Origin: Minisyncoccota bacterium
Lineage (GTDB): Bacteria > Patescibacteriota > Minisyncoccia > Phycocordibacterales > JBAYGS01
Assembly: GCA_041666545.1 (NCBI GenBank)
Contig: JBAYGS010000005.1
Coordinates: 18,842 to 82,841, forward strand
Direction: 5' to 3'
Length of the DNA stretch: 64,000 nt
In this document: positions 1 through 64,000 of the stretch, one piece after another
Layout of the letters: each line of letters starts with the position of its first letter
Numbering within the stretch: the stretch's first letter is position 1
Program-made: the position numbers and the translations under genes
The notes under the pieces: generated by a model
Told to the model about the DNA's origin: nothing
What the model saw: the letters and a program-made list of their open reading frames with translations, nothing else
Databases searched by the model: none

Positions 1-237
1 CGGAAGCCAGTTATAAAAACTCCCGAGGATCACTAAAATGTCGATGTCAAAATTACCGCCTTGCTTGGGCTGGATGCGCGTCTGACGTTGCAATGAACCA
101 ATCAGCTTTGTATTTACTGTGCCCATGTTGTTTTCGATAACGCTACGTACCGCATTGTGGCGTTGCTGAATAAGCACATTAAAAGTGTCGTTCAACTCGA
201 GGTTTGTTTTTAGCTTTTGGAATGCTTCAGCGATCAT
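1..237 (-). CDS. Pol-beta-superfamily nucleotidyltransferase, N-terminal 79 aa only; the gene runs off the left edge of the window
   Basis: Minus-strand ORF with ATG at 235-237 reads MIAEAFQKLKTNLELNDTF...IGSLQRQTRIQPKQGGNFDIDILVILGSF. It carries the G-S-x(9-13)-D-x-D nucleotidyltransferase core with an N-terminal helix. A cGAS/DncV-like (CD-NTase) or SMODS-like identity is possible but cannot be established from 79 residues. Confidence 0.45.
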   Translation of the reverse strand, partial: MIAEAFQKLKTNLELNDTFNVLIQQRHNAVRSVIENNMGTVNTKLIGSLQRQTRIQPKQGGNFDIDILVILGSFYNWLP

Positions 238-312
238 AATATGAACACATTCTACTCCTCGAGGTATTGTAATGTCAATCAAAGTAAAGTATGATTTAGA
301 GACACAAAAGCC

Positions 313-495
313 ATGAAAAAAGAACCGCAAGCATACTACACGCCAATGGAATTAGCCGAACTCCTGTCGGTCAATGTTATGACTATTTACCGGTACATCA
401 AGGCCGGCCGGCTGGCTGCTCACAAGATCGGCAAAGAGTACCGGATTGATCGCACTGAGTTTGAGAGGTTTATGACGAAAACAAAGACAAAATAA
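313..495 (+). CDS. Small helix-turn-helix DNA-binding protein, excisionase/AlpA-like family
   Basis: 60-aa ORF ...YTPMELAELLSVNVMTIYRYIKAGRLAAHKIGKEYRIDRTEFERF.... This is the typical Xis/MerR-like HTH module found beside recombinases. Confidence 0.65.
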   Translation: MKKEPQAYYTPMELAELLSVNVMTIYRYIKAGRLAAHKIGKEYRIDRTEFERFMTKTKTK

Positions 496-568
496 ATTTT
501 ATGAACGAAGCATATTCACGCGTCATTATCGATAAGAAGCTCTAGAGGGTTATGCTTCGGGAAGATTT

Positions 569-1540
569 ATGGAACAAGAAGATGTCAGAAAGTTTCTAGA
601 AGCAAGAGATATTCAAGAGGGTAAGCCGGTTTATCTTGAGTACGTGAAAAGAATGCTCACAAGACTATTTTATGCGGGTTATATCGAATATATACCCTGG
701 GAGGTTGGTAGGCGAAGAGCACAACACGAAGCCCTGATTGATTTGGTGACATATGAAAAAATACAGGAAAAACTAAAAGGTAGAACGACGACACATACAA
801 AAAATATCCTGAATGAAGACTTTCCACTTCGGAGTTTTGTCCTATGTTGTGTTTGTAAAAAGCCAGTTACCGCGAGTTGGAGTAGAGGTAGTAATGGAAA
901 GTTTCCTTATTACAGATGTAAAACAAAAGGTTGTGCAGAACATAATAAAAGTATTAGAAAAAAGGATATTGAGAGTGAGTTCGAAACTATTCTCGGAAGA
1001 ATAAAACCAAGCGAGCAAGTCTTGAATTTAACCAAGGCAATTGTTACTGACGTGTGGCGCAAGAAAGAAGCTGAAGGTGTTAATCAAAGGTTGGAGGTCG
1101 AAAGAGAGATAGGTAAGATTAAAGATGACAAGGAAAGATTTGTTCAGTTAGTTTCAAGGGCTACTAATGAAAATGTCGTAGCTTCTTACGAACAGAAAAT
1201 CGGTGCTCTTGTTGAAAGTGAGGTAGTTCTAAGAAATTCCTTGATGTCTATGGCTGAACATAAACCAAACATTGAAACTGCTTTAGATATTGTTTTTGAT
1301 TTTCTTAAAAACCCCTTAAAACAATGGCAGAAGGGTAGCATTCATACCAAGAAGTTGGTTTTAAAGTTGGTTTTTGAGCAGAATTTGGCCTACAACAAAA
1401 ATAGCGGGTTTGAAACCGCTATTTTGTCGCTCCCCTTAAGGGTATTTACCCTCCCAGAGGTTCAAAAATCGTCACTAGTGGAGATGGTGGGAGTTGAACC
1501 CACGTGCAAAGAGGATAGAAAGACGGATCTACAAGCTTAG
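569..1540 (+). pseudogene. Large serine recombinase, C-terminal fragment only (zinc-ribbon and coiled-coil part); the N-terminal resolvase catalytic domain is missing and the 3' end reads through into the tmRNA 3' region
   Basis: FVLCCVCKKPVTASWSRGSNGKFPYYRCKTKGCAEHNKSI matches the zinc beta-ribbon of large serine recombinases. An in-frame stop lies 11 codons upstream of the first Met (TAA at 533-535), so no catalytic domain can be fused. The last 20 codons (MVGVEPTCKEDRK...) are the antisense of the tmRNA T-arm. Confidence 0.55.
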
Positions 1541-1859
1541 CTTGTTTGATATTCCACAGACTACATAACAAGCAACATGCCTGTGGCTTTATTCCTAATT
1601 TTCGAACCTAAGGCGGAACGAGCTTAGATTCTATTCCGAATTTATGACACCAAATTTGCCGTATCGGACATCTGGCAGTTGGCGCCGCTTACGATCGAAC
1701 GTAAGCGAAAGCGAAATCCTGTGCTCCGAAAAACGGAGAAACTACAGACTTAGCCTTTGATAGTGCAGTTTTTGCAGTTATCTTTGAGACAGATTAAAGA
1801 GTTATCTCGGCTCTGCTTGCGCGGCTTAATATCTTTCTTCGTCAAAGCCGGTCATCCCC
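1479..1859 (-). ncRNA. ssrA: tmRNA (SsrA), about 381 nt
   Basis: The minus-strand 5' end GGGGATGACCGGCTTTGACG matches the tmRNA 5' consensus GGGGCUGAUUCUGGAUUCGACG. The 3' end GCACGTGGGTTCAACTCCCACCATCTCCA matches the E. coli tmRNA 3' end GGACGCGGGUUCAACUCCCGCCAGCUCCA (tRNA-Ala-like T-arm and acceptor). The 5' GGGGATG pairs with the 3' CATCTCC, including a G-U pair. smpB lies immediately upstream on the same strand. An internal hairpin CGCTTACGttcgatCGTAAGCG carries a TAA in its 3' strand, as in tmRNA helix 5. Confidence 0.75.
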
Positions 1860-1960
1860 ATATTAGTTATAAGTTTTAAAGTTCGCTCGCCGACTCGCTT
1901 AAAGTTTTAAAGTCTTAACTTCAAAACTTCCAAACTTCCAAACTGAAGCGGAGCGCACCT
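1860..1960. repeat. ssrA upstream region holding AAGTTTTAAAG x2 and ACTTCCAAACTTCCAAACT motifs, related to the AAGTTTGGAAGTTTGGAAGTCTTAACT family
   Basis: Shares GTCTTAACT...AACTGAAGCGGAGCG with 27985-28054 and the TTGGAAGTTTGGAAG motif, in inverted arrangement, with 23077-23108, 52884-52907 and 55401-55420. Confidence 0.5.
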
Positions 1961-1962
1961 TC

Positions 1963-2409
1963 TCAACTATTTTTCAAGGTTCGTCTGATTTCTCGCTCGC
2001 CTTCGCGCTTCTTGATTGTCTCGCGCTTGTCGAATTTCTTTTTACCGCGGACCACCGCAATTTCGAGTTTAATCAGGTTCTTACTATTATACACCGAAAG
2101 TGGCACGATTGTCAAACCCTTCTTACTCTCCTTCCCCAAAAGCTCGGCAATCTCTTTTTTCGTGAGCAAAAGCCGGCGGTTTCGGCGTGAATCGTAATCT
2201 TTCGGGGTGTTATTAATCTGATACGGCGGAATATGTGCACCGATGAGATAGGCTTCACCGCCCCTAATTGTAATATGCGAACCTTCAAGCGAGCCTTGGC
2301 CACTACGCAAAGATTTCACTTCCAAACCTAAAAGCTCCATCCCGGCATTGTATTTATCCAGAACTTCATAATTAAAGTGGGCTTTTCGATTTTCGATTAG
2401 ATTTGCCAT
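1963..2409 (-). CDS. smpB: SsrA-binding protein SmpB
   Basis: MANLIENRKAHFNYEVLDKYNAGMELLGLEVKSLR... is the canonical SmpB N-terminus. It lies adjacent to tmRNA. Confidence 0.9.
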   Translation of the reverse strand: MANLIENRKAHFNYEVLDKYNAGMELLGLEVKSLRSGQGSLEGSHITIRGGEAYLIGAHIPPYQINNTPKDYDSRRNRRLLLTKKEIAELLGKESKKGLTIVPLSVYNSKNLIKLEIAVVRGKKKFDKRETIKKREGEREIRRTLKNS

Positions 2410-2500
2410 ATTTGACCAAATAACCCCACTATGTTATCATATTTTTAGAAAGAAGTACTAATTCTGTAGTTCGACAATTCAACTTCAAAAGAAGGGCTGT

Positions 2501-2956
2501 ATGGACAACCTACTCTACTATATCGGGAATGACCAATTTTGGGTCGGCTTGTTTATCGGGGTGCTCACAATCCTTTTTCTGTCTCTTTTCGCCCCGCATC
2601 TTTTTCGGGTGTTGAGCCGGAAATGTTCCGTCTGTGACCACACCGTTTTGAAACGGCCCCGCCGAGTATTCCGGATCAAAGACCGCCCCGGTTGGTACGG
2701 CAACTTCATCTTCAAAAATTGTGAGCGGTGCCACCACATCTCCGGCATCTCCTATGATCGGCCGATGAGCAACTACCGAATTTGGTGGATAAGCTTTTGG
2801 GAGCCGGAAGTGTTTCGTTATGGCGACGACGAGAAGAAGCTTTTCCGGAACGCCGGGCTGGTCCTCCCGAGCAATTTTGAAGTCATCCAGCCGATAGCCA
2901 GACAGCCACGCTTTGTGGCCAAACTGGCCTCGGTCTGCCACGCCCTGTCGTGGTAA
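2501..2956 (+). CDS. Hypothetical protein with an N-terminal TM helix and CxxC...CxxC zinc-ribbon-like motifs
   Basis: 151-aa ORF. An antisense ORF of similar length (2510..2941) exists, so the strand choice rests on the TM plus CSVCDH...CERCHH architecture. Confidence 0.35.
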   Translation: MDNLLYYIGNDQFWVGLFIGVLTILFLSLFAPHLFRVLSRKCSVCDHTVLKRPRRVFRIKDRPGWYGNFIFKNCERCHHISGISYDRPMSNYRIWWISFWEPEVFRYGDDEKKLFRNAGLVLPSNFEVIQPIARQPRFVAKLASVCHALSW

Positions 2957-3050
2957 TCAGTTTCAATCAAACCCCCAAGCGCAAGCGCGGGGGTTTTCTT
3001 TTGACATCCGAGACAGAAGGAGTAGTATCAAAAACAGAAAGGGCTTCATT

Positions 3051-3392
3051 ATGAGTAAATTCAGTGGCATAAATCCGGAACAATTCTTTGATGTTGCAGA
3101 GAAAGTAGCGAGAATCGTGGCCGCCAATAAAGGCCTCGCGGTGTGGCGAGGACGCTGTGCTGGCTTCTTCCAACCAAGACCAGACGAGGCGGAGTGCCTA
3201 CTTGTCGGCCTCCCCGACGAACAGACCCCTCCGCCCAAGTCCTCTGTCGGACTCGCCGTCACCTTCGGCCACAGTGGCAGTATGGAACTGACAGCCACGG
3301 GTTTCTATGAGTTTGTGCCATTCGGTGGTGGCTGGCACCCCTTGGCCGAACTTGAAAAAAAGCTGGAGGAGCTCCCGAACTTTTTAACCTGA
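3051..3392 (+). CDS. Hypothetical protein (113 aa from the internal Met)
   Basis: ATG at 3051 is preceded by a sigma70-like promoter (TTGACA at 3001, 16-nt spacer, TAGTAT) and GAAAGGG. The ORF track begins further upstream at 2913, but that start overlaps the previous gene. Confidence 0.45.
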   Translation: MSKFSGINPEQFFDVAEKVARIVAANKGLAVWRGRCAGFFQPRPDEAECLLVGLPDEQTPPPKSSVGLAVTFGHSGSMELTATGFYEFVPFGGGWHPLAELEKKLEELPNFLT

Positions 3393-3481
3393 TCCAAATC
3401 ACAAATCCCCGATTTCGGGGATTTTTCTTTGACAGAAAGACATGGGAGCGTAGTATATGAACCGGAAAGGAAACTCGTCTC

Positions 3482-3820
3482 ATGAAAAGAATCGAGGCCG
3501 TAATTCAACCGCACACTTTGGATGATGTGAGAAAGGCGCTCATCGCAATCGGCGTGGAAGGCATGACGGTTTTTGAGGCCAAAGGCTTCGGCCGACAACA
3601 CGGCCACACCGAAATCTATCGGGGTAGTGAATACGATTACCATTTCGTGCCGAAAATTTATATCTTGTTGATGGTCAAAAAGTCCCAAGTGAAACAGGTG
3701 GTCGCGACTATTCGCGAAGCAGCCAACACCAAAAAAATCGGCGCCGGCAAAATCTTCGTCTCTCCCCTCGAGGACGCGATCCGAATTCGCACCAACGAAG
3801 ACGGTGAAGGGGCTCTTTAG
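3482..3820 (+). CDS. glnB: Nitrogen regulatory protein P-II (GlnB/GlnK family)
   Basis: MKRIEAVIQPHTLDDVRKALIAIGVEGMTVFEAKGFGRQHGHTEIYRGSEY...GKIFVSPLEDAIRIRTNEDGE matches E. coli GlnB closely. The T-loop GFGRQxGHTExYRG and Tyr51 are conserved. Confidence 0.85.
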   Translation: MKRIEAVIQPHTLDDVRKALIAIGVEGMTVFEAKGFGRQHGHTEIYRGSEYDYHFVPKIYILLMVKKSQVKQVVATIREAANTKKIGAGKIFVSPLEDAIRIRTNEDGEGAL

Positions 3821-3832
3821 AAAGGAAACCTC

Positions 3833-4420
3833 ATGACTGCCGAAAAACTGCTTGAGACAATCGAAATCTATCAGAATTTTTTTGTCGAGTCGGGTTTCAA
3901 AAAGGCCGGGCAACTGCACGACGAGCTCCCGGCCTTCCCACAGGTGAGGACGGCGGAGGCGCCATTTAGAGAGGAAGGAGCGATTCCTGAAGAACTACTT
4001 GAGGCAATCGAAACCTACCGGAAATTCTTCGTCGAATCAGGCTTCAAGAAAACTGAACACCTGCACGACGAACTTCTAACCAGCGACCAGTCCGGGTTCG
4101 AACACTGCCACGGAATGCTGGACCGAATGGTCAAGTTTGTTCAAGAAGGGCGGTTGGAAAAAGCTTTTCGCTGGCTCGGCTTTATCCAAGGTTTCCTCTG
4201 GTCAAGGCGAGTTTTCGCCCTAGCCGAACACAATGACAAGGCCGGATTTGAGCACTGCCACGGCATGCTGGACCCAATGGTTAGATTCGTTCATGAAGGA
4301 AGGTTGGAAAAAACTTTCCGTTGGCTTGGCTTTATCCAGGGTTTCCTCTGGGCCCATCGGATCTACACCTTGGCCGAAATCAAAGACCATAATCGGTCCA
4401 AAGGTCTGCTTGACCCTTAG
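3833..4420 (+). CDS. Hypothetical protein built from two pairs of internal tandem repeats (FFVESGFKK...LHDEL x2; GFEHCHGMLDxMVxFVxEGRLEKxFRWLGFIQGFLW x2)
   Basis: Direct tandem duplication is visible at both the protein and DNA level (3840-3920 vs 3990-4070; 4085-4230 vs 4235-4385). The gene starts 13 nt after the glnB stop. Confidence 0.5.
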   Translation: MTAEKLLETIEIYQNFFVESGFKKAGQLHDELPAFPQVRTAEAPFREEGAIPEELLEAIETYRKFFVESGFKKTEHLHDELLTSDQSGFEHCHGMLDRMVKFVQEGRLEKAFRWLGFIQGFLWSRRVFALAEHNDKAGFEHCHGMLDPMVRFVHEGRLEKTFRWLGFIQGFLWAHRIYTLAEIKDHNRSKGLLDP

Positions 4421-4479
4421 GCAAAGTAAAACCCCTCACCTGCATGCAGGGAGGGGTATTTTCTTGTCCGAAAGAAACG

Positions 4480-4935
4480 CTAGGTGCGCTCTTCGGAGTG
4501 ACGACAATCCGGATTGGTGCATTCGTAATAATGAACTCTCGAACCGCAACCGGGCGAAATGCCACCAGATTTCATCGGAGCCCAACAGACTGCACAAATT
4601 TGAGTAGGACCAGCGAGTGGCTTGGTCACAATCAGCTTACAGTGTTTACACACCTTGGCAGTCAAGACGGACTCGCCAGGCTTCCGAACCCGATGTTCCA
4701 GAAACTGGTGACAGCACTTGCTTTGGATCTCGTGGATCAACTTGAAGATTCGGTGCCAGCGGAGAAACAAACTTTCGGCGGTCCCCCGCAGGAGATCGAG
4801 CTCGCCGCGAATTTGCGAATCAGTCGGAAAATTTTCCGGACCGAGAAAGGCGCGGGTTTGTTCCAACGATTGGAAGTAGGCCCAGACCCATTTAAGTCGT
4901 TCCAGCTGTTCTTCGGAAATTTCAGTTTCATTCAT
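4480..4935 (-). CDS. Hypothetical Cys-rich (zinc-ribbon-like) protein
   Basis: 151 aa with CKHCKL...CAVCW...CTNPDCRH clusters. It was chosen over the overlapping plus-strand ORF 4444..4992 on motif coherence only. Confidence 0.35.
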   Translation of the reverse strand: MNETEISEEQLERLKWVWAYFQSLEQTRAFLGPENFPTDSQIRGELDLLRGTAESLFLRWHRIFKLIHEIQSKCCHQFLEHRVRKPGESVLTAKVCKHCKLIVTKPLAGPTQICAVCWAPMKSGGISPGCGSRVHYYECTNPDCRHSEERT

Positions 4936-5044
4936 GTAAAAAACCTTTCCGCTATAAGAGTACTCCGACTGGCCACAGCGTCAAGCCCTTAGCTTGAAAA
5001 AACTGAGGGTGCATGCTAAACTGAATCCCTAATAAAAATCTCAC

Positions 5045-5554
5045 TTGATTAAAGCCAGAATCAATCACCAAATCCGAGCCAGTGAACTTCGAGTTATCGG
5101 CCCCGAGGGCGAAAATTTAGGCGTCATTACCCTATCCGAAGCCATTAAGAAAGCTTCCGACCTCGGTTTAGACCTAATTGAAATTTCTCCAAACGCCAAT
5201 CCGCCAATCGGCAAGATTATGGATTTCGGAAAATACCAGTACGACGAGAAGAAAAAAGAAAAAGAGGCTAAATCACACGCCCACACCGTCGAAGTCAAAA
5301 CCATCCAAATTAAAATCGGTACTGGTGAACACGACCTTGGCCTGAAAGCCAAGAAAATTTCAGAGTGGCTGAAGGAAGGCAACCGAGTCAAAATCGAATT
5401 GTTCTTGATGGGCCGAGCCAAATATCTAGACAAAAAATTCTTGGAGGAGCGACTGGAAAGAGTACTTAAATTCGTCACTGAAGAGTACAAAATGACCGAA
5501 GCCCCCCAAAAAGGCCTAAAAGGCTTGTCGGTGATGATTGAGAAGAAAAAATAA
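5045..5554 (+). CDS. infC: Translation initiation factor IF-3
   Basis: ...ELRVIGPEGENLGVITLSEAIKKASDLGLDLIEISPNANPPIGKIMDFGKYQY... is canonical IF-3. The first codon appears to be TTG, and IF-3 genes typically use non-AUG starts. Confidence 0.85.
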   Translation: MIKARINHQIRASELRVIGPEGENLGVITLSEAIKKASDLGLDLIEISPNANPPIGKIMDFGKYQYDEKKKEKEAKSHAHTVEVKTIQIKIGTGEHDLGLKAKKISEWLKEGNRVKIELFLMGRAKYLDKKFLEERLERVLKFVTEEYKMTEAPQKGLKGLSVMIEKKK

Positions 5555-5706
5555 TAATACCAATCAACTAATTCAACGCCAATCAACTAATGACGAATAG
5601 TAGAATTAGGATATTCGTAGATTGGAATAAGATTAGTAGATTAGTATTTCACATCTAGACTTTTTTAAGCCAATAGTGTAATATTCCAGTCTGTTATTAA
5701 ACCCGT

Positions 5707-5892
5707 ATGAAAACCAACAAGTCTTACAAAAAGCGGTTAAAAGTGACCAAAAGTGGTAAAATCTTGTCCCGAAAACAGGGCCAAAACCATTTTAATGCCA
5801 AGGAACGCCGAGGTCAGAAATCAACCAAAGGACGAATGTCGTCAGTCGTGATGAGCAACAAATCACGCTCTCGTTTCCTTTCCGGCATCTAA
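5707..5892 (+). CDS. rpmI: 50S ribosomal protein L35
   Basis: MKTNKSYKKRLKVTKSGKILSRKQGQNHFNAKERRGQKSTKG is the L35 signature. It sits in infC-rpmI-rplT order. Confidence 0.85.
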   Translation: MKTNKSYKKRLKVTKSGKILSRKQGQNHFNAKERRGQKSTKGRMSSVVMSNKSRSRFLSGI

Positions 5893-5936
5893 TTTTCCCC
5901 ACTACCCACTACTTACTACTAACTACTAACTAATTC

Positions 5937-6281
5937 ATGACCCGAGTTAAAAAAGCCGTAAACGCTCTAAAATACCGCCGAAACCTTTTGAAGATGACAA
6001 AGGGTTTTCGTTTTCGACGATCCAAGACTGAGCGAGCCGCTCAAGACGCCATCCTCCACGCCGGCGCCTACGCCTTCGCCCACCGACGAGACAAGAAGGG
6101 TGATTTCCGAAGACTTTGGAACATCAAGATTGGCGCCCAAGCTAAAACTCTCGGTACCTCCTACAGCAAATTTATCGGGGCTTTGAAAAAGAAAAATATC
6201 GCTTTGGATAGAAAAATTCTCGCCACCCTGGCCGAGTTTAAGCCGGAGACCTTCAAGAGAGTCGTGGAACAGAGCAAATAG
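5937..6281 (+). CDS. rplT: 50S ribosomal protein L20
   Basis: MTRVKKAVNALKYRRNLLKMTKGFRFRRSKTERAAQDAILHAGAYAFAHRRDKK is canonical L20. Confidence 0.9.
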   Translation: MTRVKKAVNALKYRRNLLKMTKGFRFRRSKTERAAQDAILHAGAYAFAHRRDKKGDFRRLWNIKIGAQAKTLGTSYSKFIGALKKKNIALDRKILATLAEFKPETFKRVVEQSK

Positions 6282-6317
6282 AATTTGGATTCAAGATTCA
6301 TGATTCAGGAATAAGCA

Positions 6318-6352
6318 CCAAAAGACCGCTCGGAAGCGGTTTTTTGGTGCGC
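6318..6352 (+). terminator. Rho-independent terminator after rplT
   Basis: GCACCAAAAGACCGCTCGGAAGCGGTTTTTTGGTGC is a hairpin followed by a T-run. Confidence 0.6.
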
Positions 6353-6480
6353 TCCGTTTTATCTTGACAAGACTAACTAAATGTGTATTTCTGGGACAGA
6401 ACCGTAAGCCTAAAAATAGGCTTTGAAAACAAAGGCCCTAAAGCAGGTCTGACCTGCTCGGGCAAGAAAGTGAGCAAAAA

Positions 6481-7851
6481 ATGCAAACTGAAGCACCAGC
6501 AAAACCGGTACAAACCGGCATGAAGATTGTCTTAAACGGCGGAGGCACCAGAATGGACTCGGCCACCATACCAATCCAGTGGGGCTTTTCCGAAGCTGTC
6601 GCCAAACGCAAGCCGACTCACCTACTCATCATTGAGCAGACCGAGTACGAGGCAAAGTGCGAGGAAAAGACATTTCGGGGAGATTCGGGACGTCGAAGAA
6701 TTGTCCCAGTCTCAAGGGTGATTGAGTACCTCCAGATTTATTCGCCCGGCAAACACCGAATTGCCGTCGTCGCTCTGTCGAACAGCCAGGAAGAAAATTC
6801 CTACGACCCGCCTGAAAAGCAGGCGGCGATATTCCGACAAAATTTGGAAGGCCTGCTCGTAACATGCAGAAACAGTTATGAATACCGCACCAGTCTTACC
6901 TGGCGAGCGATTCTCGAGCTAGCAAACGATGACAGCAAGAGCGAATGGATCTGTGTCGGCGCCGCAGTCGCGGAAATTGAAGTCCCGGAAAATCTCTTCG
7001 CCAAGGTGAGTGAGAATCCGGTCATGAAATTTCTCTACCGGTGCGCCAACCGTTGGTGCTCAAAGGGCCCGCGTGACCAATGTGAATATCGCAAGCGCCT
7101 TTTGTTTTACGCCTTACCGAAAACCCTCATCTGGCTTATCGGCTGGGCCTTCAGTCTCACGGTCGGGACAATTGTGTCTGCAGTTGCGATAAGTCTCCGC
7201 CTACTCGTCCTCTATCTCGGCTGGAGACCGGCCGGAATTTTGGAGAATATCTCAATGTTCTTCTCGAGGCCGATCCTCGATTGGACATTGGGAGATATGA
7301 ACATCAATCGGGGCGATAACTACAAATATCGTGTCTGGGAAGTCGACACGAGTTATCCGTACAAAGTTCAGGCTACGATGCCGGTAACCGGGATCGAGGC
7401 AACCTTGATACTGCTCGCTGGCTTAATAAGCTGGAACATCTTGCGGAATGTTGAGATGTCTCATGTCACCAGGAGCTTCAATCTAAGTTTTGCCACAATT
7501 TTCGTTGTGGCATTCCTGGCCATCATGATCTGGCGGTTTGTGCCAGTAATGCCGGGTTGGGATAAGTTGGGCCGTTGGTACCGAAAATACCGACAAGACC
7601 GCTTGACCATCAAGACCCTACAGAAGGAACAGAAGAAAAAGGCCGCTCAAGAGGCTGCCAAGATGGAACTGGCCAAACCTGATCCTTACACCAACTGGCT
7701 GATGAAAGAGATGTCTCTTAAATCGGTGCCAGCCAAGGTTGACACCAGTCACCTGCCAAAACCGCTGACCATCACTGGCCAAGCGAGCAAGGTGGTGCGT
7801 GTCACCTTCTGGGGCGCCAAAACTCGGGTGTGCAAACCTTACGCGAGGTAG
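6481..7851 (+). CDS. Hypothetical protein: a roughly 200-aa soluble N-terminal region, then four or five TM helices and a charged C-terminal tail
   Basis: 456-aa ORF with no recognisable catalytic motif. A terminator hairpin at about 7875-7905 (GGCGGAAGCTTCGCTTCCGCCGTTTTTT) follows it. Confidence 0.45.
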   Translation: MQTEAPAKPVQTGMKIVLNGGGTRMDSATIPIQWGFSEAVAKRKPTHLLIIEQTEYEAKCEEKTFRGDSGRRRIVPVSRVIEYLQIYSPGKHRIAVVALSNSQEENSYDPPEKQAAIFRQNLEGLLVTCRNSYEYRTSLTWRAILELANDDSKSEWICVGAAVAEIEVPENLFAKVSENPVMKFLYRCANRWCSKGPRDQCEYRKRLLFYALPKTLIWLIGWAFSLTVGTIVSAVAISLRLLVLYLGWRPAGILENISMFFSRPILDWTLGDMNINRGDNYKYRVWEVDTSYPYKVQATMPVTGIEATLILLAGLISWNILRNVEMSHVTRSFNLSFATIFVVAFLAIMIWRFVPVMPGWDKLGRWYRKYRQDRLTIKTLQKEQKKKAAQEAAKMELAKPDPYTNWLMKEMSLKSVPAKVDTSHLPKPLTITGQASKVVRVTFWGAKTRVCKPYAR

Positions 7852-7910
7852 GCACTCAAGGTTCTTCAAAGACCAACGGCGGAAGCTTCGCTTCCGCCGT
7901 TTTTTAATTC

Positions 7911-9278
7911 CTAAAAATCTATTTCGGATCTTTGGTCGACTTCGGGATAAATTGCTTCCACATTTAGATAATCGTGAATCCTTTGAGCCAAGAACATACC
8001 TGCCTTCGGCTCACCCATTACCACAAAAACTTTCTTAAGTGACTCGGCCGTCTCGGCCACGAAATCCAAAAGATGTTCCGAATCTTTGTGTGAAGAAAAG
8101 CCATGAATCTCACGGATTTCCGCTCGCACCGCCACTTTCTCCCCCTCGATTTCCACCTCCTTTTCACCATTCTGCAATTTTCGCCCAAGAGTTCCGACCG
8201 ATTGGTAACCCGGGAGTAGAATCATACTATTCGAATCCGGCAAATAGTCTCTTTCATGCATCAAAACCCGCCCACCCATCGACATGCCGGAGCCGGCAAT
8301 CACCACCTTTGGCCCATCATGCCTTTTAATCGCCAAAGATTCTTGAGTTGTGTGGGCCAATTTCAGAAGCGGAAATTTGAAAATTTCATCACCCAGAGAA
8401 ATGGCCTTTTTTACATCATCATTAAAATTTTCCTGCGAATGGCGATAAACCTCGGTCACCCGAATAGCGAGCGGCGAATCTAAATAAACTGGCACCGGTT
8501 TTAGCTGACCACTTTCAACCATTTTGTTAATCTCATAAATCAAGACCTGGGTTCTTTCCATCGAGAAGGCCGGAATCACCAAGGTTCCTCCCCTTTTGAC
8601 GGTCACCTCAATCGCCTGCTTTAATTTGTTAACCCGTTCTTCCTGTGACTCATGATTACGATCGCCATAGACACTCTCCATTACCAAATAGTCAACACCC
8701 TTGAGCGGTTCGGTATCTTTAAGGAGTGGTGTCGGGGTATTACCCAAATCCCCGGTAAAAACAATTTTCTTGCCATTCTTGGTAAATTCGTACATCGCTG
8801 AACCGAGAATATGGCCCGAGTCTTTCGGGGTGACGCCCAGGCCGTCGCCAAGCTCTTTCGTTTCGTGATAATCAAAAGTCTGCCAAAGATTAAGGGCCTG
8901 GAGCATCTCCGCTTTGCCATAGAGTGGCAAAACGCCTTTCGCCCTCGCTTCTCGGTCCAAAAGATTAACCGTGTCCTCAAGCATCAGAGCCGTCAACTCT
9001 TTAGTTGGCGGCGTGCTAAGAATTTTCCCCCTAAAACCCTCTTTAATTAAAAAAGGAATCCGACCAATATGATCCAAGTGGGCATGGGTGACAAACAAAA
9101 TTTCAATCTCTTTGGGGTCATAATCAAACGGCTGACTATTCCGCGTATCTGAGTCAGGCGTACCTTGAAACATCCCGCAATCAATCAAAAATTTTCGTCC
9201 GCCAGTCTCCAAAAGAAAATTCGCCCCGGTCACTGTCCCCGTCCCGCCGTAGAAAGTAATCGCACTTTTATTAGACAT
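7911..9278 (-). CDS. Beta-CASP family metallo-beta-lactamase-fold ribonuclease (RNase J/CPSF-like)
   Basis: The HxHxDH motif is THAHLDHIG. An MBL domain is followed by beta-CASP and C-terminal RNA-metabolising MBL segments (455 aa). Confidence 0.75.
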   Translation of the reverse strand: MSNKSAITFYGGTGTVTGANFLLETGGRKFLIDCGMFQGTPDSDTRNSQPFDYDPKEIEILFVTHAHLDHIGRIPFLIKEGFRGKILSTPPTKELTALMLEDTVNLLDREARAKGVLPLYGKAEMLQALNLWQTFDYHETKELGDGLGVTPKDSGHILGSAMYEFTKNGKKIVFTGDLGNTPTPLLKDTEPLKGVDYLVMESVYGDRNHESQEERVNKLKQAIEVTVKRGGTLVIPAFSMERTQVLIYEINKMVESGQLKPVPVYLDSPLAIRVTEVYRHSQENFNDDVKKAISLGDEIFKFPLLKLAHTTQESLAIKRHDGPKVVIAGSGMSMGGRVLMHERDYLPDSNSMILLPGYQSVGTLGRKLQNGEKEVEIEGEKVAVRAEIREIHGFSSHKDSEHLLDFVAETAESLKKVFVVMGEPKAGMFLAQRIHDYLNVEAIYPEVDQRSEIDF

Positions 9279-9702
9279 TGTTTTGCTGATTAATTAACAA
9301 ATGATTGGTAAATCTAGAAACCAAATAGTAGCCGATAAACCCGCCCACAATATCCGAAACTAGGTCAAAAGTGGTATCCAAAATATAGCCTTCACCGCCG
9401 TAGGTTGCCCCCAATGCGTATTCATAAATTTCCCAGCCGACGGCAATCAGAAGCACACTACCGAGGACAATCGGCAACAAACGACTCAAGGTTGGCCTCC
9501 ACTTGGTATAACCGGAGTAATAAATAAACCAGATGGTGGCGCCAGATAGCCAAAAACCTCCCAAAAAATGGACGATGTTGTCATACCACCACAGTCGCCA
9601 GTAAAGAAACAAGTTAAGCGCCGAAAGATGTAAGGTTAAAACCAGCCAGATCAGGCTTAATAAAAAAAGCGCCAGTTTTTCGCGTTCTTTCATACTAGTC
9701 AT
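9271..9702 (-). CDS. Hypothetical small membrane protein (four predicted TM helices)
   Basis: 143-aa hydrophobic ORF. The family was not identified. Confidence 0.4.
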   Translation of the reverse strand: MTSMKEREKLALFLLSLIWLVLTLHLSALNLFLYWRLWWYDNIVHFLGGFWLSGATIWFIYYSGYTKWRPTLSRLLPIVLGSVLLIAVGWEIYEYALGATYGGEGYILDTTFDLVSDIVGGFIGYYLVSRFTNHLLINQQNNV

Positions 9703-9933
9703 TATACCAAATACAAACTGCGAGCCGAAGCTCGCAGTCTAAAGTGGGTTACCAAAGATTATTCCCTAGTAAAGCTAGGTGGGTGTCCTGTGGCAAAGAC
9801 CAAGGTAATTGCCAACTCCAGACTCCCTGAAAATTTATTTAGAGAGTTAATCTTCAGTAACCCAACTTATTATAACTCCGTGGGTGTCACGATAGAACAG
9901 TGGATAACAATTTAAAGCACGCGGCCAAGCAGA

Positions 9934-9970
9934 AGTATATAGTATTAGGTATATGGTATATGGTATGGAG
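9934..9970. repeat. GGTATA-rich repeat (AGTATATAGTATTAGGTATATGGTATATGGTATGG)
   Basis: Near-identical copies in inverse orientation at 11733-11775 and 20858-20896. Degenerate relatives at 22292-22325, 26463-26500, 37838-37880, 54366-54392 and 54505-54530. Confidence 0.6.
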
Positions 9971-10299
9971 AAGGGAGACCTTAAAACAAATTCAGAGATT
10001 TGTTCGGGTAAAGAAAAAACCGCATGAGCGGATGTTTAGAAAGTTTCTAATTTAGACAGCAACCACATCGCTGTGGTTGCTGTGTAAGTGGAGGATAGCA
10101 CTGCACAAGGTTAAGTTTAAGTGGGCTTCGCAAAGACAAACATTTGAAGATCCGGAGACGCTCAGCTGTTTGCTTTAGTTTGAATCCCTAAAAATTTTTT
10201 AATATATCTTGGCAGTTAACCATCCTCTTCCCATTATAGCATAAAAAACGATTTGTCAACACTAAAAGTTGATAAACCGGTGTATAAGCTGTGCACAAA

Positions 10300-10340
10300 A
10301 AGTGGATAAAGCCGGTTACGGCTTTATCCACTTTTTATTC
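10300..10340. terminator. Bidirectional rho-independent terminator (perfect 13-bp stem GTGGATAAAGCCG/CGGCTTTATCCAC with T-runs on both sides); it terminates ndk on the minus strand
   Basis: The hairpin is flanked by TTTTTATT on the plus strand and TTTTTGTG on the minus strand. Confidence 0.6.
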
Positions 10341-10378
10341 GTGTCATTCGTCTCCATTCGTGTATTTGTGTCGTGTTC
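10332..10378. repeat. Stop-codon-abutting repeat TTCGTGTCATTCGTCTCcATTCGTGTATTTGTGTCGTGT
   Basis: Four copies, all in one orientation and each ending at the stop codon of a minus-strand gene: 10332-10378 (ndk), 14655-14700, 19294-19335 (rplO) and 23436-23478 (rplN). Confidence 0.6.
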
Positions 10379-10985
10379 ACTCCAAGATTCCCTCCAAATT
10401 AGCATCGTAAAGAATCTGCTCTTGAACCAATTTGTAGTCAATAAGCTCATCTTTTTTAAACCAGTGCATGATTTCATTTTCCGCTTCCTTAACCGAGCCG
10501 GCCGAGTGGACCAAATTGCGGACCGCCCGAACATCATCATCGGACATTTTGTAAGAATCTAAAACAAAATCCCCCCGAATCGTTCCAACATCGGAGGTCA
10601 AAGGTTCGGTCCCGCCGGTAATCTTGCGCACAATTGCAACCGCATGAGCCCCTTGCCAGACCATCGCAATCACCGGGCCGGAAGAAAGATATTTTTTGAG
10701 CTTGGCTAAAATCATCTCCGTCACTTTGAAAGGATTGCCCTCGAAAGGGTGCTTCATCCCCTTGTCCTGGTAGGCTTTAATATTTTTCTCGCCGGTAAGT
10801 CTTCGCCACTCCGGATCAAGAGTATAATGTTTCTCGACAAACTCCGGACTAACCGTCATCATTTTTAGGGCTACCATCTTAAGCCCGGACCTTTCATAAC
10901 GTTTAATAATCTCGCCGATTAGAGTCCGCTGAATACCATCCGGCTTGATAACCACTAGAGTTCTTTCGTTTTTGGGATGAGGCAT
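10377..10985 (-). CDS. ndk: Nucleoside diphosphate kinase, long form (about 200 aa)
   Basis: ERTLVVIKPDGIQRTLIGEIIKRYERSGLKMVALKMM is the canonical NDK N-terminus. Confidence 0.85.
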   Translation of the reverse strand: MPHPKNERTLVVIKPDGIQRTLIGEIIKRYERSGLKMVALKMMTVSPEFVEKHYTLDPEWRRLTGEKNIKAYQDKGMKHPFEGNPFKVTEMILAKLKKYLSSGPVIAMVWQGAHAVAIVRKITGGTEPLTSDVGTIRGDFVLDSYKMSDDDVRAVRNLVHSAGSVKEAENEIMHWFKKDELIDYKLVQEQILYDANLEGILE

Positions 10986-11122
10986 AAGTTAGTGAGTAGT
11001 TAGTAGTAAGTAGTCAGTAGAAACGACATGAAGACATTCTAGCTCAAAATCTACCTCAGGACGAGGGATTGACATCTGATACCTAGTATGTTAGGGTGAC
11101 CAAAGAGAAAGGATAGAATACT

Positions 11123-11680
11123 ATGAATGTTCCTGCAAAAATCAACTTGGCAATGCAGTTGGTAATGACAGCTTTTGCCGAGAAAATCCGGACCGGCCGG
11201 ATGTCGATTCCCGCTTCAACCCATTCGCTCCGAGTCGGGCTTTCCCTAATCACCTACGCTTGCCCCATTGAGGTAGTACTTGCCGGCTTCTGCCATGACC
11301 TACTCGAGGACACTGCGGTCACTGCCGTCGAGATTCACCGACTGTTTGGCGAGCGAGTTTTGGCTCTCACCCAGGCCTGCACCCTCGACCCCGTCCTTGG
11401 AGACACAGAGAGTGGCGAAGACGAGCTTCTCGTTCGGGTTGTAATGTGCGCGAGAAACGGCGACCTTGACCCTCTGAAAATCAAGACTGCCGACCGCCTC
11501 GACAATCTGCGAACCAATTACACCCTAAAACCGGCCTCACAGCTCAAGTCTTATGAGAGGAGCCAGAGGTGGTTAAAGGCCGCTCAGCAGTACCTCAGCA
11601 ACGATGATTTAATCGGAGACTTGAAATCGGTCATGGATTGGGAAACACGACGGCTTACTGTCGCCGGCGTCTTCGAATAG
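11123..11680 (+). CDS. Standalone HD-domain protein resembling the (p)ppGpp hydrolase domain of RelA/SpoT (small alarmone hydrolase-like)
   Basis: HDLLEDT and KTADRLDNLRTN match the HDxxED and KLADRLHNMRT motifs of the SpoT hydrolase domain. The protein is 185 aa. Confidence 0.6.
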   Translation: MNVPAKINLAMQLVMTAFAEKIRTGRMSIPASTHSLRVGLSLITYACPIEVVLAGFCHDLLEDTAVTAVEIHRLFGERVLALTQACTLDPVLGDTESGEDELLVRVVMCARNGDLDPLKIKTADRLDNLRTNYTLKPASQLKSYERSQRWLKAAQQYLSNDDLIGDLKSVMDWETRRLTVAGVFE

Positions 11681-11689
11681 GAATCGTTT

Positions 11690-11730
11690 CAGCACAAACC
11701 GGCGCGCCGCGCGCCGGTTTTTTTAATTCT
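11690..11730. terminator. Bidirectional terminator between two convergent genes (AACCGGCGCGCCGCGCGCCGGTTTTTTT)
   Basis: GC-rich perfect hairpin with flanking T/A runs. Confidence 0.65.
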
Positions 11731-11761
11731 TTTCCCTATACCATATACCCTATACCTAATA

Positions 11762-14500
11762 CTATATACTTCCCTTCTGGTATTTCTTCATAATCTCCGC
11801 TTCCACCTCGGCCCGGTCTTTGCCGTGAGTGAGATAAGAAAGCTCCTTCAATTTTTCCACTTTAGCCAAATCGCCTCTAGCCGGTGGCAAAGTCTCGATG
11901 CTAAAAGGTTTGACGGCCTTCCCGTTTACCAAGAGTTTCAAATAGGCATTGCGGTTGTCCAAATTCATAATGTCGCGAGCCGTAAAAACTGGAGCAAACT
12001 GTTTTTCCAGATACTCGGCATCATCGGCCCCAACCCGAAAGGCAGCAATTGAACCGACGTTACCGAAGACGGCATCTTGAATCTTTTCATCAAGTTGAGC
12101 GATAAACTGATGAGCAATATTTAGGCCAAGTTTGTATTTGCGCGCCTCGGAGAGAATAGTGGCAATCGAATCGGTGGTAATATTCTGAAATTCGTCGATG
12201 TAGAGATAGAAAGGCGGTAAATCTTGACCAAACGAATCTGAACGAGACAAGGCGGCCATTAAGATCTTGCCAACCAAAATGAGGCCGATCAAGTTGGCAT
12301 TGATGTCGCCGAGCCTACCCTTTGAAAGATTGACCAGCATAATCTTTTTCTTATCCATGATTTCCCGGAAATTAAAGGAGGATTTCTCCTGAGCAATCAC
12401 CGGGCGCATGATTTCGTTAGACAAAAAGACATCAAATTTGCTCGTGATGTAAGGCACGATGTTGGCAAGCGAGGCCTCCCCGCCGGCCTTATCGGCAATC
12501 TCGCGCCAGAATTGGACGACAATCGGATTTTTGCAACGGGAAAGTTTCAGCTCACGAAAAGCTTTGTTGGAAAGCACACGCGAAACATCAAGCAAAGTAT
12601 TCCCCGTCTCCGGATCTTCAATGACGAGCATCGTGGCATTTCTAAAATACTGCTCGAACATCGGACCACCGGCCGTTTTCATATCAAACAGCTTATTGAA
12701 AATCGACATCATCTCGTTGACTACAAAAGTTTTTTGCTCCGGAAAGCGGGTATCATATTCAAGCATGTTCAAAGCAATCGGCCTCGCGGTATAGGCCGGA
12801 TCGAAATAGATGACATCTTCGTATCTGTTTGGCGGGACCGTTGCCAGAATATCCTGAATATCAGAGCCGTGCGGGTCAATCACGCAAACACCCTCTCCGT
12901 TTAGAATATCCTGCACCGCCATATTCTTGAGCAAAGTCGATTTACCGGTACCGGTTTGGCCGATAGTGTAGAAATGGCGCAGACGGTCCTCCTTGGCCAT
13001 GAAAACTTTGGTCTCAGCTCCGCGGTGGCGATTAACCCCGATAATCGTGCCGGTTTGAGAAAGCTCGAGTGGTGCCGGAGCTGTGCCAGCCTTAGTCTGT
13101 TTGAGTTGAGGCGAGGCCTTACCACTCGTCGTCGGCAAATGGATGAGAGTAGTAAGCTCTTTTAAGTTGAGAGGCATAATCTGATCTTCGGTAAAAACTC
13201 GGAAGGCGAAATTCCTAAGCAACAATTTCTGAATCGAGCCTTTTTTCTCGATAAACTGGATTTTATTGCCGTGAGTATCTTCCAACTGATTGAAGGCTGA
13301 CTCCAGGTGAGACAAAATTTCTCGGGCCCGCAAAACCGTATCCGCCGAAACAACAATGCGGATAACCACTTCCGCGATTGTACTGCTAGTTTTGGCCGTG
13401 ATGTTGTCGACGGCTTGTTTATCAATTATCGGTGGCGTGCCATCATCTTTTTTCTTCGGCTTCTCCACACCTTTGAAAAATTCAACGAAATGTGTCCCAA
13501 GGCCTTTTGAGCCGACTACCGCCTCACTGACTTTCACCCCTTCTTGAATCTTGGCAATGGCCCGTTTATAGCGCTTAATGTAAAAATCATCAGACGACCT
13601 GATTAAAAACTGGACGGCCGCACCCTCACCACTTTTTCTAATCTTGGAGAAGGCATTTAAAAGAATGTTGAGAGGATCGTAATCAAAATTCTCATAGGTC
13701 TTGAGAGAAAAGGCCGATTCTTTGACCAAATCCGCGTAGGCACCAATCGCCACCCCTTTTTCATTAAAAATATTGTAGTCATCATGCTTCTCGCTGATTT
13801 TGGCATCAGGAAAAACTGAAAGCACTTGTTTTTCAAACAAATCGGCTTTGCTAATCGGCACCGCCGCGTAAATCACTGACTCTTCGCTCTCATTGGAATT
13901 CGCAATTTCAAAAGAAAAGTAATTTTTGTCGGAATCGCCGTCGTTCGTGATTGCCAAAAGTCCGGAGTAAAGTTGCTCCATGCTGGAAATCTGCTCTTTT
14001 AGATTTTTCTTGCCATCCTCGGTGCTGGCCTCAGGTAAAAGAATCTCAAAAAGGGTCAGGTGAAGTGGTCGCCAAAGTGCGCTTTTGGGTTCGAAACCGG
14101 CAATCGGATAACCTGCACGGAGGTACTCGGAAATAAAACGATGAAAGTCGTCTTCGAGGTGGAGATTATCGAGCTTGTCCAAAATCGTGAGCGCATTCTT
14201 CAATCCTTTCTCTTGCAAAATACCCAACAATTCTTCGATTTTCCGATCGTGAGCTTCGGGGGAAAGTTTGAGCACAATCGCCTCGGCCGCTTCAGTGGAA
14301 ATTACCCTTTCCGGTGCAATTACCGCCGTAGCCGGCATTTCTTGGTAAGCACGGATAACTTCTTTTTCTGTCTCCAGCCGCTCAACGGAAGAGGCCTTGG
14401 CCAAACTCTCTTTTTTGGCCAACTCACTGCGCAAAAAGGCAATCTCTTCATGAGGTGAAGAAAAAGGTTTTTCCGGAGATGACAAAAGGCTCTCGGCCAT
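11762..14500 (-). CDS. Large P-loop ATPase of the FtsK/HerA superfamily with a VirB4/VirD4(TraG)-like C-terminal motor domain and a roughly 480-aa N-terminal region of unknown function
   Basis: Walker A HFYTIGQTGTGKSTLL and Walker B LYIDEFQN. A downstream RKYKLGLNIAHQFIAQL...GSIAAFRVGADDAEYL block is typical of type IV secretion and conjugation coupling ATPases. The protein is 912 aa. Confidence 0.6.
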   Translation of the reverse strand: MAESLLSSPEKPFSSPHEEIAFLRSELAKKESLAKASSVERLETEKEVIRAYQEMPATAVIAPERVISTEAAEAIVLKLSPEAHDRKIEELLGILQEKGLKNALTILDKLDNLHLEDDFHRFISEYLRAGYPIAGFEPKSALWRPLHLTLFEILLPEASTEDGKKNLKEQISSMEQLYSGLLAITNDGDSDKNYFSFEIANSNESEESVIYAAVPISKADLFEKQVLSVFPDAKISEKHDDYNIFNEKGVAIGAYADLVKESAFSLKTYENFDYDPLNILLNAFSKIRKSGEGAAVQFLIRSSDDFYIKRYKRAIAKIQEGVKVSEAVVGSKGLGTHFVEFFKGVEKPKKKDDGTPPIIDKQAVDNITAKTSSTIAEVVIRIVVSADTVLRAREILSHLESAFNQLEDTHGNKIQFIEKKGSIQKLLLRNFAFRVFTEDQIMPLNLKELTTLIHLPTTSGKASPQLKQTKAGTAPAPLELSQTGTIIGVNRHRGAETKVFMAKEDRLRHFYTIGQTGTGKSTLLKNMAVQDILNGEGVCVIDPHGSDIQDILATVPPNRYEDVIYFDPAYTARPIALNMLEYDTRFPEQKTFVVNEMMSIFNKLFDMKTAGGPMFEQYFRNATMLVIEDPETGNTLLDVSRVLSNKAFRELKLSRCKNPIVVQFWREIADKAGGEASLANIVPYITSKFDVFLSNEIMRPVIAQEKSSFNFREIMDKKKIMLVNLSKGRLGDINANLIGLILVGKILMAALSRSDSFGQDLPPFYLYIDEFQNITTDSIATILSEARKYKLGLNIAHQFIAQLDEKIQDAVFGNVGSIAAFRVGADDAEYLEKQFAPVFTARDIMNLDNRNAYLKLLVNGKAVKPFSIETLPPARGDLAKVEKLKELSYLTHGKDRAEVEAEIMKKYQKGSI

Positions 14501-14536
14501 AACAAAATTATACCGCGTCTTGGCGCGGATTCAAAA

Positions 14537-14652
14537 GTTGTTAAGAACCTTTACGAATAAGGCACACGAATAAAGTACGCGAATAGCGAAACCACGAATA
14601 CGCACACACGAATAAAAAGACAGTTGAGAACCCTTACGAATAGGTCGTGCGG
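14537..14652. repeat. Two inverted copies of the TTATTCGTGTGCCCTATTCGTAAGGGTTCTCAACT family flanking a phased array of five ACGAATA motifs at about 11-nt spacing
   Basis: acgaataaggc acacgaataaag tacgcgaatagcg aaaccacgaatacgc acacacgaataaaaag. Copy 1 spans 14537-14575 and copy 2 spans 14621-14652. Confidence 0.55.
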
Positions 14653-14711
14653 ATATTCGCGTCATTCGTCTCAATTCGTGTATTTGTGTCGTGTGCCGAA
14701 GTATTAAATAC

Positions 14712-14981
14712 CTAAGGAGTAATGACTTGTTCGTAGTCAGCAATCAATGACTTAACTTGATCTTTCAGTTCTTGATCGGCCTCATCAGTCAGTCTCTCCG
14801 CTCTGGCTTTCGCCTCCGTGAGCATAATCCGAGCTTTAGAAAAATCATCCAGTGAACGGCCTTCAGCAATCGCTTCAGAAATAGCAGCAAAAATCTCCCC
14901 AAATTCAGCTTTGGTCTCCAAACCTTCAGGTTTTACTAAATCGTCAAATCTTTCCATGGGATTATTTTTTAAATCTGCCAA
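14712..14981 (-). CDS. Hypothetical small acidic helical protein overlapping the hicA 3' end
   Basis: 89-aa ORF. An internal Met at 14957 avoids most of the overlap. No family was recognised. Confidence 0.3.
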   Translation of the reverse strand: MADLKNNPMERFDDLVKPEGLETKAEFGEIFAAISEAIAEGRSLDDFSKARIMLTEAKARAERLTDEADQELKDQVKSLIADYEQVITP

Positions 14982-15159
14982 TTTCCAGCCCTAAATCTTT
15001 GCAGATTTTAGAAACTAGAAAATCATTTATTTCTCGATGTCTCGGAACGGTCGAAATCTTATTATTATCCAAGTTTCTAAAGACTGAATGCTTTTTGCCT
15101 TCGCGGACCAAATGGCAATGGCCTTGACGCAAGTACAAAATTAAATCGCGCCGCTTCAT
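14962..15159 (-). CDS. hicA: HicA-family mRNA interferase toxin
   Basis: MKRRDLILYLRQGHCHLVREGKKHSVFRN...TVPRHREINDFLVSKICKDLGL matches the HicA/YcfA-like consensus. Confidence 0.75.
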   Translation of the reverse strand: MKRRDLILYLRQGHCHLVREGKKHSVFRNLDNNKISTVPRHREINDFLVSKICKDLGLEIGRFKK

Positions 15160-15162
15160 TAC

Positions 15163-15387
15163 CTAGCGAGCAAGACTGACAGAGAACAGCTCTCGTGAAA
15201 AACCTCTCGACTTTGATGAAATAATTTTTCTATTTTCAGCCAAAACTAAAAGTGCCGCTTCTTTCAGATTTTCCAAAGCTTCTTTTTTGGTTCGGCCCTG
15301 AGTATTGATGCCCGGGATTTCTTCCACCCATGCAACCACCCACTTACCGCTTTTTTTATAAACAGCTGTAAATTCTCTGTTTGTCAT
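15163..15387 (-). CDS. hicB: HicB-family antitoxin (UPF0150 N-terminal domain only)
   Basis: FTAVYKKSGKWVVAWVEEIPGINTQGRTKKEALENLKEAALLVL matches the HicB N-terminal fold. It is 4 nt upstream of hicA. Confidence 0.7.
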   Translation of the reverse strand: MTNREFTAVYKKSGKWVVAWVEEIPGINTQGRTKKEALENLKEAALLVLAENRKIISSKSRGFSRELFSVSLAR

Positions 15388-15449
15388 GAACAGATGATAT
15401 CAAAAATAAAGCTTTCAATCAAACCGGAATTAGCCGGTTTTGAAGAAGC

Positions 15450-16220
15450 CTATGAAGTCAAAATCTCCGGGCCGTTTTCGGTAATTACCACCGTGTGTTC
15501 AAAGTGAGCGCTCCGCGAGCCGTCAGCAGTTTTGTAGGTATAGCCGTCACGACCAAGCATCACTTCGGCCGTTCCTTCATTCAACATCGGCTCAATCGCA
15601 ATCACGAGACCGGGACGCATAATTGGACCCTGGGCCTGCATCTTAAAGTTCGGCACATAAGGATCTTCGTGGACCTGATAACCGACACCGTGACCGGAAA
15701 GAGTCTCGACAATGCCAAAATGCTTACCTTTCACAAATTTTTCAATCGCGGTACCAATTTCCCCGACTCGCTTGCCTGATTGCGCCGCCGCGATACCGAT
15801 ACTCAAGGCCTGTTCGGTAGTTTTTAACAACCTCTTAGCCGCCGGATCAACTTCTCCTACCGGCACCGTAATCGCCATATCAGTAAAAAGTCCTTTATGT
15901 TTAAGACCGGCATCCAAGCTCACAATATCCCCATCTTCAAGACTTCGGTCTCTTTCATTTGGAATACCATGAACAACTTCGTCATTTACGGAGACACAAA
16001 GAGAAGCCGGGTAAGGTCGACTCGCGCCCCACGGCTGGTAGTTTAGGAAAGCCGGTGAATCACCGTTTTGAACCATCAGTTTGTGAGCAAAGGTGTTTAA
16101 ATCTTTGACTTTGACTCCTGGAGCTACCTGCTTGGCAGTTTCGTGCAGGATAAAAGCCAGGCGCTTCCCACCCTCCCGCAAAATCGCAATTTCAGCCTCG
16201 GTTTTAATCTTAATTCTCAA
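15450..16220 (-). CDS. map: Methionine aminopeptidase type I
   Basis: 256 aa, canonical in sequence and position (secY-adk-map). Confidence 0.9.
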   Translation of the reverse strand: MRIKIKTEAEIAILREGGKRLAFILHETAKQVAPGVKVKDLNTFAHKLMVQNGDSPAFLNYQPWGASRPYPASLCVSVNDEVVHGIPNERDRSLEDGDIVSLDAGLKHKGLFTDMAITVPVGEVDPAAKRLLKTTEQALSIGIAAAQSGKRVGEIGTAIEKFVKGKHFGIVETLSGHGVGYQVHEDPYVPNFKMQAQGPIMRPGLVIAIEPMLNEGTAEVMLGRDGYTYKTADGSRSAHFEHTVVITENGPEILTS

Positions 16221-16229
16221 ATTTTTGAG

Positions 16230-16820
16230 TTAAACTTTTAAGTCAAGCCTATTTACTATCTCCGCCTGAACATCTGCGATCGTCTGCTCGCCATTAATAT
16301 CCAAAAAATTATAGTCTTGGTGACTTTGATAATATTTAACTACCGGCATCACTTCACTTTCAAACCAATCCAAACGAGCTTTGATATCATCGGCATTATC
16401 ATCGATTCTTTTCCTCGCCAAAAGGCGATCTTCGGCCCACTTTCGAGAAACATTGATATAAATCACATAGGGTTTGACCCTTTTATAGAAACCGAAAATC
16501 GAATGAAGTGCGCCAGCCTCATGAAGTCGGCGCGGGGTGCCATCAATCAGCAAGTGTTCGGTGTTTTTAAATTTGGTCGAAAGAATCTTGGCCCACATAT
16601 AGACCGAGAGAAATTCCGGCTGTAAACCGCCATCGTCATAAATCTGCTTGGAAATTTTTTGAGTCGTGGTATCCCCCTTAATAAATTCCCGAAATTCGGC
16701 CCCACTCTCCAAATGAAAAACTTCCGTTTCCGGATTTTGTTTTTTTAAATATTCGCCAAGCAATTCGACTTGAGTACCTTTGCCACAGCCGGAACGGCCG
16801 ATGAAGATGAAGGAATGCAT
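16230..16820 (-). CDS. adk: Adenylate kinase-like nucleoside monophosphate kinase
   Basis: P-loop GRSGCGKGTQ corresponds to GPPGAGKGTQ. It sits in the secY-adk-map position. Confidence 0.75.
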   Translation of the reverse strand: MHSFIFIGRSGCGKGTQVELLGEYLKKQNPETEVFHLESGAEFREFIKGDTTTQKISKQIYDDGGLQPEFLSVYMWAKILSTKFKNTEHLLIDGTPRRLHEAGALHSIFGFYKRVKPYVIYINVSRKWAEDRLLARKRIDDNADDIKARLDWFESEVMPVVKYYQSHQDYNFLDINGEQTIADVQAEIVNRLDLKV

Positions 16821-17017
16821 GAATTAGTTTGTAGTTAGCAGTGGGTAGTGAGTAGTTAATGGAGACATAATAACAAGAAACTGGAGACTTAAATAGGACT
16901 TGACTTTTTGCCGATATTATGATACACTCAAAGGCAGTAAAGTCCTTTAGCATTTTAGTGCACAGAAACTCAACAACCTACCCGCCAAGCGGGTTACAGA
17001 AATCGGAGGAAATCAAT

Positions 17018-17503
17018 ATGACTAACTATGTGGTAATTACGACGATCGTCGGTAAGATCCTAGCACTTATTGGTATCGGCCTCATTTTTAAGGCGGTAAT
17101 CCGCGAAGAGAACAGCATCAGGATGGCCGGCTTGTTCTTTGCTTCTGGGATCATTTTGCTTCTATGCTCGGCGGCCGGGTCCAAAAACGTTAATCTGGCC
17201 AAAAGTGATCTGCCGGCAGATTACAAACTCGAGGTTAACTCGGAGTACCGGGGAGCTGGCAATGTTCTACAATCCCCGACCAACATTGCCGACGGAATCG
17301 GCCTGGGGGTAGTGATCATCCACAGCTCGGACAGAAAGACCGATCTTGGCCAGACACCTGTCCTCATGAACGCCGGACTCAAGGTTGGCGAGCCGATTGT
17401 AATGAAAGCCGTCGAGGTGGTGGTTAATAACCACCCGATATACTTCATGTTCGTGGCGGAAAAGCTCCCCACCAACAATGTCGCTGCGGCTACGGCCAAG
17501 TGA
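17018..17503 (+). CDS. Hypothetical membrane protein on the opposite strand inside the spc operon
   Basis: ATG at 17018 is preceded by the canonical SD GGAGGA. Two TM helices. The terminator CCGCGCGAGCTTCTCCGGAAGCGAGCGCGGTTTTT lies at about 17510-17548. Confidence 0.5.
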   Translation: MTNYVVITTIVGKILALIGIGLIFKAVIREENSIRMAGLFFASGIILLLCSAAGSKNVNLAKSDLPADYKLEVNSEYRGAGNVLQSPTNIADGIGLGVVIIHSSDRKTDLGQTPVLMNAGLKVGEPIVMKAVEVVVNNHPIYFMFVAEKLPTNNVAAATAK

Positions 17504-17600
17504 CCGATTCACATCCCGCGCGAGCTTCTCCGGAAGCGAGCGCGGTTTTTAATTGACCAAAGGCCCCAAATTGGCTAAATTAGTGTGAGAAAGGGCAAAA

Positions 17601-17825
17601 ATGATTGATTATTTGGGAATTGGCTGCTTCCTTGGTTGCTTGATATTCGTCTACAAACTGACCGAGGCCAAAAACCGAAAATGGGAAAGCTTGTACGCGA
17701 GCGTAGCTGGCCTCATGTTCATCCTAACTCTTTTTTTGGTCTTCGAATCAGTGACCGAGCATCAAAAAAGAGATGAGATGAGAGCCAAGGCCAAAACCGC
17801 AAACCATCTCACAATAAAAAGATAG
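17601..17825 (+). CDS. Hypothetical small two-TM protein
   Basis: 74-aa ORF followed by the terminator GCAGTACCGCCGAAGTCCCAAAGGGACTTCGGCGGTTTTTCTC at about 17826-17868. Confidence 0.4.
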   Translation: MIDYLGIGCFLGCLIFVYKLTEAKNRKWESLYASVAGLMFILTLFLVFESVTEHQKRDEMRAKAKTANHLTIKR

Positions 17826-17878
17826 AGCAGTACCGCCGAAGTCCCAAAGGGACTTCGGCGGTTTTTCTCTATCTCAAA

Positions 17879-17960
17879 CTACCCACTACTCACTACTCAC
17901 TACAAATCCCGATGTCAGAAGTCGGGACCCCGACCTTTGTCTGACAAAGCGTCGGGGCTT
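17879..17960. repeat. Composite repeat: an ACTAC-rich leader repeat (CTACCCACTACTCACTACTCACTAC) plus a GC-rich nested palindrome element (CCCGAtgtcaga-aGTCGGGACCCCGAC-c-tttgtctgacaaaGCGTCGGGG)
   Basis: The GC-palindrome family also occurs at 27033-27090, 52843-52885 (inside recJ) and 55350-55400. Confidence 0.6.
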
Positions 17961-17963
17961 CTT

Positions 17964-19250
17964 CTAGTACTCCCTCATCGAAATCTGGGCATCAATTTTC
18001 TTAATCAAATCAAGAGCCACGGAGACCACAATCAAAAGCGCCGTACCTCCAATAGCCAAAGCGGAAATTCCGGTAAAGGCTCGAACAGCAAGTGGTAAAA
18101 CAGCAATTACACCCAAGAAGACAGCACCGACCAGCGTAATTCTGGTGACAATTTTAGCCAAATATTCGGTCGTCGATTGGCCCGGTCTGACACCTGGAAT
18201 AAAAGCTCCACCCTTCTGGAGATTGGTCGCGATTGATTCCGGCTCAAAAGTGACAGCCGTGTAGAAATAAGTGAAAAGAACAACCAAAATAAAATACAGG
18301 AGAGCGTAAAGCCAAACTTGTGAGAGCAGTTGAACCATAAAAGTCGAAATTGAGACGACAATCGGGTTGCCGGTATTAGCCAAGAAGGTGAAAATCATTT
18401 GCGGAAACAAAAGAATTGAAAGGGCAAAAATAATCGGAATCACACCGCCTTGGTTGATTCGCAAAGGCAAGTAAGTGGAAAGCCCGCCGTACATCTTCAT
18501 CCCCCGTACCCGCTTGGCATAGGTAATCGGCACCGGCCGCTCGGCTTCAGTAATAATCACCACACCCACAATCACCAGGAGTCCGATAATTAAGAATGCC
18601 AAATAGACTGGGATTTGTGAGACTTCAAAAGTAAAAGATAGTTGGGAAATTGCGACCGGTACTCTGGCCACGATACCGGCAAAAATGATGAGAGAAACAC
18701 CATTACCGATACCAAATTCAGTAATCAGCTCACCGAGCCAGGTCAAAAGGATTGAGCCACCGACAATTACCATGATGTTAGTCACGAATCCGAAAGTTTC
18801 AAGACCTGGCACAACCCCTTGTTTCTCCAAGAGAAGAAGAAAACCAAAAGCCTGGATTAAAGCCAGAGGCACTGTAAGTAGCCTTGAGTATTGGGCAAAA
18901 CGCTTGCGGCCAGCCTCCCCTTCTTCATGGTAAATCGCCTTCAGCTTCGGTGACATAATCGTCAAAAGCTGCATGATGATTGAAGCGGTAATGTAAGGGC
19001 CGACACCAAGCATCACAATCGACAAAGTCGATAGACCACCGCCAGAAAATACATCCAAAAGACCCAAAAATTGATTGCCCGAGAAGAACTGTTCGAGCTT
19101 CAAAGCATCAACACCCGGGATTGGGATCACGCTAAATAGTCGGAAAACTGCCAAAGCCACCAAAGTAAAAAGAATCCTTTGGCGCAAAATCTTATCTTGG
19201 AGGACTAATTTGGTTTTGGCTAGAAAGTTGTTCATTTTGGCACTCGACAC
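17964..19250 (-). CDS. secY: Preprotein translocase SecY
   Basis: 428-aa ten-TM protein, canonical in sequence and position. Confidence 0.9.
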   Translation of the reverse strand: MSSAKMNNFLAKTKLVLQDKILRQRILFTLVALAVFRLFSVIPIPGVDALKLEQFFSGNQFLGLLDVFSGGGLSTLSIVMLGVGPYITASIIMQLLTIMSPKLKAIYHEEGEAGRKRFAQYSRLLTVPLALIQAFGFLLLLEKQGVVPGLETFGFVTNIMVIVGGSILLTWLGELITEFGIGNGVSLIIFAGIVARVPVAISQLSFTFEVSQIPVYLAFLIIGLLVIVGVVIITEAERPVPITYAKRVRGMKMYGGLSTYLPLRINQGGVIPIIFALSILLFPQMIFTFLANTGNPIVVSISTFMVQLLSQVWLYALLYFILVVLFTYFYTAVTFEPESIATNLQKGGAFIPGVRPGQSTTEYLAKIVTRITLVGAVFLGVIAVLPLAVRAFTGISALAIGGTALLIVVSVALDLIKKIDAQISMREY

Positions 19251-19333
19251 TAATCCACGAATGAGGACGAATTACACGAATTTGGGTTTGAATTTATTTG
19301 TGTCATTCGCTTAAATTCGTAATTGGTGTCGTG

Positions 19334-19774
19334 TTAGACTATTTTGCCTCCCGCCTTTTCAATCTTGGCCTTGGCACTCCCTGAAAAGGCGCAACCGGAA
19401 ATATTCAAGGCTTTGGTCAATTCGCCATCACCTAGGATTTTGATTTTTGGCGACTTGCCGGATTTCAAAGCAATCAAACCAGAGGCTAAAATTTCTTTCG
19501 GAGTAACTGCGACGCCGGCCGAGAAAAACTTATCAAGTGAGCCGACATTGACCGGCACAAAAGCCACTTGGATACCAACATTGCTGTTTCGGCCACGACC
19601 GCGCAGTTTCGGAATACGCTTAATCATATCGCGAATTTCCGGGCGAACCTTGGCGCCGGCGCGGGCGGTCTGACCCTTACCACCGTGGCCGGAAGTCTTG
19701 CCCCGCTTACCGCCTCGGCCGATTTGCTGCCAATTTTTACGCTTAGTATGTCGTTTTAAATTATGGAGTTGCAT
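19334..19774 (-). CDS. rplO: 50S ribosomal protein L15
   Basis: MQLHNLKRHTKRKNWQQIGRGGKRGKTSGHGGKGQ is the L15 signature. Confidence 0.85.
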   Translation of the reverse strand: MQLHNLKRHTKRKNWQQIGRGGKRGKTSGHGGKGQTARAGAKVRPEIRDMIKRIPKLRGRGRNSNVGIQVAFVPVNVGSLDKFFSAGVAVTPKEILASGLIALKSGKSPKIKILGDGELTKALNISGCAFSGSAKAKIEKAGGKIV

Positions 19775-19779
19775 AAAAT

Positions 19780-20428
19780 TTATTTACTGACTTTAGCACT
19801 TTCGAACTTCTTCAAAATCATTTTGCGTCGGCTCAATTCCGACAAAGCTTTCATGGCGGCGCGAGCATTATTCAGTCGATTTTTGCTACCAGAGAGCAAC
19901 TTGGCGTTAACATCTTTCAAACCGCAAAGCTCGATAACATTTCGAATAGAAGTACCGGCAACCATTCCCTTACCTCGAGCCGGCATAATCATCACTCGCG
20001 AGCTTGCATACTTAGCGGCAACTTCAAAAGGAATCGAGGAGCTCTTTGTCATCGGGACAGTAATTAAATTTTTCTTGGCTTCACGATTAGCCTTTTCAAT
20101 CGCCAAGGCAGTATCGCCGCCTTTACCCAATCCGACACCAACCTGACCCTTGCGATTACCGATAACCATGGCAACACTGAAAGCAAAGCGTCTACCACCG
20201 GCCACGGTTCGGGAAACGCGTCTAATATCAATGATTTTCTGATCAAATTCCGGCTTTACTCTCTCCGGCCTGGTACCACCACGGCGCGGACCACCTCGTC
20301 TTTCCGGACGATTACCAAAACCGCCCCTCACCGGTCGAGCATTTCTTGAATCGGCAGCCGGTAGAGCTCCGGGAGTAGTCGGGGCAACTTTCGCCACATC
20401 TGCATTTTGTTTGGTATCGTCTTTCATA
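19780..20428 (-). CDS. rpsE: 30S ribosomal protein S5 (the likely start is the Met at 20428; the ORF track extends it upstream through the intergenic repeat)
   Basis: ...IIDIRRVSRTVAGGRRFAFSVAMVIGNRKGQVGVGLGKG... is canonical S5. No L30 gene lies between S5 and L15. Confidence 0.85.
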
Positions 20429-20430
20429 AT

Positions 20431-20470
20431 GTTTTTATTCGTGTGCCCTATTTGCAAGGGTTCTTAACTT
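20431..20470. repeat. Intergenic repeat TTATTCGTGTGCCCTATTtGcAAGGGTTCTtAACT between rplR and rpsE
   Basis: Six members of this family: 14537, 14621, 20431, 21443, 22241 (inverted) and 25956. Confidence 0.65.
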
Positions 20471-20491
20471 AAAATTTCGATTACAATCTCA

Positions 20492-20839
20492 TTAAAACAC
20501 TAAACCGCCTTCTCTGGCACTATCGGCCAAGACTTTGATTTTGCCGGTGTAAATAAAGCCTCCTCGGTCAAAGACGACAGTCTTAATCTTCTTGGCCATG
20601 GCCAATTTGGCCAACTCTAAACCAACAGCCTTAGCTTTTTCCAAAACGGTTTTACCCGGAGCTTTCATTGAGGAAGCGGCTACCAAAGTCTTACCGGTAG
20701 CATCATCAATCAATTGGGCGTAGATATATTTATTGGAACGAAAAACCGAAAAGCGCGGTCTGGCTTCGGTGCCAAAAATCTTGGCCCTAATTTTCTTATG
20801 GCGTCGATCTCTTTTTAGTTTTGATGTTGGCTTTTTCAT
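20492..20839 (-). CDS. rplR: 50S ribosomal protein L18
   Basis: Position in the spc operon and sequence. Confidence 0.85.
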
Positions 20840-20896
20840 TGAATTTTATCTTTGGCTTTCATACCTTATACCATATACCTAATACTATATACCCCT

Positions 20897-21430
20897 CTAG
20901 GCTGCTTTCTTGCCTTCCTTCCTACGAATGACTTCCTTCTCATATCTCATACCCTTACCCTTATAAGGCTCGGCTTTCTTCAAATCGCGGACTTTGGCGG
21001 CAAACTGACCGACCAATTCCTTATCAATACCTGAAACAGTGATCAAGTTCTTCTCGGCAGTCACTTTTAGACCCTCCGGAATGTCCATCTCCACCGGGTG
21101 AGAAAAACCAAGACTAAAAACCATTTTCTTGCCTTTGACTTCAGATTTGAAACCGATACCTTCCAAAATCAACTTTTTCTCAAAAGCCTTGTTGACGCCG
21201 TTAATCATATTGTTGACATGCGAAGAAGCGGTTCCCCACATCGCACTCACCTCAACGCCGGTGCGCTTTGGAGTAAGGATAACCTGATTATTATCGATAG
21301 CAATGCCGATAATCGGTCGGAAGTTTCTTGAGAGCTCGCCCAAAGGACCCTTGACCTTCACAACATTGTTCAAAACCGACACTGTCGTGCCGTTTGGGAT
21401 TGCAATTGGTTTTTTGCCGATTCTGGACAT
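20897..21430 (-). CDS. rplF: 50S ribosomal protein L6
   Basis: MSRIGKKPIAIPNGTTVSV... is canonical L6. Confidence 0.9.
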   Translation of the reverse strand: MSRIGKKPIAIPNGTTVSVLNNVVKVKGPLGELSRNFRPIIGIAIDNNQVILTPKRTGVEVSAMWGTASSHVNNMINGVNKAFEKKLILEGIGFKSEVKGKKMVFSLGFSHPVEMDIPEGLKVTAEKNLITVSGIDKELVGQFAAKVRDLKKAEPYKGKGMRYEKEVIRRKEGKKAA

Positions 21431-21442
21431 GATGATAATTAA

Positions 21443-21480
21443 TTTATTCGTGTGCCCTATTCGTAAGGGTTCTCAACTAT
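21443..21480. repeat. Intergenic repeat TTATTCGTGTGCCCTATTCGTAAGGGTTCTCAACT between rpsH and rplF
   Basis: Consensus copy of the six-member family. It abuts the rpsH stop and lies 13 nt from the rplF start. Confidence 0.65.
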
Positions 21481-21869
21481 TACCAGATTTTAAATAAAAC
21501 TTCGCCACCGACTTTTTCTTTCTTGGCCTCCTTATCGGTCAAAATTCCTTTTGGGGTCGAGAGCACGATCAAGCCTAAACCGCTCTTGAAAGATCGGATT
21601 TCTTTGGCGCCCTGGTAAACGCGCTTGGACGGTTTGGAGACACGGGCCACATCGTTGATTCGAGGTGTCTTACCTTCGGCATATTCGACTTCAGCCTCCA
21701 AAATCTTGTGGTTATTCTTGCGCTTCTTGGCAATTGATTTGAGAAAACCGTTCTTAACCAAAATATCTGCAATTGACTCCTTAATCGCCGAATGAGGTAC
21801 CACAACACTTCCCCGACCTGCGAGGCCGGCATTCTTAACTTTGATTAGAAAATCAGCGATTGGATCCAT
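21480..21869 (-). CDS. rpsH: 30S ribosomal protein S8
   Basis: MDPIADFLIKVKNAG... is canonical S8. Confidence 0.9.
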   Translation of the reverse strand: MDPIADFLIKVKNAGLAGRGSVVVPHSAIKESIADILVKNGFLKSIAKKRKNNHKILEAEVEYAEGKTPRINDVARVSKPSKRVYQGAKEIRSFKSGLGLIVLSTPKGILTDKEAKKEKVGGEVLFKIW

Positions 21870-21987
21870 AAAATAATTTAAAATTGAAAGGTCAAAATGG
21901 AAAATTGCAATTTAAAATCTAAAATTAGATTCTGAAAATTATTCAATTTTGCATTGTCATTTTTCATTTTGAGATTTACATTTTCCA
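21870..21987. repeat. AT-rich roughly 118-bp repeat between rpsZ and rpsH that ends with the exact 30-mer AATTTTTCATTTTGAGATTTACATTTTCCA
   Basis: The 30-mer is identical at 29349-29378. Related copies lie at 39925-39990, 61842-61897 and in the 5' leader of the four-helix-bundle gene (62264-62290). Confidence 0.6.
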
Positions 21988-22173
21988 CTACCATGATGAC
22001 TTCTTGATTCCCGGAATCATGCCTTCGTTGGCATACTCGCGGAAGCAAATACGGCAAAGGTCGAAGTCTCGCATATAGCCGCGCTTGCGACCACAGCGGA
22101 AACAACGGTTAGTAGCCCGAGTGGAAAATTTCGGTTTCTTTAACGATCTTGCTACTACTGATGTTTTTGCCAT
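21988..22173 (-). CDS. rpsZ: 30S ribosomal protein S14, type Z (zinc-binding)
   Basis: 61 aa with [20 protein letters not shown]. Confidence 0.9.
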
Positions 22174-22240
22174 AATAAATTAAAAAAGCTTGCAAAAGCT
22201 TGTCCGCGTATACTAGCAAACCAAGAAGAAGAATGCAAGG

Positions 22241-22280
22241 CAGGTTGAGAACCCTTACGAATAGGGCACACGAATAGGCC
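22241..22280. repeat. Inverted-orientation copy of the TTATTCGTGTGCCCTATTCGTAAGGGTTCTCAAC family, followed by a GGTATA-rich segment (22292-22325)
   Basis: GGTTGAGAACCCTTACGAATAGGGCACACGAATAGG. Confidence 0.6.
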
Positions 22281-22531
22281 AGCCGGCAAAAGTATAGGTA
22301 TAAGGTATAAGTATAGGTATGGGAAATGGGTCCAAAAGTCAAAAAGCACGGGAGAAGACAAGATAAAAGGCGCGCAACTGCGTTGCGCGCCTTGACTCTC
22401 ACCCTATATTCCTAGAAAGCTCATCAGCAACCAAGGCCTCGATAAATCGGCACAAGCCAAGCAGACAAAAACGGCCTACTGGCCGTTTTTGTCTGTCCTT
22501 ATTCCTAAATCATGAATCTTTATTCCTAATT

Positions 22532-23062
22532 CTATTTCTTGAGAGGAAAACCTAAGTATTCTAGAAAAGCTCTGGTCAATTTTTTGTCGCCGGAAGTGGT
22601 GACGATTGTGATAGCGAGACCGAAAACATCTTTCAACTCTTCATCGGAAGTTTCAGGGAAAATTGTGTGTTCTTTGATGCCGATAGTGTAATTGCCCATA
22701 TCATCAATGGCGGTGGCATTAAGTCCACGAAAGTCTTTGGTTCGAGGCAGGGCCACATTTAAAAGTTTGTCCAAAAAGCCGTACATCCGAGCACCCCGAA
22801 GCGTGATCTGATAACCAACCAAATCGCCTTCTCGAGACTTGAAGGTGGCGATTGATTTCTTGGCAGAACGAGGAGCGGCCTTCTGGCCAGTAATTTTACC
22901 CAAACGATCAGCAATCAATTCCAATTTTTTCTTATCTTTAAGAGAGCCGACGCCGGTCGAAATCACCACCTTGGAGAGGCGTGGCGCTTGCATCGGATTT
23001 TTGAAGCCAAACTGACCTTTCAGCGATTCAAAAGCCTTATTCTGTTTTTCTTTGGTATTCAT
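22532..23062 (-). CDS. rplE: 50S ribosomal protein L5
   Basis: Sequence and position. Confidence 0.9.
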   Translation of the reverse strand: MNTKEKQNKAFESLKGQFGFKNPMQAPRLSKVVISTGVGSLKDKKKLELIADRLGKITGQKAAPRSAKKSIATFKSREGDLVGYQITLRGARMYGFLDKLLNVALPRTKDFRGLNATAIDDMGNYTIGIKEHTIFPETSDEELKDVFGLAITIVTTSGDKKLTRAFLEYLGFPLKK

Positions 23063-23076
23063 AATTAGTTAGTTTA

Positions 23077-23108
23077 GAAGTTGAAAAGTTTGAAAGTTTG
23101 GAAGTCTC
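23077..23108. repeat. AGTTTAGAAGTTGAAAAGTTTGAAAGTTTGGAAGTCTC repeat immediately upstream of the rplE start
   Basis: TTGGAAGTTTGGAAG family (see 1860-1960, 27973-28054, 52884-52907, 55401-55420). Confidence 0.55.
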
Positions 23109-23121
23109 AAGATTACCCAAG

Positions 23122-23421
23122 CTAGATGGCTGAACCGGTTTTTTTACTGACACGAATCAGTTTGCCGTCAATCAACTTCTTACCGGCTCGAACTGGCTTG
23201 CCACCCTCCACCAACTGAACATTGGAAACATGGATCGGCAAGGTCACATCAATAATCTGACCTTTCTCATTGCTCTTCCTCGGTCTCTGGTGTCGCTTTT
23301 TGACATTGACACCCTCAACCAGAATACGGTTTTCGGCAGGTAGCGCCTCAAGCACCTTACCGGTTTTACCCCGGTCTTTGCCAGCAATCACCATTACATT
23401 GTCATTTTTCTTGATTCTCAT
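23122..23421 (-). CDS. rplX: 50S ribosomal protein L24
   Basis: MRIKKNDNVMVIAGKDRGKTGKV... has the KOW motif. Confidence 0.9.
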   Translation of the reverse strand: MRIKKNDNVMVIAGKDRGKTGKVLEALPAENRILVEGVNVKKRHQRPRKSNEKGQIIDVTLPIHVSNVQLVEGGKPVRAGKKLIDGKLIRVSKKTGSAI

Positions 23422-23474
23422 ATATGTATTCTTAGATTCGTGTCATTCGTCTTAATTAGTGAATTGGTGTCGTG

Positions 23475-23846
23475 TTATACGATTTCAGCCGCCAAAGAAG
23501 CGATTTTCTGGTAACCCTTTTCAGCCAATTCTCGAGGAATCGGTCCAAAAACACGGCCGGCAATCGGATCCATCTTGCCTTTTTCCAAAATCACCACAGC
23601 ATTCTCATCGAAACGGACATAGGAACCGTCCAGGCGTCTTAGGGCCTTGGTCTGACGAACCACTACCGCCTGCAAGACATCCTTTTTCTTTACCGCCTTT
23701 CTTGGTTCGGCTTTCTGAACTGACAAAACCACCTGGTCACCGATTGAAGCGTAGCGCTTTTTGGAGGCACCGAGCACCTTGAAAATGCGTCCGATTTTAG
23801 CCCCGGAGTTGTCGACGATTTTCACAATGGTGCGTGGTTGAATCAT
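23475..23846 (-). CDS. rplN: 50S ribosomal protein L14
   Basis: MIQPRTIVKIVDNSGAK... is canonical L14. Confidence 0.9.
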   Translation of the reverse strand: MIQPRTIVKIVDNSGAKIGRIFKVLGASKKRYASIGDQVVLSVQKAEPRKAVKKKDVLQAVVVRQTKALRRLDGSYVRFDENAVVILEKGKMDPIAGRVFGPIPRELAEKGYQKIASLAAEIV

Positions 23847-23908
23847 ATTGGTTAGTTAGTAGTGAGTAGTTGGTAGTTTGTAGTTTGTAGTTGAAGAAAA
23901 GAAAATAC

Positions 23909-24172
23909 CTAGACAATTTTAAAAGATTTGCGTTTGGAAATCGGGCGGCACTCTTCGATGGTCACCTTATCGCCGATTTTCTTGGTATTACCCGGATCGT
24001 GGGCCAAGTACTTCTTAGAAATCTTCATGTACTTGCCGTATTTCGGGTGCTTTTCATAGCGATTGGTCACAACCGAAACAGTGTCTTTCATCTTGTCTGA
24101 AGAGACCACACCTTGAATAACCCGAGGGCGACGGTTAGGAGTTTCTGTTGGTTTGTTGGTTTTTGGCTTCAT
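23909..24172 (-). CDS. rpsQ: 30S ribosomal protein S17
   Basis: Sequence and position. Confidence 0.85.
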   Translation of the reverse strand: MKPKTNKPTETPNRRPRVIQGVVSSDKMKDTVSVVTNRYEKHPKYGKYMKISKKYLAHDPGNTKKIGDKVTIEECRPISKRKSFKIV

Positions 24173-24213
24173 AATAAATGAAAGTGTATCTTAGCTTAAA
24201 GCAGTTAAACTGT

Positions 24214-24405
24214 CTATTTGCTGTTCTTTCTTTGATTCTGCTCGGTCATAATTTTGGCAATCTCTCGCTTCAGGTTTCTCCCCTCTCGCATGTTGCGATT
24301 CTTGCTACCGGCAATACCGAAACGGAAAGCTCGAACAGCTTCGCGCTTCTCTAAAAGCATCGCAACAAGCTCGGCATCAGTTTTGTTTTTAAATTCGTTG
24401 GACAT
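24214..24405 (-). CDS. rpmC: 50S ribosomal protein L29
   Basis: Sequence and position. Confidence 0.8.
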   Translation of the reverse strand: MSNEFKNKTDAELVAMLLEKREAVRAFRFGIAGSKNRNMREGRNLKREIAKIMTEQNQRKNSK

Positions 24406-24416
24406 TTTATTTCAAA

Positions 24417-24839
24417 TTAGACTCGGCTGACAAACTTAGTTTTGACCGGCAACTTGGAACCCGCTTTGCGGAGAGCTTCGGCCGCCTCAACCTCCGGAAT
24501 ACCGTCGACTTCAAAAATCACTCGGCCTGGGCGCACCTCAACACAAAAACCCTGCGGTTCGCCTTTACCTTTACCCATTTTCACTTCGGCCGGCTTTTGA
24601 GTATATGGTCGGTCCGGGAAAACTCGAACCCACATCTTGCCGGATTTGGTGAGTGAGCGAGAAATAACTTTTCGAGCCGATTCCAACTGATTTGACCTGA
24701 TACGAGCGTGGCCCAAAGTTTTCAAACCAAAAGAACCGAAAGACAATTTGAGTCCTCGAGTTTCCGGCCTTAGCCAGTAGTCGGCATTCTTACGAGCAGT
24801 ATGCCATTTTCTAAATTTTACTTTCTTTGGGACAAACAT
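24417..24839 (-). CDS. rplP: 50S ribosomal protein L16
   Basis: MFVPKKVKFRKWH... is canonical L16. Confidence 0.9.
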   Translation of the reverse strand: MFVPKKVKFRKWHTARKNADYWLRPETRGLKLSFGSFGLKTLGHARIRSNQLESARKVISRSLTKSGKMWVRVFPDRPYTQKPAEVKMGKGKGEPQGFCVEVRPGRVIFEVDGIPEVEAAEALRKAGSKLPVKTKFVSRV

Positions 24840-24860
24840 GTTAGTAAATTAAAATGAAAA

Positions 24861-25550
24861 TTATTTCTTGTCGGCAAAAATCTCACCTCGGTAAATCCAA
24901 ACTTTAATGCCGATATCACCGTAGTCCATATGAGCTTTCTCTCTGGCAAAATCGATATCCGCACGCAAAGTCTGAAGTGGGACTTGGCCTTTGCGGAGCT
25001 CTTCTGAGCGGGCCATTTCGGCACCACCCAAACGGCCACCCAAGTAAACCTTAACGCCCTTAACATCTCGGTTAGCCATAACTTTCTCAATCGCCTGCTT
25101 CATCACGCGACGGAAAGGCATTCTTTTTTCAATGCTTTCGGCAATCATTTGAGAGACAATCGCGGCATTTGATTCCGGTGAGCGGATTTCTTCGATATCA
25201 AGCTTGAGCTCTTGATGAGTAATCGGCTTGCCGGTTTTAAGAACCAACTTGGCCAAATCTTCCTTCAACTTGACGGCGCCTTCCCCGCTTCGGCCGATAA
25301 TCATACCCGGACGAGAAGTTTTGATGATAATTCGCAAAGTTTTGGTGCCTCGCTCGATTTCTACCGAGCTAACAAAAAATCCGCGTAGCCGCTTGGCCAA
25401 ATATTCGCGGATCTTGATATCTTCCTTCAGAGACTTCTTGTACATATCACCCACGCCAAACCAGCGTGACTTCCAATCACGAATGATACCTAGACGATGT
25501 GAATATGGGTGAACGGTGTGGGACATAATAGTTAAATAATCAATAATCAA
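24861..25550 (-). CDS. rpsC: 30S ribosomal protein S3
   Basis: Has the KH domain signature. Confidence 0.9.
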   Translation of the reverse strand: MIIDYLTIMSHTVHPYSHRLGIIRDWKSRWFGVGDMYKKSLKEDIKIREYLAKRLRGFFVSSVEIERGTKTLRIIIKTSRPGMIIGRSGEGAVKLKEDLAKLVLKTGKPITHQELKLDIEEIRSPESNAAIVSQMIAESIEKRMPFRRVMKQAIEKVMANRDVKGVKVYLGGRLGGAEMARSEELRKGQVPLQTLRADIDFAREKAHMDYGDIGIKVWIYRGEIFADKK

Positions 25551-25565
25551 GAAACAATCACCAAA

Positions 25566-25955
25566 CTAACTGTTTCCTTTGCTCTTAATTTGTTTCTTGG
25601 TTTTTGGTGTTTGGTTATTCTCCAGTTCGCTTAGAACTAGGGTAATATGGCTAGTTCGCTTATTGATACCGGAAGCGCTACCTCGAGCTCGCGGCATGAT
25701 TCGCTTTAAAATCACCCCAGCATCGACAGTGACACCTTTAACCTTAAGATTCTCGGCGGACAGGTTTTGACTATTCTTGGCATTGGCTACCGCTGACATT
25801 AGCAATTTTTTAATCGGGGCGCTAGCTCGCTTGGCCAAAAAATCCAATTCAGCAATCGCCAAATTAACCGGCTTGCCTTTGATCAAATCGGCAACAAGTC
25901 TAACCTTACGTGGTGATTGTCGGTAATTATTCAGTTTTGCGGTAATTGTTGTCAT
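25566..25955 (-). CDS. rplV: 50S ribosomal protein L22
   Basis: Sequence and position. Confidence 0.85.
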   Translation of the reverse strand: MTTITAKLNNYRQSPRKVRLVADLIKGKPVNLAIAELDFLAKRASAPIKKLLMSAVANAKNSQNLSAENLKVKGVTVDAGVILKRIMPRARGSASGINKRTSHITLVLSELENNQTPKTKKQIKSKGNS

Positions 25956-25992
25956 TGTTTTATTCGCATGCCCTATTCGTAAGGGTTCTTAA
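25956..25992. repeat. Intergenic repeat TTATTCGcaTGCCCTATTCGTAAGGGTTCTtAACT that exactly fills the gap between the rpsS stop and the rplV start codon
   Basis: The start codon of rplV (25953-25955) and the stop of rpsS (25993-25995) directly flank the element. Confidence 0.65.
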
Positions 25993-26334
25993 CTATTTCT
26001 TAGCTTCGGTTGAAGCTTTAGCAGCCTGCGCAGAGGCAATCTCGGCTTGCTTCTTGGCAGCCTCGAGTTCCTTCTGCATCTTACCGCCGTGCTTAACGAA
26101 CTTGCGGGTTAAAGAAAATTCGCCCAATCGATGGCCAACCATGTCTTCAGAAATCAAAACTTCAATAAAATCCTTGCCATTATGAACGGCAAACTTAAAA
26201 CCAACCATTTCTGGAGAAATCTGGCAGGCCCGAGACCAAGTCTTAATTGGTTCAGACTTTTCAGGACGCTTGCCTGCTATCTTCTTTAGCAGCCTTTCGT
26301 CGACATATGGTCCTTTCTTAAGCGATCGTGTCAT
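25993..26334 (-). CDS. rpsS: 30S ribosomal protein S19 with a Lys/Ala-rich C-terminal extension
   Basis: [19 protein letters not shown]... is canonical S19. Confidence 0.9.
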
Positions 26335-26516
26335 AGGTTAGTTGGTAGTGAGTAGTTTGTAGTTATCAGAGACAACACCAAAACTACGCCCTTTATGTAA
26401 AAAGCTCCAAACGAGCTAGACGGATAGCTTAGCATAAGTCATTTTAAAGAGCAACTCTGGGCTGGTATAGGTATAAAGTATAAGTATAGGCTCAAAATAA
26501 GGGAGTTTTCACGCAC

Positions 26517-26550
26517 TTGACAATCTGACATATTGTATGATAAAATACTA
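26517..26550 (+). promoter_or_regulatory. Sigma70-like promoter (TTGACA ... TATGATAAAAT) for the inserted gene 26597..26968
   Basis: A TTGACA hexamer at 26517 is followed by an extended TG-N-TATGAT/ATAAAAT -10 region. A strong SD, AGGAGA, lies 4 nt before the ATG. Confidence 0.45.
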
Positions 26551-26596
26551 ATAGAGTTGGAATTTGGCAACAAACAAAAAACGAATAGGAGACAAC

Positions 26597-26968
26597 ATGA
26601 ACAATGTACACATCGCCCCCGGAAGCGTCGGCGCATCGGTTGGTTTTCGAGCCGGCCTGGCAACAGAAATGGCCGCGAAGATCCTGCAGCAGGACGCGCG
26701 AGACAAGCCTATCAAGGAATACCTTTTGAATACCGCCCCACCTTCAGTTCGCGAATGGATTCACGAAAATGGGGTGATTGATGATCTTTTCCATTATGGT
26801 TTCTCCAGCCGTCAGATGCGATTTGGTGAACCTTTGAACGACTCGGCGCATGTCTTGGGGGTCTGCGCCCAACTGGCAAAGGCCTGGAAAGGCCTGGTCC
26901 GGGTCACGGTGAGCAGCAACCCTGAACCACACCGTGTGGAAATCTTCTTCAGCGCCACACGACTTTAG
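26597..26968 (+). CDS. Hypothetical protein (123 aa) encoded on the opposite strand between rpsS and rplB; GC-rich relative to its surroundings
   Basis: ATG at 26597 has a canonical SD, unlike the neighbouring r-protein genes. It has its own promoter and the terminator GGCCCGCGACAGCAGTCGCGGGCCTTTTTATTT at about 26985-27020. Confidence 0.5.
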   Translation: MNNVHIAPGSVGASVGFRAGLATEMAAKILQQDARDKPIKEYLLNTAPPSVREWIHENGVIDDLFHYGFSSRQMRFGEPLNDSAHVLGVCAQLAKAWKGLVRVTVSSNPEPHRVEIFFSATRL

Positions 26969-27032
26969 GCAGGTGGCGTAGCAAACGGACAGGCCCGCGA
27001 CAGCAGTCGCGGGCCTTTTTATTTCTTCTAAG

Positions 27033-27090
27033 TAAGCCCCGACGCCTTGGTCGGGACCCCGGCCTCGTCCGACGAGCGTCGGGGCTAATG
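27033..27090. repeat. GC-rich nested-palindrome repeat AGCCCCGACGCcttGGTCGGGACCCCGgCCtcgtccgacgaGCGTCGGGGCT
   Basis: Same family as 17905-17960, 52843-52885 and 55350-55400. Confidence 0.6.
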
Positions 27091-27114
27091 AAGCTATCCG
27101 GCTAATCAAGCTAA

Positions 27115-27972
27115 CTAAGACAACTTTTGATTTCGATTCTTCCCCACTTTTCTTCGAGAAACAATGAAAACGTTTGAATACTTCTTTGGAGTTCGGGTCT
27201 TTTGGCCCTTGCCTGACGGCTTGCCCCATCTAGTCTTGGCGCGTCTTAGACCTCGGCCTTGCCTACCTTCACCACCACCGTATGGGTGGTCTACCGGGTT
27301 TTGAGCCGAACCTCGAACAGTCGGTCGAATGCCCAACCAGCGAGATCGTCCCGCCTTACCAATATTCACCAACCAATTTTCATCATTGGAAACAGAACCG
27401 ATTGACGCCCAGGCCTGATCAGAGACCTTTCGGACTTCAGTCGACGGCATCTTAAGGTGAGCTGAACCGGCGTCATGAGCAATCACTTCAGCAAAAATTC
27501 CGGCACTGCGAGCAATTTTACCTCCGCCCCTAGCCTTGAGCTCAACATTGTAAACAAAGGTACCAACTGGGATGTTCTTCAAAGGCAAACGGTTGCCAAG
27601 CTTGATTTCAGCTTTTTCAGAAACGATGAAGGTACTGCCGACTTTCAAATCTTTTGGAGCCAAGATGTAGCGCTTCTCACCGTCAGCATAGACAACGAGG
27701 GCGATGAAACCGGTTCGGTTTGGGTCGTATTCAACGGTCAAAACCTTGGCCGGAATATCGTATTTTTCGTATAGAAAATCCACATCTCGAAGCAGACGCT
27801 TGTGTCCACCACCCTTATGACGAGTGGTAATTCGGCCACGGTTGTTTCGGCCAACCGATCGGAAACTTCCCGAGGTCAAACCTTTATGCGGCTCCGAACT
27901 GGTAATGAACTTTCGATATTCAATCGAAGTCATGTGTCGGCGCGATTTGCTTGTAGGTTTGTAAGTTTTCAT
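27115..27972 (-). CDS. rplB: 50S ribosomal protein L2
   Basis: 285 aa, canonical. Confidence 0.9.
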   Translation of the reverse strand: MKTYKPTSKSRRHMTSIEYRKFITSSEPHKGLTSGSFRSVGRNNRGRITTRHKGGGHKRLLRDVDFLYEKYDIPAKVLTVEYDPNRTGFIALVVYADGEKRYILAPKDLKVGSTFIVSEKAEIKLGNRLPLKNIPVGTFVYNVELKARGGGKIARSAGIFAEVIAHDAGSAHLKMPSTEVRKVSDQAWASIGSVSNDENWLVNIGKAGRSRWLGIRPTVRGSAQNPVDHPYGGGEGRQGRGLRRAKTRWGKPSGKGQKTRTPKKYSNVFIVSRRKVGKNRNQKLS

Positions 27973-28054
27973 GGTTAGTTTTAAGTTTAAAAGTTTGGAA
28001 GTTTGGAAGTCTTAACTCTTAACTTCTGAACTTCAGAACTAAAGCGAAGCGTTA
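27973..28054. repeat. TTAGTTTTAAGTTTAAAAGTTTGGAAGTTTGGAAGTCTTAACTCTTAACTTCTGAACTTCAGAACTAAAGCGAAGCG repeat filling the rplW-rplB gap
   Basis: It abuts the rplB start codon and shares GTCTTAACT...AACTnAAGCGnAGCG with the ssrA upstream copy. Confidence 0.55.
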
Positions 28055-28462
28055 CTATATGATTTCGATCTTATCCCCTTTCTTGAGGAAAACATAGGCC
28101 TTTTTCACACCAGCGATTTCCCCCTTAACACCCCTGGCAATCTTTTGCTTGGCGGGATTTCGGACAATCCGAACTTTCACCGGGTTTACCTTGTACATCT
28201 CGGTAATCGCTCGCTCAACGGCCGGCTTGGTAGCAGTGGTGGTAATCTCAAAAGCGTAGACATTATTAGCACCCAAGAACGAAGCTTTTTCCGTAATGCG
28301 GGGTCGAATAATGACATCAGTCGCGACCGGCGCTTTAACCGCACTTGCCGACTTGGCCTTAACGGCAACTTCCGGCTTAGCTTTTACCGCTAAAGCCTTG
28401 GTCTTAGCGACTTTCTTTGGCTTCTCGGCTCCCTCTTCTTTTTTAAAATTTAAAATTCCCAT
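28055..28462 (-). CDS. rplW: 50S ribosomal protein L23 with a Lys/Ala-rich N-terminal extension
   Basis: C-terminal L23 core; position. Confidence 0.8.
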   Translation of the reverse strand: MGILNFKKEEGAEKPKKVAKTKALAVKAKPEVAVKAKSASAVKAPVATDVIIRPRITEKASFLGANNVYAFEITTTATKPAVERAITEMYKVNPVKVRIVRNPAKQKIARGVKGEIAGVKKAYVFLKKGDKIEII

Positions 28463-28467
28463 GTTAG

Positions 28468-29256
28468 TTATTTGGTTGCGGTTTTAGCTTTCTTGGCTGC
28501 AACTTTCTTGGTTGGCTTAGTTTTGACAGTTTTTGCTTTACCTTTAGTCTCTTTTATTTCTGCAGACTTGGTCTCCGCCTTTTTAGCAGCCTTGCCTTCA
28601 AGTTTGCTTAGAAGAAAAGCCAAACTGTTTTCGGCGCCGACGATTATCAAATGCTTGTAGGAAAGGACATCCACCGGATTGATGTTTCGAACATTATCAA
28701 ACTTGATATTGCTCAAGTTGCTGAAACTCTTGGAAAGATTCTTGTTGGTTTCATCGCTTACAATGTAAGCCGAGTTATTATTCTTTCTCAAGACATTCTC
28801 AAAACCCTTGATTTTGGAGAAATTGGACAAAGTTTCAACAGCCACCCTGGTTTTTGGCTCGCTGATTGAAAGACTTTCGGTAAACAAGACTTCACCTTCC
28901 TTGTTTTTGCGGGACAAGATGGTGAAAAGAGCCTTAACCTTGGCCTTCTTGTTGATTTTACGAGAAAAATTCTTGTCGTTTCGAGGACCGTGAGCCACGC
29001 CACCACCTACCCAAATCGGAGAACGAGTTGAGCCGTGTCGGGCTCGGCCGGTACCCTTCTGTTGCCATGGCTTCTTGCCACCACCACGAACTTCACCTCG
29101 GGTTCTAGTGTGAGCAACCGGAGTTCTTTGGCTGGTCTCAATCGAAGTCACGACTTGATGAACCAAGTCGCCATTCCAAGGCAAGCCGAAGACGCTCTCC
29201 GGAAGTTTCAACTTTCCTGATTCTTTGCCGCTTTGATTGTAAATTGTTGTCTCCAT
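28468..29256 (-). CDS. rplD: 50S ribosomal protein L4
   Basis: [24 protein letters not shown]... is canonical L4, here with a Lys/Ala-rich C-terminal extension. Confidence 0.85.
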
Positions 29257-29261
29257 GATAA

Positions 29262-29386
29262 TAAATCAAAATTAAAATCTCAAAATTTAAAATGACAATG
29301 TAAAAGTCAAAATTGGATTCGGAAAAGTTTTAAATTTTAAATTATAATTTTTCATTTTGAGATTTACATTTTCCATTTAGTTGGAA
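29262..29386. repeat. AT-rich roughly 125-bp repeat between rplC and rplD, homologous to 21870-21987 and ending in the same 30-mer
   Basis: AATTTTTCATTTTGAGATTTACATTTTCCA at 29349-29378. The minus-sense strand contains a TTATAAT box. Confidence 0.6.
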
Positions 29387-29989
29387 TTATCCGATAATTT
29401 CAACTAAAGTTCCTCGTCGTCCTGGGATGGCACCGGAAATCGCGATGACATTTTCGGCCGCATTAACCTCGACAATCTTCAAATTCTTAATGGTGATTCG
29501 ATCGCTACCCATTCGACCGGCCATTCTCATACCTTTTGGAACCTTATTTCGGAGACCACCGCCGATTGAACCCGGCTCGCGCTCGGAGTGCTTCTGGCCG
29601 TGAGATCGAGGACCACCTTTAAAACCGTGTCGCTTCACAACACCCTGAAAGCCCTTACCCTTTGAAACTGCCGAAACGGTGACCAAATCCCCGGCCGCAA
29701 AAGTTTCCGGCTTAATCTCGTCACCAACTTTCAAATCTTTAACGTCTCTAAATTCTTTAAGCAAAGCGAACTTTCCGGAAGTTTTTAGGTGGCCGAGTTC
29801 AGCCTTGGTCAAATTCTTCTCATGCTTGGAACCAAAACCAACCTGAACAGCATCATAACCGTCTTTTTCAGAAGTTTTGACTTGAGTGACGATAACCGGA
29901 CCGGTCGAAATAAGGGTGACAGGGGTCACTTTGCCGGCATCAGACCAAACCTGGGTCATATTTAGTTTTGTACCTAAGATAAATTTCAT
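29387..29989 (-). CDS. rplC: 50S ribosomal protein L3
   Basis: MKFILGTKLNMTQVWSDAGK... is canonical L3. Confidence 0.9.
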   Translation of the reverse strand: MKFILGTKLNMTQVWSDAGKVTPVTLISTGPVIVTQVKTSEKDGYDAVQVGFGSKHEKNLTKAELGHLKTSGKFALLKEFRDVKDLKVGDEIKPETFAAGDLVTVSAVSKGKGFQGVVKRHGFKGGPRSHGQKHSEREPGSIGGGLRNKVPKGMRMAGRMGSDRITIKNLKIVEVNAAENVIAISGAIPGRRGTLVEIIG

Positions 29990-30108
29990 TCCGATTAGAG
30001 ATTGGAAATGGAGGCCATTTCCTAGCCTTTAGCAACTAAAGCCATTCAATAGAGTTTGTCGCGTATAGAGATTAAACTGTAATTCTTAACTGTCTTATCT
30101 CTAACGGA
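29990..30108. mobile_element. MITE-like element of about 119 bp with terminal inverted repeats CCGaTTAGAGAT / ATCTCTAACGG, abutting the rplC start codon
   Basis: Same TIR family (CCCGTTAGAGAT) as 53546-53677, 54391-54508 and the short hairpin at 40036-40094. Confidence 0.6.
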
Positions 30109-30308
30109 ACTTAAATCCTTTCCTTTATTGAACACGGCACATGGCCGGCGGTTCGCGAACTTCCTTAAACATCCTTGCAGAAGAGAATTCCGCAATGGGA
30201 CAAGGTTAGCAAATCCTCCCAAAAAAGTAAAGGGCCCACACGAATCGGATTCGCGTGGGCCGGAAAAACGGCTTCAAGTATGCGAAGGGCAGGATTCTGA
30301 GCCAATAG

Positions 30309-30761
30309 CTAACGGCAAGCCGAAGAAATGGCCTCCTGAGCATAGCGATCAAGATCAACTTCCTTTTTGAGCTTTTCTCCTGGGATTTCCGGGCTCCATC
30401 GAAACATTCTGAACCCCTGTCTCGCCAAAACCAGACACAAGGAATCGAGAACAATAAGCGCTCGTGAGTTTCGCCACATCTTCCACTCTTCACTCAATTC
30501 AGGAACATCGAAGGCCTGGCTGCGTGTCGGATTGACCAGGATCAATTTTTCAACAACTCGAAACTCCTTTCTTGGTAAAAATCGGATAGCCGACCGGACA
30601 TCAGCCTTGCTAAGACACACAAATTCCCGCCACCTGGCGCGACCACGACCAATGTTTACATGAGCCGGCGGACACCAGTTGTGATCAAGACAAATCGAAA
30701 ATCCAGCCATCAACCGCCAACCGTCTAAATCAGACAGACGGATCAATTTATTTGCTTTCAC
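30309..30761 (-). CDS. Hypothetical protein (150 aa), followed on its strand by a terminator hairpin
   Basis: The hairpin GGGCCCACGCGAATCCGATTCGTGTGGGCCC plus a T-run at 30232-30262 lies downstream on the minus strand. No family was recognised. Confidence 0.45.
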   Translation of the reverse strand: MKANKLIRLSDLDGWRLMAGFSICLDHNWCPPAHVNIGRGRARWREFVCLSKADVRSAIRFLPRKEFRVVEKLILVNPTRSQAFDVPELSEEWKMWRNSRALIVLDSLCLVLARQGFRMFRWSPEIPGEKLKKEVDLDRYAQEAISSACR

Positions 30762-30890
30762 ATTTTCCTTTCTCTTTAAGTGAATCCTCTCTCGTCATAC
30801 TATTCATCCATCTTATACTTGTCAAATATAAACCCTGTGGTAGTCTAAAAAAGGACATCCAGTTCTAAAACATCAAATGAAAGGCGAAAT

Positions 30891-31679
30891 GTGAGTAAAG
30901 AAAATGAGGTTGAAAGGAAAGACCGATTCATCGACCTGTCACTCCCCCAATGCGGCCCGGTTCTTTATGGCTACGGCAGTGGCGCCTACCATATCAAATA
31001 TCGCGGAGAAATCCTCGTTGATTTTCTCGGTCGCCTCCGAAAAAAGATGGAGAAACTCGCGTCAGAACTCAACCAAGCCTGGAAAGCGCTCGACAAAGCC
31101 AACCCGGAAAGCCCGAGGAACCGCGACATCATTCAGAAGATGCTCCAAGCCGGTTTTTGGGCCTACGCCCAGACTTTGGAAATCCAAATCTATAACAAGG
31201 AGTGCGTCTACGGAATAACCAGCCCCCTTCACGACATCATCGTCAACCCGCTTGAGAATATCTATATGAGGTGTTTCGCGGCCGCCCACATGTGGGGTGA
31301 CCTGGACGAAAAGATGCTCGGACTCAACGGGCTTTTGACCGACTTCGAGGTCAACGGCGGAATCGATCACAAAACCGGAGACAAGGGCAATGGTTTCGGC
31401 AAATCCTTGCTCGATTACTACATCGCTTACTTCGCTCAAAACCAGCGCGGAACCGAAGCTTACTTGGCCTTCGGCGAACTGATCGATGCCCTGTTTCAAA
31501 TGACAAAAAAACGGTACCCGAAAATTCTGACGGAACTCGCTAAAGCAATCCGCTCGAGAATGACCGAGACTTACTACGGCTTCGGTAACAAGGAGGTCAC
31601 TTCCCCGGCTAAAGTGGCGCTCCTTTCGAAGCTTGAAGCAATCACCCAACCGTACGAGGAAAAGGAAAAGGCCGCCTAG
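30891..31679 (+). CDS. Hypothetical protein (262 aa) with an apparent GTG start, divergent from 30309..30761
   Basis: No family was recognised. It contains an R-x5-H motif (RCFAAAH) that could be HEPN-like, but this is weak. Confidence 0.45.
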   Translation: MSKENEVERKDRFIDLSLPQCGPVLYGYGSGAYHIKYRGEILVDFLGRLRKKMEKLASELNQAWKALDKANPESPRNRDIIQKMLQAGFWAYAQTLEIQIYNKECVYGITSPLHDIIVNPLENIYMRCFAAAHMWGDLDEKMLGLNGLLTDFEVNGGIDHKTGDKGNGFGKSLLDYYIAYFAQNQRGTEAYLAFGELIDALFQMTKKRYPKILTELAKAIRSRMTETYYGFGNKEVTSPAKVALLSKLEAITQPYEEKEKAA

Positions 31680-31785
31680 GCCAACCAAATCCCACCGGTC
31701 GTCACCAGACGACCGGTTTTTTATTGTTAACAAAATTCGAGGAGTAAAATATTGACAATGTAATTACATTGTATATACTGAACTC

Positions 31786-32052
31786 ATGACCACATTACAA
31801 ATTCGCATCGACGAAAACACCAAAAAGAGGGCTAAAAAAACTCTCAAGGACCTCGGGCTGGATATTTCCTCCGGAGTGAAACTATTTTTGGAGCAAGTGA
31901 TAACCACCCAATCTATACCCTTTTCCGCCGTTACTCCGGCAGGCTATAAGCTTCGCAATTGGAAGCAACTAAAAATAGAAATAGCGGAAGCAAAAAAAGG
32001 TAAGGGGTACACGACGGCAGAAAAGATGCATGCTGATATTTTTAAAAAATAG
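31786..32052 (+). CDS. dinJ: RelB/DinJ-family antitoxin (ribbon-helix-helix)
   Basis: MTTLQIRIDENTKKRAKKTLKDLGLDISSGVKLFLEQVITTQSIPF matches the DinJ N-terminal consensus. Confidence 0.7.
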   Translation: MTTLQIRIDENTKKRAKKTLKDLGLDISSGVKLFLEQVITTQSIPFSAVTPAGYKLRNWKQLKIEIAEAKKGKGYTTAEKMHADIFKK

Positions 32053-32061
32053 TGGCATTCA

Positions 32062-32340
32062 ATGTACTCTCTTAAACCCACGGCAAAATACAGAAAATCC
32101 ATTAGGAAACTGGCAATGTCTGGCCGATTTAGGATCGGAGACTTAGACAAAATTCTCAACCTGCTTGCTTCTGGTAAAACACTTGAACCGAAGTATCGAA
32201 GCCACCCGCTTAACGGAGAATATGCCGGTTGTTTTGAGTGTCATGTGAAAAGTGACCTACTGCTTATTTACGAAATCGACAAATCAGAACGAGAATTAAC
32301 TATTATTGATATCGGTAGCCATTCGGATTTATTTGAGTAG
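32062..32340 (+). CDS. yafQ: YafQ-family toxin (RelE/ParE superfamily mRNA interferase)
   Basis: KYRSHPLNGEYAGCFECHVKSDLLLIYEIDKSERELTIIDIGSHSDLF matches YafQ. It lies 9 nt after dinJ. A terminator (AAAAACCGCCGAAAGGCGGTTTTTTG) follows at 32341-32372. Confidence 0.7.
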   Translation: MYSLKPTAKYRKSIRKLAMSGRFRIGDLDKILNLLASGKTLEPKYRSHPLNGEYAGCFECHVKSDLLLIYEIDKSERELTIIDIGSHSDLFE

Positions 32341-32450
32341 CAAAAAACCGCCGAAAGGCGGTTTTTTGATCTTACCGCCCCGACGAAATTAAGAAATTTG
32401 TCGGGGTTAAGAAAATTGGCCCCTTACTTTTCAGTAAGAGGCTCAATTTT

Positions 32451-32843
32451 CTACAACATTTTCACATCAATATTCACGCCAGATGGGAGCGAAAGATTGG
32501 TCAAAGCTTCGATAACTTTCGGAGCCGGATTAATGATATCAATCAATCGCTTGTGAACTCGCATCTCAAATTGTTCTCGCGCATTTTTGTAGACGAAAGC
32601 TGAACGGTTGACCGTGTACTTCTTAATCTCAGTCGGCAATGGTACCGGGCCAAGCATTTCGGCATCGAAACGCAAAGCGGTGTCCATGATTTGTTTAATC
32701 GAGGCATCTAGAACCTTGTGTTCGTAGGCCCTGACCCGAATTCGAAGCTTTCCAATGCCCTCTTCTTTGTCCTTCTTGGCAACTGCCTTTTTGACAGCTT
32801 TAGGCTTGGCGACTTTTTCGGTTGTTTTAGTAGTTTTAGGCAT
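32451..32843 (-). CDS. rpsJ: 30S ribosomal protein S10 with a Lys-rich N-terminal extension
   Basis: ...GKLRIRVRAYEHKVLDASIKQIMDTA...VPLPTEIKKYTVNRS... is the S10 core. Confidence 0.85.
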   Translation of the reverse strand: MPKTTKTTEKVAKPKAVKKAVAKKDKEEGIGKLRIRVRAYEHKVLDASIKQIMDTALRFDAEMLGPVPLPTEIKKYTVNRSAFVYKNAREQFEMRVHKRLIDIINPAPKVIEALTNLSLPSGVNIDVKML

Positions 32844-32879
32844 GATTTTAACTAATAACTTTCGCTATTAGTCCGCTTA

Positions 32880-34067
32880 TTAAGCAATGATCTTGGTGAC
32901 CACGCCGGCGCCGACAGTCTTACCACCCTCGCGGATAGCAAAGCGCTGTTTGGCTTCAAGAGCGACCGGAGCAACCAACTTGACAGTGAAGGTGACAGTG
33001 TCGCCTGGCATAACCATTTCAACACCTTCTTTCAAGGTCACCTCACCGGTGACATCAGTGGTTCGCACATAGAATTGCGGTTTGTAGCCTTTGAAGAAAG
33101 GAGTGTGTCGGCCACCTTCCTCCTTTTTCAAGATGTAAACTTCAGCCTCGAAGTCAGTGTGAGGAGTGACAGAACCCGGCTTGGCCAAGACCTGACCACG
33201 GTGCACATCTTCCTTCTTAGTACCTCGCAAGAGTACTCCGGCGTTGTCGCCAGCCATACCTTCAGCAAGAGATTTGTTGAACATTTCAATACCAGTGACG
33301 GCAGTCTTGGCGGTCGGCTTGATACCGACGATCTCAACTTCCTCACCGACTTTGACCTGGCCTCTTTCGATACGACCGGTGACAACAGTACCTCGGCCTT
33401 CGATTGAGAAGATGTCTTCGATTGGCATCAAGAATGGTTTATCGATTTCTCGAACTGGCAACGGGATGTAGGTATCGAGAGTCTTAACCAATTCCAAGAT
33501 GGCCTTTGACCACTCATCGTCAGTGCCAGTAGCTTCCAAAGCTTTAAGACCGGAACCGCGAATAATTGGTGAGTCATCATAGCCGTGCTTCTTCAAAAGA
33601 TCGCGAACTTCCTCTTCAACCAAGTCGATCAACTCCTTATCAGGAACCATATCGCACTTGTTTAGGAAAACGATGATTTTTGGCACACCGACTTGCTTGG
33701 CCAAAAGAATGTGCTCTCGGGTTTGAGGCATCACGCCGTCAGTTGCGGCTACGACCAAGATAGCGCCGTCCATTTGAGCGGCACCGGTGATCATGTTTTT
33801 AATGTAGTCAGCGTGGCCCGGGGCGTCGATGTGGGCGTAGTGACGAGTTTCTGACTCGTATTCAGAGTGGTGAATCGAAATGGTAATACCGCGAGCCTTT
33901 TCTTCAGGGCTCTTGTCCAAGTCACCGACTGAAAGAGTCTTCTTGGCTAGACCTTTTGCGTGAAGTACGCGACTGATAGCCGCAGTCAAAGTACTTTTGC
34001 CGTGGTCAACGTGGCCGATAGTACCAACGTTAACGTGTGGCTTTGAGCGATCAAATGCTTCTGCCAT
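32880..34067 (-). CDS. tuf: Elongation factor Tu (start taken at [11 protein letters not shown])
   Basis: Canonical EF-Tu throughout: [22 protein letters not shown]. Confidence 0.95.
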
Positions 34068-34264
34068 AATATTTTTAGTTTTGCCTCCCAAAATTAAGCG
34101 CGCGAGAACGTCTACTTAATTTTAAGAATAAAAACCTTAGATTAATAATTAATAAATTTCCCTGTTTGATTAACCTCAAACAAAACAACCGGCGAACCGG
34201 TAAGGATGCGTAAAACGCGTCTGGGTATAATAACAAAGAGCTTAAGAAGATGCAATGGTCGAGC

Positions 34265-35503
34265 TTAAATAGACCCCTTGGAGGTTAAGAGACGCAGAGT
34301 CTCCGGACCGATTCCGCCAAATTCAGCCTTTAAACCGTTGGCTAATTGAAAGGCTACTAGGGCCTTTTCTGTGCAACTCAAGAAATTTCCAGAAATGGGG
34401 CAGTCATGCTTGTCCTTCCCTGCTGGTGGGTAAAAGAGTTTGGTCGCCAGAGCCGCTTGGAGCGAAAGAACAGCCGGACTCCACTTTGTCCCACTCTCGA
34501 CACTCGTAAGCTCTGGAACCAGAAGCACGGAAGGTGGCAGACTGGCAAATCTGTCAGTTTTGAAGAAATCATTGAGCCCTAGATAAGTCTGGTAGGCCAA
34601 ATCCTTGATTGCCAGACTGCGAACCTTAGCATCTAGAAATCTCGGCTCATAGATATAGCCATACTCGATTAAAATTCCGGCCGGATCAAGCGTGTTGAAA
34701 GCACCGACAGCAATCAATTCCTGATCCGAGACAATCCCCCGATCTTCCTTTGGTAAATTGCTCCTCGCATAATAATTATTCAAGTGGTTAAAAATTTTTT
34801 GAGCCACGGCCTGACTGGCTTTTGAATTTGAATATTGACCTTCCGGTACATAGACCGCAAAGCCTTCATATTCACCCGGTGCCGACTTTGGCCGGCCGGC
34901 ATAATCATTGAAATGGATGCTCAAAACCAAATCGGCATAAGATTGATTGGCCCAAAGATTGACACCATAAAGCCTCGTGGCCGTTTCCGAGTCAACCGAA
35001 TTATGATAAACCCCACCTAAATTGCTACTAATTAGACCTTCGTCAACCAGTTGGCCCATTTCAGATTTTTTCCGGTTCAAAAAACCCGAGATGACATCCT
35101 TTTGACTGACTAGAAACTGGGAAAAAGCCGGATTGTAGCCATTTTTGTCTCTGATTAGAATAATTTCAAATTCTTTATCGTCTGCAAACATGGCCGACAA
35201 ATCTTGAGCCAATTCCAAATTCATATCGGCCTCGCGAACACCCTTAAATTCGGTCCCACCAGAATTGTTGTCATGGCCGGGAACAATTATGATTCGAATC
35301 GGCCGGGCGCCCGCCTTAGATTTGTCATACCTAGCAAACAAAGCCTCTTCGGTAATACTGTCCGAGAAAAAAACCGAAGCCAAAAAGTTTTTCGGATTAA
35401 GAGTCGACACTAACTTACCAAAACTGCCGGGCGACAAAGACCAAAACAGAAAAAATAAAGCGGCGGCCATGACCAAAAATGCGACAGACCGTTTTAATTT
35501 CAT
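34265..35503 (-). CDS. Secreted or membrane-anchored N-acetylmuramoyl-L-alanine amidase (Amidase_3-like) with a C-terminal peptidoglycan-binding domain
   Basis: N-terminal signal/TM, then IIVPGHDNNSGG, which is GHGG-like for Amidase_3. A C-terminal ...TEKALVAFQLANGLKAEFGGIGPETLRLL matches the PG_binding_1 motif. Confidence 0.65.
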   Translation of the reverse strand: MKLKRSVAFLVMAAALFFLFWSLSPGSFGKLVSTLNPKNFLASVFFSDSITEEALFARYDKSKAGARPIRIIIVPGHDNNSGGTEFKGVREADMNLELAQDLSAMFADDKEFEIILIRDKNGYNPAFSQFLVSQKDVISGFLNRKKSEMGQLVDEGLISSNLGGVYHNSVDSETATRLYGVNLWANQSYADLVLSIHFNDYAGRPKSAPGEYEGFAVYVPEGQYSNSKASQAVAQKIFNHLNNYYARSNLPKEDRGIVSDQELIAVGAFNTLDPAGILIEYGYIYEPRFLDAKVRSLAIKDLAYQTYLGLNDFFKTDRFASLPPSVLLVPELTSVESGTKWSPAVLSLQAALATKLFYPPAGKDKHDCPISGNFLSCTEKALVAFQLANGLKAEFGGIGPETLRLLTSKGSI

Positions 35504-35611
35504 TTTTAAATGATACCACGCTACCAGAAAGCCAAAAACCGCCTCTCGGCGGCTTTTGGCTTTCTGGATTGTGCGCTTGAATCTTGAATCTAAATTCTTG
35601 AATCATTCGAC

Positions 35612-37753
35612 CTACTTTCTTGACTCCACAATCGTCTTCTCAACGTTTGGAGGTACGACTTCATAATGATCGAATTCCATCATGGCGTTGCCCCTACCTT
35701 CGGTCATCGAGCGAAGTTGAGTCGTATAGCCGAACATTTCAGAAAGTGGCACTTTGGCCTTAATAGCCTTGTTCATTCCCCTCTCCTCGAAGCCTTCAAT
35801 CTGACCTCGTTTGGAATTCAAACTGCCAGTGACATCGCCCATAAATTTCTCCGGAACAATGACTTCAACTTTCATGACTGGCTCAAGAATGACTGGACGA
35901 GCTCGTTTGGCGGCTTCTTGGAAAGCCTGTGAGGCGGCAATCTTGTAAGCAATTTCCGATGAGTCGACATCGTGGTAAGAACCGAAAGTCAGTTCGCAAG
36001 AAATATTGACCATCTTGAAACCGGCCACAATTCCGCGATCCATCGCCTCATGGACACCCTTTTCAACCGCCGGAATAAATTCTTGAGGAATCACACCACC
36101 TTTAATCGAGTCGATAAATTCAAAGTCATCATAGCGTTTAACATTTTTCGGAATCTTCTTACCTTCTGGTACCGGTTCCATCGGCTTGAGAGTAATTTTG
36201 ACATGACCATATTGACCCTTACCACCGGACTGCTTGATGTATTTATGTTCGGCTTCGGCAGTACCCATAATGGTTTCTCGATAAGCTACTTGAGGTTTGC
36301 CGACATTGGCATCGACAGTAAATTCTCGTTTCATTCGATCAACCATGATTTCCAAGTGCAATTCGCCCATTCCCGAGATAATCGTCTCGCCAGTTTCGGT
36401 GTTGGAGCTGATTTTAAAGGTTGGATCTTCATCAGAAAGTTTCTTCAAGGCCATACCCATCTTTTCTTGGTCGGCTTTGGTCTTTGGTTCAATACGAAGT
36501 GAAACCACCGGATCAACGAATTTAATCGGATCAAGAATAATCGGACTATTTTCATCGCAGAAAGTGTGAGAAGTCTTAGCGTTTTTTAGACCGACAGCGG
36601 CGGCAATTTCACCGGCAAAAACTTTTTTAACTTCCTCTCTTTTATCAGCTTGCAAGCGAACGATTCGGCCCAAGCGCTCTTTCTCACCTGTGGTGGAATT
36701 GTAAAGATAGGTACCCGCTTCAATGGTGCCGGAATAGACTCGGAAGAAAGTTAGTTGACCGACGAAAGGATCGTTTTGCAGCTTGAAGGCCAGAGCAGAA
36801 AAAGGCTCAGTGTCAGAGGCATGGCGATAAATCTCCTCGCCAGTATTTGGATCAAGGCCGTGAATCGGCGGCATATCGAGAGGTGAAGGTAGGTAGTCGA
36901 CAACAGCATCAAGTACCAACTGCACACCTTTGTTCTTCAAGGCCGAACCGGTAAGCACCGGCACAAATTTGTTTTCAATCGTGGCCTTGCGGATGACTTT
37001 TTTCAAATCTTCGACTGCCGGAATTTTACCCTCAAGATAGGCGGACATCATGGCATCATCGTGTTCAACCGCCTTTTCAAGCAAAATGTGATGGTATTTT
37101 TCCGCTTCCGCTTTGTACTCCTCTGGAATTTCCGCGATACGAATATCTTTGCCCATTTCGCCTTCGAAATAGTAGGCCTTCATAGTCAAAAGATCGATGA
37201 TACCGGCAAAATGTTCTTCCAAACCGATTGGAATCTGCATCCGAACAGCACTTTTGGTCAGACGGTCGAGAATCGAAGCGTAGGAGCGCTCGAAAGAAGC
37301 GCCCATTCGGTCTAGTTTGTTGATGAAGCAGATTCGAGGCACCTTGCCGTCGTCCGCATAACGCCAGTTGGTCTCTGACTGAGGCTCAACACCGGCCACG
37401 CCGTCAAAAACCACCACGGCACCGTCGAGGACTCGGAGTGAACGCTTAACTTCGACAGTAAAGTCGATGTGTCCAGGGGTGTCGATAATATTGAAACGCT
37501 GTTTTTGAGAAATATCCTTCCCCATGTAGCTCGGGTTCCAAAAACAGGTAATGGCGGCGGCGGTAATCGTGATACCTCGCTCTCTCTCCTGCTCCATCCA
37601 GTCAGTGACAGTGTTGCCTTCGTGCACTTCGCCGATTTTATGGCTTTCGCCGGTGTAGTACAAAACGCGCTCGGAGGTAGTGGTTTTGCCGGCATCAATG
37701 TGGGCAATGATACCGAAATTGCGAACCTTCTCTAATGGATAATCACGATTCAT
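35612..37753 (-). CDS. fusA: Elongation factor G
   Basis: 713 aa, canonical: AHIDAGKTTT, DTPGHIDF. Confidence 0.95.
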   Translation of the reverse strand: MNRDYPLEKVRNFGIIAHIDAGKTTTSERVLYYTGESHKIGEVHEGNTVTDWMEQERERGITITAAAITCFWNPSYMGKDISQKQRFNIIDTPGHIDFTVEVKRSLRVLDGAVVVFDGVAGVEPQSETNWRYADDGKVPRICFINKLDRMGASFERSYASILDRLTKSAVRMQIPIGLEEHFAGIIDLLTMKAYYFEGEMGKDIRIAEIPEEYKAEAEKYHHILLEKAVEHDDAMMSAYLEGKIPAVEDLKKVIRKATIENKFVPVLTGSALKNKGVQLVLDAVVDYLPSPLDMPPIHGLDPNTGEEIYRHASDTEPFSALAFKLQNDPFVGQLTFFRVYSGTIEAGTYLYNSTTGEKERLGRIVRLQADKREEVKKVFAGEIAAAVGLKNAKTSHTFCDENSPIILDPIKFVDPVVSLRIEPKTKADQEKMGMALKKLSDEDPTFKISSNTETGETIISGMGELHLEIMVDRMKREFTVDANVGKPQVAYRETIMGTAEAEHKYIKQSGGKGQYGHVKITLKPMEPVPEGKKIPKNVKRYDDFEFIDSIKGGVIPQEFIPAVEKGVHEAMDRGIVAGFKMVNISCELTFGSYHDVDSSEIAYKIAASQAFQEAAKRARPVILEPVMKVEVIVPEKFMGDVTGSLNSKRGQIEGFEERGMNKAIKAKVPLSEMFGYTTQLRSMTEGRGNAMMEFDHYEVVPPNVEKTIVESRK

Positions 37754-37924
37754 AAATGATAATAATTAAAAAAGCACAAAGGTGCCGTGTTAGACCTATA
37801 GATTACAAGAAAGGCCGGAAAAATGCAAAGTAGCAGATGGTATGGAGTATAAAGTATATGGTAGATGGTATGAAAAAAGCAGATATGTAAAGGCCCGCGG
37901 AATCCGATTCCGCGGGCCAAACTG

Positions 37925-38248
37925 TCACAAATGAACAGCCCGATCCTTGAAGGCTGACTCAAAAATGAGCCGACCTAGACTGCCACCAAACTCGAGCCCC
38001 TCTCCGGCGGTTATCGCCCCAGAAGCAACCAGCTTGTGGAGCTCCTTGGACAGAATCACTGTCACCTCTTCTGCCAAAGTGACAGCACTCTCGGCTTGAC
38101 ACATTTTGCGAACCTTGGCGACCAATCCTTTGACCGGATCAACCGCCTCGGCGCCAAGAACCATCTGCCTCAGAAGTTGGTCCGCGATTTCCTGAAACCT
38201 TTTTCGTTCCATAGCATTCCTTTTGTTTTTGCTTGTCGATGCAGGCAA
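37925..38248 (-). CDS. Hypothetical protein (107 aa), GC-rich
   Basis: ORF only. It sits between fusA and rpsG. Confidence 0.3.
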   Translation of the reverse strand: MPASTSKNKRNAMERKRFQEIADQLLRQMVLGAEAVDPVKGLVAKVRKMCQAESAVTLAEEVTVILSKELHKLVASGAITAGEGLEFGGSLGRLIFESAFKDRAVHL

Positions 38249-38250
38249 CC

Positions 38251-38628
38251 CTAGGAGATGCCCTCGTAGGCCAGTCCGCAGACCATTCTGACATCATCAC
38301 CGCTACCGAGCAGTGTTTTAATGGCGAAACCGACAAGACCTACGGCTGTGCCAAAACACATCGCCGCTACAAGGGCGACCAGTGGCACCGCAAAGGACAC
38401 GGTCCAATCGGCAGATGTCTGACAATTAACGGCAACATACCCGGCGAGCCATCGACTAACGATGAAGAGCGTGCCCGCCGACAGTAGACAGACTGTGGTT
38501 GCCAAGGGTCGCCGCCACCACAGATTGTCCTTTCCGCTCACTACATCGGCCCAGCCGCGAATTATCGCGACCATCACCATAATGCACATGACGGTGACAG
38601 CAACCGGTTTGATCATTTCGATGTTCAT
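38251..38628 (-). CDS. Hypothetical membrane protein (125 aa, three or four TM helices), GC-rich
   Basis: Hydrophobic ORF 2 nt upstream of 37925..38248. Confidence 0.4.
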   Translation of the reverse strand: MNIEMIKPVAVTVMCIMVMVAIIRGWADVVSGKDNLWWRRPLATTVCLLSAGTLFIVSRWLAGYVAVNCQTSADWTVSFAVPLVALVAAMCFGTAVGLVGFAIKTLLGSGDDVRMVCGLAYEGIS

Positions 38629-38744
38629 GCTTTTGCCTTTCTCTTTGTTTTGTTTGTTTTCTGACTTTCTATGTGTATTATATCAAATTTGAGCCGACTT
38701 GTCAATCACTATTCCCGCCTTATTTATAGCCCTAAAATGAGGCC

Positions 38745-38790
38745 ACAAGAGTAAAACCGCCCAGGGGCGGTTTTACTCTGTTTTTATTTA
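38745..38790. terminator. Terminator hairpin AAAACCGCCCAGGGGCGGTTTT with T-runs, downstream of rpsG; it splits the str operon
   Basis: Perfect GC hairpin and T-tract on the minus strand after the rpsG stop. Confidence 0.55.
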
Positions 38791-38952
38791 GTTTTGAGGA
38801 AAGTTCGAGCCGCGTCAGGAATTTTTGCTCAAGCTTCTTATCGATGACGAGTGCCGACTAATTTCAAAAAGACTAGCGAGTGCGACGGCACGAGCTCGAG
38901 GAAAATTTCAGCAGAAATTTATCCGTGCTTTTTGAAATTAGTCAAAGCGAGT

Positions 38953-39423
38953 TTACCAGGCGAAGTGAGCGAAGGCCTTGTTCGCCTCTGCCATCTTGTG
39001 AGTGTTTTCTCTCTTCTTAACCGCCTCACCTTCGTTTTTAGATGCCAAAATGATTTCTTCAGCTAATTTTTCAGCCATTGGTTTGCCCTTTTTGGAGCGA
39101 GCCGCATCAACAATCCATTTCATACCCATGGCCTGTCGTCTCTCCGGACGAACTTCTCGAGGCACTTGGTAGTTGGCACCACCGACTCGTCGTGAGCGAA
39201 CCTCCATCAAAGGTGAAGTATTCTTTAAGGCAACTTCAAAAAGCTCGAGTGGGTTTTCGGTCTTGGCCTTCTCCTTCAAGCTGGCGAGTGCGCCATAAAC
39301 CACCTTGCGGGCGGTCACTTTCTTGCCGTCAAACATCAAATAATTCACCAACTTGGAAACTTTTGGCGAGCTATAAACTAAATCTGGAGCAATAGGCTTT
39401 TTGGTTTTAAGTTTTCTACGCAT
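38953..39423 (-). CDS. rpsG: 30S ribosomal protein S7
   Basis: Canonical S7. Confidence 0.9.
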   Translation of the reverse strand: MRRKLKTKKPIAPDLVYSSPKVSKLVNYLMFDGKKVTARKVVYGALASLKEKAKTENPLELFEVALKNTSPLMEVRSRRVGGANYQVPREVRPERRQAMGMKWIVDAARSKKGKPMAEKLAEEIILASKNEGEAVKKRENTHKMAEANKAFAHFAW

Positions 39424-39507
39424 GTTTTAGATTGATTTAAGAATTATGATTCACGATTCAAGAATTTAAGACTTTTCATTCCTGAATCTTGAATCCTGAA
39501 TCTGACT

Positions 39508-39921
39508 TTAGGCTTTCTTCGGTCTCTTGGTACCGTACTGACTGCGACCCTTGCGACGAGTCTCGACGCCGGTGGTATCGAGGACGCCACGGACAACCTG
39601 ATAGCGCAGACCGACATCCTTAACGCGACCACCACGAAGCATTACCACAGAGTGCTCTTGAAGGGCGTGGCCCATACCTGGAATATAAGCGGTGACCTCC
39701 AAACCGTTGGTCAAGCGAACGCGAGCAATTTTTCGAATAGCGGAGTTAGGCTTTTTCGGAGTCTTGGTGGTCACTTTAGTACAGACACCTCGTTTGAAAG
39801 GCGAAGGGAAAAAGACCGGTCGGTTTTTAACAGTATTGAAAGAACGCAAAAGTGCCACCGACTTTGGTTTGCGGTAGGTCTTGGTCCGTCGTCTTTTAAC
39901 TAGTTGATTGATGGTTGGCAC
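39508..39921 (-). CDS. rpsL: 30S ribosomal protein S12 (apparent GTG start)
   Basis: [11 protein letters not shown]...PNSAIRK... is canonical S12. Confidence 0.9.
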
Positions 39922-39924
39922 GAT

Positions 39925-39990
39925 ATTTAATGGAAAATGGAAATCTCAAAATGAAAAATTATAAGATCTCAAATTAAACTAAAATTAGCC
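39925..39990. repeat. AT-rich repeat (inverted copy of the TTTTCATTTTGAGATTTcCATTTTCC family) upstream of rpsL; contains a TTATAAT box in the rpsL sense
   Basis: GGAAAATGGAAATCTCAAAATGAAAAATTATAAGATCTCAAA. Confidence 0.55.
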
Positions 39991-40035
39991 CAAGGGCTGT
40001 GTAGGCACTAATCTACTATGGTTCAATAATAATTG

Positions 40036-40094
40036 CAACCCCGTTAGAGACAGCTCGTCGCCCCGACGACCTGTCTCTAACGGGGGCAACCCCT
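40036..40094. repeat. Long perfect hairpin GCAACCCCGTTAGAGACAG-ctcgtcgccccgacgac-CTGTCTCTAACGGGGGCAAC, a short member of the CCCGTTAGAGA TIR family; likely terminator of the surface-protein gene
   Basis: 19-bp stem. It lies between the stop of 40122..42662 and the rpsL promoter region. Confidence 0.6.
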
Positions 40095-40121
40095 TGTGTC
40101 AAAATCTCGAGGGTACGCCGT

Positions 40122-42581
40122 CTACGGGGTCGTAGTGGCCGTGGTTAAGCTTTCCGAAGTCAAGTTGAAGCTGGGATTTAACGGCTCGACAACATTAACA
40201 ACTCGCTCGGCAGTTCCCACATTGCCGGCTTGGTCCGTGGCGGTGTAGACAACGGTGTAGGCACCGACAATCGAAGTATCGACTTCGTCCCCAGAAGTAG
40301 TGACTCCCAAATTGTTATTCACATTGTCAGTGACAGTAGCACCTAGATCGGCGTAGCTATTCCCTTTCTCGACAGTGGCCGGATTATTGCCGGCAACCGT
40401 AATAACCGGAGGTTCTGAATCAGTAGGAGAAGCTTCGTTAGCTTGATCAGCTTCATTAGAAGAAGTGGAGGAGGCGACGGAGTTTCCGACAGAGGCGGAT
40501 TGATTGAGACCGTTTTTATTCAAAAGCTCTTGGAGTTCGGTTTTGGTAATACAGACATCCTCAACGCAGAGTTTTTTCACTGTTAGTGTGTCGGCAATAA
40601 TATTTTTGAAAGTCGCCAGACCGGAAGTGATATCAGTGCCCAAATCCCGCAAGGAACCGACAACCGAGTCGAAGGAAATGCCACTTGCATAGCCGCGATT
40701 TTCTAGAGCCTTCACCTTTTCCGAAAGCGCTTGAATACCGATTAGCGCCACGCCGGCCGGGTCAATACTGGAGATTGATTTACCACCCGAAGGTCCCCCA
40801 ACTTGAAAAGTCTGGTAGAAATCTTCCGCAATCGGACCGATATGCGTCACATCAGACGGTTCAGTTTTGTAATTCCAGCGAGTAATATCCAGGGAATTAA
40901 TTTTTCCCAAAACATCTTGTGGGTCGAGCTCGGTAAAATTCTCCTTGAGCCCACGAGAAGAAGCGTTGGTCCAGGATCCACCAGTAGTCACATAGGCCCC
41001 GGAATCCATTGTTAATGGCCCGAGAGTTGGAGTAGTTGTACCGATACCGACATTACCGCTTGAGTTGATTATAAAGTAGGTTCTAGTCGAAGAACCGACT
41101 ACAAAACTAGGAGTACCGGCCGGAGCGTGAACAGAAAGCTGACCCAAAGGAGTCGAAGTGCCGATACCAACCAGACCCTGAACAACTGAACCGGTATACG
41201 CCAAAATTACATTTCCCCCCGTGAGCCCGGAGCCCCCGTAAATTGAAACATTGGCGCCTGCCACACTACCGGTATTACTGTTTCCTCCCCTGATAGTCAC
41301 CGCTCCACCGGCATCTGATGTATTATCGCCACCGCGCAAAACCGCCGTCCCGGCGCCTGCGCCAGTATTATCTCCGCCCTGAAGAGTTGCCGTGCCTCCA
41401 CCGCTTGCACCGGCGCCACCGGCTTTGATTAGTACATCACCCGGGCTACCCGAAAGGCCGTCGCCCGCAGTGATAGTGATTGTTCCACCATTTCCATTTT
41501 GAGCTGAACCGGCAGTTATATTGATCGGACCACCATTGCTACTAGCATCAGTTCCGCCTCCACCAGATTTAAGAGTAAGTGTGCCTCCAGCCCCGGACGA
41601 ACCATCGCCGGCACGAAAAGTGGCCGACCCACCAATATTACTATCTCCGCCGTGGGTCGTTAGCGCACCACCGGTGTATCCGCTACCACCTCGAATCGTC
41701 ACTGAACCACCCGTGCTACCAGTATTGCCACCACCGATACCGGCCATAATCAAAAGTGACCCGCCAAAACCATTACCCGAGGTCGAGACGGCACCACCGG
41801 CCAAAATATCTAGGTCTGTACCGTTAACATCCGTATCCGCCGAGGTCGTTCCAACTTGAAATTTTCTCAACCCCGAACTCAAGCCCGACAGGAAGATATT
41901 TCCGGCTACTTCCAATTTACCTTCCGGCGTAGTCGTCCCTATTCCCACATTGCTCGCGGTCGAAACGAATAAAGTTGAGGTCGCCGTCACCGCATTCGAA
42001 GCCGCGGCATAAAATGGAACTTGACCAATAGAGGTAGCGGCATTCACTGTTCCTGAGCCGCCACCTGCGCCAACACAGGACCCGTTGACTGCAAAACAAC
42101 CACTCAACAAATTGATACCGCCAGTCGAACGAAAAGTTGAAGTGGCCGTACCGAAGTTGGCGACCCCTTGAACACTGAGAAGTGTGCCGGGGGTCGTGGT
42201 CGCCCCGATTCCGACATTGCCGGTATAATCAATATGAAACACGGTGCTAGTGGCTGAATTGGTTGAAGAACTGACAGTAAACAATGGCGAGGTACCCAAG
42301 GATGAGACCCCGGCGACTGAAAGTTTGGCCCATGGGGTACTGGTGCCGATACCATATTTGTTGGTGGTCGTGTCAACGGCAATTTGCAAAACCGTACAAT
42401 TAGCCGAGCCTGGCGTACACCCCGGATCCAGAGTCTCCCCTGGAGCAAAGGGCGCCGCGAACGCCGTACTGACACCAACGACTAGAAAAAGCATCGCTAC
42501 TAACAGAGACGCGAGCAGCGACGGACCGAGTAAATCGAAATAACCACGGGCAACTAAATTTAAGTTCTTCCGCATTGCCAT
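40122..42581 (-). CDS. Large secreted Gly/Thr/Ser-rich beta-helix-like surface protein with an intramolecular-chaperone (endosialidase/tail-fibre Peptidase_S74-like) domain followed by a C-terminal Ig-like domain
   Basis: The signal peptide runs from the Met at about 42581 (MRKNLNLVARGYFDLLGPSLLASLLVAMLFLVVGVSTAFA). The motif NVGIGTTTP recurs and GGxGxxGG tracts are present. LGKINSLDITRWNYKTEPSDVTHIGPIAEDFYQTF...IDPAGVALIGIQALSEKVKALENR matches the tail-spike chaperone domain. It is followed by PPVITVAGNNPATVEKGNSYADLGATVTDN...YTVVYTATDQAGN, which is DUF5011/Ig-like. Confidence 0.55.
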   Translation of the reverse strand: MAMRKNLNLVARGYFDLLGPSLLASLLVAMLFLVVGVSTAFAAPFAPGETLDPGCTPGSANCTVLQIAVDTTTNKYGIGTSTPWAKLSVAGVSSLGTSPLFTVSSSTNSATSTVFHIDYTGNVGIGATTTPGTLLSVQGVANFGTATSTFRSTGGINLLSGCFAVNGSCVGAGGGSGTVNAATSIGQVPFYAAASNAVTATSTLFVSTASNVGIGTTTPEGKLEVAGNIFLSGLSSGLRKFQVGTTSADTDVNGTDLDILAGGAVSTSGNGFGGSLLIMAGIGGGNTGSTGGSVTIRGGSGYTGGALTTHGGDSNIGGSATFRAGDGSSGAGGTLTLKSGGGGTDASSNGGPINITAGSAQNGNGGTITITAGDGLSGSPGDVLIKAGGAGASGGGTATLQGGDNTGAGAGTAVLRGGDNTSDAGGAVTIRGGNSNTGSVAGANVSIYGGSGLTGGNVILAYTGSVVQGLVGIGTSTPLGQLSVHAPAGTPSFVVGSSTRTYFIINSSGNVGIGTTTPTLGPLTMDSGAYVTTGGSWTNASSRGLKENFTELDPQDVLGKINSLDITRWNYKTEPSDVTHIGPIAEDFYQTFQVGGPSGGKSISSIDPAGVALIGIQALSEKVKALENRGYASGISFDSVVGSLRDLGTDITSGLATFKNIIADTLTVKKLCVEDVCITKTELQELLNKNGLNQSASVGNSVASSTSSNEADQANEASPTDSEPPVITVAGNNPATVEKGNSYADLGATVTDNVNNNLGVTTSGDEVDTSIVGAYTVVYTATDQAGNVGTAERVVNVVEPLNPSFNLTSESLTTATTTP

Positions 42582-42683
42582 AATTATACAGCAAAATCCC
42601 AAGCCGGATTTAGCCAAACTGTTGATAGCTCTACCGTGAATTGGTGATTTGCTATTTAACATTTAGAGCGGTATATTATTGGT

Positions 42684-43079
42684 ATGGAAAACACTCCCGC
42701 GGCCAAAGCTAAAGTTTTAATTATCGAGGATGATAAATTTTTTATCGACCTCTTGGCCAAGCGCTTGAGCCAAGCCGGCTTCGCAGTCCTCTTTGCCAAC
42801 GACGGCAAGTCTGGAATTGCTATTATTAAAACCGAGAAGCCAGCCGTAGTACTTCTGGATGTCCTCTTGCCGGAGACTGACGGCTTTGAAGTTTTGAGTC
42901 AGATCAAGGCCGACGAGAGCACCAAAGCCATCCCGGTTATCCTGCTTTCAAATCTCGGCTCAAAAGAAAATCTCGAAAAGTCTCAGAAATTCGGCGCTTA
43001 CAACTTCATGATTAAGGCCACAGTCTCACTCGACCAAATCATCAAAGAGGCAACCAAGGCTATCTCAAGCATTAAGTAG
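42684..43079 (+). CDS. Standalone response-regulator receiver domain (CheY-like)
   Basis: KVLIIEDDKFFIDLL...VVLLDVLLPETDGFEVLSQIK...IPVILLSNLGS is the REC domain with the D-D-K triad. The terminator AAAAACCTCCCTTCGGAGGTTTTTTAG follows at 43092-43125. Confidence 0.8.
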   Translation: MENTPAAKAKVLIIEDDKFFIDLLAKRLSQAGFAVLFANDGKSGIAIIKTEKPAVVLLDVLLPETDGFEVLSQIKADESTKAIPVILLSNLGSKENLEKSQKFGAYNFMIKATVSLDQIIKEATKAISSIK

Positions 43080-43129
43080 AAATCAGAAAACTAAAAAACC
43101 TCCCTTCGGAGGTTTTTTAGTTTTCTGAT

Positions 43130-45016
43130 CTAACCGATTAGGATTTCTCGATCAATAATCCCCTTCTTGGCGGCAATCGGCTCCGAAGTGTAAACCGGCA
43201 AATATGAGCCATCGTCATTTTTCTTCTCAAACTTTAGAATGTAAGTGCCAGTCTTATCGGGAGCTAACAAGAAATACCGCCCAAACTGATCGGTCACCTT
43301 CTGCATCACTTCAATATCGGTGCCAGAGTCAAAAACATGAACCAAGGCAAACGAGAGTGGCAGGCCAGTGTTCTTATCTTTCACCACTCCATAAGGTTTG
43401 TTGCCAAGACCGAAGACACGAAGCAAAAGTAAGACGATATAAAGAGCAAAAATTCCGATATTGTAAGGCTGTGGCGCGGCAAAGAGCGCAATCACAGCAA
43501 CGACAAAACCAAAGACGAAAAGCCAGTCGGTAATCTTGCGAATCAAACGATCATGTCTCGAGTAAAAATTCATCAGACCCTTATCTTTCTTGGCAAATTC
43601 ATTCCAGTCGAATTTTAGTGGGTCAAGCGGAATGTTCCGAGTAATCACCGCCCCCAGATTATCGACGGTAAGTTGTTCGCCGAAATAAAGGTCACCGTAA
43701 AGTTCATCCTTACCTCTTCCGGCCAAACGATCCGACGGAAAGACATAGTTGGTTTTGTTGGCCACGATTCGATAAGTGCCAGGACTTAAAAGAAAACCAT
43801 AGCGACCGTCGAGGTCGGTGATCGAGGTGTCGATTTCTTTACCATTCATATCATAGAGAACTACATAAGCCGGATCGAGCGGTTGTTTGGTGACACTGTC
43901 ATAGACAGTACCCCAAGGCAAGCGCCGTTTTTTCAGATTGAAAGCGGCCAGGAGCAGACCCCAGAGTCGCAAAGGCAAAAGGAAAATCTCCGAAATGGAC
44001 ACCGGGTTTACGAACAGGGCCGAAGCCGTCACCAGACCGCCGCCGATTGCACCGGCGGTTGCCACGGTCTTGGTCACCACCGAACCGGTCGGGGTGTTGA
44101 CGATGGCTTTGACATTTTGCGCCACCGCCGTCGCTGTCTCCACAACAAATCTGGCGCTATCTTGGACTTGAGAAATTAGATCTTGAAAAATCGCCCCTCC
44201 GCCTCCGCCGCCACCTGATGCACCACCCGCACCAACACCAGTACCCTCACCACCACCGGGAGAAGTAATGCCACAGTCCGTGCATGGTGGAGGTGGGGGC
44301 GGAGGAGGTAAAACAACTTCACACCCCACACACTCTTTTGGTGGTGGAGGAGGCAGAGACGGAGGTGGGGGTGGTAGTGAAGGTGGGGGTGGAAGTATTG
44401 TTCCGCCACCACCGCCACCTCCAGCAGGATCCGCTTCATCATTATCACCTGCGGAAGAGCAGCCTGGGTCATTCGGATAATCGATCTTGCTGTCGCTATC
44501 ATTGTCTGCACTATCATTACAGGCTATCCGATTGGCGGGCGGACGCCAGTCAGTATTAACTTTGTAATTGGTCGCCAAACAAGAATTGTCGGTCGAACAA
44601 TTAAAGATAATCCAACCAAGATTTTGACTCCAGGCATAGCCGGAAAAATCACCGGAGGAATTTATCGTGACTCCGCCGTTAGTCGGAGCAAAATTTATCC
44701 AACCGGTCACTTCGCCCCAGGCATAGCCGGAAAGTGTGCCACTGCTGTTTACCACCCCACTACCCGTCGGGGCCAAATTGATCCAACCGACAGTCTCACC
44801 CCAGGCATAGCCGGTTAAAGCCGAGTCAGTAATGTGCACATTCCCGTTAGTAGCGCCAAAATTGATGTAGCCGTATGAAGTATTCTCAAACCGAGCTTTG
44901 TCATTTGCTGAACTGCTCACTGTCCCATCGGTCGTCGATGCCGAAGCCAAAACCGGCAAAAAAATTCCCAGAACAATCGCGATGAGTTTTAATTTTTGAA
45001 TTTTAGTCATAATCAA
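43130..45016 (-). CDS. Secreted modular protein: signal peptide, SGYAWGExxGWINFAPT repeats, a poly-proline/Gly linker with CxxC, a TM segment and two CarboxypepD_reg-like (prealbumin-fold) domains
   Basis: TGYAWGETVGWINLAPT / SGYAWGEVTGWINFAPT / SGYAWSQNLGWIIFNC repeats. PPPPSLPPPPPSLPPPPPKECVGCEVVLPPPPPPPPC linker. WGTVYDSVTKQPLDPAYVVLYDMNGKEIDTSITDLDGRYGF and YGVVKDKNTGLPLSFALVHVFDSG...GRYFL are CarboxypepD_reg-like. Confidence 0.55.
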   Translation of the reverse strand: MIMTKIQKLKLIAIVLGIFLPVLASASTTDGTVSSSANDKARFENTSYGYINFGATNGNVHITDSALTGYAWGETVGWINLAPTGSGVVNSSGTLSGYAWGEVTGWINFAPTNGGVTINSSGDFSGYAWSQNLGWIIFNCSTDNSCLATNYKVNTDWRPPANRIACNDSADNDSDSKIDYPNDPGCSSAGDNDEADPAGGGGGGGTILPPPPSLPPPPPSLPPPPPKECVGCEVVLPPPPPPPPCTDCGITSPGGGEGTGVGAGGASGGGGGGGAIFQDLISQVQDSARFVVETATAVAQNVKAIVNTPTGSVVTKTVATAGAIGGGLVTASALFVNPVSISEIFLLPLRLWGLLLAAFNLKKRRLPWGTVYDSVTKQPLDPAYVVLYDMNGKEIDTSITDLDGRYGFLLSPGTYRIVANKTNYVFPSDRLAGRGKDELYGDLYFGEQLTVDNLGAVITRNIPLDPLKFDWNEFAKKDKGLMNFYSRHDRLIRKITDWLFVFGFVVAVIALFAAPQPYNIGIFALYIVLLLLRVFGLGNKPYGVVKDKNTGLPLSFALVHVFDSGTDIEVMQKVTDQFGRYFLLAPDKTGTYILKFEKKNDDGSYLPVYTSEPIAAKKGIIDREILIG

Positions 45017-45615
45017 AGACCCGTGATTAAGCGAAAAATCAGACCGACAACCGGGATTATTAGCTGCCAGATGAAAAAGACGAAAACCATCACCAAAACC
45101 AAACTGTATTTTTCCAACCAGACTCTAACTTCGCTAAACCGATAAGGAATCAAGCTAAATAAAATCTTGGAACCGTCGAGGGGCGGAATTGGCACCAAAT
45201 TGAAAATCGCCAACATCACATTGATTAGTGTAATCGCAGCAGAAATCTGGACAAGCGAACCTGGCAAACCCCAGACCGGTGCGAAACGAACCACTAAACC
45301 GAAAATCACTGCCAGCACCAGGTTTGAAATTGGACCGGCGATAGCAACCCAGGCCTCACTAAAGCGACCCTTCAGATTATAAGGGTTATACGGAACCGGT
45401 TTGGCCCAGCCGATGATGAAACCGCCGAGGTTGTAGGTCAAAAGAGGGAGAATAATCGAGCCAAACCAGTCCAAATGGTTAATCGGATTTAGAGTCAGGC
45501 GGCCGGCCAGACGCGCGGTCGGGTCGCCCAATCGGTCAGCCATCAGTCCATGAGAAACTTCATGAATGACTACGGAAAATATTAGAATGATGATAGAAAA
45601 AAGGACCTCAATCAT
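45013..45615 (-). CDS. Site-2-protease-family (M50) membrane zinc metalloprotease
   Basis: HExxH is IHEVSH, and NLVPIPPLDG is the LDG motif. Multiple TM helices. Confidence 0.7.
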   Translation of the reverse strand: MIEVLFSIIILIFSVVIHEVSHGLMADRLGDPTARLAGRLTLNPINHLDWFGSIILPLLTYNLGGFIIGWAKPVPYNPYNLKGRFSEAWVAIAGPISNLVLAVIFGLVVRFAPVWGLPGSLVQISAAITLINVMLAIFNLVPIPPLDGSKILFSLIPYRFSEVRVWLEKYSLVLVMVFVFFIWQLIIPVVGLIFRLITGL

Positions 45616-45671
45616 TTAGGATTGCAAATTATTGTCTTTATGATACCATAGCGAGCACCTAATCTAAATAT

Positions 45672-45911
45672 ATGAAAATCTGCCCAGTTACAAAAAGAGG
45701 CTCGAGAATGGCCGGTGGCTACTCAAACCGCACTCGTGCCACCCAATTCAACCCGACCGGAAAAGTTCGGAAGCAAGTTAACCTGCAAAAAAAGACCATC
45801 TACATTCCGGAGCTTAAGAAATCAATCCGCCTTACCCTCTCCACCCGCGCTTTGAAAACTATCCAGAAAAACGGCGCTTTCCAGACTCTCCGCAAAGCCG
45901 GCTTAGTCTAA
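45672..45911 (+). CDS. rpmB: 50S ribosomal protein L28
   Basis: MKICPVTKRGSRMAGGYSNRTRATQFNPTGKVRKQVNLQKK matches L28. The terminator AGCCCCTCACTTGTCCGCAAGTGAGGGGCGATTTGTTTTT follows. Confidence 0.75.
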   Translation: MKICPVTKRGSRMAGGYSNRTRATQFNPTGKVRKQVNLQKKTIYIPELKKSIRLTLSTRALKTIQKNGAFQTLRKAGLV

Positions 45912-45974
45912 GTAAATAAAAAACTAGACAAATTAAAGCCCCTCACTTGTCCGCAAGTGAGGGGCGATTTGTTT

Positions 45975-47540
45975 TTAGCGACTTTTCGGTTCGGCTACTC
46001 GCTTGAGTTTTAGTCGCATAGCTTTTGGCATCATTAATTCCTTAAGTGAGGCCTTGATCAGGAAGACTCCCTCTTTTTTGACCAGGAGCTCGTCCATCTC
46101 TTCGGCCAAATCCGGCCGAGCTTCGCGCAAGGTCACAGTTTTGCCTCGGCGTCTGACCAAGAACTTGTCAGCTCCTGATTTAACATTCGACTTGAAGTCA
46201 TCGAGCAATACCATAGTCCTATCGTCGGCTTTAAACTTGATCGCTTCAGTCAGGGCTGCTGCCTCATTTGGAAAATGCTCGAGCTTATACTGGCCGGTCC
46301 AGCCATATATCGGGATGCAGAAGTTTTTCCCCATATACTTATCGATTTGCCCTTCCAGCCAAGCATCACCATATGTCAACAGTTCCTCCCGAGTCACGAA
46401 ACCGTCGAGAAACATCGCCTTGGTAATCGCTTTCGAAACCAAATACTCCAAGAAACGACTGACAGGATTATGATAAAGCTGGCGAAACATCATGACACGC
46501 AACTTAAGAAAGTTGGCCAAGCGTTCCGGACTGCTAAATACCACATCACCACCAACAATCCGCACCGAATCCCAGACCCCGCAAATATTGCGGTGCGCCG
46601 TGGCATGATCCAGAATTTGGAAAAACCCGGCCGAATAACTTTCCGAGTCCAATTCTTTTCTTTCCGTAAACCGGACAACTGACCGGCCTAAGTAAGCGTA
46701 AAGATCATGATTGGTGTAAGAGAGTTTATCCACGACATCAAGGACCTGGCCCGCCACCCCTTCTCCCTGAATTGTCTGATACAGTTCCGCCTCATCCAAA
46801 TAATATCGGTCGCGCAAACTCGGCCAATCCGGCAACTCAAACAAATCCGGAAAATGCTTGTCTTCATCAAAGAGATCCGGATCAATCAGCTTGGTGGTGT
46901 CCCCACCTGCCGGCGTCAAGGCATCATGACTTAGAGCCGCCACCCTAATCAGATTTGAAATCGGTTTCAGAGTGGGATTGTTTCCAATAATCAGGGTCGC
47001 CATGGCACTCGCCGTCAAAACATGGAGCCAGCGAGTATGGTCAAACGGCATCGCTCCAACCTCCCGATTGTTTTCGCGCAAGACCGGGTCATGAAGCAAT
47101 GCTAATTGCTTGATCCCCTGAAGCCGGAATAACCGTAAGGCGTGCGAGGTGTCAGCAATCAAGCCTTCATCCGAGATGATGTAGCCAAAACCGGCATGAT
47201 CAAGTCTGGGCACAATCGCCAAAGGGTCTGTCCCCTCACCGATCAGCCAATCAAATTGGAGCGATCGCTTTATGGCCGGCTCAAGACTCCGAAGCCAAGC
47301 CGGCTCAACCTGAGACTCCAGGCGTTGCCTTTCGTAGGCCGACTGGAGAGGCGCGTAGACGCCCAGCCAGCTTTGATTAATTGGCCTAATTTGGGCAGTA
47401 CGACAAAACCGACGATTTGAAGCCATTTTAGCCAAACGGCCCAAACAAGCTTTTGAGGGCTTTTGGGTTGGAAGATACCAGGTATCTTCCAAAAGAGTCG
47501 GGCTTACGGCCCGACTTAAAGAAGATGCGGTATATTTCAT
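45975..47540 (-). CDS. HD-domain phosphohydrolase-family protein (521 aa), dNTP-triphosphohydrolase-like core with long unique flanks
   Basis: H...H / HD / D arrangement: FDHTRWLHVLTASAMA...VAALSHDALTPAGGD. The rest of the protein is unrecognised. Confidence 0.45.
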   Translation of the reverse strand: MKYTASSLSRAVSPTLLEDTWYLPTQKPSKACLGRLAKMASNRRFCRTAQIRPINQSWLGVYAPLQSAYERQRLESQVEPAWLRSLEPAIKRSLQFDWLIGEGTDPLAIVPRLDHAGFGYIISDEGLIADTSHALRLFRLQGIKQLALLHDPVLRENNREVGAMPFDHTRWLHVLTASAMATLIIGNNPTLKPISNLIRVAALSHDALTPAGGDTTKLIDPDLFDEDKHFPDLFELPDWPSLRDRYYLDEAELYQTIQGEGVAGQVLDVVDKLSYTNHDLYAYLGRSVVRFTERKELDSESYSAGFFQILDHATAHRNICGVWDSVRIVGGDVVFSSPERLANFLKLRVMMFRQLYHNPVSRFLEYLVSKAITKAMFLDGFVTREELLTYGDAWLEGQIDKYMGKNFCIPIYGWTGQYKLEHFPNEAAALTEAIKFKADDRTMVLLDDFKSNVKSGADKFLVRRRGKTVTLREARPDLAEEMDELLVKKEGVFLIKASLKELMMPKAMRLKLKRVAEPKSR

Positions 47541-47610
47541 TGATAGCCTTTTTAAAGGTTCGTTTCTAAAATTACGCTACCATTAAATATTCACTTTGGC
47601 AAGCAAAACT

Positions 47611-48468
47611 TTAGTCTAGCGACCAGAGTCCCCCATCAGATGAAAATTTAATCATGCCCAGTTCATCAGTCCTTAAAATTTGGACTTGAAATTTCTTAAG
47701 CAAATCCAGGACTTCCTGATGTGGATGTCCATAGCTATTATTTTTACCGGCCGAAATAACAGCGTACTGCGGATTAACAAAGCCGACAAAACTCTGACTA
47801 CTCGAGGTGCGTGAACCGTGGTGTCCGGCCTTCAAAACATCGCTTTGTAGATTTTTGCCATCTAAAATCGTCAGATAATTTTCGATGGCTTGAGGCGAAT
47901 CACCAGTGAGCATTACGGAGTTACCACCGTACACTACGCGGCCGACAATCGAAGCGGTGTTGGTCTCCCAGCCAATCGTATCCCGATCAGGAAAAAGGAT
48001 TTTGAAAACTGCACCACCGCCCAAATCTACAATCATCCCTCTTCTCGCTAAAATTTTAGAAATTTTTTTGTCACCAATTTTCTTCTCCAGATTTTGATAG
48101 ACTGCTGTCTCGGCCGAAACCCCAGGCTCCAAAACCTGATCGACCCGATAACGATCTAAAACATAATTTAAGCCGGCAACATGATCCTGGTCAGGATGGG
48201 TTGCAAGCACCACCTCAATCTTGTGATCATAAAAAGGCAAAACTTTGCCCAACTCACTCAAAACCGATTTGTCCGGCCCGCCATCAATGAGCATTTGGTT
48301 GCCGGACGGAGCATCGATTAAAATTGCGTCACCTTGCCCGATATTTAAAAAATAAACACGTAATTGACCGCCACGATCCTCCTTTAAGACCGCAAACCAA
48401 ATAAAAGCGTTGACTAAAACCAAAATGCCAAGAATCAGCCAGTTCAGATTTTTCCTAATAAATACCAC
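47611..48468 (-). CDS. ComEC/Rec2-type metallo-beta-lactamase domain protein (the C-terminal domain of ComEC encoded as a separate membrane-anchored gene)
   Basis: N-terminal TM, then VYFLNIGQGDAILID..., HPDQDHVAGL and KAGHHGSRTSS, which are ComEC MBL signatures. Confidence 0.7.
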   Translation of the reverse strand: MVFIRKNLNWLILGILVLVNAFIWFAVLKEDRGGQLRVYFLNIGQGDAILIDAPSGNQMLIDGGPDKSVLSELGKVLPFYDHKIEVVLATHPDQDHVAGLNYVLDRYRVDQVLEPGVSAETAVYQNLEKKIGDKKISKILARRGMIVDLGGGAVFKILFPDRDTIGWETNTASIVGRVVYGGNSVMLTGDSPQAIENYLTILDGKNLQSDVLKAGHHGSRTSSSQSFVGFVNPQYAVISAGKNNSYGHPHQEVLDLLKKFQVQILRTDELGMIKFSSDGGLWSLD

Positions 48469-48527
48469 GAAATTCAGTATACCATTTTGTGATATAATCG
48501 ATTTACTAACAGCTAACTCTGTAAAAT

Positions 48528-49130
48528 ATGCTTAAATTTGAAGAACAAAAATTCAATATTCCTGCCCTTAAAGGCATCTCAACTAAAAATATCGAGGAGC
48601 ATCTGAAGCTTTACGCCGGTTATGTAAAAAATGCCAACAATATTTTGGATATGCTCGCGAAATATCATACCGAAGATATGACGGGAAATTCCTACATCAT
48701 CGGGGAATTGCATCGCCGCTTCAGTTTTGAATACAACGGCATTCGTAACCACGAAATGTATTTTTCTGCTTTGGAAGGCGGAGCAAAACCACTATCACCC
48801 GGAAGTGAATTTAGGAAAGCGATAGAGGCCATAGCGGGCTCGTTTGATAATTTCCTAGCCGGATTCAAAAATATGGCGGCGGCGACCCGCGGTATCGGTT
48901 GGGCCGTGCTTTGGTATGACAAGAAAAATAAACAATTTATCGGTTCATGGGTAGACGAACAGCATTTGGGACAACTAAGCGGCGCCACCCCGATTTTGAT
49001 GCTTGATATGTGGGAACACTCCTATGTTGCCGACTATCAACCAAGCGGTAAAAAGCAGTATGTCGAGGACTTTTTCACTAACCTAAACTGGGAGGTCATC
49101 GAAAAAAACTTTTCCATGGCAACTAAATAA
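48528..49130 (+). CDS. Fe/Mn-family superoxide dismutase
   Basis: The metal ligands are conserved: H in EEHLKLY, H in NGIRNHEMYF, and D/H in DMWEHSYVADYQ (the DVWEHAYY motif). Confidence 0.75.
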   Translation: MLKFEEQKFNIPALKGISTKNIEEHLKLYAGYVKNANNILDMLAKYHTEDMTGNSYIIGELHRRFSFEYNGIRNHEMYFSALEGGAKPLSPGSEFRKAIEAIAGSFDNFLAGFKNMAAATRGIGWAVLWYDKKNKQFIGSWVDEQHLGQLSGATPILMLDMWEHSYVADYQPSGKKQYVEDFFTNLNWEVIEKNFSMATK

Positions 49131-49193
49131 TTTCTCCACAAAGACTCGACCTGACTTAAGTAAGGTCGAGTCTTTGCTTTAATAATTCCCAAA

Positions 49194-50670
49194 TTATTTA
49201 ACTTTTAGTCTCTGATATAAGAAAAAGTAACCGACATAAACCAGAATTACTAACCAAAAAGGAAATGCTGGGACGGAGAACGAGGCAAAGGGCAATTTAG
49301 CAAACCAATTTACCACTCCGAGTTCATAAGCCAAAAAAATGTAGGCCCCGAAAGCGAAAGGCGTGGCCAAAAGTAGTGAAACGAAACCAAAAATCCCGGC
49401 AAGAAAACCGAGAAGCATTGTCAAAGGAATTGCTGACAAAATTAAAAGATTGACAGGCAAAGCCACAACCGAAAAAGTGCCCATTTGATAAAGAATGTAG
49501 GGCAAAACGAAAATTTGGGTAGCGAGTGTCGCCACGGCCACCTCGCGCATTTTAAATTTCTCAGGCACAAATTGTAGCCATCTCTCAACAATCGGTGAGA
49601 CAAAAATCAAACCAACCGTAGCCAAAAAAGAAAGTTGGAAAGAAGGATCGAAAACCAAAATCGCCGGATTATTGATAAGCATCACAAGACCGGCAAGCAA
49701 AAGAGCACGAGTAATGTCATAACGCCTAGCGCCGATCTTGGCCACAATCACCAAAAGCGCCATAATCGAGGCCCGCACGACCGTAGCCGAGGCACCGGTC
49801 ATTAAAGCGAAAGCAATTATTGATAATACCCCAAAAGAAGTTGCGAAGACATTCGGCAAAAACACTTTAAAGAAACTCATTAGCGACTCGGCCACGATAG
49901 TAATGTTGTAACCAGAGAGAACCACGATATGAATCACTCCAACTTTGCGAAAATCATCAAGCAGATTTTTACCAAGTGCCTCTTTGGCCCCGACAATCAG
50001 ACCACCCAAAAGCGAGGCCTGCGGTTCAGAGATAAGTTGCGCTAGATTGGCAGTAAAGGCATGCTTAAAGGCCAAGAGTTTTGCCACAACAAAATTCCCT
50101 TTGTTTGAATCAACCTTTTTGAACCTGGCAAAATTAATAATATAGCCGATGCCGTCTTTGGCCAGAAATTTTTCATAATTAAAAGTCCGACCGGTCTCAC
50201 TTGAGAAATTTTTTGCTTTTTCCAATTTCCCACTAACCTCGACCTCGTCACCGTAGTCCAGATTATTAAAATTATCGGTTCTCGCCAAAACCTTACTTAA
50301 AAAATCACCTTTTGAAGTTGGACTACTTTGATCATAGATTGAAAGAGTCACTTGAGAACTTTTCTCCCTGACATCTAACTCATCTGAAACAATTCCGGTA
50401 AGGGTGACTTTCTCGCCTACCAAACGGTCAAGCTTGGGGTTCTGGACGCCGTCAACCTGAAAAGTCATCCGCCAAAATCCAAAGCCGGCTGAGATTAAAA
50501 ATAGTGGGACTAGAAAAAGCGCAAGATTTGCGCGCCACCCCATATTTTCAACCACTGTCAAATAAAAAAATATAATGGCTCCGACTAAAATCAGAGCGAG
50601 AGCTCCAAAGATACCAACCAAAACAAAAGAGCTAAGAGCAATCCCGGTCGCCAAGCCGCCTATTAGAGTA
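49194..50670 (-). CDS. comEC: ComEC/Rec2 competence protein, membrane channel part (DUF4131 plus Competence domain); the start is uncertain because the ORF-track start overlaps rnhA
   Basis: ...LLGGLIVGAKEALGKNLLDDFRKVGVIHIVVLSGYNITIVAESL... is the competence domain. There are many TM helices. The MBL domain is the separate gene 47611..48468. A GTG near 50670 is a possible start. Confidence 0.65.
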
Positions 50671-50715
50671 TAGATAATTTTATTACTCACACCTTTCGAG
50701 CCGAGAGTCCTTACA

Positions 50716-51435
50716 TTAACTGCCCCACTCTTTGACCAGGCTGTCTTCTTCAGATTTACTGAAAACTTTCTGGAAACGCGCCCCCGATTTACCCTTGACT
50801 CGTTTTTCACACTCTGCCCAAGTCTTGTGGACCAACACCTCACCGTCAACAAGACTGACATAACAGAAAGCTTTGGCACGGCTGCGCGATTTACTATCAG
50901 CTCTCTTTTCGGCTTCTGCCGGGTTAGCTGAAATATTTAAAATATCCTTAATCGAATAATTCTCTAGTGCTCCGGAATAAAGTTGCATTTGTTTGCCGTC
51001 AGCAAATAGTGTGGCGATTTCGTCACAGCGGTGGTTGCCAGCCACTCCGACATGGCCCTTAACCAGATACCAATTAATTTTCTTGCTTTTGGTGATATCA
51101 AACAATTCCTCCCAAAGATCCTGATTCTCAACCGGCTGTTTGGTTGAAGTTTTCCAACCATTCTGACGCCAGCCAAAAACCCATTTGGTAATGCCATTTA
51201 AAAGATAAGCTGAATCAGTATAGACAGTAATTGGCAAACGACCTTCAAGATTGGCAATATAAGCCAGAGCCGAGATAGCCGCCTGAATCTCCATGCGGTT
51301 ATTGGTAGTATGCGGATCGCCGCCACCAAGCTCCATCACCTTTCCAGCAACAATAATTACCGCCCCAAAGCCACCCGGGCCGGGATTGCCCTTGGAGGAA
51401 CCGTCAGTAAAAATTATAACGGAATTGGCAGTCAT
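50716..51435 (-). CDS. rnhA: Ribonuclease HI with a C-terminal extension resembling the RNase H1 hybrid-binding (Cauli_VI-like) domain
   Basis: IFTDGSSKGNPGPGGFG...TDSAYLLNGITKWVFGWRQNGWKT...VKGHVGVAGNHRCDEIA is the RNase H core. The C-terminal FCYVSLVDGEVLVHKTWAECEKRVKGKSGARFQKVFS resembles HBD (yYvV..G...Gi...W.ec...v.g..ga.ykkF). Confidence 0.75.
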   Translation of the reverse strand: MTANSVIIFTDGSSKGNPGPGGFGAVIIVAGKVMELGGGDPHTTNNRMEIQAAISALAYIANLEGRLPITVYTDSAYLLNGITKWVFGWRQNGWKTSTKQPVENQDLWEELFDITKSKKINWYLVKGHVGVAGNHRCDEIATLFADGKQMQLYSGALENYSIKDILNISANPAEAEKRADSKSRSRAKAFCYVSLVDGEVLVHKTWAECEKRVKGKSGARFQKVFSKSEEDSLVKEWGS

Positions 51436-51720
51436 AAATTAGGGTCGATAACAAGGATTGTAGCATAAAGCACAAATCCCCTGCGAACCAAACGTTCGCA
51501 GGGGCCATCTTCTCTGTAACACCTTTCTGTATCACCCGCCCGAGAATCGGCAAATGCTTTAGTACAGTCCCAAAACTACCCTCGCCGCCTGGGCTAGCAC
51601 TTCTATATATAATCAAACGAGGGGGCAAAGCTATCGAAAGATTCCAAGTTTTTCACCAAAAACCCGATCCTCCGGGACAATACCAGCCAAAGTACAGTCC
51701 TTCTAGATATTAACACGAAG

Positions 51721-53535
51721 CTATATTATGTCAACAATCCGCAGACGCAGTTCTGGGTACTGCTTGAAAACACTTTTTTCCATTGTCGCCACCAAGTTGA
51801 CCGCCTCACCAATTTCAACCTTAGTTTTAAACTCTTTGGGATTCATAAAAAATCCAATGGCAGAAACTTTATCACCATTTTCTTTTTTAAAAACCAATTC
51901 TAAGTGATTTTTCTCCTTGCCAAATTGTTTTAAATCAAAAATCTTAGCCGATTCAAAAAGAAAAACCGGTTTGGGATTACCAACACCGAACGGCGAGAGC
52001 TTGTCCACCAAATCCCAATTGGACCAATTTACACCATCAAAACTTAGTCTGGCATCAACGAAGACAGTCTGATCCAGAGCCTTGCGATTAGCTCGAGCCT
52101 GATCAAAAGCCTTTTCCAACTCTGTCTCTAAAAGGTGAATCTTTTCTGCTACGACACTGAAACCGCCAGAAAAATCGTGACCGCCATATTCCAAGAATAT
52201 GCCCGGGGCAACTTCTGACATCAGGCCAACTAAACTGGTGACTCCATCTGAACGACAAGATCCTTTGATGACATTTTCGCCATCTCTCCCCCAAAGAAAA
52301 ACAGGGCAAGAATGCTCTTCTGCCAAAGTATTGGCCGCGAGACCCAAAAGTGAAGGGCGCCAGTTTGGATTACCTAAAACAATTACTTTTTTATCTCGAT
52401 TAGCATAGCGCTCTGCGACGGCGTGCTTCATCTCTTTGACCATCGAAGCCACGATTCCTTTCCTCTCGTCATTAATCTTATTCAAATGATCGCTTACTTG
52501 GTCAGCCTCAACCTCATCCGTTGTGGCAAAAAGCCTGAAAGCGTCCATCGGCTCACCCATTCTTGAAGCGGCATTGATTCTGGGAGTAATCATAAAGCCG
52601 ATATCATCCTCGTTTAACGTTCTTTGATTGATTTTCAGCTTTCGCAATAATTTCATTAAGCCGACTCGGGGAGATTTTCTTAAAACTTTCATCCCGTAGT
52701 GAGCGAGCGCTCGATTTTCGCCCACAAGTGGCACCATGTCAGAAAGCGTGGCCAAGCCGGCCATGTCGAGCAACCATTTTTCCCATCCCTTTGGGACGGG
52801 AGAAATGGTTGCTTGATTCAAGTCACAAGTTTCAAGCCCCGACGCTTGCCGCAAGGTCGGGGTCCCGACCGGAGCGTCGGGATTTGGAAGTTTAGAAGTT
52901 TGAAGACGAAAGATCAGAGCCTGCACCAATTTAAACGCCACACCCGCACCACAGAGACTCTTGTTGGGATAATCACAGCCCGGCTGATTTGGGTTAACAA
53001 TAGCAAAAGCCTCTGGCGCGCCGTGACCATTAACTAAGTGATGATCGGTGACAATCACATCTAGACCGTTAGCTTGAGCAAAATTAATTTCGGAAATATT
53101 GGCGATGCCACAATCAACCGTAATTAAAAGTCTGGCCCCCGACTCAACAAATTGTTTGATCGCATTTTCATTCAACCCAAAACCCTCATTGTGCCGATGC
53201 GGAATATAGTTTTCAAAATTAGTGAAACCGATTTTCCGGAAAAAATCATGCAGGATCACTCCGCCTGGAATCCCGTCGGCATCATAGTCACCAAAAATTA
53301 TTATCTTTTCACCCAATTGGAAAGCCTTCAGAATTCGGTCCACCGCCTTCCCCATATCTTTTATCAAGAACGGATCGTGGAGATGCTTCTCATAATTAGG
53401 ATTGAGAAAGGCTTCGGCCTGATCGCCGCCCTTGATCTCCCTATAGGCTAACAACTTCTTAAGCAAAGACGGATATTGGCCGAGCTGTTGGTGTTCCTGA
53501 TCTGAAATTTCCTCCCGGACGGCATATTTTTTCAT
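51721..53535 (-). CDS. recJ: Single-stranded-DNA-specific exonuclease RecJ, carrying an in-frame insertion derived from an intergenic repeat
   Basis: The DHH motif is VIVTDHH, with DHHA1 and a C-terminal OB region. The repeat insertion encodes ...KLPNPDAPVGTPTLRQASGLE... between the VAFKLVQAL and LLDMAGLATLSDMVPL blocks. Confidence 0.85.
   Translation of the reverse strand: MKKYAVREEISDQEHQQLGQYPSLLKKLLAYREIKGGDQAEAFLNPNYEKHLHDPFLIKDMGKAVDRILKAFQLGEKIIIFGDYDADGIPGGVILHDFFRKIGFTNFENYIPHRHNEGFGLNENAIKQFVESGARLLITVDCGIANISEINFAQANGLDVIVTDHHLVNGHGAPEAFAIVNPNQPGCDYPNKSLCGAGVAFKLVQALIFRLQTSKLPNPDAPVGTPTLRQASGLETCDLNQATISPVPKGWEKWLLDMAGLATLSDMVPLVGENRALAHYGMKVLRKSPRVGLMKLLRKLKINQRTLNEDDIGFMITPRINAASRMGEPMDAFRLFATTDEVEADQVSDHLNKINDERKGIVASMVKEMKHAVAERYANRDKKVIVLGNPNWRPSLLGLAANTLAEEHSCPVFLWGRDGENVIKGSCRSDGVTSLVGLMSEVAPGIFLEYGGHDFSGGFSVVAEKIHLLETELEKAFDQARANRKALDQTVFVDARLSFDGVNWSNWDLVDKLSPFGVGNPKPVFLFESAKIFDLKQFGKEKNHLELVFKKENGDKVSAIGFFMNPKEFKTKVEIGEAVNLVATMEKSVFKQYPELRLRIVDII
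52843..52907. repeat. GC-palindrome plus TTGGAAGTTT repeat (CAAGCCCCGACGCTTGCCGCAAGGTCGGGGTCCCGACCGGAGCGTCGGGATTTGGAAGTTTAGAAGTTTGAAGACG) lying inside the recJ coding sequence, in frame
   Basis: Same composite element as the intergenic copies at 17905-17960, 27033-27090 and 55341-55423. The spurious ORF 55285..55518 translates the 55341 copy to LNPDASVGTPTLKQASGLS, matching the recJ insert KLPNPDAPVGTPTLRQASGLE. Confidence 0.7.
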
Positions 53536-53545
53536 TTTTAGATTA

Positions 53546-53677
53546 TATCATCCCGTTAGAGATCTTTTGTTAGGAAGCCTTAGCTGGACGATAAATTCCC
53601 ACCAAATATCGACGGCCAGAGATTCACCGTGAGCAACGGTCATCTTGATGACCTATCTCTAACGGGATATCATCCCG
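53546..53677. mobile_element. MITE-like element of about 130 bp with TIRs ATCATCCCGTTAGAGATC / GATCTCTAACGGGATATCATCCCG, in the recJ upstream region
   Basis: Inverted repeats flank about 100 bp. Same TIR family as 29990-30108 and 54391-54508. Confidence 0.65.
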
Positions 53678-53737
53678 CAACTAGACCAATTGACACATTT
53701 CCAAAATTGACTATCCTTTGCAAAGGAAAGGAACTTT

Positions 53738-54322
53738 ATGAGAAAAAGTTTAGGCTATCGCTTCAGAGAAATTGTCGACCGAAAGACACAAGAACAAACA
53801 GAAAGGCTGAAAGCCAAGAAATTGGCCGAGAGCCGAAAGCAGAAAAAGCAGGAACAGCTCAAGGCGATGGTCCAAAAGGCTATGGCAAAAGCTGAAAAAA
53901 TCCTTAACGGAATCTTTAAGAGGGCGCCGGAAATCAGACAGTATGTCGAAACCAGGTCTGGCGCCCCACTTTACATCTTCGATGCCAACGGAGTTGAAAA
54001 GACTGAGGCTAGACGAATGAAAGTGACTGGAAAAGTCGAAGACGCGCTCGGTCTTGGTATCAGGGGTAAGACTGTTGAACTTCTGGGTGGTGACAATATC
54101 CTAGGTCGGGCCGTTTGGACCACAGACAAAGCCGGCTCAACCCTCTGCCTCGTCCACGACTCACAGAGCAGGCTGTGTATCGCAATTATGAGCACAAAGC
54201 GAACTTACGGGGTGGTCTTCACCGAAACTAACTCTTTCAACACCGATGAGATGCTAACCGTCTTGGCCAAGTTTGGAAACCAAGAAACTGCCATGGAAAT
54301 GCTGGTTGAGCAACTCGGATGA
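53738..54322 (+). CDS. Hypothetical protein (194 aa) flanked on both sides by MITE-like elements
   Basis: Lys/Glu-rich helical N-terminus and an unrecognised C-terminal domain. AAAGGAAAGGAA lies upstream of the ATG. A TTGACA box at about 53689 sits just outside the left MITE. Confidence 0.45.
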   Translation: MRKSLGYRFREIVDRKTQEQTERLKAKKLAESRKQKKQEQLKAMVQKAMAKAEKILNGIFKRAPEIRQYVETRSGAPLYIFDANGVEKTEARRMKVTGKVEDALGLGIRGKTVELLGGDNILGRAVWTTDKAGSTLCLVHDSQSRLCIAIMSTKRTYGVVFTETNSFNTDEMLTVLAKFGNQETAMEMLVEQLG

Positions 54323-54390
54323 AGTAAAATCAATTTGACCCTCGTCCACCTAACGGATGAGGGCTTTTTTCTTCATACCATATACCCTAT

Positions 54391-54508
54391 CCCGTTAGAA
54401 GTCGCGGACGCTAACAACAGTTGTCTGTTTGCGGAAAATGTTTAATACAGATAGCGGAGCGTAGTTTGTTGTATAATGATTGGATGTCCGCGTCCTACTT
54501 CTAACGGG
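54391..54508. mobile_element. MITE-like element of about 118 bp with TIRs CCCGTTAGAAGTCGCGGACGC / GTCCGCGTCCTACTTCTAACGGG; contains an outward-facing TGTTGTATAAT extended -10 box upstream of the HIT gene
   Basis: Inverted repeats flank about 75 bp. TTGTTGTATAATGATTGG sits 60 nt upstream of the HIT start. Confidence 0.65.
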
Positions 54509-54535
54509 ACTTATACTTAATACTATCTACTTTTT

Positions 54536-54925
54536 ATGAATTGCCTCTTCTGCAAAATCGCCAAAAAAGAAATTCCCTCCGATTTAGTTTTTGAAAATGA
54601 CGAGATATTCTCTTTTCTCGATATTCACCCGGTTTCCGATGGTCATATTTTGGTTATCCCAAAAGCTCACTACGAGAAAATGACTGACACTCCTGACGAG
54701 CTTCTGTCCAAACTTTTTGTCGAATGCAAAAAACTGATGATTGCCATCAAAAAGGCTTTGAACGCCGATTATGTCGCTGTCTCGGTAGTTGGCGTTGATA
54801 TCCCCCACTTTCACATCCATTTGGTGCCCAGAAGACACGACGATGGTTTAGCCGGCTTTTGGCCAACCAAAGAATTTGTTGACGGTAAATTGATTTTGGA
54901 GAAAATTAAAAAGGCGCTCGATTAA
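54536..54925 (+). CDS. HIT-family (histidine triad) nucleotide hydrolase
   Basis: The HxHxHxx motif is PHFHIHLVP. Confidence 0.8.
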   Translation: MNCLFCKIAKKEIPSDLVFENDEIFSFLDIHPVSDGHILVIPKAHYEKMTDTPDELLSKLFVECKKLMIAIKKALNADYVAVSVVGVDIPHFHIHLVPRRHDDGLAGFWPTKEFVDGKLILEKIKKALD

Positions 54926-54947
54926 AGCGCCTGTAAACTACAACCAA

Positions 54948-55292
54948 TCAGACCGGTGGCCGACCGTCATCGACGTGCGAAATGTCGTCGAAGGCCTCGC
55001 TTGGGAGATTGGTCGGCATCGGCGTCAGGACCTTGGCCTCGGCCTCAGTAGCCTTGACTGAAGCGTCATGCCGAGCCCGACAAGCTACCAGATGTTCGGA
55101 GACAAAAAGAGTCTTAATCCGCCGACCACAGGTTGGGCAAGGATGGCAGCAGGCCGTAAAATGCATGGCGTTTCCTCTCGGCTGATGACAGATGCAATGA
55201 CACTCATGAGGATCAGCCCAAACAGAATCAACCCGAATTCCCAAATCTGACATACTTATCCTTTCTTTAGAGGATGAACTGACTGTGTTCAA
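54948..55292 (-). CDS. Hypothetical Cys/His-rich small protein, GC-rich
   Basis: CHCICH...CCHPCPTCGRR...HLVACRARH clusters. The start may be the internal Met (MSDLGIRV). Confidence 0.3.
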   Translation of the reverse strand: MNTVSSSSKERISMSDLGIRVDSVWADPHECHCICHQPRGNAMHFTACCHPCPTCGRRIKTLFVSEHLVACRARHDASVKATEAEAKVLTPMPTNLPSEAFDDISHVDDGRPPV

Positions 55293-55340
55293 AATAGCAC
55301 AATCTCACCACGACGTCAACAGGGGCCACTGCCACCTTTT

Positions 55341-55423
55341 TAAACTTCTCAATCCCGACGCTTCGGTCGGGACCCCGACCTTGAAGCAAGCGTCGGGGCT
55401 TTCAAACTTCCAAACTATTCTCA
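55341..55423. repeat. Composite repeat (AAACTTCTC - AATCCCGACGCttcGGTCGGGACCCCGACCttgaagcaaGCGTCGGGGCT - TTCAAACTTCCAAACT) whose 3' portion encodes the last residues and stop codon of pgk
   Basis: The pgk C-terminus ...LENSLEV* is read from GAGAATAGTTTGGAAGTTTGA, which is the revcomp of 55402-55422. The plus-strand ORF 55285..55518 is the repeat translated. Confidence 0.65.
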
Positions 55424-56529
55424 AGTGCCTCAATCCCAGGCAAAGTTCCACTCGAGAGAAAATCGAGCATCGCCCCACCAGCCGTCGAAACAAAAGAAAA
55501 TTTATCAAACAAATTTAATTTCTCCAGGGCCGCCAAAGTATCCCCGCCACCAACAATCGTCTCGGCCCCACATTCAGCAAGTGCCCGAGCCAGATTTTCA
55601 GTACCCTCGACAAAGCCCCTCTCATAATTTCCCAAAGGACCGTTCCAGAGCACAAATTTAGACTTTGAGGCCAAAAAATTAAGTTCAGCAACTGTTTCGA
55701 GACCAGCATCAAGGATTTCATCTTTCTTACCAAGCTCTTCCGGAGCAATCGTGCATTTACCACCCCCTCCATCAATAACCACATCGAGTGGCAACATAAT
55801 TTTCGTCTCGGCCAACAGGTTGGCATCTAATTTAATCTGTGAGACCGCCGAGGCTCCCACCTCAAAACCCTTCGCCTTAAAAAAATCATTGGCCGGAACT
55901 CCACCAACAAAAACCGTATCCGCCTTTGGTAAAAGTTTCTTAATTAATGGCAATTTTGTCTCCACCTTGGCGCCACCCAAAATCAACAAAAATGGCTTTG
56001 GCGGATTAAAGGCCTTGGATAAATTAGAAAATTCGGCCTCGAACACCAAACCGGCAAAACTTGGCAATAGTTTTGGCAAACCAACAATTGAAGCGTGGGG
56101 TCGGTGAGAAACCGAGAAGGCTTCGTTTATATAAATCTCCCCCAGACCTGCAATTTCTTTAGCAAAAGATTGAGAATTTTCTTTTTCGCCTTTGAATCGT
56201 CTCAAATTTTCCAGCAAAACAAACTCGCCAGTCTTCAGACCGGCCATTAAATCCGCCGCCTGGGTTAAATCCGTGGCAAACTTAACCGGTAGTTTGGAAT
56301 TGAAGTAATCAAAAATTGCCTGAAGAGAATCGGTTTCAGAACTCTCGATATGACCAATAATCAAGGTCTTGGCCCCAGCTGACTTTAGATGTTCCAAGGT
56401 TGGCAGAGCTTTTCGTAAACGAAAATCGTCTCGAATATTACCATTAACAATCGGCACATTTACATCTAAACGAATTATGACTTTTTTACCAGACAGATCT
56501 CCGGCAGATTTTAGATTTTTGAAATTCAT
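55402..56529 (-). CDS. pgk: Phosphoglycerate kinase
   Basis: 375 aa, canonical PGK: N-terminal RLDVNVP and C-terminal STAGGAMLDFL. Confidence 0.9.
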   Translation of the reverse strand: MNFKNLKSAGDLSGKKVIIRLDVNVPIVNGNIRDDFRLRKALPTLEHLKSAGAKTLIIGHIESSETDSLQAIFDYFNSKLPVKFATDLTQAADLMAGLKTGEFVLLENLRRFKGEKENSQSFAKEIAGLGEIYINEAFSVSHRPHASIVGLPKLLPSFAGLVFEAEFSNLSKAFNPPKPFLLILGGAKVETKLPLIKKLLPKADTVFVGGVPANDFFKAKGFEVGASAVSQIKLDANLLAETKIMLPLDVVIDGGGGKCTIAPEELGKKDEILDAGLETVAELNFLASKSKFVLWNGPLGNYERGFVEGTENLARALAECGAETIVGGGDTLAALEKLNLFDKFSFVSTAGGAMLDFLSSGTLPGIEALENSLEV

Positions 56530-57302
56530 TTGAATGAATCAGCAATTTTAATCAAAGCGCCAAAAGTTTCCGGATTCAAACTGGCTTTGCCGACCAGAAG
56601 ACCGTCAGCCTCCCCACCCCTAAGCAGGGCCCCGACATTTTCTTCACTAACTGAACCGCCATAAACCACCCGAAGTGACATCGCGGTTTCTCGATCATAA
56701 AGATCAGCGACAACTTTGCGCACAAAAATTATAGCTTCGTGAAGGTCACTTGGGTTAATCGAGCCTTTTTGAAAAGTGCTAATCGCCCAAACCGGTTCAT
56801 AAGCAATTATCAGATTGACCAGCCCTGACTTTTTGACTCCGACAAGCGCCGATTTAATTTGATCTTTGAGAAAATCTAGATAATTAATCTGCGAATCACG
56901 CTCACTCTCACCAACACAAAGTATCGGAATCAAACCGGCCTTAAGAGAGGAGAGAATCTTTTTATTGACCATCACATCAGTCTCACCAAAGCTGCGTCTT
57001 TCTGAATGGCCAACAATCACATATTGGGCTCCCACGGCCTTAACCATCGGAGCACTCACTTGGCCGGTAAACGCCTGACCTGTTGTCTCCCAGAAGACAT
57101 CTTGAGCCCCGATTGAAAATCGGCGACCCGAGACTTTGCTGGCAAAATTTTCGAGATATAGGTAGGACGGACAAATGACAGCCTCGACTCTTTTGGTCCT
57201 AGCCATTTTCCGTTTGATAATTCCAAAAATTTCATGGGCAATTTCCGGAGTCTCGGGAGCCATTTTCCAGTTGGCAATCAAAATCTTGTTGTTTTTCTTC
57301 AT
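56526..57302 (-). CDS. tpiA: Triosephosphate isomerase
   Basis: IAYEPVWAI and GGSVS signatures. It overlaps pgk by 4 nt. Confidence 0.9.
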   Translation of the reverse strand: MKKNNKILIANWKMAPETPEIAHEIFGIIKRKMARTKRVEAVICPSYLYLENFASKVSGRRFSIGAQDVFWETTGQAFTGQVSAPMVKAVGAQYVIVGHSERRSFGETDVMVNKKILSSLKAGLIPILCVGESERDSQINYLDFLKDQIKSALVGVKKSGLVNLIIAYEPVWAISTFQKGSINPSDLHEAIIFVRKVVADLYDRETAMSLRVVYGGSVSEENVGALLRGGEADGLLVGKASLNPETFGALIKIADSFK

Positions 57303-57639
57303 TTATCAATTATAGCAGAACCTGAAACTTGGAGCATGAAACTTGAAACAGTAAAACAAAAAAGGACCCAGTAAAGGGTCCTGAAAGAAAAGGAGGATAT
57401 TGCTCACCCGAAGGTGATCGGCGCGAGCACAAAGTGCTTTGGCGCTATAAGAACGATTTTTTAGGCAATATCCGCCGGTCTAAGGTTATGGTTGCCTTCA
57501 GTGGGCAGCCTACTCGCCAATCAGATTTCCGCGGATTGACACACGGCGGACTAAAATCCGAAGGCCTTGGCTGCTCCACTTACAATTTTACTCCCAAAAA
57601 CAAAAAAGACAAGTGCTTAAAACGGGTCGGAAGAGAGAT

Positions 57640-58971
57640 CTAGTGCTCACGACTTTCTCGCCAGCGTTTGATTTTCCATTGGCCACCCGGACCGGCAGTA
57701 AATAGAGGCTGGGCCAGTCCAATGTTATAAAGAACCTCGGTGTTATTAAACAGAGATAGTTTGTAGCCCGTAACCTCACGCAGAACAACATTGTTATAAA
57801 GCCGAATTTCTCCGTGAGGAGCGTAGAGCAAGAGGTTACCGGCAGTGTTGCTCCCGGCAATAATCGCTATCGCCCCGCTCCCCGATTCAGCACCGGTATT
57901 ACGAGAAACCAGCATTACATAAGAATCTGGATTAGCAACACCATTTGTCTCAGAACCATAGAAGAGCGGGCTGTTTTCCAAGAGAATCCGCCCTTTAGTG
58001 GTAGGACTAGACGCGGAGTGGGCCAGAATTGCAACACTCTTGTTTCCCACACTATCATCGACTTTAAATTTAGGACCATTTTTAATGGTGAGATTGCCAT
58101 TAATCCAAACTGAACCCTTAAGTGTGATTATCGTATTATTGCCACTAATTTCAACATTACAATTTATTTTCTGCGCATTCCAAGTGACGCTCGAGCCAAT
58201 ATATTTAGTCGCGCCGGAACAACTGGTAAGGCCATTCGCAAGTGCATCACTTTCCCACTGGTCAAGAAGCGAGTCGGCAATCGGCATATCAACAGGAAGC
58301 TGGTCGGTGCTACTTGGATACAGAGTGCCGTTTACAGTTGTGCCGGAGATACTGGTGTAATAGGCATCTCTGTCGACAACAGAATTAGAAATGCTGTGCG
58401 CGTAAGCACTTGAGGTGGCATGAACATTAGTGATACTACCTGAGCTTCCTGCCGATACCACATCCCCATAAATCATATTGGTCGACTGGCCCGAGACGGG
58501 ACCATTGGAATAGACATTGCCTCTGATTAGGGCACCCTCACCGTTCAGAAAGAGACCACCTAGCCCGACCTGTACTGCAAAATTGAAAGCAAATCCATCA
58601 GTTACAGTGATGTCCTTATCCACTGTCCTAAAAATATTATTGTTGTAGGCTGTTGAAAGAATTTGCTTTTCGTTGCTACCTGTCACAGTCAGAGTCGAGC
58701 TCGCGGTTGAGCCATCAAGAGTGAGTAATTCGGGGAAATTGGTTGTCTGATTATTCCTGATTCGATAATAGACATCTTCGCTCCCGGATTCAGCCGCAAA
58801 ATAGCTTTGCTTTGAGGTTTGCAAATCCTGTCCGATACTAAATTGTTTGAGTACCGGATTAACCATCCCGTAAACAACCGTCGTGGTGACGATAGTAAAC
58901 AAGAGCGAGATTAGGATAACGGTCTGACCGCCTTCCCGACTTTTTGATCTTTTAGTGCTTAAGAAAGTCAT
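57640..58971 (-). CDS. Large pilus-associated protein (443 aa) with an N-terminal hydrophobic anchor; possibly a minor-pilin or tip-type protein
   Basis: It is first in a run of prepilin-like genes. The N-terminus ...REGGQTVILISLLFTIVTTTVV is pilin-like but atypical, with no Glu at +5. The terminator GGACCCTTTACTGGGTCCTTTTTTG lies downstream on the minus strand at about 57365-57395. Confidence 0.45.
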   Translation of the reverse strand: MTFLSTKRSKSREGGQTVILISLLFTIVTTTVVYGMVNPVLKQFSIGQDLQTSKQSYFAAESGSEDVYYRIRNNQTTNFPELLTLDGSTASSTLTVTGSNEKQILSTAYNNNIFRTVDKDITVTDGFAFNFAVQVGLGGLFLNGEGALIRGNVYSNGPVSGQSTNMIYGDVVSAGSSGSITNVHATSSAYAHSISNSVVDRDAYYTSISGTTVNGTLYPSSTDQLPVDMPIADSLLDQWESDALANGLTSCSGATKYIGSSVTWNAQKINCNVEISGNNTIITLKGSVWINGNLTIKNGPKFKVDDSVGNKSVAILAHSASSPTTKGRILLENSPLFYGSETNGVANPDSYVMLVSRNTGAESGSGAIAIIAGSNTAGNLLLYAPHGEIRLYNNVVLREVTGYKLSLFNNTEVLYNIGLAQPLFTAGPGGQWKIKRWRESREH

Positions 58972-58988
58972 TCAATTTAAATAATTAG

Positions 58989-59537
58989 TCACTGAAGCGG
59001 GTAGGAACCGCGCATTACAACTGTCGAATAAAATGATTTGGAGCGATAATCCGAACCACTGCCACTCTCCGTGGCAAGCTCAATTTTAACAGCCTTAGAT
59101 TTGGTCGCGGTAATCGAGCGAAAAACCAAATTAGTGACTCTCACGGCCGATGAAGTTAGCGGGCCCTGATCTACCCCGTTCTCACTAACATGTAAAACTT
59201 GGCCGGAAAGAAAAAATTTAACGGTAAGCGCCGTGCCGGCATCATCAGTGGTGTTGAGAAACAGGATACCAGGAGACGAACCCAGAGTGCTTTGCGCCGT
59301 GTCAACACTCGTCGCACCCCTGATCTCCCGCGTCAGACGCTCTAGGGCGGTTTCAGCCGACAATTCTACATTTTGAGCCGAATGCATAGAACGATAAGAC
59401 TTCGAGAAGGACTGGACTGCGTTCACAATCAAAATCAAAAACATCGTCATCACTGCCACATAAATGAGAATCTCAACAAGAGAGATTCCCCACTCATTTG
59501 CCACTCCGCCCTTTTTAGATACTCGAGCAAAAATCAT
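58989..59537 (-). CDS. Prepilin-like (pseudopilin or minor pilin) protein
   Basis: The N-terminus ...NEWGISLVEILIYVAVMTMFLIL resembles a class III signal (G|xSLVE). Confidence 0.5.
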   Translation of the reverse strand: MIFARVSKKGGVANEWGISLVEILIYVAVMTMFLILIVNAVQSFSKSYRSMHSAQNVELSAETALERLTREIRGATSVDTAQSTLGSSPGILFLNTTDDAGTALTVKFFLSGQVLHVSENGVDQGPLTSSAVRVTNLVFRSITATKSKAVKIELATESGSGSDYRSKSFYSTVVMRGSYPLQ

Positions 59538-59540
59538 AAG

Positions 59541-60050
59541 CTAGTTATTAAAGATGTTAGCGAGAATTGTGGAGATCGACTTTGTAGTGGTCGCCCCGGC
59601 TGAAAGCCAAGAAACCTCGACGGTTATTTTTTTGGCGTTAGTATCTAAGGTGCCACCGCTCCAGACAATCTTCTTGCTACCATCCCGATAAATTGAAGAC
59701 AGGGTCACTTTGCGCTCAAAAATTCCGTCAACATACTGATTGACCGAGGTAGCCTGCCAGGTCGTACCATTAAAAGACAGGTAAAAAGGTGAGGCTTGGG
59801 AAGCGATATTTGCCGCCCAACCATTATCACGCAAAATTCTGACAGCCTCCACGCCCTCTTCGGCCAAGTAAGCCGCTTGAATTTTCGCCGTATTCGCCGA
59901 AGCAATTTTGATCGCCAAAGTCAGAGCCCCGACTGAACCCAACAAAACTGTCGCCAGAATCGCTGTCGCAATCACAATTTCCAAAAGAGAAAAGCCTCGA
60001 GACTTTTTAAGTGTCGCCGCCCTTTTTTTGTTTAATAAATCAAACATCAA
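59541..60050 (-). CDS. Type IV pilin or pseudopilin with a prepilin-type N-terminal cleavage/methylation signal
   Basis: KKSRG|FSLLEIVIATAILATVLL is the canonical G-F-[ST]-L-[LI]-E motif. Confidence 0.65.
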   Translation of the reverse strand: MMFDLLNKKRAATLKKSRGFSLLEIVIATAILATVLLGSVGALTLAIKIASANTAKIQAAYLAEEGVEAVRILRDNGWAANIASQASPFYLSFNGTTWQATSVNQYVDGIFERKVTLSSIYRDGSKKIVWSGGTLDTNAKKITVEVSWLSAGATTTKSISTILANIFNN

Positions 60051-60077
60051 TGACTACATTATACAACCAAAACCAAA

Positions 60078-60605
60078 CTATTCAGTTAGACCTGTTTGAT
60101 GGATGGTTATTGTTTTAGAATCGGAGGGATCGGTATTAAGTGAGAGTGTGACAGTACCATTCTGTAAGGTGTCCCCGGTCAACCAATCAAACAAAACCTC
60201 CGAACCGCCGCCGGTTAAACTAACGGCACTAATCCCAACTGGCGAACCGATGGCTGTCACAACATTGGAAGCATCAGAAGCGGAGTAAGTTGACCCCTTG
60301 AAGAGCGTGACTGAATCAGCTTCAAAGTGGACACCATACTGACTCGCCCCTTTAGACCCTAAAGTCATTGCTCTGGCCTGGTTCAAAAGTAAAATAACTG
60401 AATTGGTGTCTTTTTCCAAAGCCTGATCACGGTTGAGCGTGACAAACGCACCGTAAGCAAAGGCCGAGAGAATAATTATTATTGAAATAATAACCATTGT
60501 CTCAATAAAGGAAAACCCTCGAGAACGAGAACCTGAAGCCTGAAACTTGAAGCTTGAAACAGCCTGATAAAATTTTACTTTCTTCCTGGGTGTTTCATGT
60601 TTCAT
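60078..60605 (-). CDS. Type IV pilin or pseudopilin with a prepilin-type signal (long leader)
   Basis: SRSRG|FSFIETMVIISIIIILSA. Confidence 0.6.
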   Translation of the reverse strand: MKHETPRKKVKFYQAVSSFKFQASGSRSRGFSFIETMVIISIIIILSAFAYGAFVTLNRDQALEKDTNSVILLLNQARAMTLGSKGASQYGVHFEADSVTLFKGSTYSASDASNVVTAIGSPVGISAVSLTGGGSEVLFDWLTGDTLQNGTVTLSLNTDPSDSKTITIHQTGLTE

Positions 60606-60620
60606 ACTTCACACTTCAGG

Positions 60621-61841
60621 TTAAATTGTATTTACGAGCGAGTACATTGGCGAAATCATCGAGATTGCAAAAAAGCCGACCGCAGCGCCAATGACCACCA
60701 TCAAAAACGGCTCAATGATTGTGGACATATCCTTGGTGCGCTGTTCCACCTCGGCTTCATAATAAGTGGCTAGCTCCAAAAGCATCGGTGCCAATTGACC
60801 GGTTTCTTCACCAACACTCGTCATCTCTGCCACGAAGGTTGGGTAAAGCTTTTCATTTTCGGCAAAAACTGAAGAAATTGTGATACCTTTTTGGATTGCC
60901 TCCTCCGCGTGCTTGAGAACATCGTGGTAGTAAGAATTTTGAGTCACCTCAGCCGTAATGCCCAAAGCCTCAACCACCGAAACACCTGCCGAAAGCAGTG
61001 ACGAGAGGGTTCTTGCGGTCCGGGCCGAGTTGGTTTCTTTGGTGATACTTCCAATAACCGGCAATTTCAAAATGGTCCAATCAAAACCGCGTTTACCAGG
61101 CTTGGTTTTTAGTAAAGTGATGAAACCGACAATGACCGCAATAACGATTACCAGACCTAAGATAGTGTGGTTAATAATAAAATTACTGATATTTAGAATA
61201 AACTGGGTACTGGCCGGCAAAGCCACTTTCAATTCTTTAAAGGTGCCTGTTAAAGTTGGCACCACATAAATCATCATCAGAACACCGATAACCAACATGA
61301 CAGAAAGAATAATTCCAGGATACATCATCGCCCCACGAATCTTCTTTTTGAGCAGATAGGATTGCTCCATCTGCCTCGAAACAACCTTTAAAGAATCGGA
61401 GAGGCTACCGCTTGATTCGCCGGCCCGAACCATTGAAACAAAAAGTGAGGAAAATACTTTTGGGTGTACGGAAAGTGCTTGAGCTAAGGACTGACCGCGA
61501 CCAATTTCGCCTAAAATCGATGTAATGACGGATTGAAAAGCCTTATTTTTGGTCTGCTTCAAAATCACATTGAGCGCCCGAGTAAGCGACAAACCTGAAG
61601 AAATCATTGAACCCAAATTGCGAGCAAAAAGAATCTGCTCATGCGTCCCGACTCGGCCAAACAACTGGTCAAAGGAAAAACGATTACCGGCCTTGCTTTT
61701 AACCTCGTGGATTGAGAGGATCATCTCGCCCCGTCTTTTAAGATCATTATACAGAGCAAAGCGATCTGAAAATTCGGCTGAACTTTCATAAATCTCCCCT
61801 TCGGCTTTTTGTGCTTTGTAGTTAAAAACGGGCATAAGCAA
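60621..61841 (-). CDS. pilC: Type IV pilus assembly platform protein PilC (GspF family)
   Basis: 406 aa with two T2SSF repeats and three TM helices. Confidence 0.85.
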   Translation of the reverse strand: MLMPVFNYKAQKAEGEIYESSAEFSDRFALYNDLKRRGEMILSIHEVKSKAGNRFSFDQLFGRVGTHEQILFARNLGSMISSGLSLTRALNVILKQTKNKAFQSVITSILGEIGRGQSLAQALSVHPKVFSSLFVSMVRAGESSGSLSDSLKVVSRQMEQSYLLKKKIRGAMMYPGIILSVMLVIGVLMMIYVVPTLTGTFKELKVALPASTQFILNISNFIINHTILGLVIVIAVIVGFITLLKTKPGKRGFDWTILKLPVIGSITKETNSARTARTLSSLLSAGVSVVEALGITAEVTQNSYYHDVLKHAEEAIQKGITISSVFAENEKLYPTFVAEMTSVGEETGQLAPMLLELATYYEAEVEQRTKDMSTIIEPFLMVVIGAAVGFFAISMISPMYSLVNTI

Positions 61842-61897
61842 ATTAAAATTGAAATCTAAAAATGGAAAAAGACATATAAAAAGTAAAAAATTACCGT
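61842..61897. repeat. AT-rich repeat (TTCCATTTTTAGATTTCAATTTTAATTTG in pilC sense) related to the 21870/29262 family, abutting the pilC start
   Basis: Compare TTTTCCATTTTGACCTTTCAATTTTAAATTATTTT-ATG upstream of rpsH. Confidence 0.5.
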
Positions 61898-62263
61898 TTA
61901 TGTTTTAGTGTTAAGATACTTGAAGCGATAATATTTGAAATCTCCCCCAAGTTCCTTTAGTAACCATTGTAGCTCATTTTTGGGACCTTTGTCAGTATCT
62001 CTTAACAAAGTCAGCCAGACTTTCGACTCATTCGCAGATTTTAGAGAGTGGGTAAAAAAATTAATGAAATCTTTCCTCGATGATGCGGAGTCAGCCTCCA
62101 CATAATTAGCGAGAACACTGGTACCACTCCTCAAGAGCTGCTTCCCCATGACTGAACCGACCTGGTCCTTTGGCAATCTATCAATAAATTTGACCAAACT
62201 TAAAACCCAAAAATATAGTCTTTTCTTAAATTCATTTTTAAATTTTGCCTTGACATTTTCCAT
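61898..62263 (-). CDS. Four-helix-bundle protein (the family typically encoded in 23S rRNA intervening sequences), inserted between pilB and pilC
   Basis: ...LANYVEADSASSRKDFINFFTHSLKSANESKVWLTLL... matches the four-helix-bundle (TIGR02436-like) consensus. Its 5' leader and start (AATGTAAAATGGAAATCTAAAAATGGAAAATG) are homologous to the dispersed AT-rich repeats. Confidence 0.6.
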   Translation of the reverse strand: MENVKAKFKNEFKKRLYFWVLSLVKFIDRLPKDQVGSVMGKQLLRSGTSVLANYVEADSASSRKDFINFFTHSLKSANESKVWLTLLRDTDKGPKNELQWLLKELGGDFKYYRFKYLNTKT

Positions 62264-62283
62264 TTTTAGATTTCCATTTTACA

Positions 62284-64000
62284 TTATTCCGAGACCACTC
62301 GGAGTACTTCCTCAATCGTCGTCATACCTTGCACGGCTTTGAAAATTCCGTCTTCAAGCATAGTGAGCATCCCCTCTTTACGCGCTTGTGATTCGATTTG
62401 CGCCGAAGTTGCGCCTTTCATAACCAACTCTTTAATTGTCGCCGTCATTTTTAAAACCTCATGAATGCCAACTCGTCCGGAAAAACCGTCGGGACATTCG
62501 GAAGTTTTCTTTGGCCGATAAAACGGCACTTTATCCCAAGTATCGTCTTTGTGAATCACATTTTCTTTTTTGAGTTCAGACAAAAGCCGGTCCATATCGA
62601 TGTTTTTATCAAGCTGTTCAAGCTCGGCTTTGCTCAAAAAGTACCTCTCTTTGTCTTGGCAAAGTCTCCGAACCAGACGCTGGCCAATGACCACATTTAG
62701 AGTCGACACCAAGAGAAACGGCTCGGCGTGCATATCCAGAAGCCGAGGCATCGCGCCGGCTGCCGAGTTGGTGTGCAAGGTTGAAAGCACCAAGTGGCCG
62801 GTAAGTGCCGCGTTAATCGCCAAAGCAGCCGTTTCGTTGTCACGGATTTCACCAACCATAATGATGTCCGGGTCTTGACGAACCAGGGTTCGCAAACCGG
62901 AGGCAAACGAGAAGCCGATTTCTGGCTTAACCTGGGTCTGATTGACCCTAGACATTTGATATTCGATTGGATCCTCGATGGTTGAAATATTCACATCTGG
63001 AGTATTCAAGATTTCCAGCATTGTATACAAGGTGGTTGATTTACCGGAACCGGTTGGGCCGGTCGTAAGCAACATTCCAGTCTTTTGTTTCAAGCCTTCG
63101 TGCACCCGCTCAAGTGACTCGCCATGAAAGCCCATACCTTCCAAGGTAAAACCGGAAACATTTTCTCGCAACAAGCGCATCACAGTTTTTTCACCGTAAT
63201 AAACCGGCAAAATTGAGACACGGAAAGAAACTTTTTCGTTGTTAAGTTCGATTTTAAACCGGCCGTCCTGTGGTAAGCGCTTTTCATCGAGTTTCAGGCT
63301 TGATAAAACTTTGATACGGGCAGTGATACTGGACTCGACATTTTTCGGCAACACCATGGCATCGTGCAAAATACCGTCGATTCGATAACGAACCAGGAGT
63401 TCACTCTCCATCGGCTCAATATGGATATCGGAAGAACCCTGGAGAATGGCATGCTTTAACAGAGTGTCGACAATTCGGACCACCGGCAAATCTTCAGCCA
63501 GTTTTTTGAGATCTTTTTCTGAAGTCTCGCTCACCTCCCCGACCCCGGAAACCATTTTCAGAGTTTGTGCCTCTTTTTGAATGATGTCGCCAAATTCGGC
63601 TTTCAAACTTTTTTGGTACTGAAGCAGAGTGCTTTTAATCGATTCGGTATCGGTCAGTCGAGGCAGAATTTTGAGGCCAACTTTTTTCTTAATGAAGTCG
63701 ATAGCGTTTAAGTCATCGGTATCAAGCATTGCCACCTCGAGGGAGTCGGCGCTCTTTTTGAAAGCCACAATATTATGAGTCCGTGCCACCGGTTCAGGGA
63801 TGGTCGAGAGGATACTGAAATCGATTCTCTGACTCTTGAGGTCAACAAAGGGGATGCCCAAAACATAGGCCTGCATTCGACGCAAATCATCTTCAGTAAT
63901 CTTGCCCTTATTCACCAGAAGTTCGGTGACTTTGACTTTCTTTTTCTTAGCTTCTTCAATCGCCTCTTCAAATTCGGCCTTGGAAACCAGGCCGGAGTCG
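62284..64000 (-). CDS. pilB: Type IV pilus assembly ATPase PilB (GspE family); the N-terminus continues beyond the right edge of the window
   Basis: Walker A GPTGSGKSTT, the Asp and His boxes, and a C-terminal zinc tetracysteine. The reading frame stays open upstream of the first Met, to position 64000. Confidence 0.9.
   Translation of the reverse strand, partial: DSGLVSKAEFEEAIEEAKKKKVKVTELLVNKGKITEDDLRRMQAYVLGIPFVDLKSQRIDFSILSTIPEPVARTHNIVAFKKSADSLEVAMLDTDDLNAIDFIKKKVGLKILPRLTDTESIKSTLLQYQKSLKAEFGDIIQKEAQTLKMVSGVGEVSETSEKDLKKLAEDLPVVRIVDTLLKHAILQGSSDIHIEPMESELLVRYRIDGILHDAMVLPKNVESSITARIKVLSSLKLDEKRLPQDGRFKIELNNEKVSFRVSILPVYYGEKTVMRLLRENVSGFTLEGMGFHGESLERVHEGLKQKTGMLLTTGPTGSGKSTTLYTMLEILNTPDVNISTIEDPIEYQMSRVNQTQVKPEIGFSFASGLRTLVRQDPDIIMVGEIRDNETAALAINAALTGHLVLSTLHTNSAAGAMPRLLDMHAEPFLLVSTLNVVIGQRLVRRLCQDKERYFLSKAELEQLDKNIDMDRLLSELKKENVIHKDDTWDKVPFYRPKKTSECPDGFSGRVGIHEVLKMTATIKELVMKGATSAQIESQARKEGMLTMLEDGIFKAVQGMTTIEEVLRVVSE

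Follow-up and report, generated by a model that had tools for sequence, protein, structure and literature searches.

The stretch of DNA analysed here, 64 kb in full length and referred to throughout as the window, contains four short inverted-repeat elements (e1-e4), the first of which adjoins the start of rplC, while e3 and e4 lie on either side of orf194 between recJ and a HIT gene. An initial annotation had described these as a four-member family of MITE-like elements, and all four copies are confirmed, with arm matches far above the shuffled expectation. Allowing at most one mismatch, CCCGTTAGAGAT has five matches in the window against 0.27 expected, a number that no shuffle gave, and the core CCGTTAGA has seven against 1.35; the matches to both are the inverted pairs at the annotated sites together with the lone right arm of e1, the left arm of which is degenerate and lies beyond the mismatch limit of the arm search.

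Anatomy of the four elements

The elements range from 47 to 121 bp, their arms are 12-14 bp long and none contains a long ORF; the refined coordinates given here take in the terminal Y...R pair. All that is common to the four is the ~13-bp inverted termini YCCCGTTAGARRY...RYYTCTAACGGGR, the interiors being unalignable in every orientation tried. Strong folding is predicted for them (z -2.8 to -9.6).

Element e1 (29989..30109, reverse strand, 121 bp) has the degenerate arms TCCG-A-TTAGAGAT and ATCTCTAACGGA. Its polar end consists of the hairpin GGAAATGG/CCATTTCC and then AA-TCTCTAATCGG-A, with an 8-bp anchored stem. The element abuts rplC, as had been annotated, and does so to the base: the A of the rplC ATG, which directly adjoins e1, is its final base, and in the predicted fold, where both ends pair, the AU of the AUG is included. 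Upstream of e1, on the same strand, the sequence reads AAAGGAAAGGA (30116..30126), a putative Shine-Dalgarno sequence that lies ~126 nt from the rplC ATG on the linear molecule and would lie ~6 nt from it if the e1 stem forms. The rpsJ-rplC interval also carries a 2.4-kb insertion, of which e1 forms a border. The flanks of e1 match at two of four positions, too few for a target-site duplication (TSD) to be recognised.

Element e2 (40039..40085) is a short hairpin form made up of the arms and the inner stem GCTCGTCG/CGACGACC. It had been taken for a 59-bp perfect hairpin; with a measured length of 47 bp and 22-nt arms that are 95% complementary, it is neither. Its fold (-38.9 kcal/mol, z -9.6) is bracketed by a perfect GCAA duplication, read directly at 40035..40038 on the left and 40086-40089 on the right.

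Element e3 (53551..53667, forward strand, 117 bp) has perfect 14-bp TIRs, of which 13 bp lie inside the element and one flanking base is added per side, and it alone among the window copies has the exact 12-mer at both ends. A subterminal hairpin, GGTCATC-ttga-GATGACC, is followed by TA-TCTCTAACGGG-A (fold z -5.3). Its TSD, TATCA, again read directly, is perfect (left copy 53546..53550, right copy 53668-53672), and the TCCCG after the right copy resembles the beginning of another arm. If e3 is an insertion, the empty site would have been GATTATATCA joined to TCCCGCAAC with a single TATCA. Element e4 (54390..54509, forward strand, 120 bp), with the arms CCCGTTAGAAGT/ACTTCTAACGGG, forms a long-range stem GGACGC...GCGTCC, then TA (fold z -6.3), and has flanks, CCTA and CTTA, that match at three of four positions.

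Looking for duplications thus yielded two perfect pairs (e2 and e3), one near-match (e4) and one decayed pair (e1), with ~80% agreement per position in the wider family. Inverted repeats and TSDs, with no long ORF inside, bear out the view of these as non-autonomous, insertion-derived elements, and the reported absence of a transposase also holds, since neither a transposase nor a nuclease gene lies within the window; a GIY-YIG gene is likewise absent from the window and from the 9.4 kb upstream of it. Four other assemblies of the locus are 99.97-100% identical and are therefore uninformative on polymorphism.

Several other identities were rejected. Ordinary terminator hairpins, the alternative that the annotation had itself named, do not account for the repeats: no element is called as an intrinsic terminator, and the only one found belongs to orf194. 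An integron attC site needs RYYYAAC ... GTTRRRY, and what stands here, on both strands, is GTTAGAG ... CTCTAAC. An invertible promoter (inverton) is contradicted by a single orientation in four independent assemblies, by promoter-like boxes without strand bias and by the flanking direct repeats, which an inverton would not be expected to have.

The HIT-recJ interval

Between e3 and e4 lies orf194 (53738..54322, forward strand), an ORFan with its own promoter-like site (53690-53717), Shine-Dalgarno sequence and intrinsic terminator (54339..54363, forward strand, from the terminator scan). No family or homologue of it was found, its sole database match being orf194 itself, and on these grounds it was rejected as a partner enzyme of the elements.

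On the other side of e3, 15 bp from the element, is the recJ ATG, and the placement of this left-hand element in the recJ promoter region stands: e3 replaces the -35, and the extended -10 box TGATATAAT (53542..53550, reverse strand, read directly), 6 nt upstream of the recJ ATG, survives, its TGATA being the TSD of e3. The box suggests a leaderless-type recJ promoter; it is not listed by the promoter scan, which needs a -35. The TATAAT box reported in e4 is present (54472-54477); it lacks a -35 partner, however, and the consensus promoter scan does not call it. Given that this box is not scored as a promoter and that interior -10 boxes in the family have no strand bias (93 sense vs 84 antisense), we reject a promoter cassette, and the idea that the family at large is rewiring promoters finds no support.

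The annotation had further likened e3-orf194-e4 to a composite transposon. More broadly, the block could be a composite mobile unit or a hairpin-captured island, moved or exchanged whole, much as one might read the NTS-gene-NTS arrangement of Neisseria. In 64 of 80 relatives, none of which has arms in the spacer, HIT and recJ are divergent neighbours separated by ~35-150 bp, and the block is therefore lineage-specific; orf194, whose presence or absence in related genomes had been marked for checking, is missing from relatives, the nearest of which share only 58% RecJ identity. Deleting 53551-54509 leaves a 41-bp spacer, about the ancestral size. These observations favour an island, as do the want of any orf194 homologue, the insertion that e1 likewise borders between rpsJ and rplC, and the clustering of NTS repeats around genes (Chenal et al., 2025, PMC11893778). 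Against them, the outer flanks of the block (ATCA vs CTTA) do not match, e3 and e4 have a direct, not an inverted, relative orientation, the unit was found only once, and the block shows no compositional anomaly. Element e3 has its own perfect TATCA pair and was therefore inserted alone, with orf194 already beside recJ. We consider it unlikely that the block moved as a unit, and the composite transposon in particular is not supported, given that pair and the differing outer flanks. Both elements have the same orientation, each toward its own downstream gene (orf194 for e3; HIT, with its ATG 26 nt downstream, for e4), and so conform to the usual family layout of one element per gene start.

Relatives in other genomes and a GIY-YIG gene with the same termini

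The same termini occur in at least 120 species genomes, mostly of Patescibacteria/CPR, Omnitrophota and Planctomycetota, as judged by a genome scan for exact arms spaced 80-110 nt apart (at least 120 loci), in which abundance and arm conservation are biased by the search itself. Only two matches fall in viral contigs, so phages are not the main carriers. In the 131-copy set used for family statistics, the four flanking bases are direct repeats in 78-85% of copies per position (70-87% when split by gene context), the 4-bp TSD being perfect in 90 of 130. The terminal base is the exact start of an ORF of at least 50 codons in 76 of the 131 copies (58%), the final element base there being the first base of the host ATG or GTG, with a polarity of 33 to 4. 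Near recJ relatives, all five complete elements abut gATG, and the elements are sporadic there (5 per 759 kb). Nested copies are found at four loci (L019, L117, L124 and L011, the last with flanks that are inverted, not direct), a fifth (L031) is a tandem array with ATGAAT between all units, and copies of 27-30 bp with flanking repeats also occur. In ten copies the left side is ATGAAC and the right side GTGAA, as would be expected from a TSD of 4 bp with the first base supplied by the element. The same ten contradict the shared 6-bp overlap of tyrosine-recombinase (lox/dif-like) arm-6 bp-arm junctions, which were rejected.

Finding a parent element through its TIRs had been proposed with an IS in mind. 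Longer, gene-carrying relatives with the same termini do exist; the probable parent is, however, not a transposase IS. Versions of ~278 bp with identical termini contain one ORF, for a GIY-YIG nuclease of 86-95 aa. At four loci (L201, L102, L033, L011) the same arms surround this ORF (Pfam GIY-YIG, E 8.9e-17), and PF01541 spans residues 10-77 of 95, with no other domain. The nuclease has 2866 homologues, with lengths of 85-95 aa; among the best 120, 80 begin M-x-PVR and 107 end LSLTG. NCBIfam gives no match to it, and the closest solved structures are UPF0213 proteins (E 1e-6). The element termini are the ends of this ORF: the left arm codes for M-x-P-V-R-D (host ATG + CCCGTTAGAGAT) and the right arm for ...F-L-S-L-T-G-stop (TTCC TA TCT CTA ACG GGA TGA). 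At three loci (L206, L211, L214) the ORF begins at ATGAAT and its TGA overlaps the ATG of the following gene.

Long and short forms are linked by a decayed 183-bp intermediate (L193), which keeps MNPVRDYIV, LRKRL and RRFLSLTG. The nuclease gene also holds an internal inverted repeat of 11-15 nt (codons RKRLK vs RLRRF), the counterpart of the subterminal stem seen in short forms. The ~118-bp interiors have no residual nuclease protein homology, and an all-against-all comparison of interiors found nothing common beyond the subterminal stems. The probable descent of the short forms from the nuclease gene is read from the arms, the stem and one intermediate.

In 97% of copies, the nucleotide just ahead of the left arm pairs with the one just beyond the right arm. 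Like the flanking direct repeats, this pair lies outside the search pattern and thereby shows the matches to be genuine. Stem positions -1, 9, 10 and 11 are Watson-Crick in 92-97% of copies vs 44-53% expected; this covariation points to pairing of the two ends. At one end of the element is the polar subterminal hairpin, and a stem of 6 bp or more, anchored at a distance of 2 nt from the arm, is present in 59 of 131 copies, as against 4-17 at most other offsets. In 23 of 60 cases a short upstream ORF runs on through the element without a stop, compared with 6/60 in each other sense frame and 7-15/60 antisense. The lengths of short elements have no mod-3 bias, on which basis peptide-coding sORFs were rejected, and the open frame is better read as tolerance via translational coupling than as peptide coding.

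The elements might be primarily functional structures, of RNA or DNA, that the host keeps, with mobility irrelevant; they could then be terminators, invertible promoters, sites of RNase III processing or 5' leaders by which translation is adjusted. The strong folds, the covarying terminal stem, the constant site at gene starts and the open upstream frame would all suit such a role, as would the position of e1, which exactly separates the Shine-Dalgarno sequence of an essential gene from its AUG. Yet no Rfam family matches, whether the cutoff is the gathering threshold or an E of 10, the flanks are duplications, copies are nested and in tandem, and occurrence in relatives is sporadic. Nor do the individual roles fare better: the promoter-like boxes lack strand bias, e2 is not terminator-like, and the inverted-orientation variant is absent from the four other assemblies. 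With arms that are, moreover, the coding ends of a nuclease gene, we regard a primarily host-kept structure as highly improbable.

The annotation's reading of e1-e4 as MITEs is correct for the most part, if by that is meant non-autonomous, insertion-derived elements with inverted repeats and TSDs. In the classical sense, MITEs are deletion derivatives of an IS, and a DDE transposase would here read the 12-bp TIRs as double-stranded DNA. TIRs, a TSD of 4-5 bp, small size, multiple copies and nested or tandem insertions all agree with this, and several IS families typically produce TSDs of 4 bp. On the other hand, the longer elements found carry only the GIY-YIG ORF, which fills them from end to end, and there is no transposase between arms in ~1.6 Mb of fetched loci; where arms lie 0.3-5 kb apart in these loci, only the ~280-bp forms are seen, with no other autonomous copy. 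The 27-30-bp copies with flanking repeats are too short to bring two double-stranded ends together, and the covarying terminal stem points to end-end pairing. A classical MITE origin is, in our judgement, very unlikely.

Known systems and a proposed mode of spread

Several families of repeats offer partial parallels. Correia/nemis elements of Neisseria, ERIC and RUP are 100-160 bp long, with TIRs and a TSD, lie near gene starts, are co-transcribed and form long hairpins that can affect expression; in Correia elements the TIRs are 26 bp long, the duplication is TA and the interiors are conserved. The present family is like Correia/nemis in its size, TIRs, TSD, nearness to gene starts, co-transcription and long hairpin folds, and differs in having only ~13 bp common per end, a 4-bp TSD (TNNA) and a GIY-YIG minigene as parent; to our knowledge, no nuclease gene with the same ends accompanies Correia elements. 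REP/REPIN repeats spread as non-coding doublets with RAYT, an IS200/IS605-like Y1 transposase. Common to both systems are one small nuclease gene flanked by its own hairpin repeats, which spread as gene-less copies, and a recognition of folded single strands that is predicted for the present nuclease; the enzyme fold is HUH/Y1 there and GIY-YIG here, and REPINs are not known to make a TSD or to be start-codon-bound. Free-standing GIY-YIG homing endonucleases, such as the T4 Seg genes, have a DNA-binding domain and enter one cognate site by recombination; like the present minigene they are small, selfish and lodged between genes of the host, and they are not known to have inverted termini or TSDs. 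In the full-text literature, the arm sequence matches unrelated primers only, and nothing relevant was found on CPR MITEs or on GIY-YIG genes with MITEs.

A close parallel is with the Ssn nucleases (Chenal et al., Nat Commun 2025, PMC11893778), which are likewise single-domain GIY-YIG proteins of ~90 aa, with a gene bounded by hairpin repeats (NTS) and many scattered gene-less copies as well; in both systems the gene-less repeats are mostly intergenic and around particular genes. These authors remarked on the IS-like NTS-ssnA-NTS layout (PMC11893778). Small GIY-YIG genes tied to hairpin repeats came to light only in 2025, with the question of their mobility left open. Here the repeats are the ends of the ORF, pairing across the gene, as opposed to one complete hairpin per side in Ssn, and the SRM motif HGTCWYN(0-2)YYVSBRHN(0-5)WNVSBRGN(0-2)RNCYNB has no match in the whole window. 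An Ssn-like single-domain GIY-YIG gene is present in the parent elements and not in the window copies. The TSDs, the insertion at start codons, the ~118-bp forms with variable interiors and the CPR, Omnitrophota and Planctomycetota hosts are not described for Ssn (PMC11893778).

Taken together, we think it probable that e1-e4 are gene-less derivatives of a ~278-bp mobile GIY-YIG minigene; this parent resembles the Ssn/NTS system of 2025 and is not a transposase IS. The preferred insertion site is A|TGAA, with a duplication of 4 bp and occasionally 5, and the element therefore usually sits inside a start codon. The host ATG stays with the upstream TSD copy and becomes the start of the nuclease ORF; the element-terminal A or G and the duplicated TGAA rebuild the host ATG or GTG, and the nuclease stop overlaps this rebuilt start as ATGA. 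Internal deletion and decay probably gave the ~183-, ~118-, 47- and 27-30-bp forms, with arms and subterminal stem kept. The sequences themselves show the anatomy, the TSDs, the polarity and the placement at start codons, as well as the tie to the GIY-YIG ORF, the copies nested or in tandem and the covarying terminal stem. We infer that the substrate of the nuclease is a folded single strand with a stem formed from both arms, like the NTS hairpins on which Ssn acts, and that the nuclease would mobilise long and short forms alike. Host expression may survive via translational coupling, or else by way of a hairpin in which the Shine-Dalgarno sequence or 5' end comes to lie beside the AUG. In the window, e1 sits on the rplC start codon, e3 and e4 would be independent insertions 5' of orf194 and HIT, and e2 is a short hairpin. 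We know of no DNA-joining activity in GIY-YIG nucleases, and another enzyme could be the mover, with the nuclease a mere passenger.

More tentatively, the family may represent an undescribed class of minimal selfish element: a ~278-bp gene for a GIY-YIG nuclease and nothing else that enters start codons at A|TGAA, borrows the host promoter and ATG, returns a rebuilt ATG or GTG in ATGA coupling, and has left many hairpin remnants in at least three phyla. If movement is driven by the nuclease itself, through single-strand folding, transposition would have a GIY-YIG-based mode; if true, this would also settle whether Ssn-type genes and their hairpins are mobile elements, as was asked in 2025. Signs of mobility at the sequence level are to be seen in the TSDs, the nested and serial insertions and the series of decay from gene to hairpin. 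Insertion into essential genes without lethality, including in the S10 ribosomal-protein operon of a streamlined CPR genome, is unusual. Gene calling could be confused by such elements, because the 95-aa ORFs borrow host starts and host genes shift to GTG. The elements also mark borders of lineage-specific DNA, and the family provides natural nuclease/hairpin pairs of defined sequence for single-strand DNA tools.

Four short inverted-repeat elements and their relatives

The four-member inverted-repeat family proposed in the initial annotation is upheld, with four sites in the window at which (Y)CCCGTTAGARRY is followed by its own reverse complement. At no more than one mismatch, the 12-mer has five matches in the window against 0.27 expected, and the 8-mer core has seven against 1.35. 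These arm matches (the arms being the shared ~13-bp inverted termini) fall as inverted pairs, except at e1, where the right arm alone is counted and the left one is too degenerate. Including the terminal Y...R pair, the elements span 29989–30109 (e1, with degenerate arms), 40039–40085 (e2), 53551–53667 (e3), and 54390–54509 (e4). The long copies e1, e3, and e4 measure 117–121 bp and their interiors give no alignment in any orientation, while e2, formerly described as a 59-bp perfect hairpin, spans 47 bp and has a single mismatch in its hairpin. All four fold far better than shuffles. Perfect target-site duplications (TSDs), a feature sought at each copy, flank e2 (GCAA/GCAA) and e3 (TATCA/TATCA); the flanks of e4 match imperfectly (CCTA/CTTA), and those of e1 retain no TSD. 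Within 53668–53685, directly after the right-hand TATCA of e3, TCCCGCAACTAGACC repeats the first five left-arm bases (TCCCG), which may be a remnant of an older neighboring element, as in tandem arrays, or chance. The contig that contains the window is 83.7 kb long and comes from a Candidatus Paceibacterota MAG, and four further assemblies of the locus are identical and hence uninformative on polymorphism.

Searching beyond the window, as the initial annotation had proposed, recovers the same arms at no fewer than 120 loci in other species' genomes. The scan covered one genome per species with the pattern CCCGTTAGAR-N80-110-YTCTAACGGG, and its demand for exact arms biases copy numbers and arm conservation. 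Among the matches listed, nearly all are from Patescibacteria/CPR, Omnitrophota, or Planctomycetota; Deltaproteobacteria and other groups account for a few. By our own arithmetic, ~67 matches would be expected by chance in 596 Gb; we take the matches as real because positions left unconstrained by the pattern show pairing and direct repeats. In 97% of 131 copies, the two bases that border the arms on the outside, one at each end, pair with each other, and the four bases beyond this terminal pair are direct repeats (78–85% per position), mostly TGAA/TTCA, TGGA, or TAAA. Direct flanks are also seen in copies away from genes, 33 of 54 being perfect. Terminal pairing and direct flanking repeats together define the unit as YCCCGTTAGA...TCTAACGGGR with a 4-bp (sometimes 5-bp) TSD. 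The sole two viral contigs (IMG/VR) bearing an element with these arms are L223 (6554–6671) and L224 (8692–8809). In one genome, two copies (L055, 3752–3871 and 6471–6588) have related interiors (~75% identical by eye) and different flanks, each abutting a different gene start; this is the only sibling pair noticed.

Stem positions -1, 9, 10, and 11 vary among copies and yet are Watson–Crick paired in 92–97%, as compared to 44–53% expected from column make-up. Forms of 27–30 bp consist of the two arms only; some of these have repeats at their flanks, and some lie within another copy. The covarying stem, together with the 27-bp forms, argues that both ends work together as a stem folded in one DNA strand, and against their serving as a pair of independent binding sites in duplex DNA.

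Probable insertion at start codons

The elements are polar, with a subterminal stem at one end, separated from the arm by precisely 2 nt (TA or TG). Stems of 6 bp or more anchored at this distance occur in 59/131 copies, versus 4–17 at most other offsets, and the subterminal stems comprise 94 different sequences. In 76 of the 131 copies, the terminal base of the element is also the first base of an ORF of 50 codons or more, and the end facing the abutting gene is the stem-bearing one (33 vs. 4). The upstream flank is nearly always ATGRRY. Where the terminal pair is C...G (ten cases), ATGAAC forms the left flank and GTGAA is now the beginning of the gene, a pattern that fits insertion into the start codon at A|TGAA; the start codon would then be rebuilt from the last base of the element plus the duplicated TGAA. 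Many of the upstream ATGs lie 6–7 nt after a TATAAT-like box, so that the genes struck were often leaderless. All five complete elements in 759 kb around RecJ relatives abut gATG. Arrays in which two or three elements stand in tandem (L031, 5893–6284; L035, 7674–7895) keep the same 6-base spacer, ATGAAT or ATTCAT; the three elements in a row at L031, with ATGAAT between each, are what repeated insertion into a regenerated target would give. The middle unit there has variant arms, CCCGTAGT...ACTACGGG.

Of the promoter rewiring suggested in the initial annotation, the part concerning e3 is fair: this element abuts an extended -10 box that has survived (TGATATAAT; 6 nt from the recJ ATG), and it has taken the place of the sequence formerly upstream of that box. 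The TATAAT inside e4, on the other hand, lacks a -35 and was not called in the promoter scan, and -10-like boxes in the 76 gene-abutting copies show no strand bias (93 sense vs. 84 antisense). For e1, which sits exactly between a Shine–Dalgarno-like AAAGGAAAGGA and the rplC ATG, the predicted fold pairs the element ends, including the AU of the rplC AUG, and we infer that the hairpin would restore SD–AUG proximity. Elsewhere in the family, a short ORF from the upstream ATG stays open to the right-arm TAA or a start-overlapping TGA in 23/60 copies, as opposed to 6/60 for each of the other two sense frames, which suggests coupling by termination and re-initiation.

Extra DNA (29990–32450) separates rpsJ (32451–32843) from rplC (29387–29989) by ~2.4 kb, and holds a YafQ/ParE-type toxin gene (32062–32340, + strand) along with unknown ORFs. 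Element e1 marks the rplC-side border of this S10 operon insertion; the border next to rpsJ shows no arm. The repeat TTTTCATTTTGAGATTTACATTTT represents a second family, with four occurrences in the window at up to three mismatches, versus 0 expected (21961–21984, 29349–29372, 39934–39957 on the minus strand, and 62257–62280), inside AT-rich inverted repeats that lie between genes for ribosomal proteins and immediately 5' of rpsL. Within 569–1859, a 323-aa ORF with a weak recombinase zinc-ribbon match adjoins the tmRNA gene (1476–1859), and upstream of it (L210, 1660–10000) are an HTH gene, a SMODS-domain gene, and a HigB-like toxin; these genes look like an island integrated at tmRNA.

The block between recJ and HIT

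Between e3 and e4 lies orf194 (53738..54322, + strand), a 194-aa ORF for which a database search returned no homologue at all. HIT and recJ are divergent neighbors 35–150 bp apart in 64 of 80 relatives, where orf194 is absent and no arms occur in the spacer; the adjacency, armless spacers, and homologue-less orf194 make the e3–orf194–e4 block lineage-specific. It had been likened to a composite transposon, a reading that the flanks do not support. The perfect TATCA duplication belonging to e3 itself indicates that e3 inserted alone, next to DNA already leading into orf194; the flank on the outer side of e3 differs from that on the outer side of e4; and both elements point in the same direction, each towards its own downstream gene, as is ordinary for the family. 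That the block was captured, or exchanged between repeats, is an unlikely alternative. A few relatives (L130, L131, L153, and L171) have HIT–recJ spacers of 0.55–1.15 kb rather than <150 bp, and extra DNA may have landed repeatedly in this divergent promoter region.

A GIY-YIG minigene as the probable parent

The description of the elements as MITE-like was right in kind; the parent, however, is most probably a GIY-YIG minigene and not a transposase-bearing IS. Four loci carry ~280-bp versions with the same arms, similar interiors, and one ORF each (for example, MNPVRDTEVMFYTYILKSEKNGIMYTGYTNDLRKRL...KNRLKRFLSLTG), read from the stemless towards the stem-bearing arm, whose product matches Pfam GIY-YIG (E 8.9e-17) and no other domain. 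A large database contains 2866 homologues of this nuclease. Among the best 120 of these, a length of 95 aa is shared by 79, an M-x-PVR start by 80, and an LSLTG end by 107, the shared start and end implying that the arms are the two ends of the reading frame. Neither the window nor the preceding 9.4 kb carries a nuclease gene. At three further loci, a flanking ATGAAT supplies the start of the ORF, and its TGA stop shares bases with the start codon (ATG) of the host gene that follows; one of these loci also has an overlap between the element ATG and the preceding host gene.

The gene contains an internal inverted repeat of 11–15 nt, in the codons for RKRLK and RLRRF, the 3' half of which is the TTTCC-TA preceding the arm, i.e., the stem of the short forms. 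A 183-bp copy (L193) reading MNPVRDYIV, LRKRL, and RRFLSLTG in broken frames is, judging from these residues, an intermediate between gene and remnant. Since the ~118-bp interiors have no detectable protein homology to the nuclease, the descent of these forms rests on the ends, the stem, and this intermediate. GIY-YIG enzymes cut DNA and are not known to join it. The nuclease could be a passenger, with another enzyme mobilizing the elements. At L011 (3774–4159), a GIY-YIG element is broken after codons ...YYEACL by a nested ~105-bp element, the flanks of which (GTTTAC/GTAAAC) are inverted repeats, unlike the direct repeats of ~90% of copies.

The nearest solved structures to the nuclease are UPF0213 proteins. 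Ssn proteins are single-domain GIY-YIG proteins of ~94 aa that cut ssDNA next to a hairpin repeat (NTS/SRM), which flanks the ssn gene and has hundreds of scattered copies; NTS-ssnA-NTS was itself likened to an IS, with no mention of TSDs, start codons, or CPR hosts (Chenal et al., 2025; PMC11893778). The minigene family resembles this system in outline, a likeness that does not of itself establish membership: the repeats of the minigene family are the ends of the ORF and pair across the gene, and a search of the window for the published SRM motif gives no match. With Correia elements, REPIN/RAYT, and free-standing homing endonucleases, the minigene family has only single features in common.

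More distant small GIY-YIG genes (L031, 2208–2462; L041, 6573–6770; L122, 1953–2150; L176, 8297–8521; 31–52% identity) have GC-rich hairpins of a quite different kind on either side, such as CGCCAGCTGGCGGAGG, which suggests that there are many nuclease/repeat pairs in CPR genomes. The window elements are members of a widespread family, made up of GIY-YIG minigene elements and what remains of them, with a habit of inserting into start codons; the family appears not to have been described previously.
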